From a virus (Duplodnaviria; Heunggongvirae; Uroviricota; Caudoviricetes), in IMG/VR virus record IMGVR_UViG_3300035659_000001: DNA of 64,000 bases; one strand, 5' to 3'. Below are positions 1-64,000 of the stretch, piece after piece. How positions within the stretch are numbered: position 1 is the stretch's first letter; every line of letters starts with the position of its first letter. The notes under the pieces are model-generated. The model saw nothing but the letters and a program-made list of their open reading frames with translations. It was not told the DNA's origin and made no database searches. Position numbers and translations under genes: made by a program.

Positions 1-888
1 GCAGATGATGTAGTAATAACTGCTGCAGTGACTAGAGTTGTTGGCAGTAAAGGTGATTTTATTGTTAAGCTTGTTGCAGAAGTTGAAGAGAATATCAGAG
101 GAGTGATTGTGTTTTATACAAATAGATATATAGTCACTTCTAAGCATATATATGATGATAGTGGTAAAAAAATATATGACTTTAAAATAAAAAGTGCGAC
201 AGTTGGCATGTGCGATGTTTTTAATCAAAAGCCAATAGTTGCTGAATTAGTTAACAAGAGATTAGAGTTTTTTGATTTACAGCATAATCTTCTTAGTGCT
301 ATTGAAGCTGAAGACATGATGGGCTACAATGGTATGGTTTATTCTATGAATAATGGCAAATTAATAGAAAACAGTTTCGAGTTATTTGGTAAGAAAATAA
401 TTCATTCAACAATTGAAGTATGTAATGTTGGAAAATCATACAAGGCATTTAGAGGTGTAGTTGTGCAAGATGTATTTATAAAATGTAGGATTGCAATACC
501 ATTTGAAAGAAAATCTTGCATAAATATTCATATTAATGAGTTAGATGGTCATCGTATTATTGATGCTAGATATGATAAATATGTATGTATAGTAATGTCT
601 GAAAAGCACGGAAAATATACGAAAACAATAATTTATTTTAATAATGATCATTCAAGTCATACATTGAAGCAAGAAGAAATTAGTGCTTTTTGTTCAGTCA
701 ATTTTGTCGTATTACCGAACAAATTAGCAATAGCAATTGATGATGAAAAGTTGTCTATATTTACTGAGAAAAGTGTAAAAGAAATAACTACGAATTTGCC
801 GTTAGATGTTTCAATGAGATTACATCATCAAGACATGCAGCCATTATTTGTTGATGGTAACAAATTATATTCAGTATCAATGAAGTAA
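1..888 (+). CDS. 5'-truncated beta-rich hypothetical protein, possibly the C-terminal domain of a phage Ser/Thr-kinase-like protein
   Basis: Frame 1 is open from base 1, so the gene starts upstream of the window. GVVVQDV...ELDGHRIIDARYD resembles, from memory only, C-termini of kinase-like proteins found near vWA genes. No kinase motifs lie inside the window. Confidence 0.35.
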   Translation, partial: ADDVVITAAVTRVVGSKGDFIVKLVAEVEENIRGVIVFYTNRYIVTSKHIYDDSGKKIYDFKIKSATVGMCDVFNQKPIVAELVNKRLEFFDLQHNLLSAIEAEDMMGYNGMVYSMNNGKLIENSFELFGKKIIHSTIEVCNVGKSYKAFRGVVVQDVFIKCRIAIPFERKSCINIHINELDGHRIIDARYDKYVCIVMSEKHGKYTKTIIYFNNDHSSHTLKQEEISAFCSVNFVVLPNKLAIAIDDEKLSIFTEKSVKEITTNLPLDVSMRLHHQDMQPLFVDGNKLYSVSMK

Positions 889-954
889 GATGTATGGACA
901 TAATTAAAATAAATAGTTCTATAATTATAAATGATGTTGTAAAGGAGCTTTTAT

Positions 955-1158
955 ATGATAGGTGTGTTTTTCTGTCGGCTGTTCGGGCATTCGTTTTATA
1001 CTGGTAGTTTGGGTTTGTGGAAAAATACTGGTCATAATTTTATATGCCGTCGCTGTGGAATCACTTCAAGGAGCTTCAAAACGCACTGGATATTGTGGAG
1101 GCTCCTTTACACAGCATACAACAAAGCAATGGTGCTATGGGCTAAAGCCAAATGCTAA
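955..1158 (+). CDS. small Cys/His protein (DUF1660-like)
   Basis: AAGGAG RBS upstream; CRLFGH...CRRCG pattern. Confidence 0.55.
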   Translation: MIGVFFCRLFGHSFYTGSLGLWKNTGHNFICRRCGITSRSFKTHWILWRLLYTAYNKAMVLWAKAKC

Positions 1159-1238
1159 TGCACTTCACCATTGCTCGGACGTTAATGATTTAAAAATGTA
1201 TTATAATGAAGTGAAACATCATATAATTTTTAGGTTAG

Positions 1239-1499
1239 ATGATTAATATAATTGGTATTGGCTATAAAGAATGTAGTCATTTTTTAAGAAACATTGGTTT
1301 TACTGGTTTTGCGATATTAGATAAACACGTTATTTCGATGCTTAATTTGTTGGGATGTAATGTACAAAAACCAAGAAATAAAAAAGAATATAAAGAAGTT
1401 GAGCAAAAGATGATTGATTTTGCAAAGTATATTGAGTTAAATATTGATCATTTAGATTTGGTTTTTTGGTCATATAAAACTGGAGAGATAATTAAGTGA
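1239..1499 (+). pseudogene. ogg: C-terminal half of an Ogg2-type 8-oxoguanine DNA glycosylase/AP lyase
   Basis: GIGYKECSHFLRN (HhH plus catalytic Lys), AILDKH (catalytic Asp), LDLVFW..KTGEIIK C-terminus. In-frame stops at 1236 (TAG) and 1224 (TAA) mean the N-terminal half is absent. Confidence 0.75.
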
Positions 1500-1831
1500 C
1501 GATGAAATGTGACATGATATATAAAGATTTTCGTCAACTATTATCTATTGACAAAGCAGGACAGAATATAGTAGTTTATGATGACACATGCAAGTTGACA
1601 TTGCAAGTGTTAGCTGAGAATTATTTGACACAATTTTGTAGTGATGTTTTGAGAATAAGTTTGATTGATTGTGATGTTACATTAAATCTGTCAGATCAAA
1701 AAACGTTTTCACTTTCACATTTTATTACTAAACAATCTCTACAAATTAATAAATTTAACTTTATATTGAGTGAGCAAGAACAACTGTCACAAAAACAAAA
1801 ATTTTCAAATCGACCTTTTAGTTTTGAATAA
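1496..1831 (+). CDS. hypothetical protein
   Basis: ORF overlapping the upstream stop; no motif recognised. Confidence 0.5.
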   Translation: MTMKCDMIYKDFRQLLSIDKAGQNIVVYDDTCKLTLQVLAENYLTQFCSDVLRISLIDCDVTLNLSDQKTFSLSHFITKQSLQINKFNFILSEQEQLSQKQKFSNRPFSFE

Positions 1832-1832
1832 T

Positions 1833-2495
1833 ATGCTAAATATTGATAATGATGTTTATTCACTATCTCTGTCTTTATCTAAGATTGTTAAAAATCAATC
1901 AGAATTAAATAATATATTGTTTGTTTACAAGCTGTCAAAGTATATTCGACTTACACAATTTAAGCAAGATGATGATTACTTTGAAACAGCAATTAAAACG
2001 TTATTACAACTTATCAAGAAAAACATTGCTGATTCAATCTTAGCATTATTAATATCATACATTACTGAAAATTCGCCAATTTTTTCTGAAGAAGATATAA
2101 TTGCTTATTTTGGTCAAGATGTAAATGAAACAGTTAAAAAATTAAACACTATTCAAACTATTGTTGATTCTAATGCAAAAATAACTCAAGTTAAAAAACA
2201 AAAATATTGTAAAGAGTTTTCAGAAAATATTATATCAATAAGGGCTTCATTAGTCCTTGCTTATCTTCAAGTGTCAAGTCTTGATAATGTCAAATCTTAT
2301 CCTATTAAGGTTCATAAACGGTATATTCCTATATTTAGCATATATCCTAATGTATCTGAATTTGTTTCAAATAAATTGAAGAAATGGCTAATACGTCAAG
2401 TCAATAAACACTACCTGCAAAATAAATCTGGTTCAACGCCTAAGCTTTTTGATACTCATGAAATGCTCAAATATTATTCAATAATAAACAAATAA
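1833..2495 (+). CDS. degenerate RelA/SpoT-type HD (ppGpp hydrolase-like) domain protein
   Basis: EEDIIAYFGQDVNETVKKL and IISIRASLVL align by eye with the RSH N-terminal hydrolase helices. The catalytic H, HD and D residues are absent. Start taken at ATG 1833. Confidence 0.45.
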   Translation: MLNIDNDVYSLSLSLSKIVKNQSELNNILFVYKLSKYIRLTQFKQDDDYFETAIKTLLQLIKKNIADSILALLISYITENSPIFSEEDIIAYFGQDVNETVKKLNTIQTIVDSNAKITQVKKQKYCKEFSENIISIRASLVLAYLQVSSLDNVKSYPIKVHKRYIPIFSIYPNVSEFVSNKLKKWLIRQVNKHYLQNKSGSTPKLFDTHEMLKYYSIINK

Positions 2496-2592
2496 TTGTA
2501 AATTTTAAAAATTTGTTGATAAAGTATTTTATTATTACAATAAAATGAAAGGAGGATATTGTCAATAGTTAAAATGCATTAGATTAATTTAC

Positions 2593-2668
2593 TGACTGAT
2601 TAAAGGTCAAAAAACAAAATTGTTATACTGAATAAAAGGTATAACACAACCGAACTGAATAAAGGTTC
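2593..2668 (+). promoter_or_regulatory. three tandem hairpins with a conserved TGAWTAAA(A)G loop in the leader of gene 2688
   Basis: TGAC-tgattaaag-GTCA; TGTTATAC-tgaataaaag-GTATAACA; GAAC-tgaataaag-GTTC. Confidence 0.65.
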
Positions 2669-2687
2669 AAAAACAAGGAGATTAAGA

Positions 2688-3629
2688 ATGTTTACGAATG
2701 AAGTTTTAAAATCCCGCATAGAGCAAGCCGCAAATATTATTAGACCATTTTTCAAAGAAACAGATCCCGTTCAAGCGATTGATAACATACTTCAAAAATT
2801 GGGTATTGACGACACTGATCTTGGAATTCAAATATTAGAATCTGCAGCAGTTTCAATTGATGACGTTGAAAAATTGAAATCCTCAATTGTAGCTATTTCA
2901 GTTATTCCGGGGCCAAGATTGAAAATAATGTTGTTGATATTAAAGGGTATTGATCCATTTAAACAAAAAGAAGTTGAAATGCCGCATAATGTTGATGTAG
3001 TTAGTGTTGTTATGAAGCAATTGGAAATGCAAAAACCGATTGGTCAATGGTCTGATACAGATTTATTACATAAGTATGATAAAGATACATCTTTTGAAAT
3101 AGTTGAAGAATTACGAAAGAGGTCTAAAGATAGACCATGCATTGTATTTTTTGATTATAACAATAAAAAAATTGACATTGACACATCACTAGTATTGTTA
3201 CGTCAAGCAAGATATGCACTAACTCCGTCAACGTTTGAAGTTGCTGGTAAAATTTGCAAGGTATATGCTGTTGGTGAATTTCCAATGGATGTACTTTATG
3301 AATGCCCAGTTCATTCTAATGTTTTACTGACTGACGGTTATTGTGAAGAATGTGGCATTAAATGGCCTAATTTTGAGAAAAACAAGAAAAAATATGCATT
3401 TATTCGATTGATGTCACAAATTGAAAAAGTGCAGCCAACTGCTATTAGAGCATATTCAGAAGATGATTCAGAAGACCGTTACATACTTGAAGAGTTGAAA
3501 AGTCATTATCCTAAAATAATGCTTAAATTTCAAGAGCTGGAAGAAACTGACAGTCTTCCTGTTATGAAACGAAGATTATCTTCAACTAAAAACGGTGATC
3601 CTTTTAGAGTAATACATAAACAATACTAA
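2688..3629 (+). CDS. hypothetical protein with a CPVH-x9-CxEC-x2-KWP zinc ribbon
   Basis: AAGGAG RBS; motif at 3303-3368. Confidence 0.75.
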   Translation: MFTNEVLKSRIEQAANIIRPFFKETDPVQAIDNILQKLGIDDTDLGIQILESAAVSIDDVEKLKSSIVAISVIPGPRLKIMLLILKGIDPFKQKEVEMPHNVDVVSVVMKQLEMQKPIGQWSDTDLLHKYDKDTSFEIVEELRKRSKDRPCIVFFDYNNKKIDIDTSLVLLRQARYALTPSTFEVAGKICKVYAVGEFPMDVLYECPVHSNVLLTDGYCEECGIKWPNFEKNKKKYAFIRLMSQIEKVQPTAIRAYSEDDSEDRYILEELKSHYPKIMLKFQELEETDSLPVMKRRLSSTKNGDPFRVIHKQY

Positions 3630-3634
3630 AAAAT

Positions 3635-3660
3635 AATGCAGCTCTAAGTAGAGCTGCATT
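3635..3660 (+). terminator. intercistronic 11-bp hairpin (terminator or processing site)
   Basis: AATGCAGCTCT-aagt-AGAGCTGCATT; weak U-tract. Confidence 0.55.
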
Positions 3661-3681
3661 AAATTTTGAAGGGATGAAATT

Positions 3682-4875
3682 ATGATTTCAAGAGATGCAT
3701 TGGGTTTTGCTGTAACTAAAAATATGAATCGAATAATGAATATAAATGGTCATTATGTGTCAATAATGAGAACTGATAAAGTTGATAATCATAATGGTAA
3801 TTTGCCTCCTGGCATTCCAATTCCATGTTTACCTGTAGATTATCTTAAGAATAGACCAAATTTTTGGATTGGTGGTCAAGGATCGTATGTATGTCCCATT
3901 GAATCAGATTGGGCACTGTGGTTTAACTGGGAAATGAATAAACGAGATATTGCAATATTGACATCAGTGAAAGGCATGAATCCTATAACTGGTCAACGAA
4001 TTGACGGGCTTGGATTGGAACAATATATGAATAAATGTCCTGTTCATGATATACAATTTAAATATGGTAAGTTTTGTTCTGAATGTAATTTTAAATGGCC
4101 AGAACAAAATTATGTTGCAGATCCTTGCAAGTTTTATCTTGATGGATTTAGATCGTCTGATGGCGAAGTTAGACAATTTTATTTTACTGAAGATATGATG
4201 AAGTCAATTCCTGAGCTTGTTATTGGCAAAGAAGACACTATGCCTGCTTTTGGATTTTGTTTTTATTCATTAAAAGATAAAAAAGTTAAGTTTGAAAACG
4301 GAAAAAGATTAAAAAATATATGGCCAACTGAACAAGAGTCTGCACGGACATTTGGTGTTACAGGATCAATGGGTATGCGTGGATATACAGGATTTAAGGG
4401 ATCATCAGGAGTTTGTGGGTCCGATGCTCGATCAAAATGTAGCAGAAAGTCTTTACCGCACTCTGCTACGCCCGGCATATATTACAGTTCACTTTATATG
4501 AGTGATGACAGTGTGCACGACATGAGTGATAGTAATTCATCTTCAACAATTGATGATACAATTGGTAGCACTATATGTGCTATGCCAGTGGCTGCTGCAG
4601 AGGCTTTTGAAATAAAGACGTCTAGCGGTTTAATATTAGAAGAGCGGGAACGATCGATAGATGCTAGTGTTGGTATTGGTGCAGGTGAAAAAATACGGCA
4701 AATGATTGAAAAAGATATGAGGTCAATAAAAGCTTGGCAAGATGAACCATCTGGTATTATAAGAATTTACTTTGTTTTTCGCGAGCAATTTGAAAGATTT
4801 GTTGAAGATGGATTAAACAATTTGACTGGGTGCAAAGAATCATTTTTGGATTCATTACCAGTAGGAGGAAAATAA
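3682..4875 (+). CDS. uncharacterised conserved protein with a CPVH zinc ribbon and a short Gly-X-Y patch
   Basis: LPPG, ALWFNW, NPITG, QNYV, LDGF, VRQF and GIGAGEKIRQ blocks; zinc ribbon at 4036-4101. Confidence 0.75.
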   Translation: MISRDALGFAVTKNMNRIMNINGHYVSIMRTDKVDNHNGNLPPGIPIPCLPVDYLKNRPNFWIGGQGSYVCPIESDWALWFNWEMNKRDIAILTSVKGMNPITGQRIDGLGLEQYMNKCPVHDIQFKYGKFCSECNFKWPEQNYVADPCKFYLDGFRSSDGEVRQFYFTEDMMKSIPELVIGKEDTMPAFGFCFYSLKDKKVKFENGKRLKNIWPTEQESARTFGVTGSMGMRGYTGFKGSSGVCGSDARSKCSRKSLPHSATPGIYYSSLYMSDDSVHDMSDSNSSSTIDDTIGSTICAMPVAAAEAFEIKTSSGLILEERERSIDASVGIGAGEKIRQMIEKDMRSIKAWQDEPSGIIRIYFVFREQFERFVEDGLNNLTGCKESFLDSLPVGGK

Positions 4876-5624
4876 TGAATAAAATAGATTTATTATTTAT
4901 TGTTGATGTTACAGGTTCAATGGGAGGGTTTATAAATGATGCTAAATGTAAGATGCAAAACATGTTAACATCATTATGTCAAGAGACAAATAGTTACAAT
5001 AATAATAATGGATTGTTGTTGCCTACAATAGATTTAAAAGTTGGATTAAGTGTATATAGAGATCATCCGTCACAAGAAGAGACTTTTGTGACAGTGACAT
5101 TTGACTTAAATAATGTTGAAACAATATCTGATACAATATCTAAAATTACAGTTAGAGGTGGCGGTGATATTCCAGAAGCAGTGATTGACGGCATTATTGA
5201 CGGCATAAATAATATGAGTTGGCGTGAAGATAGTAGAAGAATTGCTTTTTTAATTGGAGATGCACCAGCACATGGTATGATGTCGTATGAAGATTGTTGT
5301 TTATGTGGTAAAACATGGGGTGATGCTATTAATGTTGCGCAAGAAAAGAATGTTATTATTTATGCAATTAGTTTAATTGTGAATAAATATACATCATTAT
5401 GTTTTAAGACGTTAGCTAATTTTACTGGCGGAATATTAATAGAAGATACAGATGCAATGAATGCAATTGTCAAGACGCTTAAGTCTGAATTTGACAATAT
5501 TAATTTAGATTCTAAAATTTTAGATATGTTGTCAAAGGGTCGTACCGAAGATGAGATTAGCGGTTTATTGAAAATTGACAGAGACGATGTTGTAGTATCA
5601 AAATCAAGAATTGCTCAGTACTAG
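4875..5624 (+). CDS. von Willebrand factor A domain protein with possible C-terminal HTH
   Basis: MIDAS DVTGSM, YRDH, GGGDIPEA, IGDAP. TAATG coupling and AGGAGG RBS place the start at 4875. Confidence 0.9.
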   Translation: MNKIDLLFIVDVTGSMGGFINDAKCKMQNMLTSLCQETNSYNNNNGLLLPTIDLKVGLSVYRDHPSQEETFVTVTFDLNNVETISDTISKITVRGGGDIPEAVIDGIIDGINNMSWREDSRRIAFLIGDAPAHGMMSYEDCCLCGKTWGDAINVAQEKNVIIYAISLIVNKYTSLCFKTLANFTGGILIEDTDAMNAIVKTLKSEFDNINLDSKILDMLSKGRTEDEISGLLKIDRDDVVVSKSRIAQY

Positions 5625-5645
5625 CATTTTTATTTAAGTATTTTG

Positions 5646-5679
5646 AAAGGGCTGACAATTTGTCGGTCCTTTTATTTTT
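5646..5679 (+). terminator. intrinsic terminator
   Basis: AAAGGGCTGACA-att-TGTCGGTCCTTT followed by a T-rich tail. Confidence 0.75.
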
Positions 5680-5731
5680 GCTTTATATCTGCACACTTAA
5701 AAAGTTGATCTACAATTTACAAGGAGATTAT

Positions 5732-6460
5732 ATGTTAACAAGAGATAGTTTATTAACTGTTGCAGGTGTTTCAGAACCACCATCATCTACAATATTACCG
5801 TTTTCGCATATTCATCCAAAAGCACATTTAACTACAAAACATATAGTTTCTAAAGGTGGAGTTTCTACGCCAGTTTTTGACAATATTAAAGAGCAAAGTG
5901 CATCTTCAGGAGATGCACCACTTTTATTAATAAATATACCCATGAGTATGAGTTTAAATGAAGGTGATGATTTGTTTTTATCTGCTGCTGCTTATGGTAG
6001 TGAACCTTTAAATTATCAATGGAAGAAAAACAATATTGATATTACTGGTGCAACAAGTTCTGTTTATCAAAAATTTAATGTTCAAGCAAGTGATGAAGCT
6101 GCTTATAAATGTGTAGTTACAAATGTTTATGGTTCAACTGTAAGTCATGTATGTGAAGTTACTGTTGTTACTGCTGTTACTCAGTATACAGTTGATTTTA
6201 CTGCTGGAGCTGGTGGAAGCATTAGCGGAAGCACAAGTCAACTTGTTGATGAGGGTGATGATTGTACTGCTGTTGAAGCTATGCCAAATGAAGGATATGA
6301 ATTTAATGGTTGGACTGAAGATGTTACAAGTTCTGAGAATCCATTAACAGTTCATAATGTGGTGACAAATATGAATATTACAGCAAATTTTATATTAATA
6401 CCACCAGTGGGACCTAATATGAATGTGCTTAATTATTATTATAATCAAATGAATGAATAA
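5732..6460 (+). CDS. Ig-like plus InlB-B/Flg_new-type repeat protein, probably virion-associated
   Basis: PLNYQWKKN...YKCVVTNVYG (Ig I-set); AMPNEGYEFNGW..NMNITANF repeat; AAGGAG RBS before 5732. Confidence 0.8.
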   Translation: MLTRDSLLTVAGVSEPPSSTILPFSHIHPKAHLTTKHIVSKGGVSTPVFDNIKEQSASSGDAPLLLINIPMSMSLNEGDDLFLSAAAYGSEPLNYQWKKNNIDITGATSSVYQKFNVQASDEAAYKCVVTNVYGSTVSHVCEVTVVTAVTQYTVDFTAGAGGSISGSTSQLVDEGDDCTAVEAMPNEGYEFNGWTEDVTSSENPLTVHNVVTNMNITANFILIPPVGPNMNVLNYYYNQMNE

Positions 6461-8343
6461 TGCAACCATTAATTGAAAATAGAGATTACGGTACGTCTGG
6501 TTTAGATCAACTTGAAAAACAGTATGTTAGTCTACCAGACATGTTACAAAAACAAGTCAAACGACAATTTAAAAATAGAGTAAAGGAGTCAAACATGAGC
6601 AATGTTGAAAAAATTGCTACAGAGATTTTGGCTGCAGAAGAGAAAGAGGCAGTGTCGCCAAAAGGATGGAAGGGAACCACTGAGGCTATGAAATCGCATA
6701 AAAATATTACAAACCCATGGGCATTATGTTTTACTGCAGATACAAAAGTTCCATTGTTAGATGGTAGAGTATTAACAATGATTGAATTGGTTAAAGAATT
6801 TGGAAACGATAAAGATACTTATGTTTATTCGTATGACATTGAAAATGATAAAGTTGTTGTTGGTCGAGCATTTAATTTTCATAAAACTGCAGAAAACGCT
6901 AATGTGCTTGAAATAGAATTAGACAATGGACAGAAAATAAAATGCACATTATTTCATAAATTTTTAATGCAAGATGGATCATATAAAGAAGCAAAAAATT
7001 TAAAGTCAAACGATTCATTAATGCCAATTTATTTTGACAGGCATGAAGGATCATTTTGTCAAGATTATAAAAGAGTGTGGTCAAAAGATGGTAAAAAACA
7101 TTTTGTTCATCGTATAGTTGCTGCATATAATTTTGGTAAAGAATGGCAATCTGGGTTTATTAATCATCATTATGACTTTAATAAAGACAATAATCATCCA
7201 GAAAATATTAAAATCATGACAGCTAGTGATCATTCTAAATTTCATAGACAACAAGATGGTGCTAAGCATTTAATAGAATATATTAGATCTGAAAAAGGAC
7301 GAAAAATGTCGTCTATTAATGGCAAGAAAAACATGAAAAAATTATGGCAAGAGCAAAGAGAACAACAAATTGAAAATTGTAAAAAAAATGGGCAATTAGG
7401 CGCAGAAACAGGAAGAAAAGCATTGTTAAAATTTAATAATTCACAAAAAACTAAAGATGCTGTTGCTGAAAGAACTCTTAATGGTTCAATGACAAAAGGT
7501 AAAATTACAAAAATAGCAGCAAAAATAATTTCTTTAGGATTAGATGTTAATGAAGCGACTTGGAGTGAGCACAAAGGATATGCTTCAAGCCCTAATTTTA
7601 GTACGGCTATTGAATTATTTAATGATGTAGAAACATTAAAAAAATACGCAAAAGACAGAAGTTTATATGGCAGTATGATAAAGTCTAGAATTTTAAAAGT
7701 TGCAAAAAGAATATTAGATGCTGTACTTCCAATTAATGAAGACTCCTGGGAACGATTTAGACGAACCAGAAAGAATCCGCCATTTGATAAAGCAATAGAA
7801 AAATTTGGATCTATTGACAATATTGTTTTTGAGACTGAAAAAAGACATAATATGATTGTAAATCATAAAGTTATTAATGTTAGATTGATTGATATTAAAG
7901 AAGATGTTTATGATTTTACAGTTGATAAATATCACAATTTTGCGCTTGATGCAGGTGTTTTTGTTCATAATAGTTGGTGGATGAGTAAGAAAAAACCTGG
8001 AGAATCATGGGGCAAAGGTGGAAAATTAACTAAAAAGCCAGAGCCTCATTATAAAGAGAAAAAATCTTTTGATGAAAAAGTTTCAGCTATTATTGAAATG
8101 GTAGAACCAGCAGAAGTATCTGTAGAAGAATTTTCTTTGCCAATGGTTGATTCAACAAAAAAATATTCTACTGAAGATTCAATAAAAACTGATGATGGAT
8201 ATATCACTATCAAATCTAATTATGATGAAAAAAATGGTGAGCCATTATTGGAAGAATATATTGTTGACAAAAATGGAGATGTCGAAACATATAATGATGT
8301 TGAATCATTTGCTCAAAGATTAATAAGTGAAGGATTGTTGTAA
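6460..8343 (+). CDS. small hypothetical (probable head) protein interrupted by an HNH-containing intein
   Basis: Exteins ...NPWAL | SWWMSKK...; alternative start at 6595 with AAGGAG RBS. Confidence 0.85.
   Translation: MQPLIENRDYGTSGLDQLEKQYVSLPDMLQKQVKRQFKNRVKESNMSNVEKIATEILAAEEKEAVSPKGWKGTTEAMKSHKNITNPWALCFTADTKVPLLDGRVLTMIELVKEFGNDKDTYVYSYDIENDKVVVGRAFNFHKTAENANVLEIELDNGQKIKCTLFHKFLMQDGSYKEAKNLKSNDSLMPIYFDRHEGSFCQDYKRVWSKDGKKHFVHRIVAAYNFGKEWQSGFINHHYDFNKDNNHPENIKIMTASDHSKFHRQQDGAKHLIEYIRSEKGRKMSSINGKKNMKKLWQEQREQQIENCKKNGQLGAETGRKALLKFNNSQKTKDAVAERTLNGSMTKGKITKIAAKIISLGLDVNEATWSEHKGYASSPNFSTAIELFNDVETLKKYAKDRSLYGSMIKSRILKVAKRILDAVLPINEDSWERFRRTRKNPPFDKAIEKFGSIDNIVFETEKRHNMIVNHKVINVRLIDIKEDVYDFTVDKYHNFALDAGVFVHNSWWMSKKKPGESWGKGGKLTKKPEPHYKEKKSFDEKVSAIIEMVEPAEVSVEEFSLPMVDSTKKYSTEDSIKTDDGYITIKSNYDEKNGEPLLEEYIVDKNGDVETYNDVESFAQRLISEGLL
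6727..7971 (+). mobile_element. intein (415 aa) with HNH homing endonuclease
   Basis: Block A CFTADTKV, block B CTLFHKF, block F VYDFTV..YHNF, block G VFVHN followed by +1 Ser; HNH VHRIVA...HHYDFNKDNNHPENI...H. Confidence 0.95.
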
Positions 8344-8365
8344 ATTTTTAATAATTTTATAGGCG

Positions 8366-8398
8366 AAAGCTCATACTATTTAGTGTGGGCTTTTTTTT
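8366..8398 (+). terminator. intrinsic terminator
   Basis: AAAGCTCATACTA-tt-TAGTGTGGGCTTT then a T-run. Confidence 0.8.
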
Positions 8399-8459
8399 GC
8401 AAAGTAATTGTTACTTTATCACTCAACAAATAAAATAGAATTAAAAAAGGATGTGACAA

Positions 8460-9326
8460 TTGATTTACGTAACTCAAAGAACAAATAGACATGTTGTAAA
8501 AACTTTAGATACGTCTACTTCGCCTGCTCATTACGGAATTTCGTTTGGTTTATTTGAAATTAAGGGCGGAGATAGTACTAAGCTTGCTTATCCATGGGGC
8601 ATAGCTAGTGATTTGTCAAATAATATATATGTCTGCGACTATGAAAATCAAAGAATAGTAAAGCTCTCAGCTTCTTTAATTTATTTGACTGAATATAGTA
8701 CACGATTAACTGTAGGCAAGCCATGTGCTATATTATTTGATGTAATTACAGGTGACTTATACATTGCAGGTGTTTATAACAATGCTTATGTTAGATTGCA
8801 ACGGTTGACGACGTCATTAATTAATGTGAGAACGAGTGGTAATTTAAATTCTGTAGGTGATATGTGGTTTAGACCTACAGGTATTTGTAGAGGTTTTGCG
8901 CCAAATAGTTTTATTGTTTCTGGCGCACGATTAGGCTTATATCAAACAATTGAAGCATCTTCATTTTCTACATTCACTATACAAAGCATTATTGGCGAAG
9001 ATACAACATATCCAAAATTATTTATGACAACAGTATATAATTCAATTATTAAGCATTCAAATGGCGATATATACCTTAATAATGGAAAAAGAATTATCAG
9101 GGTAAATTTGTTGCTTACTAATATTGGTGATTCAGACTTTTTATCTAAGACCATAACTGGATTAAAAGAGGGTGTTGATGGATCAATTCTAGTATATTTG
9201 GCAGATAGTCAAAAGTTAACAAGACGAAATGAAAATATGAATTTTATTGAGGATATTTATTACACTACTGCAAGTACAATTGCTTTAGATGCTTTTGATA
9301 TTGCTGATTTTATAGAAATTGCATAA
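8460..9326 (+). CDS. NHL-repeat beta-propeller protein (paralog 1)
   Basis: LAYPWGIASD...IYVCDYENQRIVKL NHL signature. Confidence 0.8.
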   Translation: MIYVTQRTNRHVVKTLDTSTSPAHYGISFGLFEIKGGDSTKLAYPWGIASDLSNNIYVCDYENQRIVKLSASLIYLTEYSTRLTVGKPCAILFDVITGDLYIAGVYNNAYVRLQRLTTSLINVRTSGNLNSVGDMWFRPTGICRGFAPNSFIVSGARLGLYQTIEASSFSTFTIQSIIGEDTTYPKLFMTTVYNSIIKHSNGDIYLNNGKRIIRVNLLLTNIGDSDFLSKTITGLKEGVDGSILVYLADSQKLTRRNENMNFIEDIYYTTASTIALDAFDIADFIEIA

Positions 9327-9338
9327 TGGGAGAACATA

Positions 9339-10223
9339 ATGGCAAATAAAATTTATTTAACTCAAAGAACTGATAGACATGTTGCAAAAAGATTAAGTGC
9401 AGACTTTATGCCTGCAACGTATGACTTATCATTTGGAGTGTATAAAGTTCCGGCGTTAACAGTGTCTAATTTGAATTTTCCTTGGGGGCTAACTATAGAT
9501 TCTTTAGGTGACATATATGTATGTGATGTAAGAAATAATAGAATTGTTAAATTAAGTTCAAACCTTGCGTATTTAGGTACATACAGCACTGTGTCAACAG
9601 TTGGAGTGCCGTATATTATTTATTTTGATTCTATTACTGGCGACTTATATATTGTAGGTGTAGAGCTTATATATGGAACAGCTATTAAGATTGAGAGAAT
9701 AACAACATCGCTTGTTAATGTAAAAACTAGCGGTAATATGAGAGCTATAAAAGATTTGTCGTTTAAACCAACAACAATTTGTAGAGGATTTACTGCTGGA
9801 ACTTTTTTAATTGGTGGTGCTAGTCTAGATTTACTTGAGACCACTGAATCTACAAATTTTTCGGACTTTATTGTTAGATCGATTTATGGTGAAACAACTA
9901 CATCTCCTGAGCTATTTGCAACTACAAAATACAATGGTGTGATTAAACACACTAATGATAATTTTTATTTGAACAATGGTCAACGAATTCTTAAAGTTAA
10001 TTCATCATTCGTTAATGTAGGTGATTCTGATTTTATATCTAAAACAATTTTTGGATTAAGACAGGGATTGTCCAGTACATTATTGATTTATAATGCTGAC
10101 AAACAAAAAATTCAAAGATATGATGAAAATTTGAATTTTATTGAAGATGTTTATACTGATTCAGGTGACATTATTGCTATTGATGCCTATGATATAATGG
10201 ATTTTATTGAGGTTAGTATATAA
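9339..10223 (+). CDS. NHL-repeat beta-propeller protein (paralog 2)
   Basis: LNFPWGLTIDSLGDIYVCDVRNNRIVKL. Confidence 0.8.
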   Translation: MANKIYLTQRTDRHVAKRLSADFMPATYDLSFGVYKVPALTVSNLNFPWGLTIDSLGDIYVCDVRNNRIVKLSSNLAYLGTYSTVSTVGVPYIIYFDSITGDLYIVGVELIYGTAIKIERITTSLVNVKTSGNMRAIKDLSFKPTTICRGFTAGTFLIGGASLDLLETTESTNFSDFIVRSIYGETTTSPELFATTKYNGVIKHTNDNFYLNNGQRILKVNSSFVNVGDSDFISKTIFGLRQGLSSTLLIYNADKQKIQRYDENLNFIEDVYTDSGDIIAIDAYDIMDFIEVSI

Positions 10224-10278
10224 TGTTTTGCAAGACTATATTAATTGAACAAATGTGCACTGTTATGAGGTTGAAATA

Positions 10279-11118
10279 ATGAGTGCAAATATGTTTGTTG
10301 TTCAAAGAACTCATAGACATATTGTTAAACGGTTTGATAGTACTACATATCCTATAGCATATAATGGCGCTTATTTTGGTGAATTTCAGTCAGGATTAAC
10401 TGATTCAATGTTAAATTTTCCTATGGCTTTGACTGTTGATGCAAGTCAAAATGTTTATGTTTGTGACACATTAAATAGTAGAATATTAAAATTAAATTTT
10501 GATTTACAATTAATTACTAAATACAGTACTGTTAATACTATAGGTAAGCCTTATGCGATAATGATTCACAATAATTTTATATATGTAGTTGGTATTTATA
10601 GTGATTTGTATCTTAGAATTGAAAAGTTTAATAACAATTTAGTAAGTTTGATCAATTCTACTAATTTAAGTGATAGTGTAATTGGAAAGCAATTGTCTAT
10701 TTGTAAAGGATTTAGTTCAGATACGATATTTATTGCTGGTGCTAGTGTTGACATTTATGAAACTACCGAAACTACTAATTTTTCTCAAGTTATTATTAGA
10801 CAGATTGTAGGTGAAACTAGAAAGATTTATACAGGCATCGAAATAAGTTCGGGATATTTATATCTTAATGATGGTACTAAGATAATAAAAGTTAATTCAT
10901 TATTTGAAAATGTCGGCGATTCAAATAAAATATCAAAGACCGTTAGATGTTTACGACAAGACACAAGAGGAAATTTATTAGTGTATAATGTTGATAGACA
11001 ATCAATATTGAGTTATGATGTTAATTTAAATTTTGTTGCTGAGTTATTTATTAACTCTGGACCTTTTATTGGTAATGACGCTTATGAGATAATGGATATA
11101 ACAGAGGTGGTTGTATAG
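10279..11118 (+). CDS. NHL-repeat beta-propeller protein (paralog 3)
   Basis: LNFPMALTVDASQNVYVCDTLNSRILKL; GAGGT RBS before 10279. Confidence 0.8.
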   Translation: MSANMFVVQRTHRHIVKRFDSTTYPIAYNGAYFGEFQSGLTDSMLNFPMALTVDASQNVYVCDTLNSRILKLNFDLQLITKYSTVNTIGKPYAIMIHNNFIYVVGIYSDLYLRIEKFNNNLVSLINSTNLSDSVIGKQLSICKGFSSDTIFIAGASVDIYETTETTNFSQVIIRQIVGETRKIYTGIEISSGYLYLNDGTKIIKVNSLFENVGDSNKISKTVRCLRQDTRGNLLVYNVDRQSILSYDVNLNFVAELFINSGPFIGNDAYEIMDITEVVV

Positions 11119-13685
11119 TGACAACATTTTTTATAAATGCTGGAGGTTTAAATATAGCACCATTTGACACTCCTGAAAAAGGAGCATTAAATCTTTTTAG
11201 TTTCGCTTATGATTATCAATATTTAGTTGGACCTGATGATGTTTTTGAAATAGTTGATAACGGCACAATAATAGAGCCTTGTCTTGTACCATTTGAAATT
11301 CAACGCGGTTCAATTATTAGATCATGGTCAGAAAATAAGAATAAACCAACTATTCAAATACCAAAAACTTCTGTAATATTTCATTCGGGTAAAGTTTTAA
11401 ATATTAAATTTTTTAAAGATGGTAATATAGTGATTCCAGGTCCTGCAGCAGGACATTTTTTTGCGTCAATTTATAAGGATGTTAATCAGGAAGTAAGTGG
11501 CTGCGAATTTAAATTTATTAATGCACCAACAAATTTTATGTATGTTATAGAACAACCTGTATTACAATATGGAGGAAACGGAACAAAGATTGTTAATAAT
11601 GTTTTCATGAACTGCTATCCTGCAATATCACTTTTAGATGAATCGTTAAATTCAGTTATCGCAAACAATACTATTTATAAAGCTAATTTTTATGCTCTTG
11701 AAAATAATGTAGTGATTGACGTAGATAATCATGATGACTTATGTAATGGCACTGTAATATTAAATAATGTTATTTATTGTGATGTCAATGTAGGAACTGC
11801 TATAAATATTAATGGGTCTAATTTGATGCAGGATTATAATTGCATTCATGGCGTAGGCGTTGAATATTCAGGAGCTGCAGTTTCAGGACTTCATAATATT
11901 GATTCAATAAATAGATTAGGTCATACTAATCCGGGATTTATAGGAAACAATGCAGAACTTTTTATTGCTAGTCCTTGTGTAAGTTCTGGTGCTACAAAGA
12001 CTACTTATCCTCAATTACCTGAATTTGATTTTGATGGATTATTGAGACCTGATGTGTTGCCGATGTCAATTGGCGCGTATGAACCCAAAATTAAAACGTA
12101 TTTTAAAAAAAATTCATCAATTAAATTGACTGAAGACACAGATGATAATAGAATTAATTCTGACATGTGTGCAGTTGTATCACCAGCAGGTCAAAAAATA
12201 ATTTTTTATGCAAAGACATTTAATTCCGGACGATTGAGTAATTCTAGAGTTACTTATGTTTTGCCGTTTACATTGAACGTTGAAGCAGGAAATGGATTAA
12301 TAAATGGTCTAACAGTTAACTGGCTTGCAGCATCATTTATTGTGAGTCAAAATTCATTTATTTTAGTATATGTTAACACTTCTGGAGTAGTAGGATTGAC
12401 GTCAGATTTTACAATGACATTTATAAAAGATGTCATAGTATTAGCTTATGTAAATGTTGGTGGGTCTGAGATAGTATATGTTGAAGAAGTAGAAAAAACA
12501 AATAAAAATATTTATTGTAGAAAACAAATTTTACATTCGTATGGGTTATGGGATTGGGATGATTATGAATTTATTTTGAACACAGGTTCACAGCCAAGAG
12601 CATTATATGATAGTCTTACTGGCAAGATTTATATGTCATATAAAAAAGACGGAACAGCATTTACTCGTATTTTTGATTTAAACTTAGAAAATTCGTTTAA
12701 ATATTTACCAAATAAATATATTGTAAGCAATGTTATTTATCTAAGTAGGAATCAAGAATCAAGCGCTTATTTTATGGGTAGTTTTGGTACTAAAACAAAC
12801 AGTGCTATTGATAATATTGATTTGTTTCCTTTAGGTTCATCAGCACTAAGTTTTATTTATTTAAGCGGTTCGTTTAAACCATTTATATTTTTACCTTTTA
12901 TAACTGGTGAATTTGTGTCAAATATTTTATATCCATATTTTATCGATATTTATACTTTTGATGGATCTGTTTATGCTTTGGAGAATACTGTTACTTTTTA
13001 TGATAATATTAATTTTCTTGTTGATACAAGATGGTATGAATGTCTTACAAACAATCAAGACAGGTATATTGGTGTTAGAGTAAATTCTAATTTAATTGCG
13101 CATCAATATGAGACTGCATTAGAAAATAGAATTAAAGTTCATGTATTTGTACCATTTTATGAAGGCGACATCGTTAATGGTATAACAGCTATTGAAGGGC
13201 GATTGTCTTTTCTTGGATCAATGGGATCAAAATCAGGAATTGAAAAAACTTTTGAATATCAAGAAACAAGAGATTTCGAATTCAATAATGTTAATTTTCT
13301 TGGATCAATGGGATCAAAGTCAGAAATTGAAAAAACTTTTGAATATCAAGAAACAAGAGATTTCGAATTTGATGATGCTAATTTCATCGGAATGTTTGGA
13401 TCAGTTACATCTATAGTAGGTCTTGATACAGCCCCTATGATAGATATTCATCCGGCTGATACATCTATTTTAAGTGGCGAAGACATATTTTTAGCAGTTT
13501 TAGCGCACGGGACAACACCTTTATACTATCAATGGAAAAAGAACACTTTAAATATTTTAGGTGCAACTAGTAACGTTTATGTTAAGTCTGGAGCAGTTCC
13601 AGAAGATTCTGGGTCGTATACTTGTGATGTTGCTAATGCTGCTGGTCTTGTTACAAGTGATATTGCAACTGTAACTGTTTCGTAA
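11118..13685 (+). CDS. probable virion protein: parallel beta-helix region plus C-terminal Ig domain
   Basis: IVNNVF/IANNTI/ILNNVI repeats, SPCV..G..D..G..R...SIGAYE motif, C-terminal PLYYQWKKN...DSGSYTC. Confidence 0.7.
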   Translation: MTTFFINAGGLNIAPFDTPEKGALNLFSFAYDYQYLVGPDDVFEIVDNGTIIEPCLVPFEIQRGSIIRSWSENKNKPTIQIPKTSVIFHSGKVLNIKFFKDGNIVIPGPAAGHFFASIYKDVNQEVSGCEFKFINAPTNFMYVIEQPVLQYGGNGTKIVNNVFMNCYPAISLLDESLNSVIANNTIYKANFYALENNVVIDVDNHDDLCNGTVILNNVIYCDVNVGTAININGSNLMQDYNCIHGVGVEYSGAAVSGLHNIDSINRLGHTNPGFIGNNAELFIASPCVSSGATKTTYPQLPEFDFDGLLRPDVLPMSIGAYEPKIKTYFKKNSSIKLTEDTDDNRINSDMCAVVSPAGQKIIFYAKTFNSGRLSNSRVTYVLPFTLNVEAGNGLINGLTVNWLAASFIVSQNSFILVYVNTSGVVGLTSDFTMTFIKDVIVLAYVNVGGSEIVYVEEVEKTNKNIYCRKQILHSYGLWDWDDYEFILNTGSQPRALYDSLTGKIYMSYKKDGTAFTRIFDLNLENSFKYLPNKYIVSNVIYLSRNQESSAYFMGSFGTKTNSAIDNIDLFPLGSSALSFIYLSGSFKPFIFLPFITGEFVSNILYPYFIDIYTFDGSVYALENTVTFYDNINFLVDTRWYECLTNNQDRYIGVRVNSNLIAHQYETALENRIKVHVFVPFYEGDIVNGITAIEGRLSFLGSMGSKSGIEKTFEYQETRDFEFNNVNFLGSMGSKSEIEKTFEYQETRDFEFDDANFIGMFGSVTSIVGLDTAPMIDIHPADTSILSGEDIFLAVLAHGTTPLYYQWKKNTLNILGATSNVYVKSGAVPEDSGSYTCDVANAAGLVTSDIATVTVS
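13209..13382 (+). repeat. 87-nt in-frame tandem duplication (29 aa, FLGSMGSKS.IEKTFEYQETRDFEF...)
   Basis: Near-identical units start at 13209 and 13296. Confidence 0.9.
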
Positions 13686-13723
13686 CAGAAAAATAAATTT
13701 CTAATTCTAAAAAAGGAAAAAAT

Positions 13724-16700
13724 ATGTTATCAGCAAGAGGTTTATACGAGTGGAAATTAGTAGATGTGAAAACTAATAAAATTATTTTACAGGGCGAGAA
13801 ATGGAATTTAGTTACAGATAGATTTTTATGGATTATGGGAAATAATCAATATGCTTTAAATAATAGTAGTAATTCAAAGCTTGCAATTGTTTTATCTGCT
13901 ACTGAACCAGGAGTAGATGTCGGTGTGCCTGCTGTTGATTTATATGATTATAGAGAGTACGGTATAAGTCACAATAAGTTTACATTATTGGCTACTGGTA
14001 CTTTTCAACCAGCAAGTACAGGTTATATTGATTATGTTTTAAATAGTAAATGGACAGATAATAATTTTGCTCCTCCAGGATCGCCAAGAACTATAAGAAT
14101 TATTGGTGTAGCTTATACTAATACAACAACGCCTAATAGTTTTGTGTCATTTATAGAGTTAGATACGCCTGTAACACAAAATACTGATCAATATTTTTAT
14201 GTTAAGTATACTATATTTTTTAATTTTTCAAGTAATGGTGGTAATGTGCCCAATAATAGATTTATTCAATTTCACATGAATAAAAATCTTTTATATGGGA
14301 CGCCACTATATTTTGGTTATACTGGTAACACTTCTTATAGAACAAAAAGACATGTAACTATATTAGTAGAGCCAACTGTTTTAGATAATGTAATGAGGCA
14401 TGTTCCATCAGTTTTTGGAACTGCTTATACTGATGGTGGTACTGTTATAGGTTGCAGAATGGCTACTAGAATCGAGAAAAGTTTTTTAGTTGCGGATATT
14501 CCAGGGCCTGTTGGATGTATTTGTCATAGTGAGCCTTTGTTTGCTACATTGGGATATTCTCCTGCCGGTTTGTCACCGTCTGTATCAAGAGTATTTATTC
14601 ATCCATCTAATAGATTAAGTCAGATATTTTCTGATCCTGCATATCCTCCTAGTTCAAATGGTAATGTGGTTATCACAGGAACACCAACAAATACAGCTCC
14701 AATTGTTGGTCGCATCAAAATAACAAAAACAGGAGATGGATCAAATATTGTTGACGAGGTTGTTGCTTATACAGATGTTGATGTTGATAATGATTGGCTT
14801 CTTGTTACTCAGGGAAGTCTATGGGCAACTAATGATATATTAAAAATAGATAATGATGAAAATAATCCACCGGAGCCGTTAGTTGAAGGAACTAACTATT
14901 ATGTTATTTATGTTGACGGCACTTATATTAAATTGTCAACGATAAAAGACGGTCCCGCAATAGATATTACAAGTCAAGGTACAGGTAATAATACTTTAAC
15001 GCGTCAAAATACTGGTACTTTTTCTCTTGAACTCGAACCGTATGGATTAGAGACTGTTTTGTCACAATTACCAATGGGTATAGATTTTGATAATAAAGTA
15101 CAACCTGCAAATTTAACAAGTCTTACTGATACAGGAGAAGGTGGTATAATATGGACTACTGATTGTAGTTATTTAGTTCGAGGGTTATTTCAATATAATG
15201 ACTATATCTATTCCGTACAGAAAAGCAGAGTGTCTTTTGAGCTTACAATATGCTCATGGAAATTTTGGACAATAGAATCTAGTGTGTCTTTATGCAAATT
15301 TGGTACAAGTAGTACAAAGTACAGAGCAATGGTTAAGTCAGGAGATGCAGCTTATATTGCGACAAATGAAGGTATTTATAAATATGATATAACGACGCCG
15401 ACTGTTGCGCCTATATTAATTACTGTAACAAACATCATTGACACTAATATTACTGAATTAGCAATTGATGAGATTACTGGACATTTGTGGACTGGACATA
15501 CTACAGGATTAAGTAAAATAGATTTAGGGACTCTTATAGCAGTGCAATATATTACAGGAGGTGGTGAACAATTAGATGGAATGATTTCATCTGATGTTTA
15601 TATTAATCCAGGACAAATAACTGCTTATGATGGCAGAATAATAAGAGTTGGCATGTTTCCATTAGGTGGTTCTAGCAAGGCTTGGATTTTACAAGATGGT
15701 GTTGGATGGTGTTATGTGAATAACAATGTTTCTAGAAGTGGTACTCTAAGAAAAGGTACTAATGAAGTAGTAGTTTTTTCGAATTTATCGCCATATACTA
15801 TTATAAGATATAGCGTAGTTGTGACAGGAAAAAATTCAGGAACAGTCACTGTATTACAATCTTATGCGTCTACTTCAAGTTCTGATAGTGTAGTTAGTTC
15901 TAGAATTAGAAATCAAATGGTTCAAATGTCCGATAGTAAATTTATTTTCGATAATGTTACGGGTGGCGCATTTGATCAACTTATTAATACTTTAATATAT
16001 GAAATTGATGTCGGAATAACTACTATGTATAGCACAGACTTACTTCAATTTGATCCAATTAAAAATTTATCAGTTGAGGAATTGGCGTGGAGATATAGTT
16101 TAAATAAAAATTTAATTGATTTTGGTAATGCAGTGAATGTAGCTATTCCGTGGGATCTTAAGATCACAACGCCAGGATTATTAGGTAGTCCATATTCTTA
16201 TGGCACAAATGGAGCAACTTGGATTAAAGACTATTTTGAATATAATTTGAATATTCTTCAGGTTGGTACTTATGAACTATTACATGGATTATTTGTTGGT
16301 TTTAATAATGCCACAGGTAAACCATGGGATCAACAATTTATAGAAGGTGAACGTTTCACTTTTATGTACGGTGCAACCAAATTTAAAGATAACCTTCAAA
16401 CGATGCAACTAAAAGCTCGGACTTATTATTCTGAAGTTTCTTATGCTTCTGCTATTCCAGTTACTGTTCCAGTTTCTGCTGCTTATACTTATCATGTAAC
16501 TGAAGCAATAGATCCTAATTTTAGAGAAGTTGATAATTATAGTTTGGTTGTTTCTGTTAAAGATGGGTTAGTTGCATATACAGCGTTAACACTTCCTACA
16601 GGTAATACTTTTACGGCTGCTTATACAACAGATCTTATAACAGTTGGAATAAATATTGCAACTGGGACTGTTGTCTATATAACAACAACTGGTACTTTAC

Positions 16701-16960
16701 CGTTACCATTACGATATAATGGTGTGTATTATGCGATTAATGTTAGTCCAACACAGATAAAATTGGCATTAACTTATGCAGATGCTATAGGGAACGTTCC
16801 TATAGATTTAATTGACAATGGATTACTAATACATACTATTTATCAAATAGTACCTGCAACAACACAGTATTTTCTTGGATTAAATGGAATTTTTGTGTTT
16901 GCAGCAGCAGATGCTGGAAAAAATTTAACTTTAGATTATACTACAACATATTATAGTTAA
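13724..16960 (+). CDS. large probable virion/baseplate-associated protein with a beta-propeller and two copies of a tail-type domain
   Basis: Duplicated P.PL....YY.I.V....IKL.....IDI module; YIATNEGIYKY and LWTGHTTGLSKI propeller blades. Confidence 0.6.
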   Translation: MLSARGLYEWKLVDVKTNKIILQGEKWNLVTDRFLWIMGNNQYALNNSSNSKLAIVLSATEPGVDVGVPAVDLYDYREYGISHNKFTLLATGTFQPASTGYIDYVLNSKWTDNNFAPPGSPRTIRIIGVAYTNTTTPNSFVSFIELDTPVTQNTDQYFYVKYTIFFNFSSNGGNVPNNRFIQFHMNKNLLYGTPLYFGYTGNTSYRTKRHVTILVEPTVLDNVMRHVPSVFGTAYTDGGTVIGCRMATRIEKSFLVADIPGPVGCICHSEPLFATLGYSPAGLSPSVSRVFIHPSNRLSQIFSDPAYPPSSNGNVVITGTPTNTAPIVGRIKITKTGDGSNIVDEVVAYTDVDVDNDWLLVTQGSLWATNDILKIDNDENNPPEPLVEGTNYYVIYVDGTYIKLSTIKDGPAIDITSQGTGNNTLTRQNTGTFSLELEPYGLETVLSQLPMGIDFDNKVQPANLTSLTDTGEGGIIWTTDCSYLVRGLFQYNDYIYSVQKSRVSFELTICSWKFWTIESSVSLCKFGTSSTKYRAMVKSGDAAYIATNEGIYKYDITTPTVAPILITVTNIIDTNITELAIDEITGHLWTGHTTGLSKIDLGTLIAVQYITGGGEQLDGMISSDVYINPGQITAYDGRIIRVGMFPLGGSSKAWILQDGVGWCYVNNNVSRSGTLRKGTNEVVVFSNLSPYTIIRYSVVVTGKNSGTVTVLQSYASTSSSDSVVSSRIRNQMVQMSDSKFIFDNVTGGAFDQLINTLIYEIDVGITTMYSTDLLQFDPIKNLSVEELAWRYSLNKNLIDFGNAVNVAIPWDLKITTPGLLGSPYSYGTNGATWIKDYFEYNLNILQVGTYELLHGLFVGFNNATGKPWDQQFIEGERFTFMYGATKFKDNLQTMQLKARTYYSEVSYASAIPVTVPVSAAYTYHVTEAIDPNFREVDNYSLVVSVKDGLVAYTALTLPTGNTFTAAYTTDLITVGINIATGTVVYITTTGTLPLPLRYNGVYYAINVSPTQIKLALTYADAIGNVPIDLIDNGLLIHTIYQIVPATTQYFLGLNGIFVFAAADAGKNLTLDYTTTYYS

Positions 16961-16996
16961 GATTTTTATGTTACGAACAAAGAAAGATTTGATAGC

Positions 16997-19858
16997 ATGT
17001 CAATACCTGTAAGTGTTGAGCAAGAGATTTCAGTTAGTAGTATAGGTAATGAATCAAGACCTCAAGACATAATAGTTAAAGGTTCAATGTGGACTGTTGC
17101 TTATAGTTCAGGTCGATTAATTTTGAAAGAGTTTGAAGGTCAATTGTTTAGAATAAACAATGTTGAATTGTCTAAACAATTTATATTGACGTCTGCAAAG
17201 AAAATTGATGGGTCGCTTTATAATGATAGATTTTGGATATGGTTGTTGCTTAATGATAATTCAATTAAATTGTATGAAATTGAACCTTTGTCAAATGATA
17301 TGCCAATTATTCATAGATCAATATCACTTTTTACTGACTTAAAGTATATTGATTTTGCTGTTAATGCACAACCTGGTATAAAAGCTTTAACTTTAACTAA
17401 TTCTTTAGAAAATTTGTATCTTAGTATTATTGATCAGCCTTTAGATAATACTGTGTTTATGACTCAACAAGTTGATTGGTCTAGTACAAGATTGGATCAA
17501 ATTGCAGTTTTAAATGAATCTAATTTAACTAATAATTTATTTTTAGATGTTGCATCACCACCAAATGAATTTACTGAAGAATATGAATTTTTTGCGCCAG
17601 AAAATTTAAATGTAATTGTAATAGTTCAACCCAATCAAGTTCAAATATCTTGGGATGCTAAAGAAGGAGCTATTTCATACATTTTAGAAAAAGCTCTTTT
17701 ACCTGATTTTAGTGATTCTTTAGTTTTATATTCAGGTACTAATATTTCAATTATTGACGTAATATTGATTGCAAATACGTATTATTATCGCGTAAAGGCT
17801 ATTAGTATTATTGAATCTGCTTGGGCATCAACATCTATAACATTGAATGTGCCGGTAAAACCTGAAAACCTTGTTGCTGTATTAGGGCCGTTAACAGGTG
17901 AAGTTGATCTCAGTTGGGATATTGTACCTTATGTTGATGGCTATACTTTACAACAAGCAAAATTAGCTAACTTTAGTGATGCAATTACTATTTATGATGG
18001 TGCAATTAATTCATTTGCAGATATTGTTAACTATACAACTACATATTATTATCAAGTAAGAGCTTATAACATTTTAGGCATTTCTGATTGGTCTGATCCG
18101 GCATCTATATTTGTTGATGTTACTGCGACTGCGACTAATTATAAGAAAATACTAACAATATTAAGAAATAACAGACATGTTGTTAAACAGTTAAGAGCAA
18201 TTTCTATTCCCGCAGTGTATGATGACAAATATTTTGGAACGTATGGTTCACCGGGTGGAGGTAATACTTCATTTAATGTGCCGAATGCAGTAACTTTAGA
18301 TTTTGACAATAACATATATGTTTGTGATTATGAAAATAAAAGAATCGTTAAATTAAACAAAGTGTTGTCTTATATTAATAGTATTGATGTGTCAAATTAT
18401 GTTTGTAAACCTTGTGCAATATTTTTCGATCAACAATCTAGATGTTTATATATTGCTGGTATGAGATTTCATACAATTAATAATCTTGACATATATGGTT
18501 ATCTTACTATAATGAAATGTTCAACTTCTTTTACTGATATAAAGTATTCAAATGATTTATTAGGTTACTGGAATAGATTAAATCGAGATGATCTTACGCA
18601 TAAACCTGTATCGATTTGTAAAGGAGACTATGTAGGTGAGATATTCATTGCTGGTGTAAGAAAAGTTATTTATAGAACGTTTGAAACTGATACATCATTT
18701 ATAATGGCTGAACCATTAAGTATACGTTGGGATGAAGAATCAATGGTCATACGAGGATTTATTAATCATTCTAATGGATATTTTTATCTAAATACAGGAA
18801 CAAAAATAGTAAAAATTAGAATAGCTGAGACATGTTTTAATGTCGGCGATTCAAATTTTATTTCAAAATCTTTATATGGGCTAAAAGAAGATACAAATGG
18901 TAATTTATTAATTTATAATGCTGATAAAAGAGCACTTATAAGTATTGATGAAAATTTAAATTTTGCTAATGAACTATATGTAGATTCTGGTGACTCAATT
19001 AATAAAAGCTTTTATGATGTTAGTGATTTTGCTGTCAATTATGTAGGCATTCCCATTGACTTATACAATATGCTAACTGTGAAACAAACAGACAATGAAT
19101 TCATATTTTGGGCGCCTTTTTCAGAAGATGCTCATTCAATTGGTTATTCACCTAACGCATCGAATGAAAGTGATAGTTCAATTAATAGATTACAATTAAA
19201 TGATTTTATAATAGGAGAAAAAGTTGATAGTGGATGCATGATATTATTATCAAATCCAATATCCGGAAATACAAACTCACCCATTAATAATGATTTACGA
19301 ATAATAACTGACTTTACAATAGCTATATGGTATAAATGGGATAGTGATCTCGGTACTGATGGTTGGATACTAGATTGTTCTGGACCATATTCTAGTATGC
19401 TCGAAACTAATAATACTTTATATGGCATACAAACTGTTTTTCCAGGAAATATTAAAATAATACATAAATATGACAGCGGAAATGTTGAATCGTATGTGAC
19501 TCCGATCATTTTTCCAAGAGATGGTCAAATTCACTTATTAGTTGTTCGTAGAAATAGTAGTCTTAAACAATATGAGTTAAATTTAGATAATGGTGCGTCG
19601 TTTATTCAATCATATATAAATGATCCTACAGGAGGATCAAATGCTACATTAGCTATCGGCGGAAAATCATCAACAGATGTTTTGAATCCACAAGCTAATG
19701 GAAAATATTATGATACATACATATTTAATAGTTTTTTAAGTAATTCAGATATTTCTATAATATTTGATGCAGGCTCATCAGAAGCATCGTGGTTTAATTA
19801 TTCTAATTGGAATAGTGCATCTGGATCTGGATATGTTACATGGGTGCCGATAATTTAA
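16997..19858 (+). CDS. FN3-FN3-NHL-LamG multidomain probable virion protein
   Basis: Two FN3 domains (APENL..ISW..YYYRVKA; KPENL..LSW..YYYQVRAYN), NHL (FNVPNAVTLD..IYVCD), concanavalin-like DFTIAIWYK...HLLVVR. Confidence 0.8.
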   Translation: MSIPVSVEQEISVSSIGNESRPQDIIVKGSMWTVAYSSGRLILKEFEGQLFRINNVELSKQFILTSAKKIDGSLYNDRFWIWLLLNDNSIKLYEIEPLSNDMPIIHRSISLFTDLKYIDFAVNAQPGIKALTLTNSLENLYLSIIDQPLDNTVFMTQQVDWSSTRLDQIAVLNESNLTNNLFLDVASPPNEFTEEYEFFAPENLNVIVIVQPNQVQISWDAKEGAISYILEKALLPDFSDSLVLYSGTNISIIDVILIANTYYYRVKAISIIESAWASTSITLNVPVKPENLVAVLGPLTGEVDLSWDIVPYVDGYTLQQAKLANFSDAITIYDGAINSFADIVNYTTTYYYQVRAYNILGISDWSDPASIFVDVTATATNYKKILTILRNNRHVVKQLRAISIPAVYDDKYFGTYGSPGGGNTSFNVPNAVTLDFDNNIYVCDYENKRIVKLNKVLSYINSIDVSNYVCKPCAIFFDQQSRCLYIAGMRFHTINNLDIYGYLTIMKCSTSFTDIKYSNDLLGYWNRLNRDDLTHKPVSICKGDYVGEIFIAGVRKVIYRTFETDTSFIMAEPLSIRWDEESMVIRGFINHSNGYFYLNTGTKIVKIRIAETCFNVGDSNFISKSLYGLKEDTNGNLLIYNADKRALISIDENLNFANELYVDSGDSINKSFYDVSDFAVNYVGIPIDLYNMLTVKQTDNEFIFWAPFSEDAHSIGYSPNASNESDSSINRLQLNDFIIGEKVDSGCMILLSNPISGNTNSPINNDLRIITDFTIAIWYKWDSDLGTDGWILDCSGPYSSMLETNNTLYGIQTVFPGNIKIIHKYDSGNVESYVTPIIFPRDGQIHLLVVRRNSSLKQYELNLDNGASFIQSYINDPTGGSNATLAIGGKSSTDVLNPQANGKYYDTYIFNSFLSNSDISIIFDAGSSEASWFNYSNWNSASGSGYVTWVPII

Positions 19859-19870
19859 TTGGGAGTGACA

Positions 19871-21508
19871 ATGTCATTTTATGTTAATTTTTCAATGGAT
19901 TATAATCCTTCATTTCAAGCTGATGATCCGTCTCAACCCATGGGATGGTATGACTTCATAAATGCATCGGCTAATACATATTACTGTCGAGGTTCTAAAG
20001 ATGATGCAGCTCAAATCCTTTATTTAGCTGATAAACATTTAAAACCATGGAGTTTGAGTGTATACGGACCGTGGAGATTTAATGTTCAAGCTTTAACGGG
20101 TACTACATCATCTTTGTCAAATAGCTGGTCATTATCAGGAGGCATTGTGTCTGCTAATAATATAATTATTCAAGGAGCAGGTGCAGTAAGAACTTATAAT
20201 TTTTATAATGTACATTTTATATTGTCAAACGCTTTAACTATTAGTAGTATATTTGGTAATGCTGTCAATATTTATTTAAAAGGTTCAATTTTAAGATGTG
20301 ACACAATTAATGTTGATGGATCCACATCAACATCTATTCTTGATGGTCTAAATTTTAGAGATAGCATTGTCATTGTTAATTCTAATACTAATAAAGGAAA
20401 TGAATTTACAAATTCTGTGTTTAATAGACCATTGTCAGCATGGAATAATGCTTCTTTTATAACTGTTTGTCAATTTAATTTTATACCACCGTCTTGGCCA
20501 ATGTGGAACGCTATAAAAGATGCATGGAAATATTCAGATCTTGGTATGAATATTTCAATAACTGCTACTGGTGACTTTGCAGGATATGAACAAGGATTAT
20601 TCGGAAATCTTAGATCTACAATAGCTGGTATTGGAGCATTTTTCATTGATGTTGACAATTATAGATTATTATTAGTGCAAAAAGTTAATAGACATGTAGT
20701 TAAACGACTAGACTCAAATATAGCGCCTGCAATTTTTGATGGTCAATATTATGGAATCTATAAAGAATCTGGTAGATTGAAATATCCTCAAGGTGTTGCC
20801 ACTGATGGTACAAAGATATTTCTTTGTGATTATAAAAATAATCAAATTATTTGTTTTGATAAAGAATTAAATTACGTTTATAATTATTCAATGTCTGTCA
20901 GTGATGGTCGACCATATTTAGTTTGCTATTATCAAGGTAGCTTATACGTTTTAAGAGTGATTGCTAATTTTTGGAATATGAAACTTGAAAAATTGCAAAT
21001 TTTTGATGATAGACTTGAAAGCAAAAAGTTAAGCGGTTTATTAGGAAAAATGAAAAATGGGTTAATGCCCACAGGATTATGCAAGGGTTTTTCTAGTTCT
21101 GAATTTTATGTGTCAGGCATTGGTGATGACATATTTAAAACAATTGAAACTATTAATGCATTTACTTCACTTTCACAACAGTATATTACAGGAACTATAC
21201 CTGTAAGATACGTTGGTATTGTCAAACATTCAAATGGATATATTTATTTAAATAATGGTCAACAAATTGTAAAAATTGATACACATTTTGAAAACATTGG
21301 TGATTCAAATTTCATATCTAAAACTATAACTGGATTAAAAGAAGTTGAAAAACAGACTTTGATAACATATAATGCTGACAGCCAGTCAGTACTAAGATAT
21401 AGTGCAGACATGAACTTTATTGAACAAGTGTTTAAGGGCTTGGCTGATGATATTGCTAATGATGCGTATGATGTAGTTGATTTCGTTGAAATAAATCTTG
21501 CAGTATAA
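19871..21508 (+). CDS. beta-solenoid-like N-terminus plus NHL propeller (paralog 5)
   Basis: LKYPQGVATDGTKIFLCDYKNNQI; C-terminal DAYDVVDFVEI shared with the paralogs. Confidence 0.75.
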   Translation: MSFYVNFSMDYNPSFQADDPSQPMGWYDFINASANTYYCRGSKDDAAQILYLADKHLKPWSLSVYGPWRFNVQALTGTTSSLSNSWSLSGGIVSANNIIIQGAGAVRTYNFYNVHFILSNALTISSIFGNAVNIYLKGSILRCDTINVDGSTSTSILDGLNFRDSIVIVNSNTNKGNEFTNSVFNRPLSAWNNASFITVCQFNFIPPSWPMWNAIKDAWKYSDLGMNISITATGDFAGYEQGLFGNLRSTIAGIGAFFIDVDNYRLLLVQKVNRHVVKRLDSNIAPAIFDGQYYGIYKESGRLKYPQGVATDGTKIFLCDYKNNQIICFDKELNYVYNYSMSVSDGRPYLVCYYQGSLYVLRVIANFWNMKLEKLQIFDDRLESKKLSGLLGKMKNGLMPTGLCKGFSSSEFYVSGIGDDIFKTIETINAFTSLSQQYITGTIPVRYVGIVKHSNGYIYLNNGQQIVKIDTHFENIGDSNFISKTITGLKEVEKQTLITYNADSQSVLRYSADMNFIEQVFKGLADDIANDAYDVVDFVEINLAV

Positions 21509-21516
21509 TTGAAAAT

Positions 21517-21548
21517 GCTGTAGTTTGCTAAAATACAGCTATTTTTTT
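21517..21548 (+). terminator. intrinsic terminator
   Basis: GCTGTA...TACAGC followed by T7. Confidence 0.65.
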
Positions 21549-21612
21549 GTGAAAATGATGAAATAAAGAGTAAACAATAAATAAATACTTTACTTTTTAA
21601 AAGGGATAAAAT

Positions 21613-22149
21613 ATGTTTTTAATAGTTGAGGGCGTTCATAATACTGGTAAATCTACGTTAGTTAAATCATTGTCAAACTTTAATGAGTTTTCATGTAGAA
21701 GAATGTTTACAGAGTTGTTAAATTCAAGAAATAATCAAGTTAGTGATTTTGCTTTAGGTACTAATATGACAATTGTTTGGTTTGCAGATTTATGTTCTGA
21801 CAGTTTAGATATTATTTTTGACAGATGTCATGTGTCTGAGTATGCTTATAGTCTAGCGATTAGAAATGTTGATGACAAAATTGCAAGAAATGCTTTTTTA
21901 ACAGTAGACGCAAAATTAGCGCAATGTGATACCAAAATGGTATATCTAACATGTAGTTATGATACTATTGTTGCTCGATTAAAAGACAAAAATAAAGTAT
22001 ATAGTGAAGAAGATTATCATAAGTTAAATCATTATTTTGATATTGCAATATCAGAGACTTTGATACCTAAAATTATAATTAATACTGATATATTAAAAGA
22101 GCAAGATGTATTAGAAGCAGTTGAACAATTTATTTATTATGAGCAGTGA
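21613..22149 (+). CDS. thymidylate/deoxynucleoside-monophosphate kinase family protein
   Basis: P-loop EGVHNTGKST and IIFDR motif. Confidence 0.8.
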   Translation: MFLIVEGVHNTGKSTLVKSLSNFNEFSCRRMFTELLNSRNNQVSDFALGTNMTIVWFADLCSDSLDIIFDRCHVSEYAYSLAIRNVDDKIARNAFLTVDAKLAQCDTKMVYLTCSYDTIVARLKDKNKVYSEEDYHKLNHYFDIAISETLIPKIIINTDILKEQDVLEAVEQFIYYEQ

Positions 22150-22156
22150 GGTAATA

Positions 22157-23221
22157 ATGAGTTTGAGTGCTGAACAAAAATTGAGGAATTTTGCATATAA
22201 AATAAAGACTAGAGATTGCGCGTCTTTAATGACATTGCAAATTGATCTTACAGATTTTTGTGTTTGTAAATGTCAAGGATGTGAGCATTGGAAATGGCCA
22301 GTTAAAACAAAGTTAAACTATGATATTCTTGAAAACAATGTATTTCCTTATTTAAAAAACTTTGACACTTTACAATCTATAGTATTTTCTGGTGGTGAGC
22401 CGTTATTGCATCCTGAAGTTGAAACTATTATTGAAAGAATAAGACGAGATTTTAATCTAGATATAGGTATAATAACATCTGGGTTAGGCAAAGTTAATCT
22501 AAATTGGAAACTATTATCACAAAATTGTAATTGGATCAGATTTTCTTCTGATGGTTTTACAAAGAAAAATTATTATGCTACAAGGGGCGTAGATTTGTTT
22601 GATAAATGGTCAGATAATCTAAAAACCTTATTGCTAGAGAATAAAAATACTAATTGTAAAACAAGAATCAATGTGACTATACATGATTATAATATAAATA
22701 CATTTGCAGACGGTCTATTTGATGCTTTGTATAATTTAAACGTTGAAATTCATTTTTGGTTATCTAGAGAGTTGATTGATAAAATTAGAAAACATGTCGT
22801 AGATAAAGAAGAAGAAATAATAAGCACAAAACTCATTGAAATTGAAAGATCAGGATTAAGTATTAATATTGACAATGTTATTAGACATGTTAATCACACA
22901 CACAATGATTTTAAATATACTTCATGTTTTATTCCAAAGATTTTCGGTTTAATAGCAGCTGACGGAAATGTATTTCCTTGTTGTTATACATACGAGCCTG
23001 TTTTTACTATAGACAAACAACAAACAGCTTTCGTTATAGGAAACATAAATGAGCAAAGTTTAAAAGAGATATATGAAAGTAAGAGGTTTTTTGATATATC
23101 TAGCAAATTTTTAAGTTGTAACAAGAAATATTCACAATGTAAATATTGTGATAGATTTGATCATATCAATAAGTATTTGAATGATTATAATATTAACTTT
23201 CATGAATCAATTTTTATTTAA
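22157..23221 (+). CDS. radical SAM/SPASM-domain protein
   Basis: CVCKCQGC (CxxxCxxC), FSGGEPLLHP, ADGNVFPCC, IGNI, CKYC. Confidence 0.9.
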   Translation: MSLSAEQKLRNFAYKIKTRDCASLMTLQIDLTDFCVCKCQGCEHWKWPVKTKLNYDILENNVFPYLKNFDTLQSIVFSGGEPLLHPEVETIIERIRRDFNLDIGIITSGLGKVNLNWKLLSQNCNWIRFSSDGFTKKNYYATRGVDLFDKWSDNLKTLLLENKNTNCKTRINVTIHDYNINTFADGLFDALYNLNVEIHFWLSRELIDKIRKHVVDKEEEIISTKLIEIERSGLSINIDNVIRHVNHTHNDFKYTSCFIPKIFGLIAADGNVFPCCYTYEPVFTIDKQQTAFVIGNINEQSLKEIYESKRFFDISSKFLSCNKKYSQCKYCDRFDHINKYLNDYNINFHESIFI

Positions 23222-23258
23222 AAAATAATTAATTTTTTAATTTAACAGGTTCGTACAT

Positions 23259-23490
23259 GTCGACTGCTAATTTTTAGTTTAAATGGTGACATTTAATGAA
23301 AAAGTCGATTAGAGAGCATGAAAATGCAGCAGTTACAATTAAAGTTAAACAACATACCTACAAATGCTTCACTAGTTTGTAGCTCTATAAGTTTTGATTT
23401 AAACAAAGATGTAAGTCTTAGTGATCAAGACAAAGTACTGGATTGTAACAATCTCGAAGTGAATCAACGCTTACATACAAGCGGTCTTAA
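23259..23490 (+). ncRNA. omegaRNA (HEARO-like) scaffold
   Basis: Paired elements GTCGACT/AGTCGAT, TTAAATG/CATTTAA, AGAGC/GCTCT, CTACAAA/TTTGTAG, GTTACAAT/ATTGTAAC, loop TTCACT with AGTGAA (pseudoknot) and CGCTT/AAGCG, directly 5' of the PLMP codons. Confidence 0.8.
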
Positions 23491-24600
23491 AGACATTGTG
23501 TATGTATTAAATGTAAATGCGCAACCATTAATGCCGTGTAGTTGTGCAAAAGCTAGAAAATTATTAAAAAAAAGGAGAGCTAATGTCGTTAAAAATTATC
23601 CTTTTACAATTAGATTAACTTTTAATTGTGAAAATGTGGTTCAAGATGTCATGTTAGGCATAGATAGTGGATTTAAGTATATTGGTTATTCAGCAATTAC
23701 TAAAACAAAAGAATTAATTTCTGGAACATTGACATTAGATTGTCAAACGATTAGTAGATTAGCAAATCGCAGAATGTATCGAAGAAATAGAAGAGATAGA
23801 TTGTGGTATAGAAAGTCTAGATTTAATAATAGAAAATCTAGTAAAAAAGGTTGGTTGTCGCCGTCAATTAAAAGAAAGTATAATACTCATGTTAATTTGA
23901 TTAATAAATTAAAAAAACTCTTACCTATTAAAGAAGTTATTATAGAAGTTGCAAAATTTAACAGTAATATTAAGTCGTCAAAATTAATTGATAATAGTAA
24001 ATGTCAATTGTGCCATAAAAATTTTAGTAATACTAATCACGTTAATGAACATCACATTATTACTAGACTGTATGGAACTAATAGAAAAGCTAATATAGCT
24101 TATGTACATGAATCTTGTCACAAAAAAATTCATAAAAACAAAATGTTAGATATGTTCGAGAAAGATAAAATTTATAGACAGTCTGCTTTTATGAACATTA
24201 TTAGTAAAAGATTTTTAGAAGATGGTTATAAGACTATTTTTGGATTTGACACTTTTAATAAAAGACAAGTTTATAATTTAGAAAAGACTCATACTGATGA
24301 TGCCTTTATTATAGCAGGAGGAGATAATCAAGAAAGAGCAATTAATAAAAATGTAGTTCAAAAACATAGAAATAATAGAATATTACAGTTAAATAGAAAA
24401 GGTTTTAAACGTTCAATACGACGTCAAAGGTTCAAAATACAACCCAAAGATTTGATATGGATAAACAACAAGAAATATATTTCAAAAGGGTGCTTTGGAA
24501 AACGCAAACGGGTGACATATAATGATGAAAATGGTAAAAGTTGTCAACAATACATAGATAGAATTGACAAATATTATAATTTTGGAAGTTTAATTTTTCT
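23259..24600 (+). mobile_element. non-autonomous IS200/IS605-superfamily IscB (OMEGA) element
   Basis: omegaRNA-like leader plus iscB, no tnpA in the window; ends inferred. Confidence 0.75.
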
Positions 24601-24604
24601 ATGA
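23318..24604 (+). CDS. iscB: RNA-guided endonuclease IscB (conserved part begins at GTG 23498)
   Basis: PLMP domain, RuvC-I LGIDSG, Arg-rich bridge helix RRMYRRNRR, RuvC-II IIEVAKF, CQLC + HNH (EHHII..GTNRKANI..CHKKIH), RuvC-III HTDDA. Confidence 0.93.
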   Translation: MKMQQLQLKLNNIPTNASLVCSSISFDLNKDVSLSDQDKVLDCNNLEVNQRLHTSGLKDIVYVLNVNAQPLMPCSCAKARKLLKKRRANVVKNYPFTIRLTFNCENVVQDVMLGIDSGFKYIGYSAITKTKELISGTLTLDCQTISRLANRRMYRRNRRDRLWYRKSRFNNRKSSKKGWLSPSIKRKYNTHVNLINKLKKLLPIKEVIIEVAKFNSNIKSSKLIDNSKCQLCHKNFSNTNHVNEHHIITRLYGTNRKANIAYVHESCHKKIHKNKMLDMFEKDKIYRQSAFMNIISKRFLEDGYKTIFGFDTFNKRQVYNLEKTHTDDAFIIAGGDNQERAINKNVVQKHRNNRILQLNRKGFKRSIRRQRFKIQPKDLIWINNKKYISKGCFGKRKRVTYNDENGKSCQQYIDRIDKYYNFGSLIFL

Positions 24605-25212
24605 AGTATTCATTATTACAAAGAAAAATTCATGAATTAGAAAGTCAAATTTTTAATTGTAATAAGTGTCAAGAATTGTATAACTTAAGAATTAAAAAGA
24701 TTCACAATTGTCCAGTATTAGGATTTGATTTCAATCATTATGTTAATGCTAAAGTGTGCTCTGTTTGTGAAGCGCCAGGCGTTTATAAACCACATAAAGG
24801 CGAAGTTTATATTGACAAATTAGATGATTTTCACAAGATGTACGACAATAGAATTCAATATGTTGCTTTAATTGGACAAAGATTGTTTGAAATTTTTAAA
24901 GGAGTCAATTTACATTGGTGTGATGTACAGCATTTTAATGTAGTTTGTTGTAGTCCGCCAGATTATAGAAAACCAACTTTTGATGAAACAGACAATTGCA
25001 AAGAATATTTACTTCAACGAATAAAGTTATTGCAAAAGGTAAAAGTAATTATAGCTTTTGGGACTGTGGCAAAAAATGTGATAAAACGTTTTAACTTAGA
25101 CATTCCAATTATATTTTCATATCATCCAAGTTATATATTTACATATATGAACGACTCATCAAGAATGCATTATATTGGTGAAATGATTAAACAAATTAAA
25201 AAATATGAATGA
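24601..25212 (+). CDS. uracil-DNA glycosylase superfamily, family-4-like
   Basis: CNKC, EAPG, NVVCCSPPDYRKP, NCKEYL, FGTVA, YHPSY. Confidence 0.85.
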   Translation: MKYSLLQRKIHELESQIFNCNKCQELYNLRIKKIHNCPVLGFDFNHYVNAKVCSVCEAPGVYKPHKGEVYIDKLDDFHKMYDNRIQYVALIGQRLFEIFKGVNLHWCDVQHFNVVCCSPPDYRKPTFDETDNCKEYLLQRIKLLQKVKVIIAFGTVAKNVIKRFNLDIPIIFSYHPSYIFTYMNDSSRMHYIGEMIKQIKKYE

Positions 25213-25426
25213 AAACATAATTCAATTAATTAGTGGCATAGCTATAATTGTAGATGATGTAGAATTTAAACGCGCTATATGTAGATATAAAAGTTTTTTT
25301 AATTTTAGCAATTTTTTAGTTATAAAAGATACAAGAGATCATATTTTTTTTATAAGAAAAGAAAACATTTTATTGTTTGAGAATTGTAATGGCCAAAAAA
25401 TCAAAAAACAAGCAACCATACTATAG
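25205..25426 (+). CDS. hypothetical protein
   Basis: Overlapping operonic ORF. Confidence 0.5.
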   Translation: MNENIIQLISGIAIIVDDVEFKRAICRYKSFFNFSNFLVIKDTRDHIFFIRKENILLFENCNGQKIKKQATIL

Positions 25427-25787
25427 AGAGAAAATATTAGCTCAGTTTGATGAAGTTAATGTTCAATTAAAGACAAAGTTTGCTGTAAAAAACATTAACT
25501 ATATTACAGACAACGGTGTTATTCGTTATGGCTGGGCTATTACTAATGAATTAGCAATTGATGAAGCAATTCATTTATTACAAGTGCAAGAGGCACCGAT
25601 TTATATATTAGGACCCTATGCAGGCGCAGTTATAAAATGGAATGTGATTAAGGTTAATTTGATTGGTTATTTGTATAAAGAAGGTAAACAGATTGATGAA
25701 TTTAGAACTGACAAATTTGAAGAAGTTAAGTCAAAAATAAATGAATGGTATAAAGTCGTAGTCAAAGGAGAGAAACATGATTTATGA
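25389..25787 (+). CDS. hypothetical protein
   Basis: Operonic ORF; ATG at 25389. Confidence 0.6.
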   Translation: MAKKSKNKQPYYREKILAQFDEVNVQLKTKFAVKNINYITDNGVIRYGWAITNELAIDEAIHLLQVQEAPIYILGPYAGAVIKWNVIKVNLIGYLYKEGKQIDEFRTDKFEEVKSKINEWYKVVVKGEKHDL

Positions 25788-26037
25788 ATATGAGTGTAAT
25801 AATTGTAGCAATATACAAGATGAAGTGCACGGAATGGAAGAAAATCCCATTATTAAGTGTCAAGATTGCGGTGAAGCAATGACAAGAATTATTAGTGGCG
25901 GATCAGGAGTAATATTTAAAGGCGGAGATTGGCCAACCGCTGATGCAAAAATGAAAAAGTCTATGGAGCAAAAAAATGTCAAACAGAAACGCAGAACAGA
26001 GCATGTCAAACCTATTCAAAGATTATCTGACTTATAA
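25777..26037 (+). CDS. FmdB-family zinc-ribbon protein
   Basis: MIYEYECNNC...CQDCG..MTRIISGG..FKGGDW; AAGGAG RBS. Confidence 0.85.
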   Translation: MIYEYECNNCSNIQDEVHGMEENPIIKCQDCGEAMTRIISGGSGVIFKGGDWPTADAKMKKSMEQKNVKQKRRTEHVKPIQRLSDL

Positions 26038-26204
26038 TGACAATTTTAATTATTATTACGAGCTTATGTCTAGTATGTATTATAATTTGCTTGTTACTTG
26101 TTATCAATTTAAATAAATTAGTAGTTCAAGTTTGCGAAAATAATACTAAATTGTATGAAGCTATTAGCGACGTGATAGATTTAATTGATGGTTCGGAGAA
26201 TTAA
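26037..26204 (+). CDS. 55-aa membrane-anchored protein (not in the ORF track)
   Basis: MTILIIITSLCLVCIIICLLLVINL...; TAATG overlaps with both neighbours. Confidence 0.65.
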   Translation: MTILIIITSLCLVCIIICLLLVINLNKLVVQVCENNTKLYEAISDVIDLIDGSEN

Positions 26205-27844
26205 TGAAAAAATATGATGAAAATTCGATTCAAGTTCTAGATGAACGATCTCATGTAAGATTAAGACCTGCAATGTATATTGGTGACACTGGTATTTTTG
26301 GATTGCATCATTTAGTATATGAAGTTGTTGACAATAGTATTGATGAAATTACAAATGGCTATGGTGATAAAATCACATGTATTATTCACAAAGATGGATT
26401 TGTTACTATTGAAGATAATGGTCGAGGAATACCGGTTGGAACACATTCACAAACTGGAAAAGCTGCAGCTGAGACTGTCTTAACATCATTACATTCTGGT
26501 GGCAAATTTGATTCTATAAGTTATAAAACATCATCAGGTTTACACGGAATAGGTGTGTCTGCTGTTAATTTTTTATCAGAACAATTAGATTTGACAATTT
26601 ATAAAGAGGGTTATACTTGGCGTCAAACATATAAAAAAGGCATAACAGCTACAGAATTTTCAAAAGGTGATGAAACTGACAAAACTGGTACTATTGTTAA
26701 GTTTAAGCCTGATCATTTAATATTTCAAACTGTTGAGTTTCAATATAAAATATTATATAATAGATTAAAAGAACTAGCTTATTTGAACAAGGGTGTAAGA
26801 ATAAATTTAATTGATGAAAAGACTTCGGAACAAATTGAATTTTATTCAGACGGCGGAATAAAAGCTTTTGTTGATGATTTGAATAAAGACAAAGAAGTTT
26901 TATGTACTGGAATTTATTTCAATGATACAGTTACAGTTAAAAATCAAGTTAGTAATCAACAATATGATGTTATTATTGAAGCTGCCTTTCAATATAATAA
27001 GACATACACTGACGTAATTTATTCTTTTGCAAATAATGTAAATACTCGTGACGGTGGGACTCATTTATCTGGATTTAAGTCTGCATTATTGGATGCAATT
27101 GTAAAATATGCAGAAAAGAAAAAACTATTTAAAGGTTTAGATATTAGACCCACGCCAAGAGATATATTAGAAGGTTTGACTGCTATAATTTCAATTAAAT
27201 TACCGAATCCAGAATTTGAAGGTCAAACAAAATCTACATTGGGTAATCCAGAAATAAAAGAAATTGTTTATGATTTTGTTTTAGAGTCAATAACTAAATT
27301 ATTTGATAATGACGATGGTCTCGCGTTAACAATTGCTGAAAAAATATCACAAGCATGCATTGCTCGTGAAGAAGCTAGAAAAGCAAGAGAAACTGTTAGA
27401 AGAAAAAACATATTATCATCCTTGTCATTGCCCGGAAAATTAGCAGATTGTTCAAGTAAAAATGCTGATATTTGTGAGCTTTTTGTGGTTGAGGGTGACT
27501 GCTTTAAAGCAGATACATTAGTATATACTGCTGATGGATTAAAAAAAATAGTTGATATTAAAAAAGGTGACATGATTTATACACACATGCACAGATATAG
27601 ACCAGCAATGGAGAGAAAGCCTAAAATTAAAAGAAAGAAATGTAGGATAACTATTCAAGGAAAAACATTTGTTTGTTCACAAGATCATCTTTGGGGAGTA
27701 TTAAGAGCAAATAGTAATGTATGTGAATGGGTTCCTGCCCGTGAGTTAAAGACAACAGATTTATTGATTAAGACTGTATTGCCCGGTGATGAATATTGCA
27801 AAGTTGTTGACATTTTAGATTTTATTAAAGGTAGGAGAAGTTAA
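26204..27844 (+). CDS. gyrB: DNA gyrase subunit B, N-terminal fragment (GHKL ATPase + transducer) fused to split-intein N half
   Basis: RPAMYIG, EVVDNSIDE, DNGRGIP, LHSGGKF, GLHGIGVS, FEGQTK, LPGKLADC, VEGD, then CFKADT intein block A. Confidence 0.95.
   Translation: MKKYDENSIQVLDERSHVRLRPAMYIGDTGIFGLHHLVYEVVDNSIDEITNGYGDKITCIIHKDGFVTIEDNGRGIPVGTHSQTGKAAAETVLTSLHSGGKFDSISYKTSSGLHGIGVSAVNFLSEQLDLTIYKEGYTWRQTYKKGITATEFSKGDETDKTGTIVKFKPDHLIFQTVEFQYKILYNRLKELAYLNKGVRINLIDEKTSEQIEFYSDGGIKAFVDDLNKDKEVLCTGIYFNDTVTVKNQVSNQQYDVIIEAAFQYNKTYTDVIYSFANNVNTRDGGTHLSGFKSALLDAIVKYAEKKKLFKGLDIRPTPRDILEGLTAIISIKLPNPEFEGQTKSTLGNPEIKEIVYDFVLESITKLFDNDDGLALTIAEKISQACIAREEARKARETVRRKNILSSLSLPGKLADCSSKNADICELFVVEGDCFKADTLVYTADGLKKIVDIKKGDMIYTHMHRYRPAMERKPKIKRKKCRITIQGKTFVCSQDHLWGVLRANSNVCEWVPARELKTTDLLIKTVLPGDEYCKVVDILDFIKGRRS
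27500..27841 (+). other. split intein, N-terminal half (IntN, 114 aa)
   Basis: Cys1 block A CFKADTLVYTADGLKKIVDIKKGD; block B CSQDHLW; EWVPARELKTTDLL; then stop. Confidence 0.9.
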
Positions 27845-27981
27845 TGAACATCTTAGCTATAAACTATACTTATTGTCATCCTGAAAAAATTGAGTTGTTT
27901 GAAGATGATGAACAACTTCATGATATTGATGTTGAAGAAGATCATTCTTTTTTAATTGAAGGTGGCTTTGTTGTTCATAAT
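27844..27981 (+). other. split intein, C-terminal half (IntC, 46 aa)
   Basis: Block F LHDIDVEEDHSF, block G FVVHN followed by +1 Ser of SAGGSAK. Confidence 0.9.
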
Positions 27982-28611
27982 TCTGCAGGTGGTTCTGCTA
28001 AGATGGGACGTAATAGAAATTTTCAAGCAATATTGCCGTTAAAAGGCAAAGTTTTGAATGTTGAAAAATGCGAGTTAGTAAAGATATTAGATAATGAAGA
28101 GATAAAGTCATTGATTGCAGCGATCGGATATGACATTAAGACAGCTGATATGTCAAGACTTAGATATGGTAAAATTATTTTGTCTTGCGATGCAGATGTT
28201 GATGGTTCTCATATAGTTTCTTTATTATTAACGTTATTTTATAGGTTTATGAAACCATTATTAATGAATGGCAATGTATATATAGCACAACCGCCATTGT
28301 ATAAAGTGAAATATGGTAATAATGATTTTTATTTGAATGATGATGAAGCTTTAGCTGCTTGGAAAAAGAAAACTAAAAATCCTGAAAAAGCAATTATTAC
28401 AAGATTTAAAGGTTTGGGTGAGATGAATCCAGAGCAATTAGGTGATACTACAATGAATCCTGCGACAAGAAGATTGGCAAAGGTTGTTGTGTCAGATGAC
28501 GTTGAAACTGATAGAATATTTACAATATTAATGGGTTCTGACATTGATCAACGACGCGAATATATAATACAAAACGCATTGATTGTTAATGAATCAGAGT
28601 TGGATGCTTAA
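27844..28611 (+). CDS. gyrB: split-intein C half fused to DNA gyrase subunit B C-terminal (TOPRIM) fragment
   Basis: SAGGSAK.GR, PLKGKVLNVEK, DADVDGSHI, RFKGLGEMNPEQL; own AGGAG RBS at 27833-27837. Confidence 0.95.
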   Translation: MNILAINYTYCHPEKIELFEDDEQLHDIDVEEDHSFLIEGGFVVHNSAGGSAKMGRNRNFQAILPLKGKVLNVEKCELVKILDNEEIKSLIAAIGYDIKTADMSRLRYGKIILSCDADVDGSHIVSLLLTLFYRFMKPLLMNGNVYIAQPPLYKVKYGNNDFYLNDDEALAAWKKKTKNPEKAIITRFKGLGEMNPEQLGDTTMNPATRRLAKVVVSDDVETDRIFTILMGSDIDQRREYIIQNALIVNESELDA

Positions 28612-28621
28612 AGGAGATTGA

Positions 28622-31261
28622 ATGTTTGACGAAATCGAAAATGATGATATTGAAGAAAAAGTTGATATAAGTGATGAGATGGGTCAATTTGATGTTAAAG
28701 CTCATGAAATTTTGCCAAAGTTATATTTATCTTATGCTTTAAGTGTTATTAAAGATAGATCTTTACCTGATATTCGTGATGGTTTAAAACCCGTTGCTAG
28801 ACGTATTCTTTATAGTATGAATGAAATGGGTCTTAAACATAATAAACCCACAAGAAAATCTGCAAGAATTGTTGGCGATGTAATGGGCAGACTGCACCCA
28901 CATTCGGATGGAAGTATTTATGGTGCAGCAGTTAGAATTGCTCAACCTTTTGCTACAAGATATCCATTAATCATAGGTCAAGGCAATTTCGGATCTTTAG
29001 AGGATCCGCCAGCAGCTATGCGTTATACTGAAATGAAATTGTCTCATATAGCTGAAGAAGTTTTGGCTGACCTTGATAAAGAAACAGTCGATATGATGCC
29101 AAATTTTGATGGCACAATTGTTGAACCTAAAGTATTACCAACAAAATTACCAATTTTTTTATTAAATGGATCGATCGGTATAGCTGTAGGTATGGCTACA
29201 AATGCAGCACCTCATAATTTGACTGAAATAATAAATGCATTGCTTGTGTTTGTTGAGAATGAAGATATATCATTACCTGAATTAATGATGCATATTAAAG
29301 GGCCTGATTTTCCTTCAGGCGCTTATATGTTTAACACAAATATTCAACAAATTTATGAAACTGGTAGAGGTTCAGTTACTCTTAGAGCAAAAGCTGAAAT
29401 TTTTGATAATAATAAAAAGCAATGTATTATAATATCTGAATTGCCGTATCAAGTAGACAAATCAAAGCTAATTGCTAAAATAGCGCAATTGTATCAAGAA
29501 AAGAAATATGAAGGTATTGATGGTATTGTTGATATAAGAGATGAGTCTGACAAAACTGGCACTCGAGTTATTATTGAATTGCGAAAGGGTGTAAAAGCCA
29601 AAACTGTTTTAAATACATTGTATAGAAGAACAGAGTTGCAAACTAAGTATTCAATATTAATGAGAGCACTAGTTAACAATATACCTCAATTGGTATCGTT
29701 AAAAGATGTATTTTGGCATTTTATTGATCATAGAAAAAACGTAATTATTAGAAGGACTGAGTATGATTTACGAAATGCTCAAAAGAAAGCTCATATTTTG
29801 CAAGGATTTTTAATTGCATTTGATAATATTGAAGCATTGATTAATGATGTGAAGTCTTCATCGTCAAATGAAATTACATATCTTAGATTAAGAAAGTATA
29901 GCTTATCAGATGAGCAAATAAAAGCAATATTAGAATTAAGAATTCAAAAATTGGCACAATTTGAGAGAAGTGAGATTGTCAATGAATATACTGAATTACA
30001 GCTTAAGATTGAACAATTGCAAAAAATTCTTAGCTCTGAAGAAAACGTACTACAAGTCATAAAGGATGAATTGCAAGAGATTAAAGATAAATATAGTGAT
30101 TCTAGAAAAACAAAACTGATTAATGTCTCTGAGGATCAAGATAACATTGAGATAAAACAGATTGAAGAAATTCAAGATGATGATGTTATTGTTACTGTAA
30201 CTCGAAATGGTTTAGTTAAACGAACGCCGATAACAGAATACAGAATTCAAAATGTCAAAGGAAGAGGGTTAATAGGCGTTGATGTCAAATATGGCGATTA
30301 TGTAGAAAGTATGTTTCAATTATCTACTAGAGATGCAACGATGGTCTTTACAAACAAAGGCAATTGCTACAAAATGAATGTGTACGATATACCATCATTG
30401 GGTAGAACTGCTGCTGGTAGTTCAATATTGAACATACTTAATATGAATGAAGATGAGAAAGTTATTAGAGTTATTTTAATGCCGACTGATTTGACAAATA
30501 AGTCATTTTTATTAGTATCAAGAAAAGGGCAAATTAAGAAAGTTGATGTTGATAGATTAAAAAGACCAAGATCAACTGGCACTAGAATATTTGGTTTGAG
30601 TGAGACTGACGAGTTAGTTGACGTAGTTTTGATTGATAAGCCAAATGTTCATATTTTACTTGTTACTAGATGCGGTATGGCAATAAGATTTGAAGAAAGT
30701 GCAATAAGGTCATCCGGTAAAAACAGTTCAGGCGTTCGTGCTATTAAATTAGTGGATGATAATTGCATTATTTCTGTGAATATATTTGAAAAAGATAAAG
30801 ATTGTGAACAGCATATAATGATGGTAACCGAAAAGGGTTATTCTAAAAAGTCAGTATTAAGTAGATTTAGAATGCAAAGACGCGGAGGCAAAGGCATAAT
30901 ATGCATGGAAGTCAGCGACTTAACTGGTAAGATTGTGTCAGCTGGAATAATAAAAGATGAAAAGGAACAATGTATTGTTATTACTGAAATGGGAATTTTG
31001 ATAAGATTACGATCGTCTCAAATTAGATTATTAGGTCGAAGAACAAGAGGAAGTAGAATTCAAAATTTGCAAGAAGGTGATAAAGTCGCAGCAGTTGCTT
31101 TTCTTGGTGTTGTTTCAGAAGATGATGAAAAATTATTAGTCAATGTTGAAGATGCTAAAACTGATGATAGTGAAGTAATTGATGATGTTGATGACGATAG
31201 TGATGTAGTTGATAATGAACCCATTGATGAAGAAGAAACTGAGGTTGAAGATGAAGTATGA
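28622..31261 (+). CDS. gyrA: DNA gyrase subunit A
   Basis: DGLKPVARR, HPHSD, AAMRYTE (catalytic Tyr), beta-pinwheel CTD with QNVKGRG and QRRGGKG, acidic tail. Confidence 0.95.
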   Translation: MFDEIENDDIEEKVDISDEMGQFDVKAHEILPKLYLSYALSVIKDRSLPDIRDGLKPVARRILYSMNEMGLKHNKPTRKSARIVGDVMGRLHPHSDGSIYGAAVRIAQPFATRYPLIIGQGNFGSLEDPPAAMRYTEMKLSHIAEEVLADLDKETVDMMPNFDGTIVEPKVLPTKLPIFLLNGSIGIAVGMATNAAPHNLTEIINALLVFVENEDISLPELMMHIKGPDFPSGAYMFNTNIQQIYETGRGSVTLRAKAEIFDNNKKQCIIISELPYQVDKSKLIAKIAQLYQEKKYEGIDGIVDIRDESDKTGTRVIIELRKGVKAKTVLNTLYRRTELQTKYSILMRALVNNIPQLVSLKDVFWHFIDHRKNVIIRRTEYDLRNAQKKAHILQGFLIAFDNIEALINDVKSSSSNEITYLRLRKYSLSDEQIKAILELRIQKLAQFERSEIVNEYTELQLKIEQLQKILSSEENVLQVIKDELQEIKDKYSDSRKTKLINVSEDQDNIEIKQIEEIQDDDVIVTVTRNGLVKRTPITEYRIQNVKGRGLIGVDVKYGDYVESMFQLSTRDATMVFTNKGNCYKMNVYDIPSLGRTAAGSSILNILNMNEDEKVIRVILMPTDLTNKSFLLVSRKGQIKKVDVDRLKRPRSTGTRIFGLSETDELVDVVLIDKPNVHILLVTRCGMAIRFEESAIRSSGKNSSGVRAIKLVDDNCIISVNIFEKDKDCEQHIMMVTEKGYSKKSVLSRFRMQRRGGKGIICMEVSDLTGKIVSAGIIKDEKEQCIVITEMGILIRLRSSQIRLLGRRTRGSRIQNLQEGDKVAAVAFLGVVSEDDEKLLVNVEDAKTDDSEVIDDVDDDSDVVDNEPIDEEETEVEDEV

Positions 31262-31490
31262 TGAACTTAGTCAAAATGAATCATTTGAACATGATTTGAA
31301 TCTAAAGTTAGTTATGATATGTTGCGATTGTGGTCTTGTTCACAAGTATGACATTGAATCAATAAGTAAAAACAAAATAAAAATAACTGTTCAGCGTGAT
31401 AATAGAGCTACAAATCTACATAGAAAAAAGCATGTGTCTGAGATGAAAGATTTAGTAAAAAGCATTGCTGCTGTTATTAAGAAAAAATAG
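31251..31490 (+). CDS. small phage protein with CCDCGLVH motif
   Basis: GAGGT RBS before 31251; Cys/His motif. Confidence 0.65.
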   Translation: MKYDELSQNESFEHDLNLKLVMICCDCGLVHKYDIESISKNKIKITVQRDNRATNLHRKKHVSEMKDLVKSIAAVIKKK

Positions 31491-31505
31491 GCGTTAGGCA
31501 AAATA

Positions 31506-31867
31506 TTGAAAAAATCTCCTTATAAAAATTTAATTACTATGTTACAAAAAATACCAAAAGAGTTATTGAGTTCGGAGTATCGGATAGAGATGTGGAAAAA
31601 CTCACAGAAAATTATCAAGAAGCTTGAAAAAGTTCTGCCGATTTCCTCAGCTTATTTATTAGGGAGCTTCACCACTGAGAAAAAAAGACCAGCCGATGTT
31701 GATTTTATAATTTTACTTCAGATGAAAGATAAATCGAAATTTAATTGGTCGGTTGATTTTGTAGTTGCGCCGCTGGAAAACATGGTGAATTTATATTGGA
31801 AGATGCTAAGAAGTGGATGAAGCAAAAGTATGGAACGAAGAAATCGGCAGTAATTAAATTAAAGTAG
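31506..31867 (+). pseudogene. frameshifted minimal nucleotidyltransferase (Pol-beta/MNT-like)
   Basis: YLLGSF...ADVDF motif. A second frame from about 31773 continues GKHGEFILEDAKKWMKQKYGTKKSAVIKLK* to 31867. Confidence 0.6.
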
Positions 31868-32272
31868 TTGTGGCCGAACATTGAGATAAAAGGTCATTAT
31901 GATGATAAATGTAAAGAAAAAATGAATTTAGTCATGCAATTAAATCAAGATAAAAAGATTACAATTCTATTTAGACATGATTTACAAAAAATGGGAGTAT
32001 TGGACATTCATAAAAAGTTAAATATTAATTTATTTGATTATTTAATTTCAGAAAATAAGCAAAAATTAGTTGAAAAATTTATGATTGATAATCGAGATAA
32101 TATTGAAAATTTGCTGCAACAAATTAAGTTTTCATACAATAAACTTATTGACAAAAATCAGCAATATAGTCGTCCAATTGGAAAATCTATTAGAGATGCT
32201 TTAAAAGATATTTCTTTTGAAAAAAAATTCCATTATTTATCTTACGAAGAAGCTTTAAATTATGGAATATAA
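31868..32272 (+). pseudogene. N-terminally truncated PD-(D/E)xK-type nuclease-like ORF
   Basis: Begins with TTG without an RBS almost directly at IEIKG; the upstream PD motif is missing. Confidence 0.4.
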
Positions 32273-32300
32273 ATTTACATAACCTTGTGAAAGATAAGAT

Positions 32301-34352
32301 ATGAAAACATTAATTATAGTAGAATCTCCGGGTAAAGTTAAAACTATTCAATCATTTTTGGGGTCTAATTTTTTAGTAAAAGCTTCAGTCGGGCACACGC
32401 ATCAAATTGAACCAAAAAGTGATGCAATAGATATTGAACATAATTATGAGCCAAAGTATATAATGATACCTAAAAAGAAAAGTGTAGTAGCTGATTTAAA
32501 GAAAGCTGCAAACGATTGTGATGAAGTGCTTTTGGCCATGGATAATGATAGAGAAGGAAGCATGATAGCGCACAATATCGCTACCTTTATTTTAAGTAAA
32601 AAGCATGATATTAAACGAGCAAAATTTAATGAAATAACTAAAAAAGCAGTCTTAGATGCAATTAAAAATTGTAGTGATATAAAACAAGAAATACCAATGG
32701 TCAATGCTCAAAAAGCTAGAGCAGTATTGGACATGCTTGTTGGATTTAAGGTATCACCAATATTATGGAAAAAGGTGTGCAGTGGTACATCTGCAGGAAG
32801 AGTTCAATCAATAGGACTGTTATTTATATCTCAACGACAAAAAGAAATTGATGCATTTGTAACTGAAGAATATTGGGACATAGTTGGTCAATTTTTGACA
32901 AATAATAAGTCATTTAAGGCAAATTATTCTACAAAAGAAAAATTGATTAATGAAGATCAAGTTAAAAAAATAGTTGATTCAATTAATAAGAGTAAAAACT
33001 GGTTTATTAGTTCAATAGCTAAGTCAAGAAAGAAAAAGTCGCCATTTCCTATATTCAATACTGCATCACTGCAACAGTTTTGTTCATCTGAGTTTAACTG
33101 GGATGGCAAGAAAACTATGAGAGTTGCTCAAAGTTTATATGAAGGTTTTGCAATAGGTAATCATGACAGAACTGGTCTTATCACATATCATAGAACTGAT
33201 TCAGTGAATATTAGTACTGAAGCAATTGATTCTGTAAGACAACATATAAAGACTGCGTTTGGGAATAAATATTTGCCAGCAAGTGCTATCATTTATAAGT
33301 CAAAAGACAAAAATGCGCAAGAAGCTCATGAAGGTATAAGACCCTCTCATCTTGAGTTTGAATTAAATGACATAAGACAAAGTGCGCCCGATGATGAATT
33401 TAGATTGTATAGTGCAATTTATAATAGATTTATTGCATGTCAAATGACTGACGCTGAACTTGATGCAACAAAAGTTGAAATAAAATCAACTGATGACAAA
33501 CACATATTCACAGCTAATGGTCAAATCTTAGTATTTGATGGTTTTTTGAAATGTTGGCCATATTCTACATTTAAGGATGAAGCGTTACCTGATTTAAATG
33601 ATGGTCAAAAAGTTGAATTGGATTCTGTTAAAGGTGAGCAACATTTTACAAAACCTCCAGCAATGTTTAATACTGCATCTTTAGTGAAAAAATTAGAAGA
33701 AGAGGGCATAGGTCGACCTTCAACGTATGCTACTATTATTGATACGCTATTGACTAGACAATACATTGACAAAAAAGGAAAAGCATTTGTTCCTACAGAT
33801 TTAGGAAAAAAGATATGTGAGTATTTGTTGACTGCATTTCCAGAATTGATGAACGTCAATTTTACTGCTAGAATAGAAGATCAATTAGATGATGTAGCTA
33901 ATGCTAATAAAGTTTGGTTTAAAGTGGTAGACGATTTTTATAAAGAGCTTGCTAAAAGATTAGATCTTGCAAAATCGTCTGAAAGTACTAAGGGTAAAGA
34001 TGTAACTGAAATAACATGTCCTAAGTGTGGTAAATATAAATTAGTAAAAAGATTTAGTAAGTTTGGAGCTTTTTATGGTTGTGACGGGTATTCGACAAAA
34101 GAATGTCTTGCTATGTTTAAAATTGGTGAGAATGGTGAGCCTATTGTAATAGAAATCAAAGAAAAAAGATATCTTGAAGGTGTTAAATGTGATAAATGTG
34201 GATCTAAAATAGTAATTCGAGTTGGTAAAAAATCTGGTAAAGAATTTTGCGGTTGTGATGCATTTCCTAAATGTCATAGAATGTTTTCATTAGACGGCAA
34301 ACCATTTGAGTTTAAAAATAAAAATTTTAAGAAAAAGAAATCTGATGTATAA
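32301..34352 (+). CDS. topA: DNA topoisomerase I (type IA)
   Basis: IVESPGK, DNDREG, SAGRVQS, LITYHRTDS, AQEAHEGIRP, GIGRPSTYA, two C-terminal Zn ribbons. Confidence 0.95.
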   Translation: MKTLIIVESPGKVKTIQSFLGSNFLVKASVGHTHQIEPKSDAIDIEHNYEPKYIMIPKKKSVVADLKKAANDCDEVLLAMDNDREGSMIAHNIATFILSKKHDIKRAKFNEITKKAVLDAIKNCSDIKQEIPMVNAQKARAVLDMLVGFKVSPILWKKVCSGTSAGRVQSIGLLFISQRQKEIDAFVTEEYWDIVGQFLTNNKSFKANYSTKEKLINEDQVKKIVDSINKSKNWFISSIAKSRKKKSPFPIFNTASLQQFCSSEFNWDGKKTMRVAQSLYEGFAIGNHDRTGLITYHRTDSVNISTEAIDSVRQHIKTAFGNKYLPASAIIYKSKDKNAQEAHEGIRPSHLEFELNDIRQSAPDDEFRLYSAIYNRFIACQMTDAELDATKVEIKSTDDKHIFTANGQILVFDGFLKCWPYSTFKDEALPDLNDGQKVELDSVKGEQHFTKPPAMFNTASLVKKLEEEGIGRPSTYATIIDTLLTRQYIDKKGKAFVPTDLGKKICEYLLTAFPELMNVNFTARIEDQLDDVANANKVWFKVVDDFYKELAKRLDLAKSSESTKGKDVTEITCPKCGKYKLVKRFSKFGAFYGCDGYSTKECLAMFKIGENGEPIVIEIKEKRYLEGVKCDKCGSKIVIRVGKKSGKEFCGCDAFPKCHRMFSLDGKPFEFKNKNFKKKKSDV

Positions 34353-34378
34353 TTCAAAGAAATGGAAAAGAAATTTTT

Positions 34379-34591
34379 ATGATAATGAGTATTAAAGACT
34401 TCATAAGCTTCCTTTATGATTCACGTGTTGAAGAATTAAATATAACAAATTTAGACGTATCGGATACTGAATATAAATTTTATGTAAAATGTAGATTGTT
34501 AGCAGCAGACAAAGCAATAAAAGTTCCTAAACTTAAACATAAAACTAATTTAATTGGAAGTCGTAAATTACTTCCAAAGTCAATAAAATAA
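34379..34591 (+). CDS. hypothetical protein
   Basis: Short ORF only. Confidence 0.45.
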   Translation: MIMSIKDFISFLYDSRVEELNITNLDVSDTEYKFYVKCRLLAADKAIKVPKLKHKTNLIGSRKLLPKSIK

Positions 34592-34606
34592 AGGTTGTAG
34601 CTCTTT

Positions 34607-35227
34607 TTATGGTGCTTCAATAGAAACATGACAAATATTTGATATGGTAGTTAAACCATCAGTGTTTGTTATGACTGCACGATAATACCCTTCTTTAAGA
34701 TCTCCTCCCACTCCAAACGCACCATCTATATATCCCACTACAACTTTCTGAATAAAGTTTGGAATATCTGCCCAGGTGTAAGGACTATTTCCAACTGAAA
34801 ACTGCCATTGCAAATTACAAATTTCATTATTATATCCAATAAAATCTACATTAAAAGCTACAGGGGAGTCTTCATCCGAGGCACTTGCATCTTCAAGTGG
34901 TTGCGTTATAATTACAGGTCGCAAATCTGCAACTGTGTATGTCTGTCTTACTGGGAGAGCACCTGCTAGATGTATCATTAGTAACATAACGTTTTCAACA
35001 TTAACATTAGCTGCATCTACAAATAAATCATACCATCCATTCTCAACATGAACCATAACTGGGTCGGCAGGATTTATAATTTCCATATAAGTAGTCGGTA
35101 AGGCCATCCTAATATCTGCTGCTGTAGCGACTAAATTGGTCACAGGTGTTATTCCGTCAACGTCACTTATAAATGGCCCTATTTTTAAAGTTGTACTACT
35201 GTTTAATTGTAAATAATCTTTTCTCAT
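34607..35227 (-). CDS. phage protein with IGPF..DG.TP N-domain plus Ig-like C-domain (paralog A)
   Basis: IGPFISDVDGITP, ENGWY, GALPV; LQWQFS...GYYRAVITN. Confidence 0.7.
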   Translation of the reverse strand: MRKDYLQLNSSTTLKIGPFISDVDGITPVTNLVATAADIRMALPTTYMEIINPADPVMVHVENGWYDLFVDAANVNVENVMLLMIHLAGALPVRQTYTVADLRPVIITQPLEDASASDEDSPVAFNVDFIGYNNEICNLQWQFSVGNSPYTWADIPNFIQKVVVGYIDGAFGVGGDLKEGYYRAVITNTDGLTTISNICHVSIEAP

Positions 35228-35268
35228 GATATGCCCTTCTTTAAATAATTTTTACTACACTTAAAGTT

Positions 35269-35859
35269 TTATGATTGTAATGTATTTATTTTTGAAGTAA
35301 TAGCTCCGACAGAATTAGTTACTATTGCACGATAATAACCATATTGCATGTGCCCAATATTGTCATCATTGCTTATAATGCCAGTAATATAAGGACCCAC
35401 AAAGGGTGTATCTTTCCAGTCATAAGGTGCATTTGAATTAGAATATTGCCATTGACATTGACAAAATAACCCAGTGAAAACTACATGGAAACTAATAACT
35501 TCTCCTAAGTTAGCAGAAACTAAATCTGCAACGTCATAAGTAAAAATAGGGGGTTGATAAACAGCCACTTCATAAGTATGCTTAAAGGGAAGAGCTCCCG
35601 GTAGCTGAACTGATAAAATCAGTTTTCCTAAAGTGGCACCAAGTAATTCAAGTCTAAACCATCCGTGTTCTTTGTGTTCAAAGAACGTTCCTACAATGCC
35701 TTGCTCAAACGCACCATCGTTCTTTGATATCCTTACATCACTTGGCACTACTGTTAGAGTTGTTAAAGGCGTCTTACCATCTACTGAGCTAATAAACGGT
35801 CCTATGTTCAGTGGATAATTTCCGCCATTTAATGGAATCAAATCTTTCTTCTGCCACAT
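35269..35859 (-). CDS. phage protein with IGPF..DG.TP N-domain plus Ig-like C-domain (paralog B)
   Basis: IGPFISSVDGKTP, EHGWF, GALPF; CQWQYS...GYYRAIVTN. Confidence 0.7.
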   Translation of the reverse strand: MWQKKDLIPLNGGNYPLNIGPFISSVDGKTPLTTLTVVPSDVRISKNDGAFEQGIVGTFFEHKEHGWFRLELLGATLGKLILSVQLPGALPFKHTYEVAVYQPPIFTYDVADLVSANLGEVISFHVVFTGLFCQCQWQYSNSNAPYDWKDTPFVGPYITGIISNDDNIGHMQYGYYRAIVTNSVGAITSKINTLQS

Positions 35860-36045
35860 ATTTCAGTTCCTTCCTTTATTACTACTACATTTGCTTGACT
35901 ATTTTTAAATGATACACAAAACTAAATTTTTAATGTTCACTGACAAGTTGTAGTTTATCACAAAATGTTTAGAATTTTTTATGTTTCAATATGCTCTTTG
36001 TAAATGTTACTATAGTTAATTTAGATTTATAAAAGAATTATTATA

Positions 36046-36080
36046 GATTTATATAGTTGATTTATATAGTTGATTTATAT
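36046..36080. repeat. 13-nt tandem repeat GATTTATATAGTT (about 2.7 copies) in a divergent intergenic region
   Basis: Read directly from the sequence. Confidence 0.8.
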
Positions 36081-36165
36081 CGTCTAAAATGCAAACGTAT
36101 CTTTTCATTAAACAGTGATTATTTTCTCTTTATAAATATTATATATAATGATGTAATCAATTTAT

Positions 36166-36354
36166 ATGAAGAAGAGGTGTAATATGCGATGTCCCGATTG
36201 CAATGAAATTAAAGATGCAATGAGAAGAATTCCGATAGAAATTGTTGATAAAAAGACAAAAGAGATAATTGAAGTTGCTTATGGAGAAGTTGTATGCACT
36301 GATTGTTTTGTTAATAGGTATAAAGATAGAACAAAATTAACTATATATGTTTGA
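36166..36354 (+). CDS. small CxxC...CxxC protein
   Basis: CPDC...CTDC. Confidence 0.55.
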   Translation: MKKRCNMRCPDCNEIKDAMRRIPIEIVDKKTKEIIEVAYGEVVCTDCFVNRYKDRTKLTIYV

Positions 36355-36412
36355 GCATAATTTTGTTTGAATTGATTAAAGAACGATTAATAATATTAAC
36401 AAGGAAGATGGG

Positions 36413-37204
36413 ATGGACTCAACAACAACTATAACAAATGTATGGACTTTTTTAACTAGTATTGGTACTGTAGAAATTGTAATTGTTTTTTTTGCTATTT
36501 TTGTAATTTTAACAATTTTTATTTTGATTACAAAACCTAGCTTTAAGATAGGTAATAATTTTATTTTATTTTGTCAAAAATCAAAAAAACTTGTGTTGTC
36601 ACATTCATCATGCGTACATAATGTTGATTTTTGTCATATTGTGATAAAGACTACTGAAGTTGTTACAAAAATATGTTATATTGATTTCAAAGAATGCATT
36701 GATCGCCAAATGATGTATGTTGATGGGAGAATATTTGTTATTAAATCTTTGATACTTAATGATTATGCAAAATTATTAAAAAATAAAATAAATAATAATG
36801 TGCAGATTATGGTTCATGAAGATTATGTCATATATAATAGACTAGTTGAATCAATGTTACTAGAAGATGTTAAACATACAATAAATCTGTCTTTTGTAAA
36901 TGATAGTTTTGGCCTATTATCGCATGTTGACTTTGAAGTTTATGTTAATGATAAGTTTGAGTATATTTATCAAATTAGTAATGAGTTTATGGATACATGG
37001 TATATTAGTAGTAAAATGAATGTGACCAGAGAAGAAATAAGACAATCTACATTGTTATTAAAGCCAAAAATGTTTCAGATTTATTTTGATATTTATGAAA
37101 AAGCTGTGAAAATATTGCAAGAAAAAGAAGATCGAAAAAAAGAATTACAGAACGAGTTAGATAGTTTTTTTGAAAAAATTGTTGGAATAGAACGCAAAAT
37201 TTAG
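36413..37204 (+). CDS. N-terminally membrane-anchored hypothetical protein
   Basis: IVIVFFAIFVILTIFILI hydrophobic segment; coiled-coil-like C-terminus. Confidence 0.65.
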   Translation: MDSTTTITNVWTFLTSIGTVEIVIVFFAIFVILTIFILITKPSFKIGNNFILFCQKSKKLVLSHSSCVHNVDFCHIVIKTTEVVTKICYIDFKECIDRQMMYVDGRIFVIKSLILNDYAKLLKNKINNNVQIMVHEDYVIYNRLVESMLLEDVKHTINLSFVNDSFGLLSHVDFEVYVNDKFEYIYQISNEFMDTWYISSKMNVTREEIRQSTLLLKPKMFQIYFDIYEKAVKILQEKEDRKKELQNELDSFFEKIVGIERKI

Positions 37205-37227
37205 TTAACAGATTAAGGAGATTAATT

Positions 37228-37617
37228 ATGCCAATTTATGAATTTGTATGTAGTAAATGTGCTTTAAAGTTTGAAGAAACAAAAAAATATGATGACGATG
37301 ATGCAAATTGTCCAATATGTAATGAAAAAGCTGATAAGATAATATCAATTACAAACTTCACTGGAAGTGCTAAGTCAGTTGACATTTTTATTGGAAAAGA
37401 TGCTGACCATCGATGGTCAGCTATACAGGAAAGAAAAATTAATCGCGATAAACAGCAGTATGGTTCAGTTTCATCTAAGGAAATTAAAATTAAAAATAAT
37501 CAAAGAATTTCTAGTATTTTAGATAAACAAAAAAATGCATGTAATATTATTGAAAAGGCAAAGCAAGCTGCTGGAATTACAAAAAGAGATGAATTAAATC
37601 ATGTTTTGAAAGGATAA
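37228..37617 (+). CDS. FmdB-family zinc-ribbon protein
   Basis: MPIYEFVCSKC..FE...CPIC; AAGGAG RBS. Confidence 0.8.
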   Translation: MPIYEFVCSKCALKFEETKKYDDDDANCPICNEKADKIISITNFTGSAKSVDIFIGKDADHRWSAIQERKINRDKQQYGSVSSKEIKIKNNQRISSILDKQKNACNIIEKAKQAAGITKRDELNHVLKG

Positions 37618-37619
37618 TT

Positions 37620-38858
37620 ATGCTAAAAATTTTAATTTCGTCTAAATTATCTAAATTGATAGGTAATAAGATTACAAAAAAGATTGCTGCTGATTGGGAA
37701 GAAAAATTTGTTTATCATACGACACCAACTGGTCATCGTACTAAAATACAAGTTAAAAATTTGTCGCCAGAAGAAAAAGAAAAATATAGGCCTGCTAATT
37801 TTAAACATGAAAGACAGTTTAACATGGTAATTCCTGAAATTCAGCAATCAATAGCTAATTATCAAAAAACTGGATCTCCTGCTGAATTTAGAAAGTTACA
37901 TGCTAATTTTCAACCGTTAATACTTAGTAAAGTAAGAAAGATTATAAATAGACATCCAGGTTATTCGTGGTCAAAATTTGATGTTCAAGATTTAAAGTCT
38001 GCAGGCGACATTATTCTTCATAGAGCAATTATCAATGCTGATCCAAGTAATCAGGGTATTATTAAGTATTTCGATATGACTCTTTCAAAACAATTGATAG
38101 GTAAAGCTAGACAATTTTTTGAGCCACATCATATTGAGATAGATGCAAAAGATAGAAGATTATTACGTGAAGTTAAGCAATATTTAGTTAGACATTCAGG
38201 TGAGCAGATAGATTATGAAACTCTTGCTCGTGAAATTAATGCAGATCCTACGTCTAAAATAACACATGCAACGCCTGAACTTATTGTTGATTTACTTAGT
38301 ACTACTGGAAAAATGTCGTTAGATGAGCCAATTGCAAAGGAAGAAGGACCCACTTCTAAGCATGAAATTTTAGGTGGTGAAGCTCTTTCAGGTGATATAC
38401 AAAGAGATCAATCAGCTGAAGACGAACGAATTACTAGTAAAATTAAAAAAATAATTCAAGATAGTATAAATGCAATAGAAGATCCAATGCAAAGAAAAAT
38501 TATAAAAATGAAATATGGTTTATCAGAAGAACATGGGCCACAAGAATTAAATCCTAAAGAAATTGCAGAACTGTTAGGTAAAAAAAGGTCTTATGTTAGA
38601 CGTCAGATTGAAGCAGCTGAATCTGCATTAAGAAGAATGGATGAAATTAAGAGACTAAGACAAAGTAGATCGGTGTTACTAATAATTAAAGCATTTGATA
38701 AGCATATAAGATTTGTGTATGAGCCAAAGACGATTGTAAAAGTTGCTGCAAATGTTGTTAATGTTGATGAATTTATTGTTACAAAGTATTCAAATCAATT
38801 AGTTTGTAGTTGTGGAAAAGATTGCTTTCATAAAGATGTTGCAAGTAAATATTTTTAA
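37620..38858 (+). CDS. sigma70-like RNA polymerase sigma factor with C-terminal SWIM-like finger
   Basis: Region 2-like (DVQDLKSAG...AI..AD), region 3 MSLDEPI, region 4 QRKIIKMKYGL...KEIAELLGKKRSYVRRQ; CSCGKDCFH. Confidence 0.75.
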   Translation: MLKILISSKLSKLIGNKITKKIAADWEEKFVYHTTPTGHRTKIQVKNLSPEEKEKYRPANFKHERQFNMVIPEIQQSIANYQKTGSPAEFRKLHANFQPLILSKVRKIINRHPGYSWSKFDVQDLKSAGDIILHRAIINADPSNQGIIKYFDMTLSKQLIGKARQFFEPHHIEIDAKDRRLLREVKQYLVRHSGEQIDYETLAREINADPTSKITHATPELIVDLLSTTGKMSLDEPIAKEEGPTSKHEILGGEALSGDIQRDQSAEDERITSKIKKIIQDSINAIEDPMQRKIIKMKYGLSEEHGPQELNPKEIAELLGKKRSYVRRQIEAAESALRRMDEIKRLRQSRSVLLIIKAFDKHIRFVYEPKTIVKVAANVVNVDEFIVTKYSNQLVCSCGKDCFHKDVASKYF

Positions 38859-38868
38859 GTGAAAATAA

Positions 38869-40773
38869 ATGCCTAAATTACAAAGTAAATTAGTTCAAAT
38901 TGAAAGTAAAGAGACTACATCATCTTTTGAAGACATTTTTAATAATTTTATTAATAATATCATAGAAGAAGATGAGGTAGTTGATATATTAACTTTTGTT
39001 GAATCTCCATATTATTTAAATATTAAAACATTACAACCACCTCAGAAATTCATATTAAAGTTTTTTTACAATTTGAAATTAGATGACAAAGAGAAAATAA
39101 TACAGTTAAGATCGTTTCCTTACGATGAAGAAGGTAAGCTATTAACAGAAAAAGAGTATGCTTTATATTTAATCAATCAAAAACGAACAAATATCTCAAC
39201 TACAGATGATGTTTTCAATTATTGTGCAAAAGAACTATTATTAGCTTGTGGCAGACGAGGTGGTAAGACTTTTTTGGCATCAATAATTTCTGCGTATGAA
39301 GCTTACAAGTTAATTATTAAAGACAATCCTCAAGCATATTATCACATGGCTGAAGATGAAATTATTAAAATTGTCAATGTTGCATCTAGTGGTGATCAGG
39401 CATTAGAATTAGCTACGCAGATTCAAAATAGAATATTCAATTCAGAATGGTTTTTACCGTATATTGCAAGCTTTAATGATAGTGAGCTCAATTTAAGAAC
39501 AAAACATGATATTAAAAAGATGAAGAATGAAGAAAAATTATATGGTAAACCATTAAAGAAACGATCAACAATTAGAATTGAATCATTATTATGTTCTGCT
39601 AGAGGCTCTAGAGGTGGATCAGTAATTGTCGCATTATTTGATGAATTAGCTCATTTTGTTGATAATGAAGGCAATAGAGGTGGTAAAAAAGTATATGAAG
39701 GTTTGACGCCATCAGGCGCAACATTTGGAAAAGATAGTAAGATTATTTGTATCTCGAGTCCATATACTAAGAGTGGTATATTTTATGATTTATTTTTAGC
39801 TTCGTTTGAAGACAAAGAAACAATAATGCTTCAGTTACCGACATGGGAAATGAATCCAAATATTGAGTTTAGCTTTTTAAAAAATAGATATAAGAAAGAG
39901 CCTGATGCATTTTGGACTGAATATGGCGCTCAGTTTTCAACAACTGTTACAGGATTTTTCAAATTCCCTGAAAAGATAGATGAATGTATTAGCATTATTA
40001 AATATGAAGATTCGTATGATGAAGAAGGAAAACTAAAGAAGATTCCAATATATAGATCTGAAACTGAAAGAGCTCCCGGTAGATTTAGATATTATGTTGC
40101 GCTTGATCCAGCAACTAGTGGTAATGGTTATGCTTTGGCTATGGTGCATTGTGAACAAGACAATATTGGTAGACAAATAGTTGTAGTTGATAAATGGATA
40201 AGATGGTCTGTCGATGATCCAGAATTTTCTGCTTATGATTTTATTGATATAGAGATAATTGATAATTATGTAATTAAATTAACTAAAGATTTTAGAGTTT
40301 CAAAGATTGTTTATGACCAATTTGAATCTGCTGCATCTATTCAAAAGTTTATTAAGCTTGGGATTGACGCTGTAAAGACTCATTTTTCTAGACAATATAA
40401 TATGAAAATTTTTAAGAATTTACGATCTATTATATATGATAAGAGGTTATCTATTTTAAATAATCAAGACGGTATAATGGAATTAAAATATCTGCAAGAG
40501 AAAAAAATTGGAAAGAAACAATTCATGGTTGAAGCACCAAAATCTGGAGATGTTACTTCTGATGACTATGCAGATGTTTTGGCAAATGCTGTTTCAGTTG
40601 CAATAGAAGAAGAATCAGTTGCATCACCTGCTAGAATTTCATCAGTTTCAGTTTCAGTTGGCGGTCCTCAAATAGCAACTGCTAATATTACTAGAAGTGG
40701 CAATACTGGAAGAATGCAAGGCTCTTTAATGGATAGAATGATTTTAGCAAGAAGATTAGGAATACGAAGATGA
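38869..40773 (+). CDS. terL: terminase large subunit
   Basis: Walker A GRRGGKT, Walker B ALFDE, ISSP coupling motif, EYGAQF, RNase H-like ALDPA...DDYAD. Confidence 0.9.
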   Translation: MPKLQSKLVQIESKETTSSFEDIFNNFINNIIEEDEVVDILTFVESPYYLNIKTLQPPQKFILKFFYNLKLDDKEKIIQLRSFPYDEEGKLLTEKEYALYLINQKRTNISTTDDVFNYCAKELLLACGRRGGKTFLASIISAYEAYKLIIKDNPQAYYHMAEDEIIKIVNVASSGDQALELATQIQNRIFNSEWFLPYIASFNDSELNLRTKHDIKKMKNEEKLYGKPLKKRSTIRIESLLCSARGSRGGSVIVALFDELAHFVDNEGNRGGKKVYEGLTPSGATFGKDSKIICISSPYTKSGIFYDLFLASFEDKETIMLQLPTWEMNPNIEFSFLKNRYKKEPDAFWTEYGAQFSTTVTGFFKFPEKIDECISIIKYEDSYDEEGKLKKIPIYRSETERAPGRFRYYVALDPATSGNGYALAMVHCEQDNIGRQIVVVDKWIRWSVDDPEFSAYDFIDIEIIDNYVIKLTKDFRVSKIVYDQFESAASIQKFIKLGIDAVKTHFSRQYNMKIFKNLRSIIYDKRLSILNNQDGIMELKYLQEKKIGKKQFMVEAPKSGDVTSDDYADVLANAVSVAIEEESVASPARISSVSVSVGGPQIATANITRSGNTGRMQGSLMDRMILARRLGIRR

Positions 40774-41093
40774 GCTATAATGATCAAGTTAAAGCATATC
40801 AAGAACTTAGACGACAGATTGTAAGTCATGTAAATTCATTGTCTAAAGATGCAGCTACATTTTATCAATATTTATTAAAAACAAATAGTTTAATTAATAA
40901 ATTGCCTAATGATATTGGCTATAGAAAAAATAGAATAAAGTCAAATACAAGTAATTTAATACAATTAGTTGATCAACTAAAACTTGAGTTGCAATATCTA
41001 CAAAATGATTGTGATATGCAAATTCAAAGATTGATCATGCTATCAAATAGACAATTTAAGGAGGATAGAAATGCGCGTAAATCAAATGCCTGA
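40770..41093 (+). CDS. hypothetical coiled-coil protein
   Basis: ATGA-coupled to terL. Confidence 0.6.
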   Translation: MSYNDQVKAYQELRRQIVSHVNSLSKDAATFYQYLLKTNSLINKLPNDIGYRKNRIKSNTSNLIQLVDQLKLELQYLQNDCDMQIQRLIMLSNRQFKEDRNARKSNA

Positions 41094-41520
41094 TTGGCTA
41101 GATAATTTGATTACAAAAGAGAGTCATGAAATAGTTAAAAAAGCTCAAGATGATAAAGTTAAAGAGTTAGAGAAAAAGATTCAAAATGCAAAAACTCCAG
41201 AAGAATTAGATGCTATTGAAAAAGAACTTCAAGAATTAGAAAAAAGTGCAGGTAATACAGATGAGACTGCAGATAAAGATGAGACTTCAAAGCCTGCAGA
41301 TAAAGATGAAGCTTCAAAACCACCTGCACAAGGTGAAGAAGCAGGTGCAAAAAATAATAAAATTATTGATAAACATGATGAAATTGAAGGAAAGTTGTTA
41401 AATGAAATAGAAAAGTTAAATGATCAATTAGGTCTTAATAAAATTATTGATTTGAATACGACGATGAATACTGCTAATACTAAGTCTATATTGAAAGGAG
41501 TGCGAAAATTTTACTCGTGA
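41071..41520 (+). CDS. charged hypothetical head-module protein
   Basis: AAGGAGG RBS; KKAQ/KSAG motifs. Confidence 0.7.
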   Translation: MRVNQMPDWLDNLITKESHEIVKKAQDDKVKELEKKIQNAKTPEELDAIEKELQELEKSAGNTDETADKDETSKPADKDEASKPPAQGEEAGAKNNKIIDKHDEIEGKLLNEIEKLNDQLGLNKIIDLNTTMNTANTKSILKGVRKFYS

Positions 41521-41556
41521 TTTTAAAATCATAAGTTTTCTTTTTCGCGTAAGATC

Positions 41557-44136
41557 ATGAATAAGATTCCGCGTATAAAGTTTATTAAATCATCAACAGC
41601 GCTAAAGCAAATTTCAAAATCGGCGGAAGCTATTGGTCGTCCTAAAAGAGTAATTAGAGATGAAGCGATTAGAGAGACACAGCCAATAATACAAACTGAA
41701 CAGTATAGAGGGCCTATCAGAAAGCATAATGAAAAGGCAATAAAAATTGTAAATCATTTTGCTAAAAAAGCATCTGCTGACATTAGACAAGGCACGCCTT
41801 TATTTTATCATCCAGATTTTGAACCGTCTTCATTAATATTACCAAAAGATAGAATTGAAATAAATAGCTGGTGCAATTATTTTTATAAATATGATGCTTT
41901 AGTGTCAACAGCTGTTGATATGCATTCAGAACTACCACTATCAAAAATTCGGTTAGATGTTCCCAAAACGCCAAATAAAAAATTAGGAAATAGAATTCTT
42001 GAACATTATGTTGACATGATTGGCAATACTGGCATTGACTTATTTAACAAACTTTTAATGTTTGGTGTTGAATATCATAAATTAGGAAATGTATTTCCGT
42101 GGGCTCAAGCTAATTATGACAAAACAAAATGGGTCAAATTAACATGCTTAAACCCTGATTATGTTCATGTTGAAAAGTTAGCATTAACAAATGCTATTAA
42201 TATCAGTTTAGTACCTGATGATAGATTAAGACATATTGTGCATGCCGGTCCTTATGATCAAAAAACAGGTAAATTATATCAAACATTGTCTGAAGAAGCA
42301 TTAGAATATGTTATTGCAGGAAAAGAAATACCATTGTCGACTGATCCTAATGATGGATCTCATGTCACTCATTTAGCTAGAAAAATAGCTGATTATGTTG
42401 ACTGGGGCACATCAATAATTGAAAGAAACTTCAAAACTTTAGTTTATAAAGATAGATTGCGTCAATCTCAAGATGCTATTGCAACAAGACATTTGACGCC
42501 AAAACATTTAATTTGGGCTGATTTAGCTAGTAGAGCCGATGTAGGTGAAATTAGAGAACAAGTTGAAGATGCAATGATGAATCCTGACCAAGCAATCATT
42601 ACAAACTATGAGCTTCATTGGGAACTAATAGGAACAAGTAGTGGTTTAATGCAACTTGCGACTGAAAGAGAATGGATAACTGAAGATCTTCTTATTGGAT
42701 TGATGATTAACAAGAATATTTTATTGGGTGAAGGTAATTTTGCAGCTGGTCAATCTGTGCTTGAAGTATTAAATCAAAGATATGCAATATTTAGAGAGCT
42801 ATTAGAGTGCTATATTGAGAAAAATTTGTTTTTGCCAATTGCAAAAAATAATGGATTTGTTGATTATGCACCTGGAACTGTTAAGAAAGAGAAAAGATTA
42901 GTTTATTTGTATCCAAAAGTACGATGGAACAGATTAAACTTAACTGATGATACACAGCATAAACAAATGCTTGGTCAAGCAGTTTCTGAAGGAAAATGTG
43001 ATGTAGGTACATGGTTAGAATATTTTGGATTAAATTCAGATTCTATTGCAGAAAGATTGAAAGCTAATGAAGATACAGTTTTAGATCCAACTTATAATGA
43101 ATTACGTAGGTCAATAATGAATGAGGTTGGAAGATCATTAGGCCCAGCAGTTGCAAAAGTATATGCAGACGCTTATGGTCTTGAATTGCAAGATCAAGGT
43201 GGTGGAATGGGAATGTTTGGTTCTAGTAAAGTTCCAATAACTAAGTTTGGCAAGGAATTTGATATCAATTATAACGATGATGGGTCTATGAGTGTTAAAC
43301 CTCAAATGGTTGTTGAAAATTACGAAATTAAAAATAAAACTGCTGAGACAAGAGACGAGCGCAGACACAATAGAGAATTAAATAAATCAAATACAAACAT
43401 TGAAACTGTAAAAGACAATTTAGAAGAAATAAAAACAATTGATAGTGATAAATTGAAACCTCCACGAGATGATTTGAGAAAAAAGAAAGTACCAAGGATA
43501 TTCAAAACTACAAATAATTTAAATAACATTTTTCATGCAGCTAATTTGAGTAAAGATCAAGATAATAGTATTACATTTGATGAAAAACCAATAAGTGAAA
43601 TAAGCGTAGAATATGATGATATGTCAATGTTACAATCGCCTGATAAAGTTGATGAAGTAGTAAATAAAAATCAAAAAGTTGAAAATGAGAAAAAAGAATT
43701 TTCACAAATTTTAGAGAAACAGGGCGTAGATCAACACACAAGACAACTTGTTAGATCGTCTGAAGAAGAGATAGTTAATAATTATTATAAATTAGCTAAA
43801 CAAGTTGTAAATAATGATTTGAATGACACTATTAATAAACGTATACATCAAATCTATACAGGTTTATATCATTCAATAATAAATCCAAATGAAACAATGT
43901 TTAAGTCTGCTCAAACCATAAAAGAATTGCTTCTTCATGATGTAAGAAGTAACAGTTCTAAATTAATACAGAAGATTGAAATATTGTCGACAGCAAATAG
44001 AAAAATTGCTCAGAAAAATGATAATGTTGCAGTAAGATCTCAAGAAGTTTTTAAATTAAATGAAAACAGTATTAGAAAAGCATTTAGAAGTACAGTTACT
44101 GAAATTGCTAAAGATTTAAGAGGCTTGCTCTCATGA
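41557..44136 (+). CDS. portal protein with long C-terminal extension
   Basis: Lies between terL and the protease; D.LVSTAVD, EYHKLGNVF, LNPDYV, HLARK..WGTSII blocks typical of large-phage portals. Confidence 0.75.
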   Translation: MNKIPRIKFIKSSTALKQISKSAEAIGRPKRVIRDEAIRETQPIIQTEQYRGPIRKHNEKAIKIVNHFAKKASADIRQGTPLFYHPDFEPSSLILPKDRIEINSWCNYFYKYDALVSTAVDMHSELPLSKIRLDVPKTPNKKLGNRILEHYVDMIGNTGIDLFNKLLMFGVEYHKLGNVFPWAQANYDKTKWVKLTCLNPDYVHVEKLALTNAINISLVPDDRLRHIVHAGPYDQKTGKLYQTLSEEALEYVIAGKEIPLSTDPNDGSHVTHLARKIADYVDWGTSIIERNFKTLVYKDRLRQSQDAIATRHLTPKHLIWADLASRADVGEIREQVEDAMMNPDQAIITNYELHWELIGTSSGLMQLATEREWITEDLLIGLMINKNILLGEGNFAAGQSVLEVLNQRYAIFRELLECYIEKNLFLPIAKNNGFVDYAPGTVKKEKRLVYLYPKVRWNRLNLTDDTQHKQMLGQAVSEGKCDVGTWLEYFGLNSDSIAERLKANEDTVLDPTYNELRRSIMNEVGRSLGPAVAKVYADAYGLELQDQGGGMGMFGSSKVPITKFGKEFDINYNDDGSMSVKPQMVVENYEIKNKTAETRDERRHNRELNKSNTNIETVKDNLEEIKTIDSDKLKPPRDDLRKKKVPRIFKTTNNLNNIFHAANLSKDQDNSITFDEKPISEISVEYDDMSMLQSPDKVDEVVNKNQKVENEKKEFSQILEKQGVDQHTRQLVRSSEEEIVNNYYKLAKQVVNNDLNDTINKRIHQIYTGLYHSIINPNETMFKSAQTIKELLLHDVRSNSSKLIQKIEILSTANRKIAQKNDNVAVRSQEVFKLNENSIRKAFRSTVTEIAKDLRGLLS

Positions 44137-44561
44137 CAAAGATAGCTGTATTGATTGATTTTTTAATTTCAAATACGCCTATTGCTATAAAAAGTAAAGC
44201 TAAAAGTTATCAGCCAAAACTTGTAAAAGCAAGTAATGGTAAATTTTTATACACTGTTGGCGATTATATTGTACGAATTAAAATACCTACTATAAATAAA
44301 AAGTTGTTAACAAAATTGACAGAAAAACAAATAGTTAAATTAAGAAATATAAAAAATAGAAATATATTAGTTAGTTGCACATGTAATTATTGGAAATGGA
44401 ATGGGCCAGATTATAATGCAATATCAAAGGGATATAGTGAAAGATCATTTTCTGATTTAAGTGAGCCTGAGATTAGAGATCCAGAGCATAAAAATTTAAT
44501 TTGTAAACATACTTATGCTGCGTTAAAGTCGATAAAAAAAGACAATCCAATTATTGATTAA
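44133..44561 (+). CDS. SWIM zinc-finger protein
   Basis: VSCTC..W.W...ICKH. Confidence 0.7.
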   Translation: MTKIAVLIDFLISNTPIAIKSKAKSYQPKLVKASNGKFLYTVGDYIVRIKIPTINKKLLTKLTEKQIVKLRNIKNRNILVSCTCNYWKWNGPDYNAISKGYSERSFSDLSEPEIRDPEHKNLICKHTYAALKSIKKDNPIID

Positions 44562-44751
44562 ATAGTGTGTCATTTCTTTTATTTTTAAATTATTATTTTA
44601 TAATTTCTAAATTAATACACAGTAGTGATTATCGGAAATGCTCTTGGAGTTGTCTAGTTGTAAATAGAAACGTTGAAGAGAGAAGTTACTTTTGTAACGA
44701 TCAATTGTACATTAATATGATGAATTCTAAAATTTAATAGGAGATTGCATT

Positions 44752-46452
44752 ATGTTTGAAAAACAAGGTGCCATATTTGCAATAAAAGAATCTAATAGAA
44801 TTAAGACTGCAAAAGATTGGGCTGATGTTATTGATAAAACATCAACTGCTGACGGCATTATAATTAATAAAAATATACAACCAAATAACGATAAAAAGGT
44901 TGTTTGTGAGATTGACTTAAATAATTTTATATATATCCACACAACAATTATGGCATCAGTTGATCTACAGCCAGAATCAGATTATTGGATTACAAAAGAC
45001 ACTGAAAAGTATATTAATACAAATGGTGATGCATGGCAAAGGTCAGTATTACTTAGTGATTATTTAACTTTTGTTGACTCAGGCATAGTTTATGTTGAAC
45101 ATGACCAACATCCAGAAAGAGCAAAAGGAAAAGTGTTAGATGCAGTTGCTCGAGATATGGGTGATACAATTCTTATTGATTTATTGTTTTGTGTAGATAA
45201 GAAAAATAAAGATTTAACACATAACATTGAGATTGGATTTGCAAATGCAGTTTCAATGGGATGCACAACTAAATACACTATTTGTTCTATTTGTGGACAT
45301 GTAGCACATGATGAGAAACAATATTGTGCACACATTAAGAGCCAGAAAAATCAAATGGTAAAGTGTGTAGATGGCGAGTATAGAAAAGTTTGTGAATTAT
45401 GTTTTGGAAATACATTTTACGATTGTTCAATTGTTGTTAATCCTGCTTTTGCTGGTGCAGTTTTTAGAAAAATAGTAGCTGCTGATAAAATTTCAATGCA
45501 ATTATTATCAAACATTTTATGTAGAAGTGTAAATGAATCAGAATTTAGAAGTCAAATCTTGAAAATTGCATCAAAAAATGGTGTTATTGAGCATGCAATT
45601 GAAAGATCTGAAGATGATCAAAACAATAAATCGTATGACATTGAAGATACAAAATTTGATGATATTCCGTATAATGATCAGCACAACACATTAGAAAAAT
45701 TTGATGAACAACAATCTGAAGGTGTTATTGATGCAGGAAAAGGCAAAAAGAAAACTGCTAAATGTGCTGATTATGGATCTCTTGTAATATTGAATCAAAA
45801 TTATAATATTCCTTCTCAAGATAGAGTTGCAAAGAGTGTGTTGAATTTTATAGGTAAAGACATTGTTGGTCGATTAGTCGGTAGAGAAGATAATAATTGT
45901 GCTATTTATTTTAATAGAATAGGTATGGTTAAAAATATTCCATCTAATATAGTATCAAACTATTCTATTGACTTTAATAAATCAGCAAAGAAAAATGATG
46001 ATGATGTATTGTCAATAAATAGAAAAGGCACATTTACAAATGATTGCAGATTTCAAGTACTAAAAGTTGAGGATGATTCAGTTGAAGTTAGATGGCTTGA
46101 TGGTCCTAGAATGGGCGAAAAAGAAACTTTGAAAAAGAAAGAATTTAGTAGTACAAATATTAAATGGGCTAGTACTAATTTAGCTGCATCATTTGATGCA
46201 AAGTGGAATGGTAAATTTTATCAATTAAATAATGCAAAATGGAATGAAAAAATTGCCAACGTTTTAGATCAATTTGAGTCTCATATTGACAATGTACAGC
46301 ACGATATGACTTATGTAATGCCAATAACAAAGAAAAACAAATATTCAAAATCATTTAAAATAACAACAAAAATAGCAAGCAATACTTTTAAATTTAATGC
46401 AACTGTCAATAATGATAACATTCATATTGATGTCAATGCTACGTCATGGTAA
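44752..46452 (+). CDS. prohead maturation protease (HK97/herpes-like fold) with C-terminal extension
   Basis: NGDAW, YVEHD, GKVLDA, AVSMGC, CSICG, CSIVVNPA; position after the portal. Confidence 0.75.
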   Translation: MFEKQGAIFAIKESNRIKTAKDWADVIDKTSTADGIIINKNIQPNNDKKVVCEIDLNNFIYIHTTIMASVDLQPESDYWITKDTEKYINTNGDAWQRSVLLSDYLTFVDSGIVYVEHDQHPERAKGKVLDAVARDMGDTILIDLLFCVDKKNKDLTHNIEIGFANAVSMGCTTKYTICSICGHVAHDEKQYCAHIKSQKNQMVKCVDGEYRKVCELCFGNTFYDCSIVVNPAFAGAVFRKIVAADKISMQLLSNILCRSVNESEFRSQILKIASKNGVIEHAIERSEDDQNNKSYDIEDTKFDDIPYNDQHNTLEKFDEQQSEGVIDAGKGKKKTAKCADYGSLVILNQNYNIPSQDRVAKSVLNFIGKDIVGRLVGREDNNCAIYFNRIGMVKNIPSNIVSNYSIDFNKSAKKNDDDVLSINRKGTFTNDCRFQVLKVEDDSVEVRWLDGPRMGEKETLKKKEFSSTNIKWASTNLAASFDAKWNGKFYQLNNAKWNEKIANVLDQFESHIDNVQHDMTYVMPITKKNKYSKSFKITTKIASNTFKFNATVNNDNIHIDVNATSW

Positions 46453-46680
46453 AATGGTTCAATAGTTGTAGTCTGCGTTTGTGTTTACAATAAGATTAAA
46501 ATTCAGATTAAGTAATATTAACTTTTATTTTGGTTGAAACATGTGCGTGTCACTTAATGTGACTGTAATTTGTTTCAGATGTTTTAATTTTAGTTTAGAT
46601 ATTATTAGAAAGTTAGATAAAAGAAACTGTGACTTACATCAAAGATTATCGATAATTAACGTAACAAAGGAGAAAATAAT

Positions 46681-48423
46681 ATGATTTGGTCAGCGAGGGT
46701 TCATAAGTCGGGCAGTCAGATTCAATTGCTGAAAAATGGCAGTGTTTCAAAAGTTATTAAGGCAAGTGCTGATACTTTTGAGCCATGTGATTCAAGAAAG
46801 TTTGCTGAGGATTTAGTGACGTCATTGAATCAAAAGGTTGCTAAACAGATGACAGATCCGAGCGCAAAACCAGCAGTTGATTCTAAAGCAGAAGTTCAGA
46901 GTAAAGTTATGGATGTTTTGACTCATGATGCAAAAGGTATATCTCCAAAAGAGGCTTCAGTGATTTTGGATGAAAATAAATTATTGAAGAAAAAAGTTGC
47001 AAAACTTGAAAAAGATGCAGTTATTGAGAGAAAAGCTCGTAGAGCATTGTCAATCACTAAAGAGATGGTCAATCAGGGAAAAGTTGCAAATAATGAAAGT
47101 GCAATTAAGAATGAAGTAATGAAGATTGTTGCAATGGCAAACGATGAAATCAATTTATTTGAGAAAAGAGTTGCGAACACTCCATTATATACTTCAGTTG
47201 ATGAAGCAAAAGTAGCTGAAAGACGTTATGCTCGTATGTCAAGATTGCATAAACAAGCTGCTGAAGACGCTGAACTTGCTGGAAATACTGAAGTAGCAGA
47301 TGCAGAAGACATGAAAGCTGCAAACTATGAACAATTATCAAAGGAAGCATCTGCTGAAGCTGAAAAATATTACAAACAGATTGAAAATGCAACAGTTGAT
47401 TCTTCAAAACCTAATGATATTGCAAATCAGGTTAAAAAACAGCCTTCAGGCGTTGATGCTAAAGGCAAGAAAAAAGCATCTGATGTTGATGATGTTGATG
47501 ATGTTGATGATGTTGATGATGTTGATGATGTTGATGATGTTGATGATGAAGAAGATTTTTTGGAAGAACTTGATGATGATTCTGTAGATAACGACGATTT
47601 TGAAATTGAAGCTGCATCAGTAATTTATCGTAAAATAGCTTCAAGTCATAGAAAAAAAGCTGAACAATTAACTGCTGAAGGAAAATCTGAACAAGCGGTA
47701 GTTGAAAATGAAATTGCTGTTGAAAATGAAATTGCTAAGGAAGCCGATGAATTAGCTGATAGTATTGAACCTGATGATGAAGAATTTAGTGAAGAAGAGT
47801 ACAAGAAAGAAGCTGCAAATATTTATCGTAGAATAGCTACTGATCATAGAAAGAAAGCTGATGAGTATGAAGCTGAAGGAAAAACTACTGAAGCAGATGT
47901 AGAAGATGAGGTTGCAGATGAATCTGAAAAGCTTGCTGAAAATATTGAATCTACACTTATTAAGGATGCTGAAGTTGCAGCAGTACCAGTTGATAAACAA
48001 GCTGTAGTACCAGTTGATAAACAAGCTGAAGTACCAGTTGATAAACCTGTTGAAAATATAGATGCTATTGGTGAAGTTGCAGATGATAAAGATGCTGATA
48101 AAGAAGCTAAGACAAAATGTTCAAATGATGAAGAAGACGATCCATTAGCGGAGTTCTTAACTGAAGACGACCTTAAAGAAGCAAATGTTGCAGAAGAAAC
48201 TCAAGATGAAGGTATGCCGTCAGATGAGGAAATTGATGCAGCAGTTGGTTTAGAAGAGCCTGAGGAAGTAGATGTAGAAAAAGATGCAAGTTCTGGTGAT
48301 GTCAAGAAGATAGCAAATGAAGGCTATGGCAAAAGTGGACTTAGTGACAGAGAAGAACATAATTCTTATTCTAATGATCCTCAAGTTCGGGAGATTGAAA
48401 AAATGTTGTGGCAGAAAGACTAA
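46681..48423 (+). CDS. acidic capsid scaffolding protein
   Basis: Helical and D/E/A/K-rich; lies between the protease and the capsid genes; AAGGAG RBS. Confidence 0.65.
   Translation: MIWSARVHKSGSQIQLLKNGSVSKVIKASADTFEPCDSRKFAEDLVTSLNQKVAKQMTDPSAKPAVDSKAEVQSKVMDVLTHDAKGISPKEASVILDENKLLKKKVAKLEKDAVIERKARRALSITKEMVNQGKVANNESAIKNEVMKIVAMANDEINLFEKRVANTPLYTSVDEAKVAERRYARMSRLHKQAAEDAELAGNTEVADAEDMKAANYEQLSKEASAEAEKYYKQIENATVDSSKPNDIANQVKKQPSGVDAKGKKKASDVDDVDDVDDVDDVDDVDDVDDEEDFLEELDDDSVDNDDFEIEAASVIYRKIASSHRKKAEQLTAEGKSEQAVVENEIAVENEIAKEADELADSIEPDDEEFSEEEYKKEAANIYRRIATDHRKKADEYEAEGKTTEADVEDEVADESEKLAENIESTLIKDAEVAAVPVDKQAVVPVDKQAEVPVDKPVENIDAIGEVADDKDADKEAKTKCSNDEEDDPLAEFLTEDDLKEANVAEETQDEGMPSDEEIDAAVGLEEPEEVDVEKDASSGDVKKIANEGYGKSGLSDREEHNSYSNDPQVREIEKMLWQKD
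47482..47544 (+). repeat. GATGTTGAT x7 microsatellite encoding (DVD)7
   Basis: Perfect 9-nt tandem repeat. Confidence 0.95.
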
Positions 48424-48480
48424 TTGCTACAATAAAGTATGAACAATAAACAATAATAATCCATAACTGGAGGTTTTAAA

Positions 48481-48990
48481 ATGCTTATTCTTAGATATCC
48501 AGGTAATAGAAACACGCTGTTCAATCTTAATGCAGCGGCTTTTGCAAGACCTAATACAGATGCTGAAGCAGGTCGCGTTCTTGGTCGTATACCTGCAAAT
48601 GCTCCGCTAGGTGCTCTTGGCGGTATGTTTGCAATGATGAGCGGAAATTATGAAGTTACTATTTGCGGTAATAATCCAAATGTTCCGACTCCAATTGGTA
48701 TTTTTGTTCTTGATGCAGCAGGGGCTGCTTATGAGAATACACCAGCAGTTGCATCTGGCAAGTTGGCAGTTATGACTGGTCCAGGTTCTTATGAGACTGA
48801 CATTTATGAAACTGTTAAAGAAGCCAATGTTCCACTTGATGTTGCGTGGGCAAATGCAATTGGTTTGCCTTTATATGTTTCTGATTTTGGTCTATTAACA
48901 ACTGAAAGTACTGGATCTATCATTGTTGGTTATGTTACAAAAGCACCAACAGCTAATAACCCATTCCTTGGCTTCAATACTATTATCTAA
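48481..48990 (+). CDS. probable capsid decoration/cement protein
   Basis: 169 aa, G/A/P-rich, immediately upstream of MCP; GGAGG RBS. Confidence 0.6.
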   Translation: MLILRYPGNRNTLFNLNAAAFARPNTDAEAGRVLGRIPANAPLGALGGMFAMMSGNYEVTICGNNPNVPTPIGIFVLDAAGAAYENTPAVASGKLAVMTGPGSYETDIYETVKEANVPLDVAWANAIGLPLYVSDFGLLTTESTGSIIVGYVTKAPTANNPFLGFNTII

Positions 48991-49064
48991 TAGTAAATAA
49001 GTGAATGTTTTATTAGAAACTAAAAACAACAGATTTGTAAAACTTTATTAAGGAGAAATTTAAA

Positions 49065-49937
49065 ATGAAACTTACACCTGTTCAAAAAGAAGCTGTCATT
49101 AACAAGCTTCTTCAAACAAATGAGGGAAAAATGAGACTAGCTGCATCTATGCAGAACCCTCTTCGTGAAAGATTGGACTATGAGGGTGTTTTCCGTCGGG
49201 CAGTTGTCGTTGATCCTCTACCACAGGGCGCTCTTCCTTACTATGACAAAGACATTAACGTTCCAGCTATTGTTATTGCAGAAGAAGGAAAAACACCTGA
49301 AACTATCGTTAAAGGAAAACGTATCCTTATTCCATTGTTTGAACTTGGCTCAAACCCAAAAATTCCATTTACCCAGGTAAAAGAAAGACGTTATAATTTA
49401 ATTGACCGTGCTCAGGACAAAGCAAAACAGGAAATTCAGGCCGCTGAAGACGATCTGGGCTTCTCAGCTTTTGATGTTGCGCTTGCACAGGTTGATCCTA
49501 TTACTGGTCTTCCTTTCAATGCTACAATCGGCGCTGCTGGTTCACTTGATCGTGACGCACTTGCAGATGGTTTTGCAGAAGTTGAAAAGCATGACCTTCG
49601 CGTTGCTCGTATGTTCATGAATGCACGTGACTACAGTGATATCAGAAAATGGGGTCGCGATCAGCTGGATCCTGTGACTCAGAGATCTTTATTCAATACA
49701 GGCCTTCAGGCAATGATTTGGGGAGCAGAAATTATCGTATCACGTGTTGTTCCTATCGGGACAGTATATGTATGCGCAGAAGAAAAGTTCCTTGGCATCA
49801 TGCCTCAGCGTATTGACATCACAGTATTGCCTGCTGATGATCCTGATGCACGATTAGTCGGATGGTCGATTTTCGAGCAGATAGGAATAGGTATCTGGAA
49901 TCCTAGAGCAACTTCGTCAATATTGATTACTAGGTAA
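49065..49937 (+). CDS. major capsid protein (HK97 fold)
   Basis: Position in the head module, strong RBS, codon usage distinct from its neighbours, followed by a strong terminator; MFMNARDYSDI and IWGAEIIVSRVVP HK97-like elements. Confidence 0.85.
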   Translation: MKLTPVQKEAVINKLLQTNEGKMRLAASMQNPLRERLDYEGVFRRAVVVDPLPQGALPYYDKDINVPAIVIAEEGKTPETIVKGKRILIPLFELGSNPKIPFTQVKERRYNLIDRAQDKAKQEIQAAEDDLGFSAFDVALAQVDPITGLPFNATIGAAGSLDRDALADGFAEVEKHDLRVARMFMNARDYSDIRKWGRDQLDPVTQRSLFNTGLQAMIWGAEIIVSRVVPIGTVYVCAEEKFLGIMPQRIDITVLPADDPDARLVGWSIFEQIGIGIWNPRATSSILITR

Positions 49938-49963
49938 TCTAGCAGATTAAATTGTCAGTTTAG

Positions 49964-49995
49964 ATAGCAGTCATTTAAATGACTGCTATTTTTTT
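49964..49995 (+). terminator. intrinsic terminator after MCP
   Basis: ATAGCAGTCATTTAAATGACTGCTAT palindrome plus T7. Confidence 0.9.
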
Positions 49996-50107
49996 GTCTT
50001 CAGATAGTCGTTTAGTAGGCTGGACCATATTTGGCAATGTTGCATAGAAAATTATAATTGTACAATCAATGATGTATTTAATATATATTATTGATAAGGA
50101 GTTAAAT

Positions 50108-51235
50108 ATGATTTGTCCAGTTTGTTACAATAGCTTTAGTAATTTACGATTGCATTTTTCTATGACTAATTGTAGGTTACATGAACAATATTTAGAACAC
50201 GATATTCAAAAAGTGAAAAAAGTTGTTGAATCTATTTTTAATTTAAATTTAGCAATAGGTGGCATTTGTCATAAAATGAGACAACAGGAATATGTATGTG
50301 TTTGCAATACCAAATTTATAAAAAATACATGGATTGAAAAATTTGGTATTGATGAGTTTAATAAAAAAATTCAATTGCTTGAAAAGTATAGAGTAGAAAA
50401 TCAACGTAGAGCTGTCATGTATAATAGTAAAATGAATAGTATTAGATTTGACACTGACGCAGTTAATATAGAAAAAGAGATTGAAATTGCATGTTATAAA
50501 AATGATTCATTTAAGCAAGTACGACTAAGAGATGTAGTATGTCAAGAGTGCGGTAAAAAAGATGAAAAGCTAGATGTACATCATATAATACCACGAAGAT
50601 TATTTGAACGCTATGACTTTGAGCAGCATCATCCTGATAATCTTATATTATTATGTGCACGATGTCATTCTACTATTGGTCAAGAGCTTGATGAAATAAT
50701 TATTAATATATTTGTATTACACATTAAGATGATGTGTCCTGTGACTTATGAGTATGTGCTATATCAATTACGTACACAAAAAAAGACTATATTTAAACGA
50801 AAAGTTGGTACGCCTAAATTATATAATGTGACAGTCAATGACGTTGATAAAGCAAAAGTTGATGGAAAAGTTATGATTTCAAAAGCTATAGAGTTAATGC
50901 CGAATGTACCAAAACAGCATATAGTTAAAGCTTGTAAAGATAATAATATGACTTATATTAATCCTAAATGTTTGACTAAGAATTTGAAGACAAAGATATG
51001 TCCAGTATGTGGTTGGAGTGGGTCTTTTAGATTTTCAAAACATGTTATGAAAACAGTTGATGAGCAACATTTATCTTTTTTGATAGTGTTAGAAAAATTG
51101 TATATTGATGATAAATTAGGTTGTGATAAAATAGCAGATATGTATAATCAATATAATTTTACACGCGAGATTGTTGAAGCAGTTTTGAAAGATGCAGGTA
51201 TATATTATAAAATTTTACAAAAGGTTGTTGCATGA
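50108..51235 (+). CDS. HNH endonuclease with zinc fingers
   Basis: CQECG...LDVHHIIP...PDNLILLCARCH; CPVC at both ends; AAGGAG RBS before 50108. Confidence 0.85.
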   Translation: MICPVCYNSFSNLRLHFSMTNCRLHEQYLEHDIQKVKKVVESIFNLNLAIGGICHKMRQQEYVCVCNTKFIKNTWIEKFGIDEFNKKIQLLEKYRVENQRRAVMYNSKMNSIRFDTDAVNIEKEIEIACYKNDSFKQVRLRDVVCQECGKKDEKLDVHHIIPRRLFERYDFEQHHPDNLILLCARCHSTIGQELDEIIINIFVLHIKMMCPVTYEYVLYQLRTQKKTIFKRKVGTPKLYNVTVNDVDKAKVDGKVMISKAIELMPNVPKQHIVKACKDNNMTYINPKCLTKNLKTKICPVCGWSGSFRFSKHVMKTVDEQHLSFLIVLEKLYIDDKLGCDKIADMYNQYNFTREIVEAVLKDAGIYYKILQKVVA

Positions 51236-51801
51236 GTGAATTAGTCAAATGTCAAATTGAAGGATGTATGTATGAAGCAAAAACGTTGAGAGATCATGTT
51301 AGTGTTCATGGAATGACAACAGACGAATATAAACAAAAGTATGGAAAGTACAGTCTTGTGTCAGATGATTATTTATTGAAATTACGAATCGCAGGCAATA
51401 AGGCATCGAAAACAGTTGATGATAGAGTGTACAGACATAAGTGTAGAAATGATGATTGTGATGTGATTATTGATGGAAAAGCTTTAGTTTGTCATGTTTG
51501 TAAAGCTAAGCAGCAAGCGAAGTTATTAGAATTGCAAAAGTTGAAGTTTAAAGATATGATTGAGAATCGAGATTTTGTTGTTTGCAAAATTTGTGGATGG
51601 TGTGATACTAGAATATCTGGTCATATAATGAGTGTTCATGAGATGAATAAACGAGTGTATAGAAGTAAATATGGTAGTGATGCGCGGTTAATGTGTGATG
51701 ACGTATCGAGTAAGACGGCTTTTAGAGGTGTTCATTCTATTGAAACTCGTCGGCAAATGGCAATAAGTCAGATGAAACGTCATGTAGCAGGTACAAAATG
51801 A
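51232..51801 (+). CDS. zinc-finger DNA-binding protein with NUMOD3-like end
   Basis: Two C..C...H...H.M...Y..KYG repeats; HSIETRRQMA. Confidence 0.65.
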   Translation: MSELVKCQIEGCMYEAKTLRDHVSVHGMTTDEYKQKYGKYSLVSDDYLLKLRIAGNKASKTVDDRVYRHKCRNDDCDVIIDGKALVCHVCKAKQQAKLLELQKLKFKDMIENRDFVVCKICGWCDTRISGHIMSVHEMNKRVYRSKYGSDARLMCDDVSSKTAFRGVHSIETRRQMAISQMKRHVAGTK

Positions 51802-51841
51802 TTATTGAAGCAAGTCAGTATAGTAGAATATATGAAATCGA

Positions 51842-52144
51842 ATGAATATTATGTATGAAACTAAAGTAGTTTACAAGATTACATATCCCAATGGTAAAAT
51901 TTATGTTGGTAAAGATCTTACTAATGATATTAATTATTTTGGTAGTGCAAATGCAAGTATTATTGAGAAAGATTTTTCTATAGAACAAAGAAAATCGTTT
52001 GTAATTAAACGAGAGATATTATTTGAGTCGTTTGATGATAAAGAAATTAATAAAAAAGAAGTAGAGCTTATACGATTTTTTCGATCTAATGATCTAGTAG
52101 TTGGTTATAACAAGTGGCCAAGTTTTAAAGTTTCTGCGAAATAA
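51842..52144 (+). CDS. small GIY-YIG nuclease
   Basis: VVYKITYPNGKIYVGKD...YFGS...E..LI...GYN. Confidence 0.85.
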   Translation: MNIMYETKVVYKITYPNGKIYVGKDLTNDINYFGSANASIIEKDFSIEQRKSFVIKREILFESFDDKEINKKEVELIRFFRSNDLVVGYNKWPSFKVSAK

Positions 52145-52454
52145 ATATCGTTACTCTTATTCACAACAAAATTATCAGTCCTGTTTCACATTAATTCAAT
52201 ATTTAAGTAACAATTTTAAAGAGAAATTGCTATTATTTTATTGTGTAATTTATTGATAATTATTTTATATTGAACTTAATTACATGAAAAATCAAGGACA
52301 TACATTGACAAATCGTGATATAGATGAGAATGGGTTAATTAATAAGTATTTTGAATTCAATAATAGTGATTTTGATAATGAGTTTCAACCATTAGAAAAA
52401 CAAGATATTGAAATAAGAGCATGTCAAACTAAACTAAGTCTTAAGGAGGACGAT

Positions 52455-52955
52455 ATGAAGAATTCTAGAAGTGCAAGTTATATCAGCGAGTTGTCATCTG
52501 GATATGATGCAACAGTTCAGGATGATTATGAAGCTGGAAATGGTCAAGCTGGTCAGATGGGTAAAGGACATGAGGAAGAAGTTGCGCCGAAAAATAACTG
52601 GAAAGATGATAATCGTGATGTTGTCGGGAAAGCTGCATCAATTTCTAAAGTTTTGAAAAGAACAGCTGTTAGTTTAGAAAAAATGGCTACTATGCTTGAC
52701 AAAATTGCAGATGAAGATGAAGAGTTTGAAGAGTTTGATGACATTGATGATACGTCGGATGTAGACATTGATGATGATGAAATTGAGAAAGTAAGTAGTA
52801 ATGTAGTTAAAGAGGCTGTTCATCCTGCTGAGCATGATTCTAAGAAAGATGATCCGGGAGCTAATATGTCAGCTCAGACCGGCGATGAAGAATGGATTGA
52901 CATTGGTGCTGGTACTTTTGATGACAAAAGAGATGAAGTGGGTAGAGCTTCTTAA
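52455..52955 (+). CDS. acidic probable head protein with internal repeat
   Basis: AAGGAGG RBS before ATG 52455; DDNRDVVGKAAS / DDKRDEVGRAS repeat. Confidence 0.65.
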   Translation: MKNSRSASYISELSSGYDATVQDDYEAGNGQAGQMGKGHEEEVAPKNNWKDDNRDVVGKAASISKVLKRTAVSLEKMATMLDKIADEDEEFEEFDDIDDTSDVDIDDDEIEKVSSNVVKEAVHPAEHDSKKDDPGANMSAQTGDEEWIDIGAGTFDDKRDEVGRAS

Positions 52956-53000
52956 TATTTAACTAAATTAAATAACTATTAAAATGAATGGAGATGAAAT

Positions 53001-53459
53001 ATGAGCAAATTTATTGGTATACTTAAATGTAGGTTAGTTGATCGTGGTGTATATGTTAATCCTGGTGAAATTTTTGAACCAGATGAAGCATACGAAAGAA
53101 GTTCAAGGTCTTTGGCTGCTGCGCTTAGAGCTAATTGGATGAGAAGGATTTCTGATCATGAAGTTAGTCAAATAAAAAGTAAACAGCAAGCAGTAGTTGA
53201 AGAAGTTAAAGTACAACCGACAGCACAGAAAAAAGTATCAATTGAGGTTGTAACACCCAATGCAGCTCTTTCAGAAATGACTGATGCCGCTATAGCAGAT
53301 GAAGTAATTGATCAGAATGTTATTATAGCAGCTAGGGATAAAAAGCACGAACAATTATCTAATGTAGAAACTGTTGATAGCATAAAAGATGAAATTCGGC
53401 AAAAGACAAAAAAAGTTTTAAAAATTAGAAAGTTAAAGAAAGGTCGAATAAGTGATTAG
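53001..53459 (+). CDS. hypothetical protein
   Basis: GGAG RBS. Confidence 0.65.
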   Translation: MSKFIGILKCRLVDRGVYVNPGEIFEPDEAYERSSRSLAAALRANWMRRISDHEVSQIKSKQQAVVEEVKVQPTAQKKVSIEVVTPNAALSEMTDAAIADEVIDQNVIIAARDKKHEQLSNVETVDSIKDEIRQKTKKVLKIRKLKKGRISD

Positions 53460-53919
53460 TAATAAAATCCAATTAATTTATAGATTGCCTAGTCGGATAA
53501 CATTAATGTGGCCCAAAAGACCAAATGTGAGCAATAATACTAACCCGTCAAAGTTTAATCTATATTGGGATGCTTCTGCAGTTGGACCATTCAATAAATT
53601 ACTAGGTTCAGTAGAAAACTCTGCATCCGACGATCCTGTCGGTATGAGAGCTTATCATAATAAAGTTGTGTTTCATTTTATTCCAGAACAAGTACCAGGT
53701 TGGATTGATGATCAAGCTAATTATATTAGATTAAGAGCAGTGATTGGAGGAGCTGAACAAGCGCCTGAAGATATTGTAGCTATACCTGCTTATACTTCAA
53801 GTGGAATGAGATTAAGATACCCAGAATTAAGAACAACTGCAATTGTTGGATATGAAAAAGAAACAAATCAATTCATACCAGTTGCAGTTGATCTCAGTGG
53901 AAAAGTAAAAACAATTTAA
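53452..53919 (+). CDS. hypothetical (FN3-like beta) probable virion protein
   Basis: ITLMW...FNLYW...YIRLRAV pattern. Confidence 0.55.
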   Translation: MISNKIQLIYRLPSRITLMWPKRPNVSNNTNPSKFNLYWDASAVGPFNKLLGSVENSASDDPVGMRAYHNKVVFHFIPEQVPGWIDDQANYIRLRAVIGGAEQAPEDIVAIPAYTSSGMRLRYPELRTTAIVGYEKETNQFIPVAVDLSGKVKTI

Positions 53920-53943
53920 AACATTTTAATAGGAGGATTCATT

Positions 53944-54363
53944 ATGAAGATTACTAGTTTGATGTCAAGCGGCGTATTGGAATTCAATGATCTTGGCAGT
54001 TACATTAAAGGTGTATCACCTGTTATTCGTGATATTAGATTAAATCCTGGTCAGTCTATCTATTTACTTGAAACGTCAGAAGTTCTTTTAAGTGCACAGT
54101 CTGGTGATATTGCTCGTTATGCTAAAGCTCCTGCAAAAATTAGTGTAAATGACACAGTTGTGCTTGCAAACGCTGCAGGTGTGACGTTAACTCATAATTT
54201 TGGCATACTGCCAAATGTTACTGTCATAAAAGGTGCCGGTGTAGCTCCTGTTGCATGTGTAATTGGTGTTGACATCACTATTGCTCATAACGCTGCATAT
54301 ACTACTACTACTGTTACAAACATTAGTGGTGGTCAGTTAACTTTTGGCATTCGCATTGGTTAA
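53944..54363 (+). CDS. probable virion structural protein
   Basis: AGGAGG RBS; THNFGILPNVTV motif; followed by a terminator. Confidence 0.6.
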   Translation: MKITSLMSSGVLEFNDLGSYIKGVSPVIRDIRLNPGQSIYLLETSEVLLSAQSGDIARYAKAPAKISVNDTVVLANAAGVTLTHNFGILPNVTVIKGAGVAPVACVIGVDITIAHNAAYTTTTVTNISGGQLTFGIRIG

Positions 54364-54388
54364 TACAGTATTCATGTGATGCATGTAG

Positions 54389-54425
54389 ATTAAAGAGAGC
54401 TCATTTGAGTTCTCTTTAATTTTTT
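54389..54425 (+). terminator. intrinsic terminator
   Basis: ATTAAAGAGAGCTCA-tt-TGAGTTCTCTTTAAT plus T-run. Confidence 0.85.
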
Positions 54426-54460
54426 AGATTAACAAGATTTAAATAGATTAAGGAGAGAAT

Positions 54461-55063
54461 ATGTTTTTTTTAAATATTAATAAATTGATGCAATATATTA
54501 AGAATGCTATATTAAATGATAATGATATTCATTTATATATTGTAGAGACTATTAACAATGAATATAAAAAGTTGAATGATGATGCAGCAATTAAGCAAAG
54601 TGAAATGTTGCAGTCATTATATGATACTATTGGCAATAACGAACAGATCATTAATCAAAAATTGGCATTATTGGAAACTGAATTATTACAAAAAGTCAAT
54701 AAATTAGTTGATTCAATTTATTCTGATGATGATTATTTACAACTTGTTAAAAAAGTTGATGATAACGAAATTGTAAATAGACAAACTGCGACAAATTTAA
54801 TTGAAGTACACTCTAAATTGATTGATGTACAGACACAGTTCAAGAGTTTAAAACAACGAAAAGAAACTGAATCAATAGAGTTAATAGTTAACACATCAAT
54901 CAATAAGACAAGGGCTGATATTGCAACTATTATGTCAAAAGTTAAAAATGAAATACAAACTCTTGACATAAAATTAGATGCATTTATTGATACAATTAGC
55001 GAAAAAATAGTTAAATCAGATACAAAGCTAGTTAAATTAGATACAAAGCAAAAAAGACGATAG
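54461..55063 (+). CDS. coiled-coil hypothetical protein
   Basis: AAGGAG RBS; heptad-like sequence. Confidence 0.65.
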   Translation: MFFLNINKLMQYIKNAILNDNDIHLYIVETINNEYKKLNDDAAIKQSEMLQSLYDTIGNNEQIINQKLALLETELLQKVNKLVDSIYSDDDYLQLVKKVDDNEIVNRQTATNLIEVHSKLIDVQTQFKSLKQRKETESIELIVNTSINKTRADIATIMSKVKNEIQTLDIKLDAFIDTISEKIVKSDTKLVKLDTKQKRR

Positions 55064-55070
55064 AAATTAA

Positions 55071-55607
55071 ATGGAGATTAAAATAATGGCTGACAAGATT
55101 GAAAATTCAATAGTGACGCCAGATTTATATTTTGCAGCATATTTAAAAACAAAAAATTGTCAAATAATTAATGTACAACGACAAGGGTCCAAGACAATTT
55201 TTACTTTTGACGTTATTGATTCTAAATTAACAGTATTAGAATTAAAACACGGTTTTTTTAATAATGATGAAGATGTTAAATTTGCAATTTGTGCAAATGC
55301 TTATGCTGATGCAATTAGATCTTTAAAAACTTTATGTCATGTTGAAAGTGATGATTGTATTACTACACCAGATTTATATTTTGCAGCATATTTAAAAGCA
55401 AAAAAATGTATGGTCAAATCTATCAAACAAAAAGATTCAAAAACTGCCTTTGTATTTGATGTAACAAATTCTGAAATGTCTGCATTTGAATTAATGCTTG
55501 GCTATTTTAACAATATTCAAGATAAACGATGTGTTGTTAATGCTTCAACATTTACAGATGCTGTAAGATCATTAAAGACGATGTGTCACATTACTAGTGA
55601 TATTTAA
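55071..55607 (+). CDS. tandem two-domain protein (DUF5659-like)
   Basis: Two copies of TPDLYFAAYLK...FxFDV...DA.RSLKT.CH. Confidence 0.7.
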   Translation: MEIKIMADKIENSIVTPDLYFAAYLKTKNCQIINVQRQGSKTIFTFDVIDSKLTVLELKHGFFNNDEDVKFAICANAYADAIRSLKTLCHVESDDCITTPDLYFAAYLKAKKCMVKSIKQKDSKTAFVFDVTNSEMSAFELMLGYFNNIQDKRCVVNASTFTDAVRSLKTMCHITSDI

Positions 55608-55629
55608 AAAGAATTAGTTATTTTTGTAG

Positions 55630-55664
55630 AAAATCTGTATAGAAAATATTATACAGATTTTTTT
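55630..55664 (+). terminator. hairpin/terminator
   Basis: AAAATCTGTATA...TATACAGATTTT then Ts. Confidence 0.65.
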
Positions 55665-55680
55665 GTCAAAAGTGTTAACT

Positions 55681-56682
55681 ATGGCACAACAAAAACGTGA
55701 CTATTATAAAATATTAGGCGTATCAAAACAAGCTACTGATGAAGAAATAAAACGTGCCTTTAGAAAATTAGCTTTAATATATCATCCAGATAAAAACGAA
55801 AATAAAGATGATAAACAATTTAAAGAGATATCTGAAGCATACGAGACTTTGTCAGATGAAAAAAAACGAGCTCAATATGATAATCCTTATCCATCGTTTT
55901 TTGACATGGACATTCAATTTACGAACTTTAAATCTACTAATCATCAACAACGTGGTATCAGAGGCCAAGACATAATAATCACTTTTGAATTATCATTATA
56001 TGAAATTCTAACGGGCACAACAAAAACAATTAAATATAAAAAATATAATAAATGTGCTAAATGCAACGGATTTGGTAGTGAAAATAGAAAAATTGAACTT
56101 TGCTTTAAGTGTAACGGTACTGGACACATAAGTTTGACTAGACAACTAGACAATTTTACTATTAATAATATTATTGTTTGTGACAAATGCAATGGCCAAG
56201 GATCAATTGCAAAATTTGACTGTATTGACTGTTCAGGCAGTGGAAGAATATTACAAGAAACTATATTGCCTGTTAATGTTAATCCCGGAATTGACGAAAA
56301 TTATGATTTAATTATTAGACATTATGGCCATTGCGGTGAACATAATGGTGTATCTGGCAGTTTAATTGTCAAAATTAAAACAAAAAATGATGAATTCTTA
56401 ATAAGATCAGGATGTGATATAATTTATGTTGCTCATTTGACAATATCTCAAGCGGTTTTAGGATGCAATCTTGTTATAAAAACATTACAAGGCAATGAAG
56501 ATATAAAAGTTGAACCATCAACTCAAAGCAATACTGCAAGAGTAATCAAAAGTCTTGGATTACCTATAATTAATTCAGATAAAAAAGGCGATCAAATTAT
56601 TAAATTTATTGTTGATATACCAAATAATTTAAATCAAGAACAATCAAACTTATTCAAACAATTAAGTGAAGTGGGTTTATGA
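55681..56682 (+). CDS. dnaJ: DnaJ chaperone (J domain, 4x CxxCxGxG, C-terminal domain; G/F region reduced)
   Basis: [13 protein letters not shown], four CxxCxGxG repeats. Confidence 0.92.
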
Positions 56683-56879
56683 CGTACAATGGAAATGATA
56701 AAATAGATGAAGTCGAATATAGACTTAACTGTTTACAAAGAAAAGAAGATGCAAAAGCAATTATGAAAAATTCAAGTAAAGTCATGAATGGTGAAAGAGT
56801 TTTAAGAAATTGTGATGAAGTTGTAGGCAAAGTTAAAGAACGTACCAATGGATACTCCACAGGAAGTTTAGTGTGGTAA
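56679..56879 (+). CDS. hypothetical protein
   Basis: ATGA-coupled short ORF. Confidence 0.5.
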
Positions 56880-56909
56880 TTTTATATAAGTTGATAAGAT
56901 TAAATAAAA

Positions 56910-57602
56910 ATGAATAGTCGTTGCAGTAATAGAACTATTTTAGTCATTGGCGGTGAATTTGTTGCCATTAATTTAATAGATTTATTACTGAATTCAAACG
57001 ACAGAATCATTGCTACAGACTTAGAGATACATAATCATGAAATTATATGTGAAAATAATAATGACGTTAATGAATTAATTAAGAAATATAATGTTGATAT
57101 CATCATTAATTTTAATGATAGTTTGCAAAAATATGATGTAAGTCGACACTTACATATAACAGCTAATGACTCAAATGCTCATACTAGAATAAGATTGTCT
57201 AACTGCTATGGACCTCGACAAGGTAGTCATGCGTTAATTCCTAGAATGATTTTACAAGCTATTCAACAAATTGACATTGTTGTTAGTTTAAATGAAGCTC
57301 TAAAGGATTTTATTTTTATTTCTGATTGCTGTGACGCAATCTATAAGATTTTGAATTTTGGGTTTGAAAAAAGTTACGATATTTGCAGTGGACAATTAAT
57401 AAAAGATGTTGAAGTTGCTAAAATGATTTTAACACATTTTGAGTTACCATTGTCTTTTATTGATTATGCAAATGAATGGATGCCAATTGATCAATTAAAT
57501 AATAAAAAAACTATTGATTTGGGATGGTATCCAAAAATATGCTTTGAAGACGGTGTAACTAAAACTATTCAATGGTTTAAATTAAACAATCTTCTTAAAT
57601 GA
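56910..57602 (+). CDS. degenerate NAD-dependent epimerase/dehydratase (RmlB-like)
   Basis: ILVIGG, RLSNCYGPRQ, DFIFISDCCDAI, LGWYPKICFEDGVTKTIQWF; only 230 aa and no YxxxK in the expected place. Confidence 0.7.
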   Translation: MNSRCSNRTILVIGGEFVAINLIDLLLNSNDRIIATDLEIHNHEIICENNNDVNELIKKYNVDIIINFNDSLQKYDVSRHLHITANDSNAHTRIRLSNCYGPRQGSHALIPRMILQAIQQIDIVVSLNEALKDFIFISDCCDAIYKILNFGFEKSYDICSGQLIKDVEVAKMILTHFELPLSFIDYANEWMPIDQLNNKKTIDLGWYPKICFEDGVTKTIQWFKLNNLLK

Positions 57603-57753
57603 TTCTTCATTATTATTTCTTTATTATACAATTTACACGCTAACATTACATAAAATTCTAAATATAAACATTGTTTTATAAGTAACAATATTTAAAGACT
57701 GTAAAAACGTTAGTGTTTACATATTGTTGTTAAACTATAAAAAGGATCGACTA

Positions 57754-60700
57754 ATGCCATCAGGACAAATTGGAATAAGACATGGCTCAACTGGCGCTCA
57801 AGGCATAACTGGCGTTCAAGGCGTCACTGGATTACTTGGCTTAACAGGTTTACAAGGTGAAACTGGATTAAGAGGAATTCAAGGACATACAGGAGTACAA
57901 GGTCTTAGAGGTTTGACGGGTGTAGCAGGTAATACTGGTGTAATAGGTGCAACGGGCCTTCCAGGTATAATGGGAAATCAAGGACATACTGGTGCAAGAG
58001 GTTCGCAAGGCAATACTGGTATTCAAGGAGAAACTGGTGAACAAGGAATTCAAGGAAATATTGGAATTCAAGGTATTACTGGTATTAGAGGCTTTCAAGG
58101 TGTAACTGGATTACAAGGAGAAGTCGGTGATCAAGGACAAACAGGTCTTCAGGGATCAATAGGCATACAAGGTATTAGAGGAGTCACAGGCTTCAAAGGA
58201 GATGCTGGTTTTGATGGAGAACAGGGTATAACAGGTTTACAAGGAATTACTGGTTTACAAGGAATTAGAGGTGTTACTGGAATAAAAGGTGATCAAGGTA
58301 ATGTTGGTGAATTAGGTAATACAGGTTTACAAGGTGAAACTGGTATAAGAGGTATACAGGGTTTTACTGGTGTTAGAGGATTGACGGGGGTGCCGGGTGT
58401 TCAAGGTTTTCAAGGAGACACGGGTGTACAAGGAATTCAAGGTATTACAGGATTAAGAGGCAATCAAGGCACGTCAGGAGTTCAAGGTTTTACTGGAGAA
58501 CAAGGCGTCATTGGTTTGCAAGGTGATACTGGTATTCAGGGTAACACTGGTATAAGAGGTATGACTGGTGCAAATGGACTACAAGGTGCAACGGGATTAG
58601 GATTGCAGGGAGTTACTGGTTTTAAAGGCGATATGGGAATTCAAGGAACATCAGGAATTCGTGGTTTTACTGGTGCTCAAGGATTACAAGGTTTACAGGG
58701 TGACACTGGTATTGAAGGTATTCAAGGACCTGCAGGTATTAGAGGTACTACTGGTTTACAAGGTTTACAAGGTTTACAAGGTAATCAAGGTGACACTGGT
58801 CAACAAGGATTACAAGGAGATATTGGGTTAAGAGGTACAACTGGATTAAGAGGTGCAACGGGATTACAAGGAGAAACCGGTACACAAGGATTACAAGGTG
58901 ATGTTGGCTTGCAAGGTACAACTGGTCTTAAAGGGGTAACTGGGCTTCAAGGTGTTACAGGTATTCAAGGGTTTTTAGGCAATACTGGTTCTCAGGGCGA
59001 AACTGGAAATAGAGGCTTACAAGGGTTTACAGGAATAAAAGGAGATACTGGTACTCAAGGATTACAGGGAAATGACGGTCAACAAGGAATTACTGGTGTT
59101 CGCGGTATACAAGGGTTTACGGGAATACAAGGATTACAAGGTGACACTGGAATTCAAGGTCAAACTGGAATTCAAGGAATTGCCGGTATTCGTGGTAATA
59201 CTGGTTTAATGGGACCAACAGGTACTCAGGGTTTTACGGGAGTGCCTGGACTCGGAACTACTGGTTTGAAGGGTGATACTGGAATTCAAGGCATTCAGGG
59301 TAATACGGGTATTCAGGGTGATACAGGAGCTAGAGGAAATACTGGTTTAAGAGGAGTTCAAGGAGAAACTGGACTTCAAGGTATTCAAGGTAACACTGGT
59401 ATTCAAGGATTGACTGGTATTCAAGGTATACAAGGTAATTTTGGTGTAAAGGGTGAAACAGGTGCTCAAGGCATAACAGGATTAGGAGTTCAAGGGGCAA
59501 CTGGTATTCAAGGAATTCAAGGTAATACAGGAGTTCAAGGCGAGACAGGAGCTTTAGGAAATATTGGTTTGCAAGGCAATACAGGTGCACAAGGTGAAAC
59601 AGGAGTAAGAGGAGTTGCTGGGTTAGTTGGTCAGACAGGTTTACAAGGATTATCAGGTTTACAAGGTGAAACTGGATTTCAAGGATATACTGGTATTCAA
59701 GGTGATACAGGTGTTCAAGGTGAAACTGGATTGCAAGGTGCTCAAGGGATTCAGGGCAACACTGGTTTGCAAGGCAATACAGGTGCACAAGGTGAAACAG
59801 GAGTAAGAGGAGTTGCTGGGTTAGTTGGTCAGACAGGTTCACAAGGATTATCAGGTTTACAAGGCATTACTGGATTGCAAGGATTAACAGGTTTGGGTTT
59901 TACGGGTGTTCAAGGTACAACAGGTTTTCAAGGTATTACAGGTAGACAAGGTCAAACTGGTATTCAAGGATTGGGAGTGACTGGTTTAAGAGGTATAACT
60001 GGGATACAGGGTAATACAGGTATTCAGGGTGAAACTGGAATGGGCATTCAAGGTCAGACTGGTATAGAAGGTATTCAAGGATTAACTGGACCACAAGGTT
60101 TGGGTTTGACGGGATTGCAAGGCATTCAAGGTGATACTGGTATTCAAGGCATTCAAGGAATTCAAGGCTATACTGGATTACAAGGCTTAATAGGTATTCA
60201 AGGGTTACAAGGACATACTGGTGGTCAAGGTGCAACAGGAAAAGGATTACAAGGATATACTGGTTTACAAGGTATTACAGGATTAATTGGTGAAACAGGA
60301 ATACAAGGTATTCAAGGTTATACTGGTATTCAAGGCATACAAGGCAATCAAGGAATAACAGGTTTACAAGGTATTCAAGGTGACACTGGTATAGGTATTC
60401 AAGGTGAAACTGGAGTTTCAGGTTCAACTGGTCCTGCAGGAGCACCTCAAGGTGATACCGGCGTTCAAGGTATTCAAGGTAATACAGGGTTACAAGGTGA
60501 AACAGGAATTCAAGGTGTAACTGGTGCAGGAATACAAGGTGAAACTGGAGTTTCAGGTTCAACTGGTCCTGCAGGAGCACCTCAAGGTGTTACTGGTATA
60601 CAAGGCATTCAAGGTCAGACTGGTATAGAAGGTATTCAAGGAACTCCTGGCATTGGAATTCAAGGCAATACTGGTATTAACGGTATTCAAGGTCAAACGG

Positions 60701-61989
60701 GCGTTCAAGGATTGCAAGGAATACAAGGCGTAACTGGTGATTCTGGATTAACAGGACTTCAAGGTATAACGGGTCATATAGGATTTACAGGAGCACAAGG
60801 AATACAAGGATTAACTGGTGATTTTGGTGATAAAGGTACTACTGGAATTCAAGGTTTACAAGGTACTACTGGAATTCAAGGTTTGCAAGGTACTACTGGA
60901 ATTCAAGGTTTACAAGGTATAACTGGAGCAGGAATTCAAGGTGTGACTGGTGCAGGAATACAAGGTGAAACTGGAGTTTCAGGTTCAACTGGTCCTGCAG
61001 GAGCACCTCAAGGTGTTACTGGTATACAAGGCATTCAAGGATTTACAGGCGTTCAAGGTATTAAAGGTGACACAGGCATTCAAGGTAAGGACGGTAATCA
61101 AGGACAAACAGGTCCTGCAGGAGCGCCTCAAGGTGTTACTGGTGTGCAAGGTGTGACTGGTTCTGGACAGCAAGGCATAACGGGTTTACGAGGAATAACG
61201 GGATTACAAGGAATACAAGGCAGTACTGGAAGTCAAGGTTTGCAAGGGATGACTGGAATTCAAGGATTACAAGGCAACACTGGAATTGGTGTTCAGGGTA
61301 ATACTGGCATTCAAGGATTACAAGGTGCTACTGGAATAGGTGGAGCAGGATCACAAATTGTGTATGATCAGATTAGCAGATATTTAGTTGTTAATACAAG
61401 TAGTGAAGAAGTATGGATTGTTTCAAGTTCATCTGTATACACTGGATTATCATGGAGTAGATCAAGCACTAATTTGACAATTACAAGAAATGGTCACGGA
61501 CATTCTAATGGTAATAGAGTTATAATTAGAAACACTAACGTTGATTATCAAGTTGCAGTTATTACGTCATCTGATTTAAATACATTTACAGTTTCTACAT
61601 CAGATACTGGTGATTTATCAGGCAATGACGGAGCATATAGCTTAGGCTTTACATTTGCTCATGATGGATCACCAAAGACTGGCGGAACTCTTACTGCTCC
61701 TGCCGGTGATCATGCTGATGTTCAATTAATAGCTATGAGAATTAGAACGGGTGCGAGATCAAGTACAACATATAATTTAGTTGTTCCTGCAAGTACTGTT
61801 AATGGTGCAGGCGCTAATTCAAGTTTAGCTGACTGTTTTATGCCAGATTTTAATGTTAGAAGTGACGCTGATTCATTGTCTGCTATAGCTGCAACAATGG
61901 CTACTAATATTGGTTCATCGTATTCAACATTTCAATTTGGTAATTTAGGAACAAATTCATTATCAAGATTTATAATTGTTCATTTTTAA
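57754..61989 (+). CDS. giant collagen-like (Gly-X-Thr/Gln) fibre protein with C-terminal globular domain
   Basis: About 1190 aa of Gly-X-Y (57784 to about 61350); ATG 57754 after AAAGGA. Confidence 0.9.
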
Positions 61990-62013
61990 TTATATATAAG
62001 GGATTGCTAAATC

Positions 62014-64000
62014 ATGGCCAGAATAATTAATGGTACATTGTATGTTGATAGTTATATTGTAACAGGAAATCCTGGTGAATATACATTCACTGATGCTATA
62101 TTTGATAATCAAGCAGATGCAACAGGCAATGGATCTCTTGATATTCAGACAGGATTTATTTTGTTTGTGCCAGCAGTTGATTCAACATTAATGATACCTG
62201 TGCCGGGCGTTGTACACAGATTTAAAATAACTTCAATTGAAGCTGCAGATGGAATTCATTTATCTGCTACTATTTTATGGGATGAAGATGGTGATGAAGT
62301 TGATTTACCTCAAGATCAGTCTCATGCAATTTTAACTGAAGATACAATAAATCATCAATATGGATTGCCAGCTTCAATGGCTGTTTATGTGAATTTGTCA
62401 GGAGGAGTAGCTGAGGCTGCGTATAATGCAGACATTAAGAGAATAACTGATAAATTGGGTGGTGGTACAGGCATACAAGGTGTAACTGGATTACAAGGTG
62501 TAACTGGATTGTGTGCAGGATCTACGGGATATCAAGGAGAGACTGGTTTACAAGGAATAACTGGAGTTCAAGGTGATACTGGAATGCAGGGAGATACTGG
62601 TTTTCAAGGGACAACAGGTATTCAAGGTATAACAGGAGAACAGGGAATAACAGGTATTGATGGCTTGCAAGGATTGACGGGAGTACAAGGAATAACAGGT
62701 ATTGATGGCTTGCAAGGATTGACAGGTATCGATGGCTTGCAAGGATTGACAGGTATCGATGGCTTGCAAGGATTGACAGGTATCGATGGCTTGCAAGGAT
62801 TGACAGGTATCGATGGCTTGCAAGGATTGACAGGTATCGATGGCTTGCAGGGTGCAACAGGAGTGCAAGGAATAACAGGTATTGATGGCTTGCAAGGCAC
62901 AACAGGAGTACAAGGAATAACAGGTATTGATGGCTTGCAGGGCACAACGGGAGTGCAAGGAATAACAGGTATTGATGGCTTGCAAGGATTGACGGGAGTA
63001 CAAGGAATAACAGGTATTGATGGCTTGCAGGGCACAACGGGAGTGCAAGGAATAACAGGTATTGATGGCTTGCAAGGATTGACAGGAGAACAGGGAATAA
63101 CAGGTATCGATGGCTTGCAGGGCACAACGGGAGTGCAAGGAATAACAGGTATTGATGGCTTGCAAGGATTGACGGGAGTACAAGGAATAACAGGTATTGA
63201 TGGCTTGCAGGGCACAACAGGAGTACAAGGAATAACAGGTATTGATGGCTTGCAAGGATTGACAGGTATTGATGGCTTGCAAGGAATAACAGGTATCGAT
63301 GGTTTGCAAGGATTGACAGGTATTGATGGCTTGCAAGGATTGACAGGTATTGATGGCTTGCAAGGATTGACAGGAGAACAGGGAATAACAGGTATCGATG
63401 GCTTGCAGGGCACAACGGGAGCACAAGGAATAACAGGTATTGATGGCTTGCAAGGATTGACAGGTATTGATGGCTTGCAGGGTGCAACAGGAGTACAAGG
63501 AATAACAGGTATCGATGGCTTGCAGGGCACAACGGGAGTGCAAGGAATAACAGGTATTGATGGCTTGCAAGGATTGACAGGAGTACAAGGAATAACAGGT
63601 ATTGATGGCTTGCAGGGCACAACGGGAGTACAAGGAATAACAGGTATTGATGGCTTGCAGGGCACAACAGGAGTACAAGGAATAACAGGTATTGATGGCT
63701 TGCAAGGCACAACGGGAGTGCAAGGAATAACAGGTATTGATGGCTTGCAGGGCACAACGGGAGTGCAAGGAGTAACAGGTATTGATGGCTTGCAAGGATT
63801 GACGGGAGTACAAGGAATAACAGGTATCGATGGTTTGCAAGGATTGACAGGTATTGATGGTTTGCAAGGATTGACAGGTATCGATGGCTTGCAGGGTGCA
63901 ACAGGAGTACAAGGAATAACAGGTATCGATGGCTTGCAAGGCACAACGGGAGTGCAAGGAATAACAGGTATTGATGGCTTGCAAGGATTGACGGGAGTAC
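62014..64000 (+). CDS. second collagen-like protein, runs off the window end (not in the ORF track)
   Basis: ATG 62014 MARIINGTLYVDSY..., N-domain of about 148 aa, then Gly-X-Y repeats (GIDGLQGLT / GVQGIT) with no stop to 64000. Confidence 0.9.
   Translation, partial: MARIINGTLYVDSYIVTGNPGEYTFTDAIFDNQADATGNGSLDIQTGFILFVPAVDSTLMIPVPGVVHRFKITSIEAADGIHLSATILWDEDGDEVDLPQDQSHAILTEDTINHQYGLPASMAVYVNLSGGVAEAAYNADIKRITDKLGGGTGIQGVTGLQGVTGLCAGSTGYQGETGLQGITGVQGDTGMQGDTGFQGTTGIQGITGEQGITGIDGLQGLTGVQGITGIDGLQGLTGIDGLQGLTGIDGLQGLTGIDGLQGLTGIDGLQGLTGIDGLQGATGVQGITGIDGLQGTTGVQGITGIDGLQGTTGVQGITGIDGLQGLTGVQGITGIDGLQGTTGVQGITGIDGLQGLTGEQGITGIDGLQGTTGVQGITGIDGLQGLTGVQGITGIDGLQGTTGVQGITGIDGLQGLTGIDGLQGITGIDGLQGLTGIDGLQGLTGIDGLQGLTGEQGITGIDGLQGTTGAQGITGIDGLQGLTGIDGLQGATGVQGITGIDGLQGTTGVQGITGIDGLQGLTGVQGITGIDGLQGTTGVQGITGIDGLQGTTGVQGITGIDGLQGTTGVQGITGIDGLQGTTGVQGVTGIDGLQGLTGVQGITGIDGLQGLTGIDGLQGLTGIDGLQGATGVQGITGIDGLQGTTGVQGITGIDGLQGLTGV
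62635..64000 (+). repeat. near-perfect coding tandem repeats built from 27-nt and 18-nt units
   Basis: GGTATYGATGGCTTGCARGGATTGACA and GGAGTRCAAGGAATAACA units in varying order. Confidence 0.9.

Follow-up and report, generated by a model that had tools for sequence, protein, structure and literature searches.

Fractured genes that carry split inteins have been described for gp41-1, gp41-7, gp41-8, IMPDH-1, NrdJ-1, NrdA-2, DnaE, a ligase and a terminase (PMC2677866). In these, a phage DNA enzyme is divided between two genes on the same strand, the first with the N-terminal intein part (IntN) and the second with the C-terminal part (IntC), the split falling at the endonuclease site. That 2009 paper (PMC2677866) already covered the layout as well as the Vsr-like nuclease with its upstream hairpin and a nuclease-less state (gp41-7). 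A similar insertion to the one considered here appears in a preprint, in which the topoisomerase II large-subunit ORF of phage MGS5 is split by a Hint-VSR-HintC insert (10.1101/2022.08.31.505936); there too, as at several loci discussed below, the halves of an intein flank a Vsr nuclease in a phage protein homologous to GyrB. However, that protein is a T4-like gp39 rather than a GyrB with a GyrA partner, and the single sentence on it is given in a text that neither names the site nor states whether the nuclease is free-standing.

Genes can also be broken by a nuclease without any intein, as in T4 gene 39/mobA/gene 60, where a homing endonuclease interrupts the topoisomerase II large subunit inside TOPRIM and parts its metal ligands, and in Aeh1 nrdA/mobE. 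These share with the split gyrB the retention of the split after the nuclease is lost or decayed, but differ from it in that added tails hold the pieces together non-covalently, the nuclease is of the HNH type and gene 60 uses ribosomal bypass. As for GyrB itself, contiguous inteins are known, and PMC4760082 counts 33 in bacteria. Those of the Ssp GyrB type likewise belong to class 1 and sit in the same TOPRIM loop, with a Ser at +1, but they splice in cis, and the split Ssp GyrB inteins made in the laboratory are artificial (PMC2794532).

The locus presented here lies in a 64,000-nt stretch of DNA (the window) from a very large sediment phage. In it a phage gyrB is very probably interrupted by a class-1 intein that is split in nature, making a 'fractured gene' whose homing endonuclease is gone and whose two products would trans-splice to a GyrB of 641 aa. 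Like the genes of PMC2677866 it encodes a phage DNA enzyme in two parts on one strand, the first ending in IntN and the second beginning with IntC, with the break at the endonuclease site, and like gp41-7 it is without a nuclease; a free-standing Vsr-like nuclease, an upstream hairpin and an overlap with the start of IntC are matched only by the window's relatives. It departs from that set in its host, as GyrB is absent there, in an IntN of 114 aa as opposed to 88–105 aa, in having neither hairpin nor spacer but only a 1-nt overlap, and in that empty, contiguous, intact, decayed and lost states all occur at one site. It is a new example of a known gene layout and not a new kind of system. The first-pass annotation knew of no described naturally split GyrB intein, and for true GyrB, or for the EGD|SA site, our literature search, which covered few subscription journals, likewise returned no paper; the topoisomerase II Hint-VSR-HintC preprint (10.1101/2022.08.31.505936) nevertheless narrows that claim.

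A gyrB gene in two halves

The features of the locus are as follows.

26204..27844, + strand: ORF1, 546 aa; the N-extein of GyrB followed by IntN, as a precursor of about 61.5 kDa
26204..27499, + strand: N-extein (432 aa) with the GHKL ATPase, the transducer and the initial TOPRIM strand; Pfam HATPase_c and DNA_gyraseB
27491-27493, + strand: codon of catalytic Glu430 in the N-extein, from motif positions
27500..27841, + strand: IntN, 114 aa; net charge +11
27500-27502, + strand: Cys1 of IntN, residue C433 of ORF1
27677-27688, + strand: IntN block B, Ser60 to His63; invariant in 20 homologues
27833..27837, + strand: Shine-Dalgarno AGGAG for ORF2, within the final ORF1 codons and 6 nt upstream of the ATG
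27842..27846, + strand: TAATG stop/start overlap (1 nt); relatives have an endonuclease gene or its remnant at the same position
27844..28611, + strand: ORF2, 255 aa; IntC and C-extein
27844..27981, + strand: IntC, 46 aa; penultimate His45 and terminal Asn46; net charge -11
27922-27924 and 27943-27945, + strand: IntC block F, Asp27 and His34; invariant in 16 homologues
27982..28611, + strand: C-extein, 209 aa; Ser+1 nucleophile, remaining TOPRIM and GyrB C-terminus
Residues 502/504 in spliced numbering: metal-binding DxD of TOPRIM, in the C-extein
28622..31261, + strand: gyrA, 879 aa, uninterrupted; Pfam DNA_topoisoIV and six DNA_gyraseA_C repeats; beta-pinwheel C-terminal domain (CTD)

The break falls in the TOPRIM EGD|SA motif of gyrB. 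In profile searches ORF1 has a weak Hint_2 / intein_Nterm match that begins at C433, and ORF2 matches intein_Cterm (TIGR01443, 21.3 bits against a cut-off of 15.6) followed by Toprim and gyraseB_C. When residue 432 is joined in silico to Ser47 of ORF2, the 641-aa product (432 + 209) has all GHKL and TOPRIM motifs in order and is collinear with, and 77% identical to, the intein-free GyrB of a close relative (L107), in agreement with the splice product originally predicted. Both halves favour gyrB over parE models (522 vs 414 and 275 vs 246 bits), and the spliced protein would thus be a GyrB-type B subunit. The halves lie in their original order, on the same strand and at the same locus of a phage DNA enzyme, as in other fractured genes. 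The window also has genes for terminase, portal, head protease and tail, which bears out its phage origin, and both split-GyrB proteins are also encoded on a contig of 261,940 bp. No second gyrB was found within the window, a scan for promoters and terminators gave promoter matches at chance level, and gyrA and a type IA topoisomerase gene lie downstream of the split gyrB.

In the phage GyrA the motif at residue 543, the usual position of the GyrA box at the start of the CTD, is degenerate, with a consensus copy found at residue 752, in a later blade. Given the degenerate copy at the usual position, the enzyme may relax or decatenate DNA rather than supercoil it.

It might be argued that the two frames encode one contiguous mini-intein protein, the break being an assembly indel or one bridged by a programmed -1 frameshift. 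The frames do differ by -1 with a one-base overlap, and a contiguous allele exists at the same site in a distant relative. This is nonetheless very improbable. A TAG at 27832-27834 closes the ORF2 frame upstream and, as the first reading of the locus had it, the sequence has the TAATG overlap and the AGGAG 6 nt before the ATG. A Logan contig of depth 89 (a contig rather than raw reads, and possibly from the source sample) covers the whole stretch with zero differences and no variant, and a JGI contig, possibly from the same sample, has an identical junction. Three further sequencing runs give no coverage of the junction and speak neither for nor against it. IntC stands at the start of 15 stand-alone proteins (71–100% identical over 60 aa), with a sixteenth from a further search, and IntN stands at the end of 20 GyrB N-halves of 524–560 aa from many samples, although the size range searched, 300–956 aa, would have included a contiguous form of 800 aa; these 20 N-halves and 16 C-halves are the outcome of the search that had been proposed for other gyrB genes split at EGD|SA. 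In an exhaustive profile search all five of the closest clusters end with IntN, and a search for long fused IntC forms gave only P0036, itself split at the EGD|SA site.

Among the relatives compared, spacers between the halves run from -1 to about 1200 nt and fall in all three frames, and a sister phage, present in two other datasets (L088/L089), has its own stop and its own start between them. Both an assembly indel and a programmed frameshift are all but ruled out by these varied frames, by the spacers (17 to about 1200 nt) of the split relatives, by the sister phage, by the depth-89 contig and by the junction itself, at which neither a slippery heptamer nor a stable RNA structure was found (no hairpin in the window, z +0.9). 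Conservation of the split among relatives is the independent proof against an artefact. The locus is therefore best described as a naturally split intein, with separate ORFs and their own stop, ribosome-binding site (RBS) and start, conserved beyond one assembly; the sequence, the profile matches and the conserved split all uphold the natural split intein first read from the letters alone.

Predicted trans-splicing of the two halves

The residues expected of a splicing-competent class-1 intein are in place, and the intein is probably active. Cys1 directly follows the N-extein and, like Ser60, Asp62 and His63 of block B, is invariant in 20 homologues, whereas Asp27, His34, His45, Asn46 and Ser+1 are invariant in 16 IntC homologues. 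Block B aligns with that of gp41-1, whose structure is the best PDB match of the IntN profile (E 4e-10), and IntC aligns with block F/G of the Npu DnaE IntC. Together with exact restoration of the host protein, the Cys1, block B, block F, His-Asn and Ser+1 found here point to a class-1 intein. With respect to the contiguous intein of P0065, IntN corresponds to positions 1-105 and IntC to 120-155, so that the break is at the usual endonuclease site. Ratios of pN/pS (uncorrected, with synonymous sites partly saturated) are 0.19–0.46 for IntN and 0.09–0.37 for IntC, comparable to those of the exteins; the intein halves are thus under purifying selection as the exteins are.

The two halves are oppositely charged, with the positive IntN and negative IntC reported for gp41-1 and gp41-8 (PMC2677866), and IntC has a net charge between -7 and -12 in the 15 homologues counted. 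A model of the IntN-IntC complex has an ipSAE of 0.65, as opposed to 0.00 for the best control, and so passes the mark, which 58 of the 80 solved complexes and 2 of the 110 mismatched pairs also attain, although solved split inteins exist and the pass may be the model's memory of them; runs agreed in at least 87% of contacts, with partner pLDDT of at least 72. The score would thus show likeness to solved split inteins and not binding.

Trans-splicing of the two halves is predicted, and we consider it likely. One mRNA with coupled translation would yield both precursors; the basic IntN and acidic IntC would bind and fold into a single HINT domain, as modelled. The remaining steps, which the intact residues suggest to be standard class-1 chemistry, would be an N-S shift at Cys1, transfer of the N-extein to Ser+1, cyclisation of Asn46 and an O-N shift that releases the 641-aa GyrB. 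As Glu430 and the DxD metal ligands are on separate chains, TOPRIM chemistry suggests that activity should need splicing: only the spliced chain would unite them in one TOPRIM fold, with the adjacent phage GyrA as partner.

The halves might instead dock through their intein fragments and work without splicing, like the tails of Aeh1 NrdA or T4 gp39/gp60. There is precedent in the T4 topoisomerase, which mobA divides within TOPRIM and which functions non-covalently (10.1101/2022.08.31.505936; PMC2988022), and our halves are predicted to bind in the complex model. Yet a docking module would not need catalytic residues invariant across 16–20 relatives, and the insert is only two residues from the catalytic Glu; we regard docking alone as unlikely.

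About equally unlikely, in our estimation, is that trans-splicing is conditional on redox state, metal or temperature, and serves as a post-translational switch of the phage gyrase. A switch was raised in the first-pass annotation on the grounds that the break follows the catalytic TOPRIM Glu, such that activity would depend on splicing. The break does part this Glu from the DxD ligands, and the idea could draw on the persistence of the split after nuclease loss in several lineages. However, the split would be expected to persist even if it were of no use, since nothing short of exact removal restores the gene, the stop-start overlap and dedicated RBS point to co-production, close relatives with GyrB 77% (L107) and 74% (L108) identical manage without the intein, and a sensor feature was not found. 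The switch is thus unsupported: invasion by a selfish element explains the split, and the halves are probably translationally coupled.

It is harder still to see the locus as a decaying pseudogene in a phage that relies on host gyrase. Host gyrase could make the phage enzyme dispensable, and in relatives the cassette's nuclease has decayed, but exteins and intein halves are intact and under purifying selection, gyrA is intact next door and the window holds no other gyrB; we give this reading almost no credence. Trans-splicing to a full-length GyrB remains the outcome that we expect.

A nuclease gene in relatives and other states of the site

That the window has no endonuclease between the halves had been pointed out already, and a tblastn search detected neither a nuclease gene nor a remnant there. 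What the earlier reading missed is that the absence is secondary, as relatives carry the nuclease or its remnants. At four loci (L002, L003/L004, L005 and L092) a free-standing gene of 340–380 aa lies between the halves, its products 43–54% identical to one another. The modelled C-terminal domain (pLDDT 87) resembles E. coli Vsr (1cw0; Z 12.2, rmsd 3.7 over 131 aligned residues; Foldseek E 7e-4) and I-Bth0305I (3r3p; Z 9.5, rmsd 2.6 over 97), and also matches DUF559 clusters in the Atlas. Asp52, Trp69-His70 and Asp95 are invariant in the four, in line with the Asp, aromatic-Trp-His and downstream Asp of Vsr. No name came from Pfam or PDB sequence searches, and the only PHROGs match was phrog_22677, of unknown function. 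We take the gene to be a putative Vsr-fold nuclease, with the same C-domain fold as I-Bth0305I and the Vsr-like (DUF559) homing endonucleases (PMC3239194), but only 10–14% identical to them and with a different N-terminal region. Its RBS is buried in a strong hairpin at L002 (z -3.9) and L005 (z -4.2), and at L003 and L005 the gene overlaps the IntC start with its 3' end.

Elsewhere the nuclease is decayed. Frame-broken remnants are seen in the 356-bp spacer of L090 (E 1e-22 or better), in the 219 bp of L087 (E 5e-30), in L109 (E 6e-7) and, with weak scores, in the 183 bp of L006. The sister phage, with a GyrB 86% identical to the window's, has only a 17-bp spacer with an RBS homologous to that of ORF2, and on this basis the AGGAG of ORF2 is probably all that is left of the flank of the nuclease cassette. 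In the close relatives L107 and L108, the latter a 330-kb phage, gyrB is uninterrupted and the gene order is unchanged. P0065, a distant allele (about 40% identical) and the single contiguous one, has a mini-intein of 155 aa at this site whose C-terminal part is closely similar; it is either ancestral or re-fused.

The first-pass annotation also placed the contiguous Ssp GyrB intein four residues downstream; a contiguous GyrB intein allele at that position exists in L054. Split N-halves at two further GyrB/topoisomerase II sites were also returned by the search, and split inteins in phage GyrB/topoisomerase II thus appear to be recurrent. Scans for this allele elsewhere came up blank, albeit weakly so, with no match among GTDB genome contigs or cultured phages, only distant inteins in viral-contig scans with ORF2 or intein profiles, and mostly ordinary gyrB in a metagenome scan.

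The states of the site (empty, contiguous, fractured, decayed and lost) are those of the gene-breaking model of PMC2677866, the window being at step III. By comparison with the relatives, a Vsr-fold nuclease gene would have entered a mini-intein at EGD|S, at the place where endonucleases usually sit, and brought the stop, RBS and start with it; the resulting IntN-nuclease-IntC cassette would then have spread among gyrB lineages, the nuclease decaying repeatedly and, in the window's lineage, being cleanly deleted.

Probable spread of the cassette and its implications

As a rule GyrB diverges more slowly than inteins and homing nucleases do. Between L003 and the L002, L005 and L092 loci, however, exteins are 40–45% identical, inteins 65–72% and nucleases 46–54%, which suggests that the cassette moved horizontally between gyrB lineages, probably while already split. 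In trees, empty alleles nest among occupied ones, and an extein sister pair (P0024 and P0032) has inteins in different groups. Monophyly of the intein-bearing GyrBs is rejected (p-AU 5e-7, in a test without the long-branched P0065), whereas the treatment of the empty alleles of L107 and L108 as separate events is not supported (p-AU 0.12). Precise intein losses by recombination with empty alleles could likewise yield the AU result and some of the other signals, and the intein tree, for the most part poorly resolved, is too weak to name a donor or an order of transfer.

It is tempting to view the split intein and the free-standing Vsr-fold nuclease as one homing cassette that in a single step turns an intact gyrB into a trans-splicing gene pair, even in distant phage lineages whose host proteins are about 40% identical, and we lean slightly towards this view; split inteins would then spread as mobile elements rather than by descent from one origin, and the window would be an end point after nuclease deletion.

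The split accounts for the annotation of such genes as 'ATP-binding' and 'toprim' proteins with no relation to each other. The family, related to the fast gp41-1 intein, would offer protein ligation new Cys1/Ser+1 split inteins that may be orthogonal. With it, true gyrase B joins the hosts of natural split inteins, and as nearly every state of the 2009 gene-breaking model is found at one site, both that model and the homing of split inteins become directly testable.

Gyrase genes of L005 and further intein sites

In L005, a related locus with a Vsr-fold nuclease gene between its gyrB halves, gyrB comprises three genes whose products are predicted to be joined by two split inteins, and gyrA is likewise intein-split, so that the gyrase is encoded by five genes.

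L005:2913-7729, gyrB, three genes with two split inteins
L005:7957-12295, gyrA, intein-split beside the catalytic Tyr, with an additional contiguous LAGLIDADG intein

The gyrB split inteins lie at EGD|SA and immediately upstream of the metal-binding DxD motif, the latter with an HNH domain in its IntN, whereas the intein at this second site in P0036 (from L109) is contiguous. L004, L005 and L094 are phage-like contigs within NCBI MAGs, one of which is labelled Nitrosarchaeum sp., and were probably mis-binned.

Eight further GyrB/topo II pieces end in an IntN (P0051, P0054, P0084, P0112, P0123, P0145, P0045 and P0038): five past DxD, one four residues downstream of EGD|SA, and two, both divergent, at EGD|SA itself. 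Some of the post-DxD pieces apparently begin with an IntC-like stretch and would thus be middle pieces. The Asp of EGD, the last residue ahead of the intein, is normally conserved, but Ser, Ala, Glu or Asn takes its place in the P0033, P0035, P0038 and P0065 alleles. Contiguous inteins occur elsewhere in gyrase, including in the GyrA on the P0018 contig, as in L090.

L002:1836-4796, contiguous intein in the GyrB ATPase domain
L090:4790-8539, contiguous intein in GyrA

Start of the nuclease gene

In L003, where the nuclease gene is free-standing, and in L006, which retains a putative remnant of it, the IntN reading frame runs on, past stop codons, into the nuclease frame (L003:4898-4980; L006:5817-5900). 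In both intervals a ribosome-binding site precedes ATC and an ATG start for the nuclease is lacking, which suggests a weak non-AUG start.

Other genes of the window and its GyrA

Three further features were noted in the window.

window:6460-8343, contiguous intein with HNH endonuclease, inside a host protein
window:23318-24604, RRXRR and HNH protein (IscB-like), between radical SAM and UDG genes
window:57724-61989, 1421-aa collagen-repeat protein, tail-fibre-like

The radical SAM and UDG genes adjoin each other in the relatives L003 and L090; in the window the IscB-like gene is inserted between the two.

At residue 543, where a GyrA box usually lies, the window GyrA carries a degenerate motif (window:30240-30280), and this position is degenerate in L003 and in the intein-free close relative L107 as well. 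Because of this degeneracy, the phage gyrase may be closer to topo IV in its behaviour.
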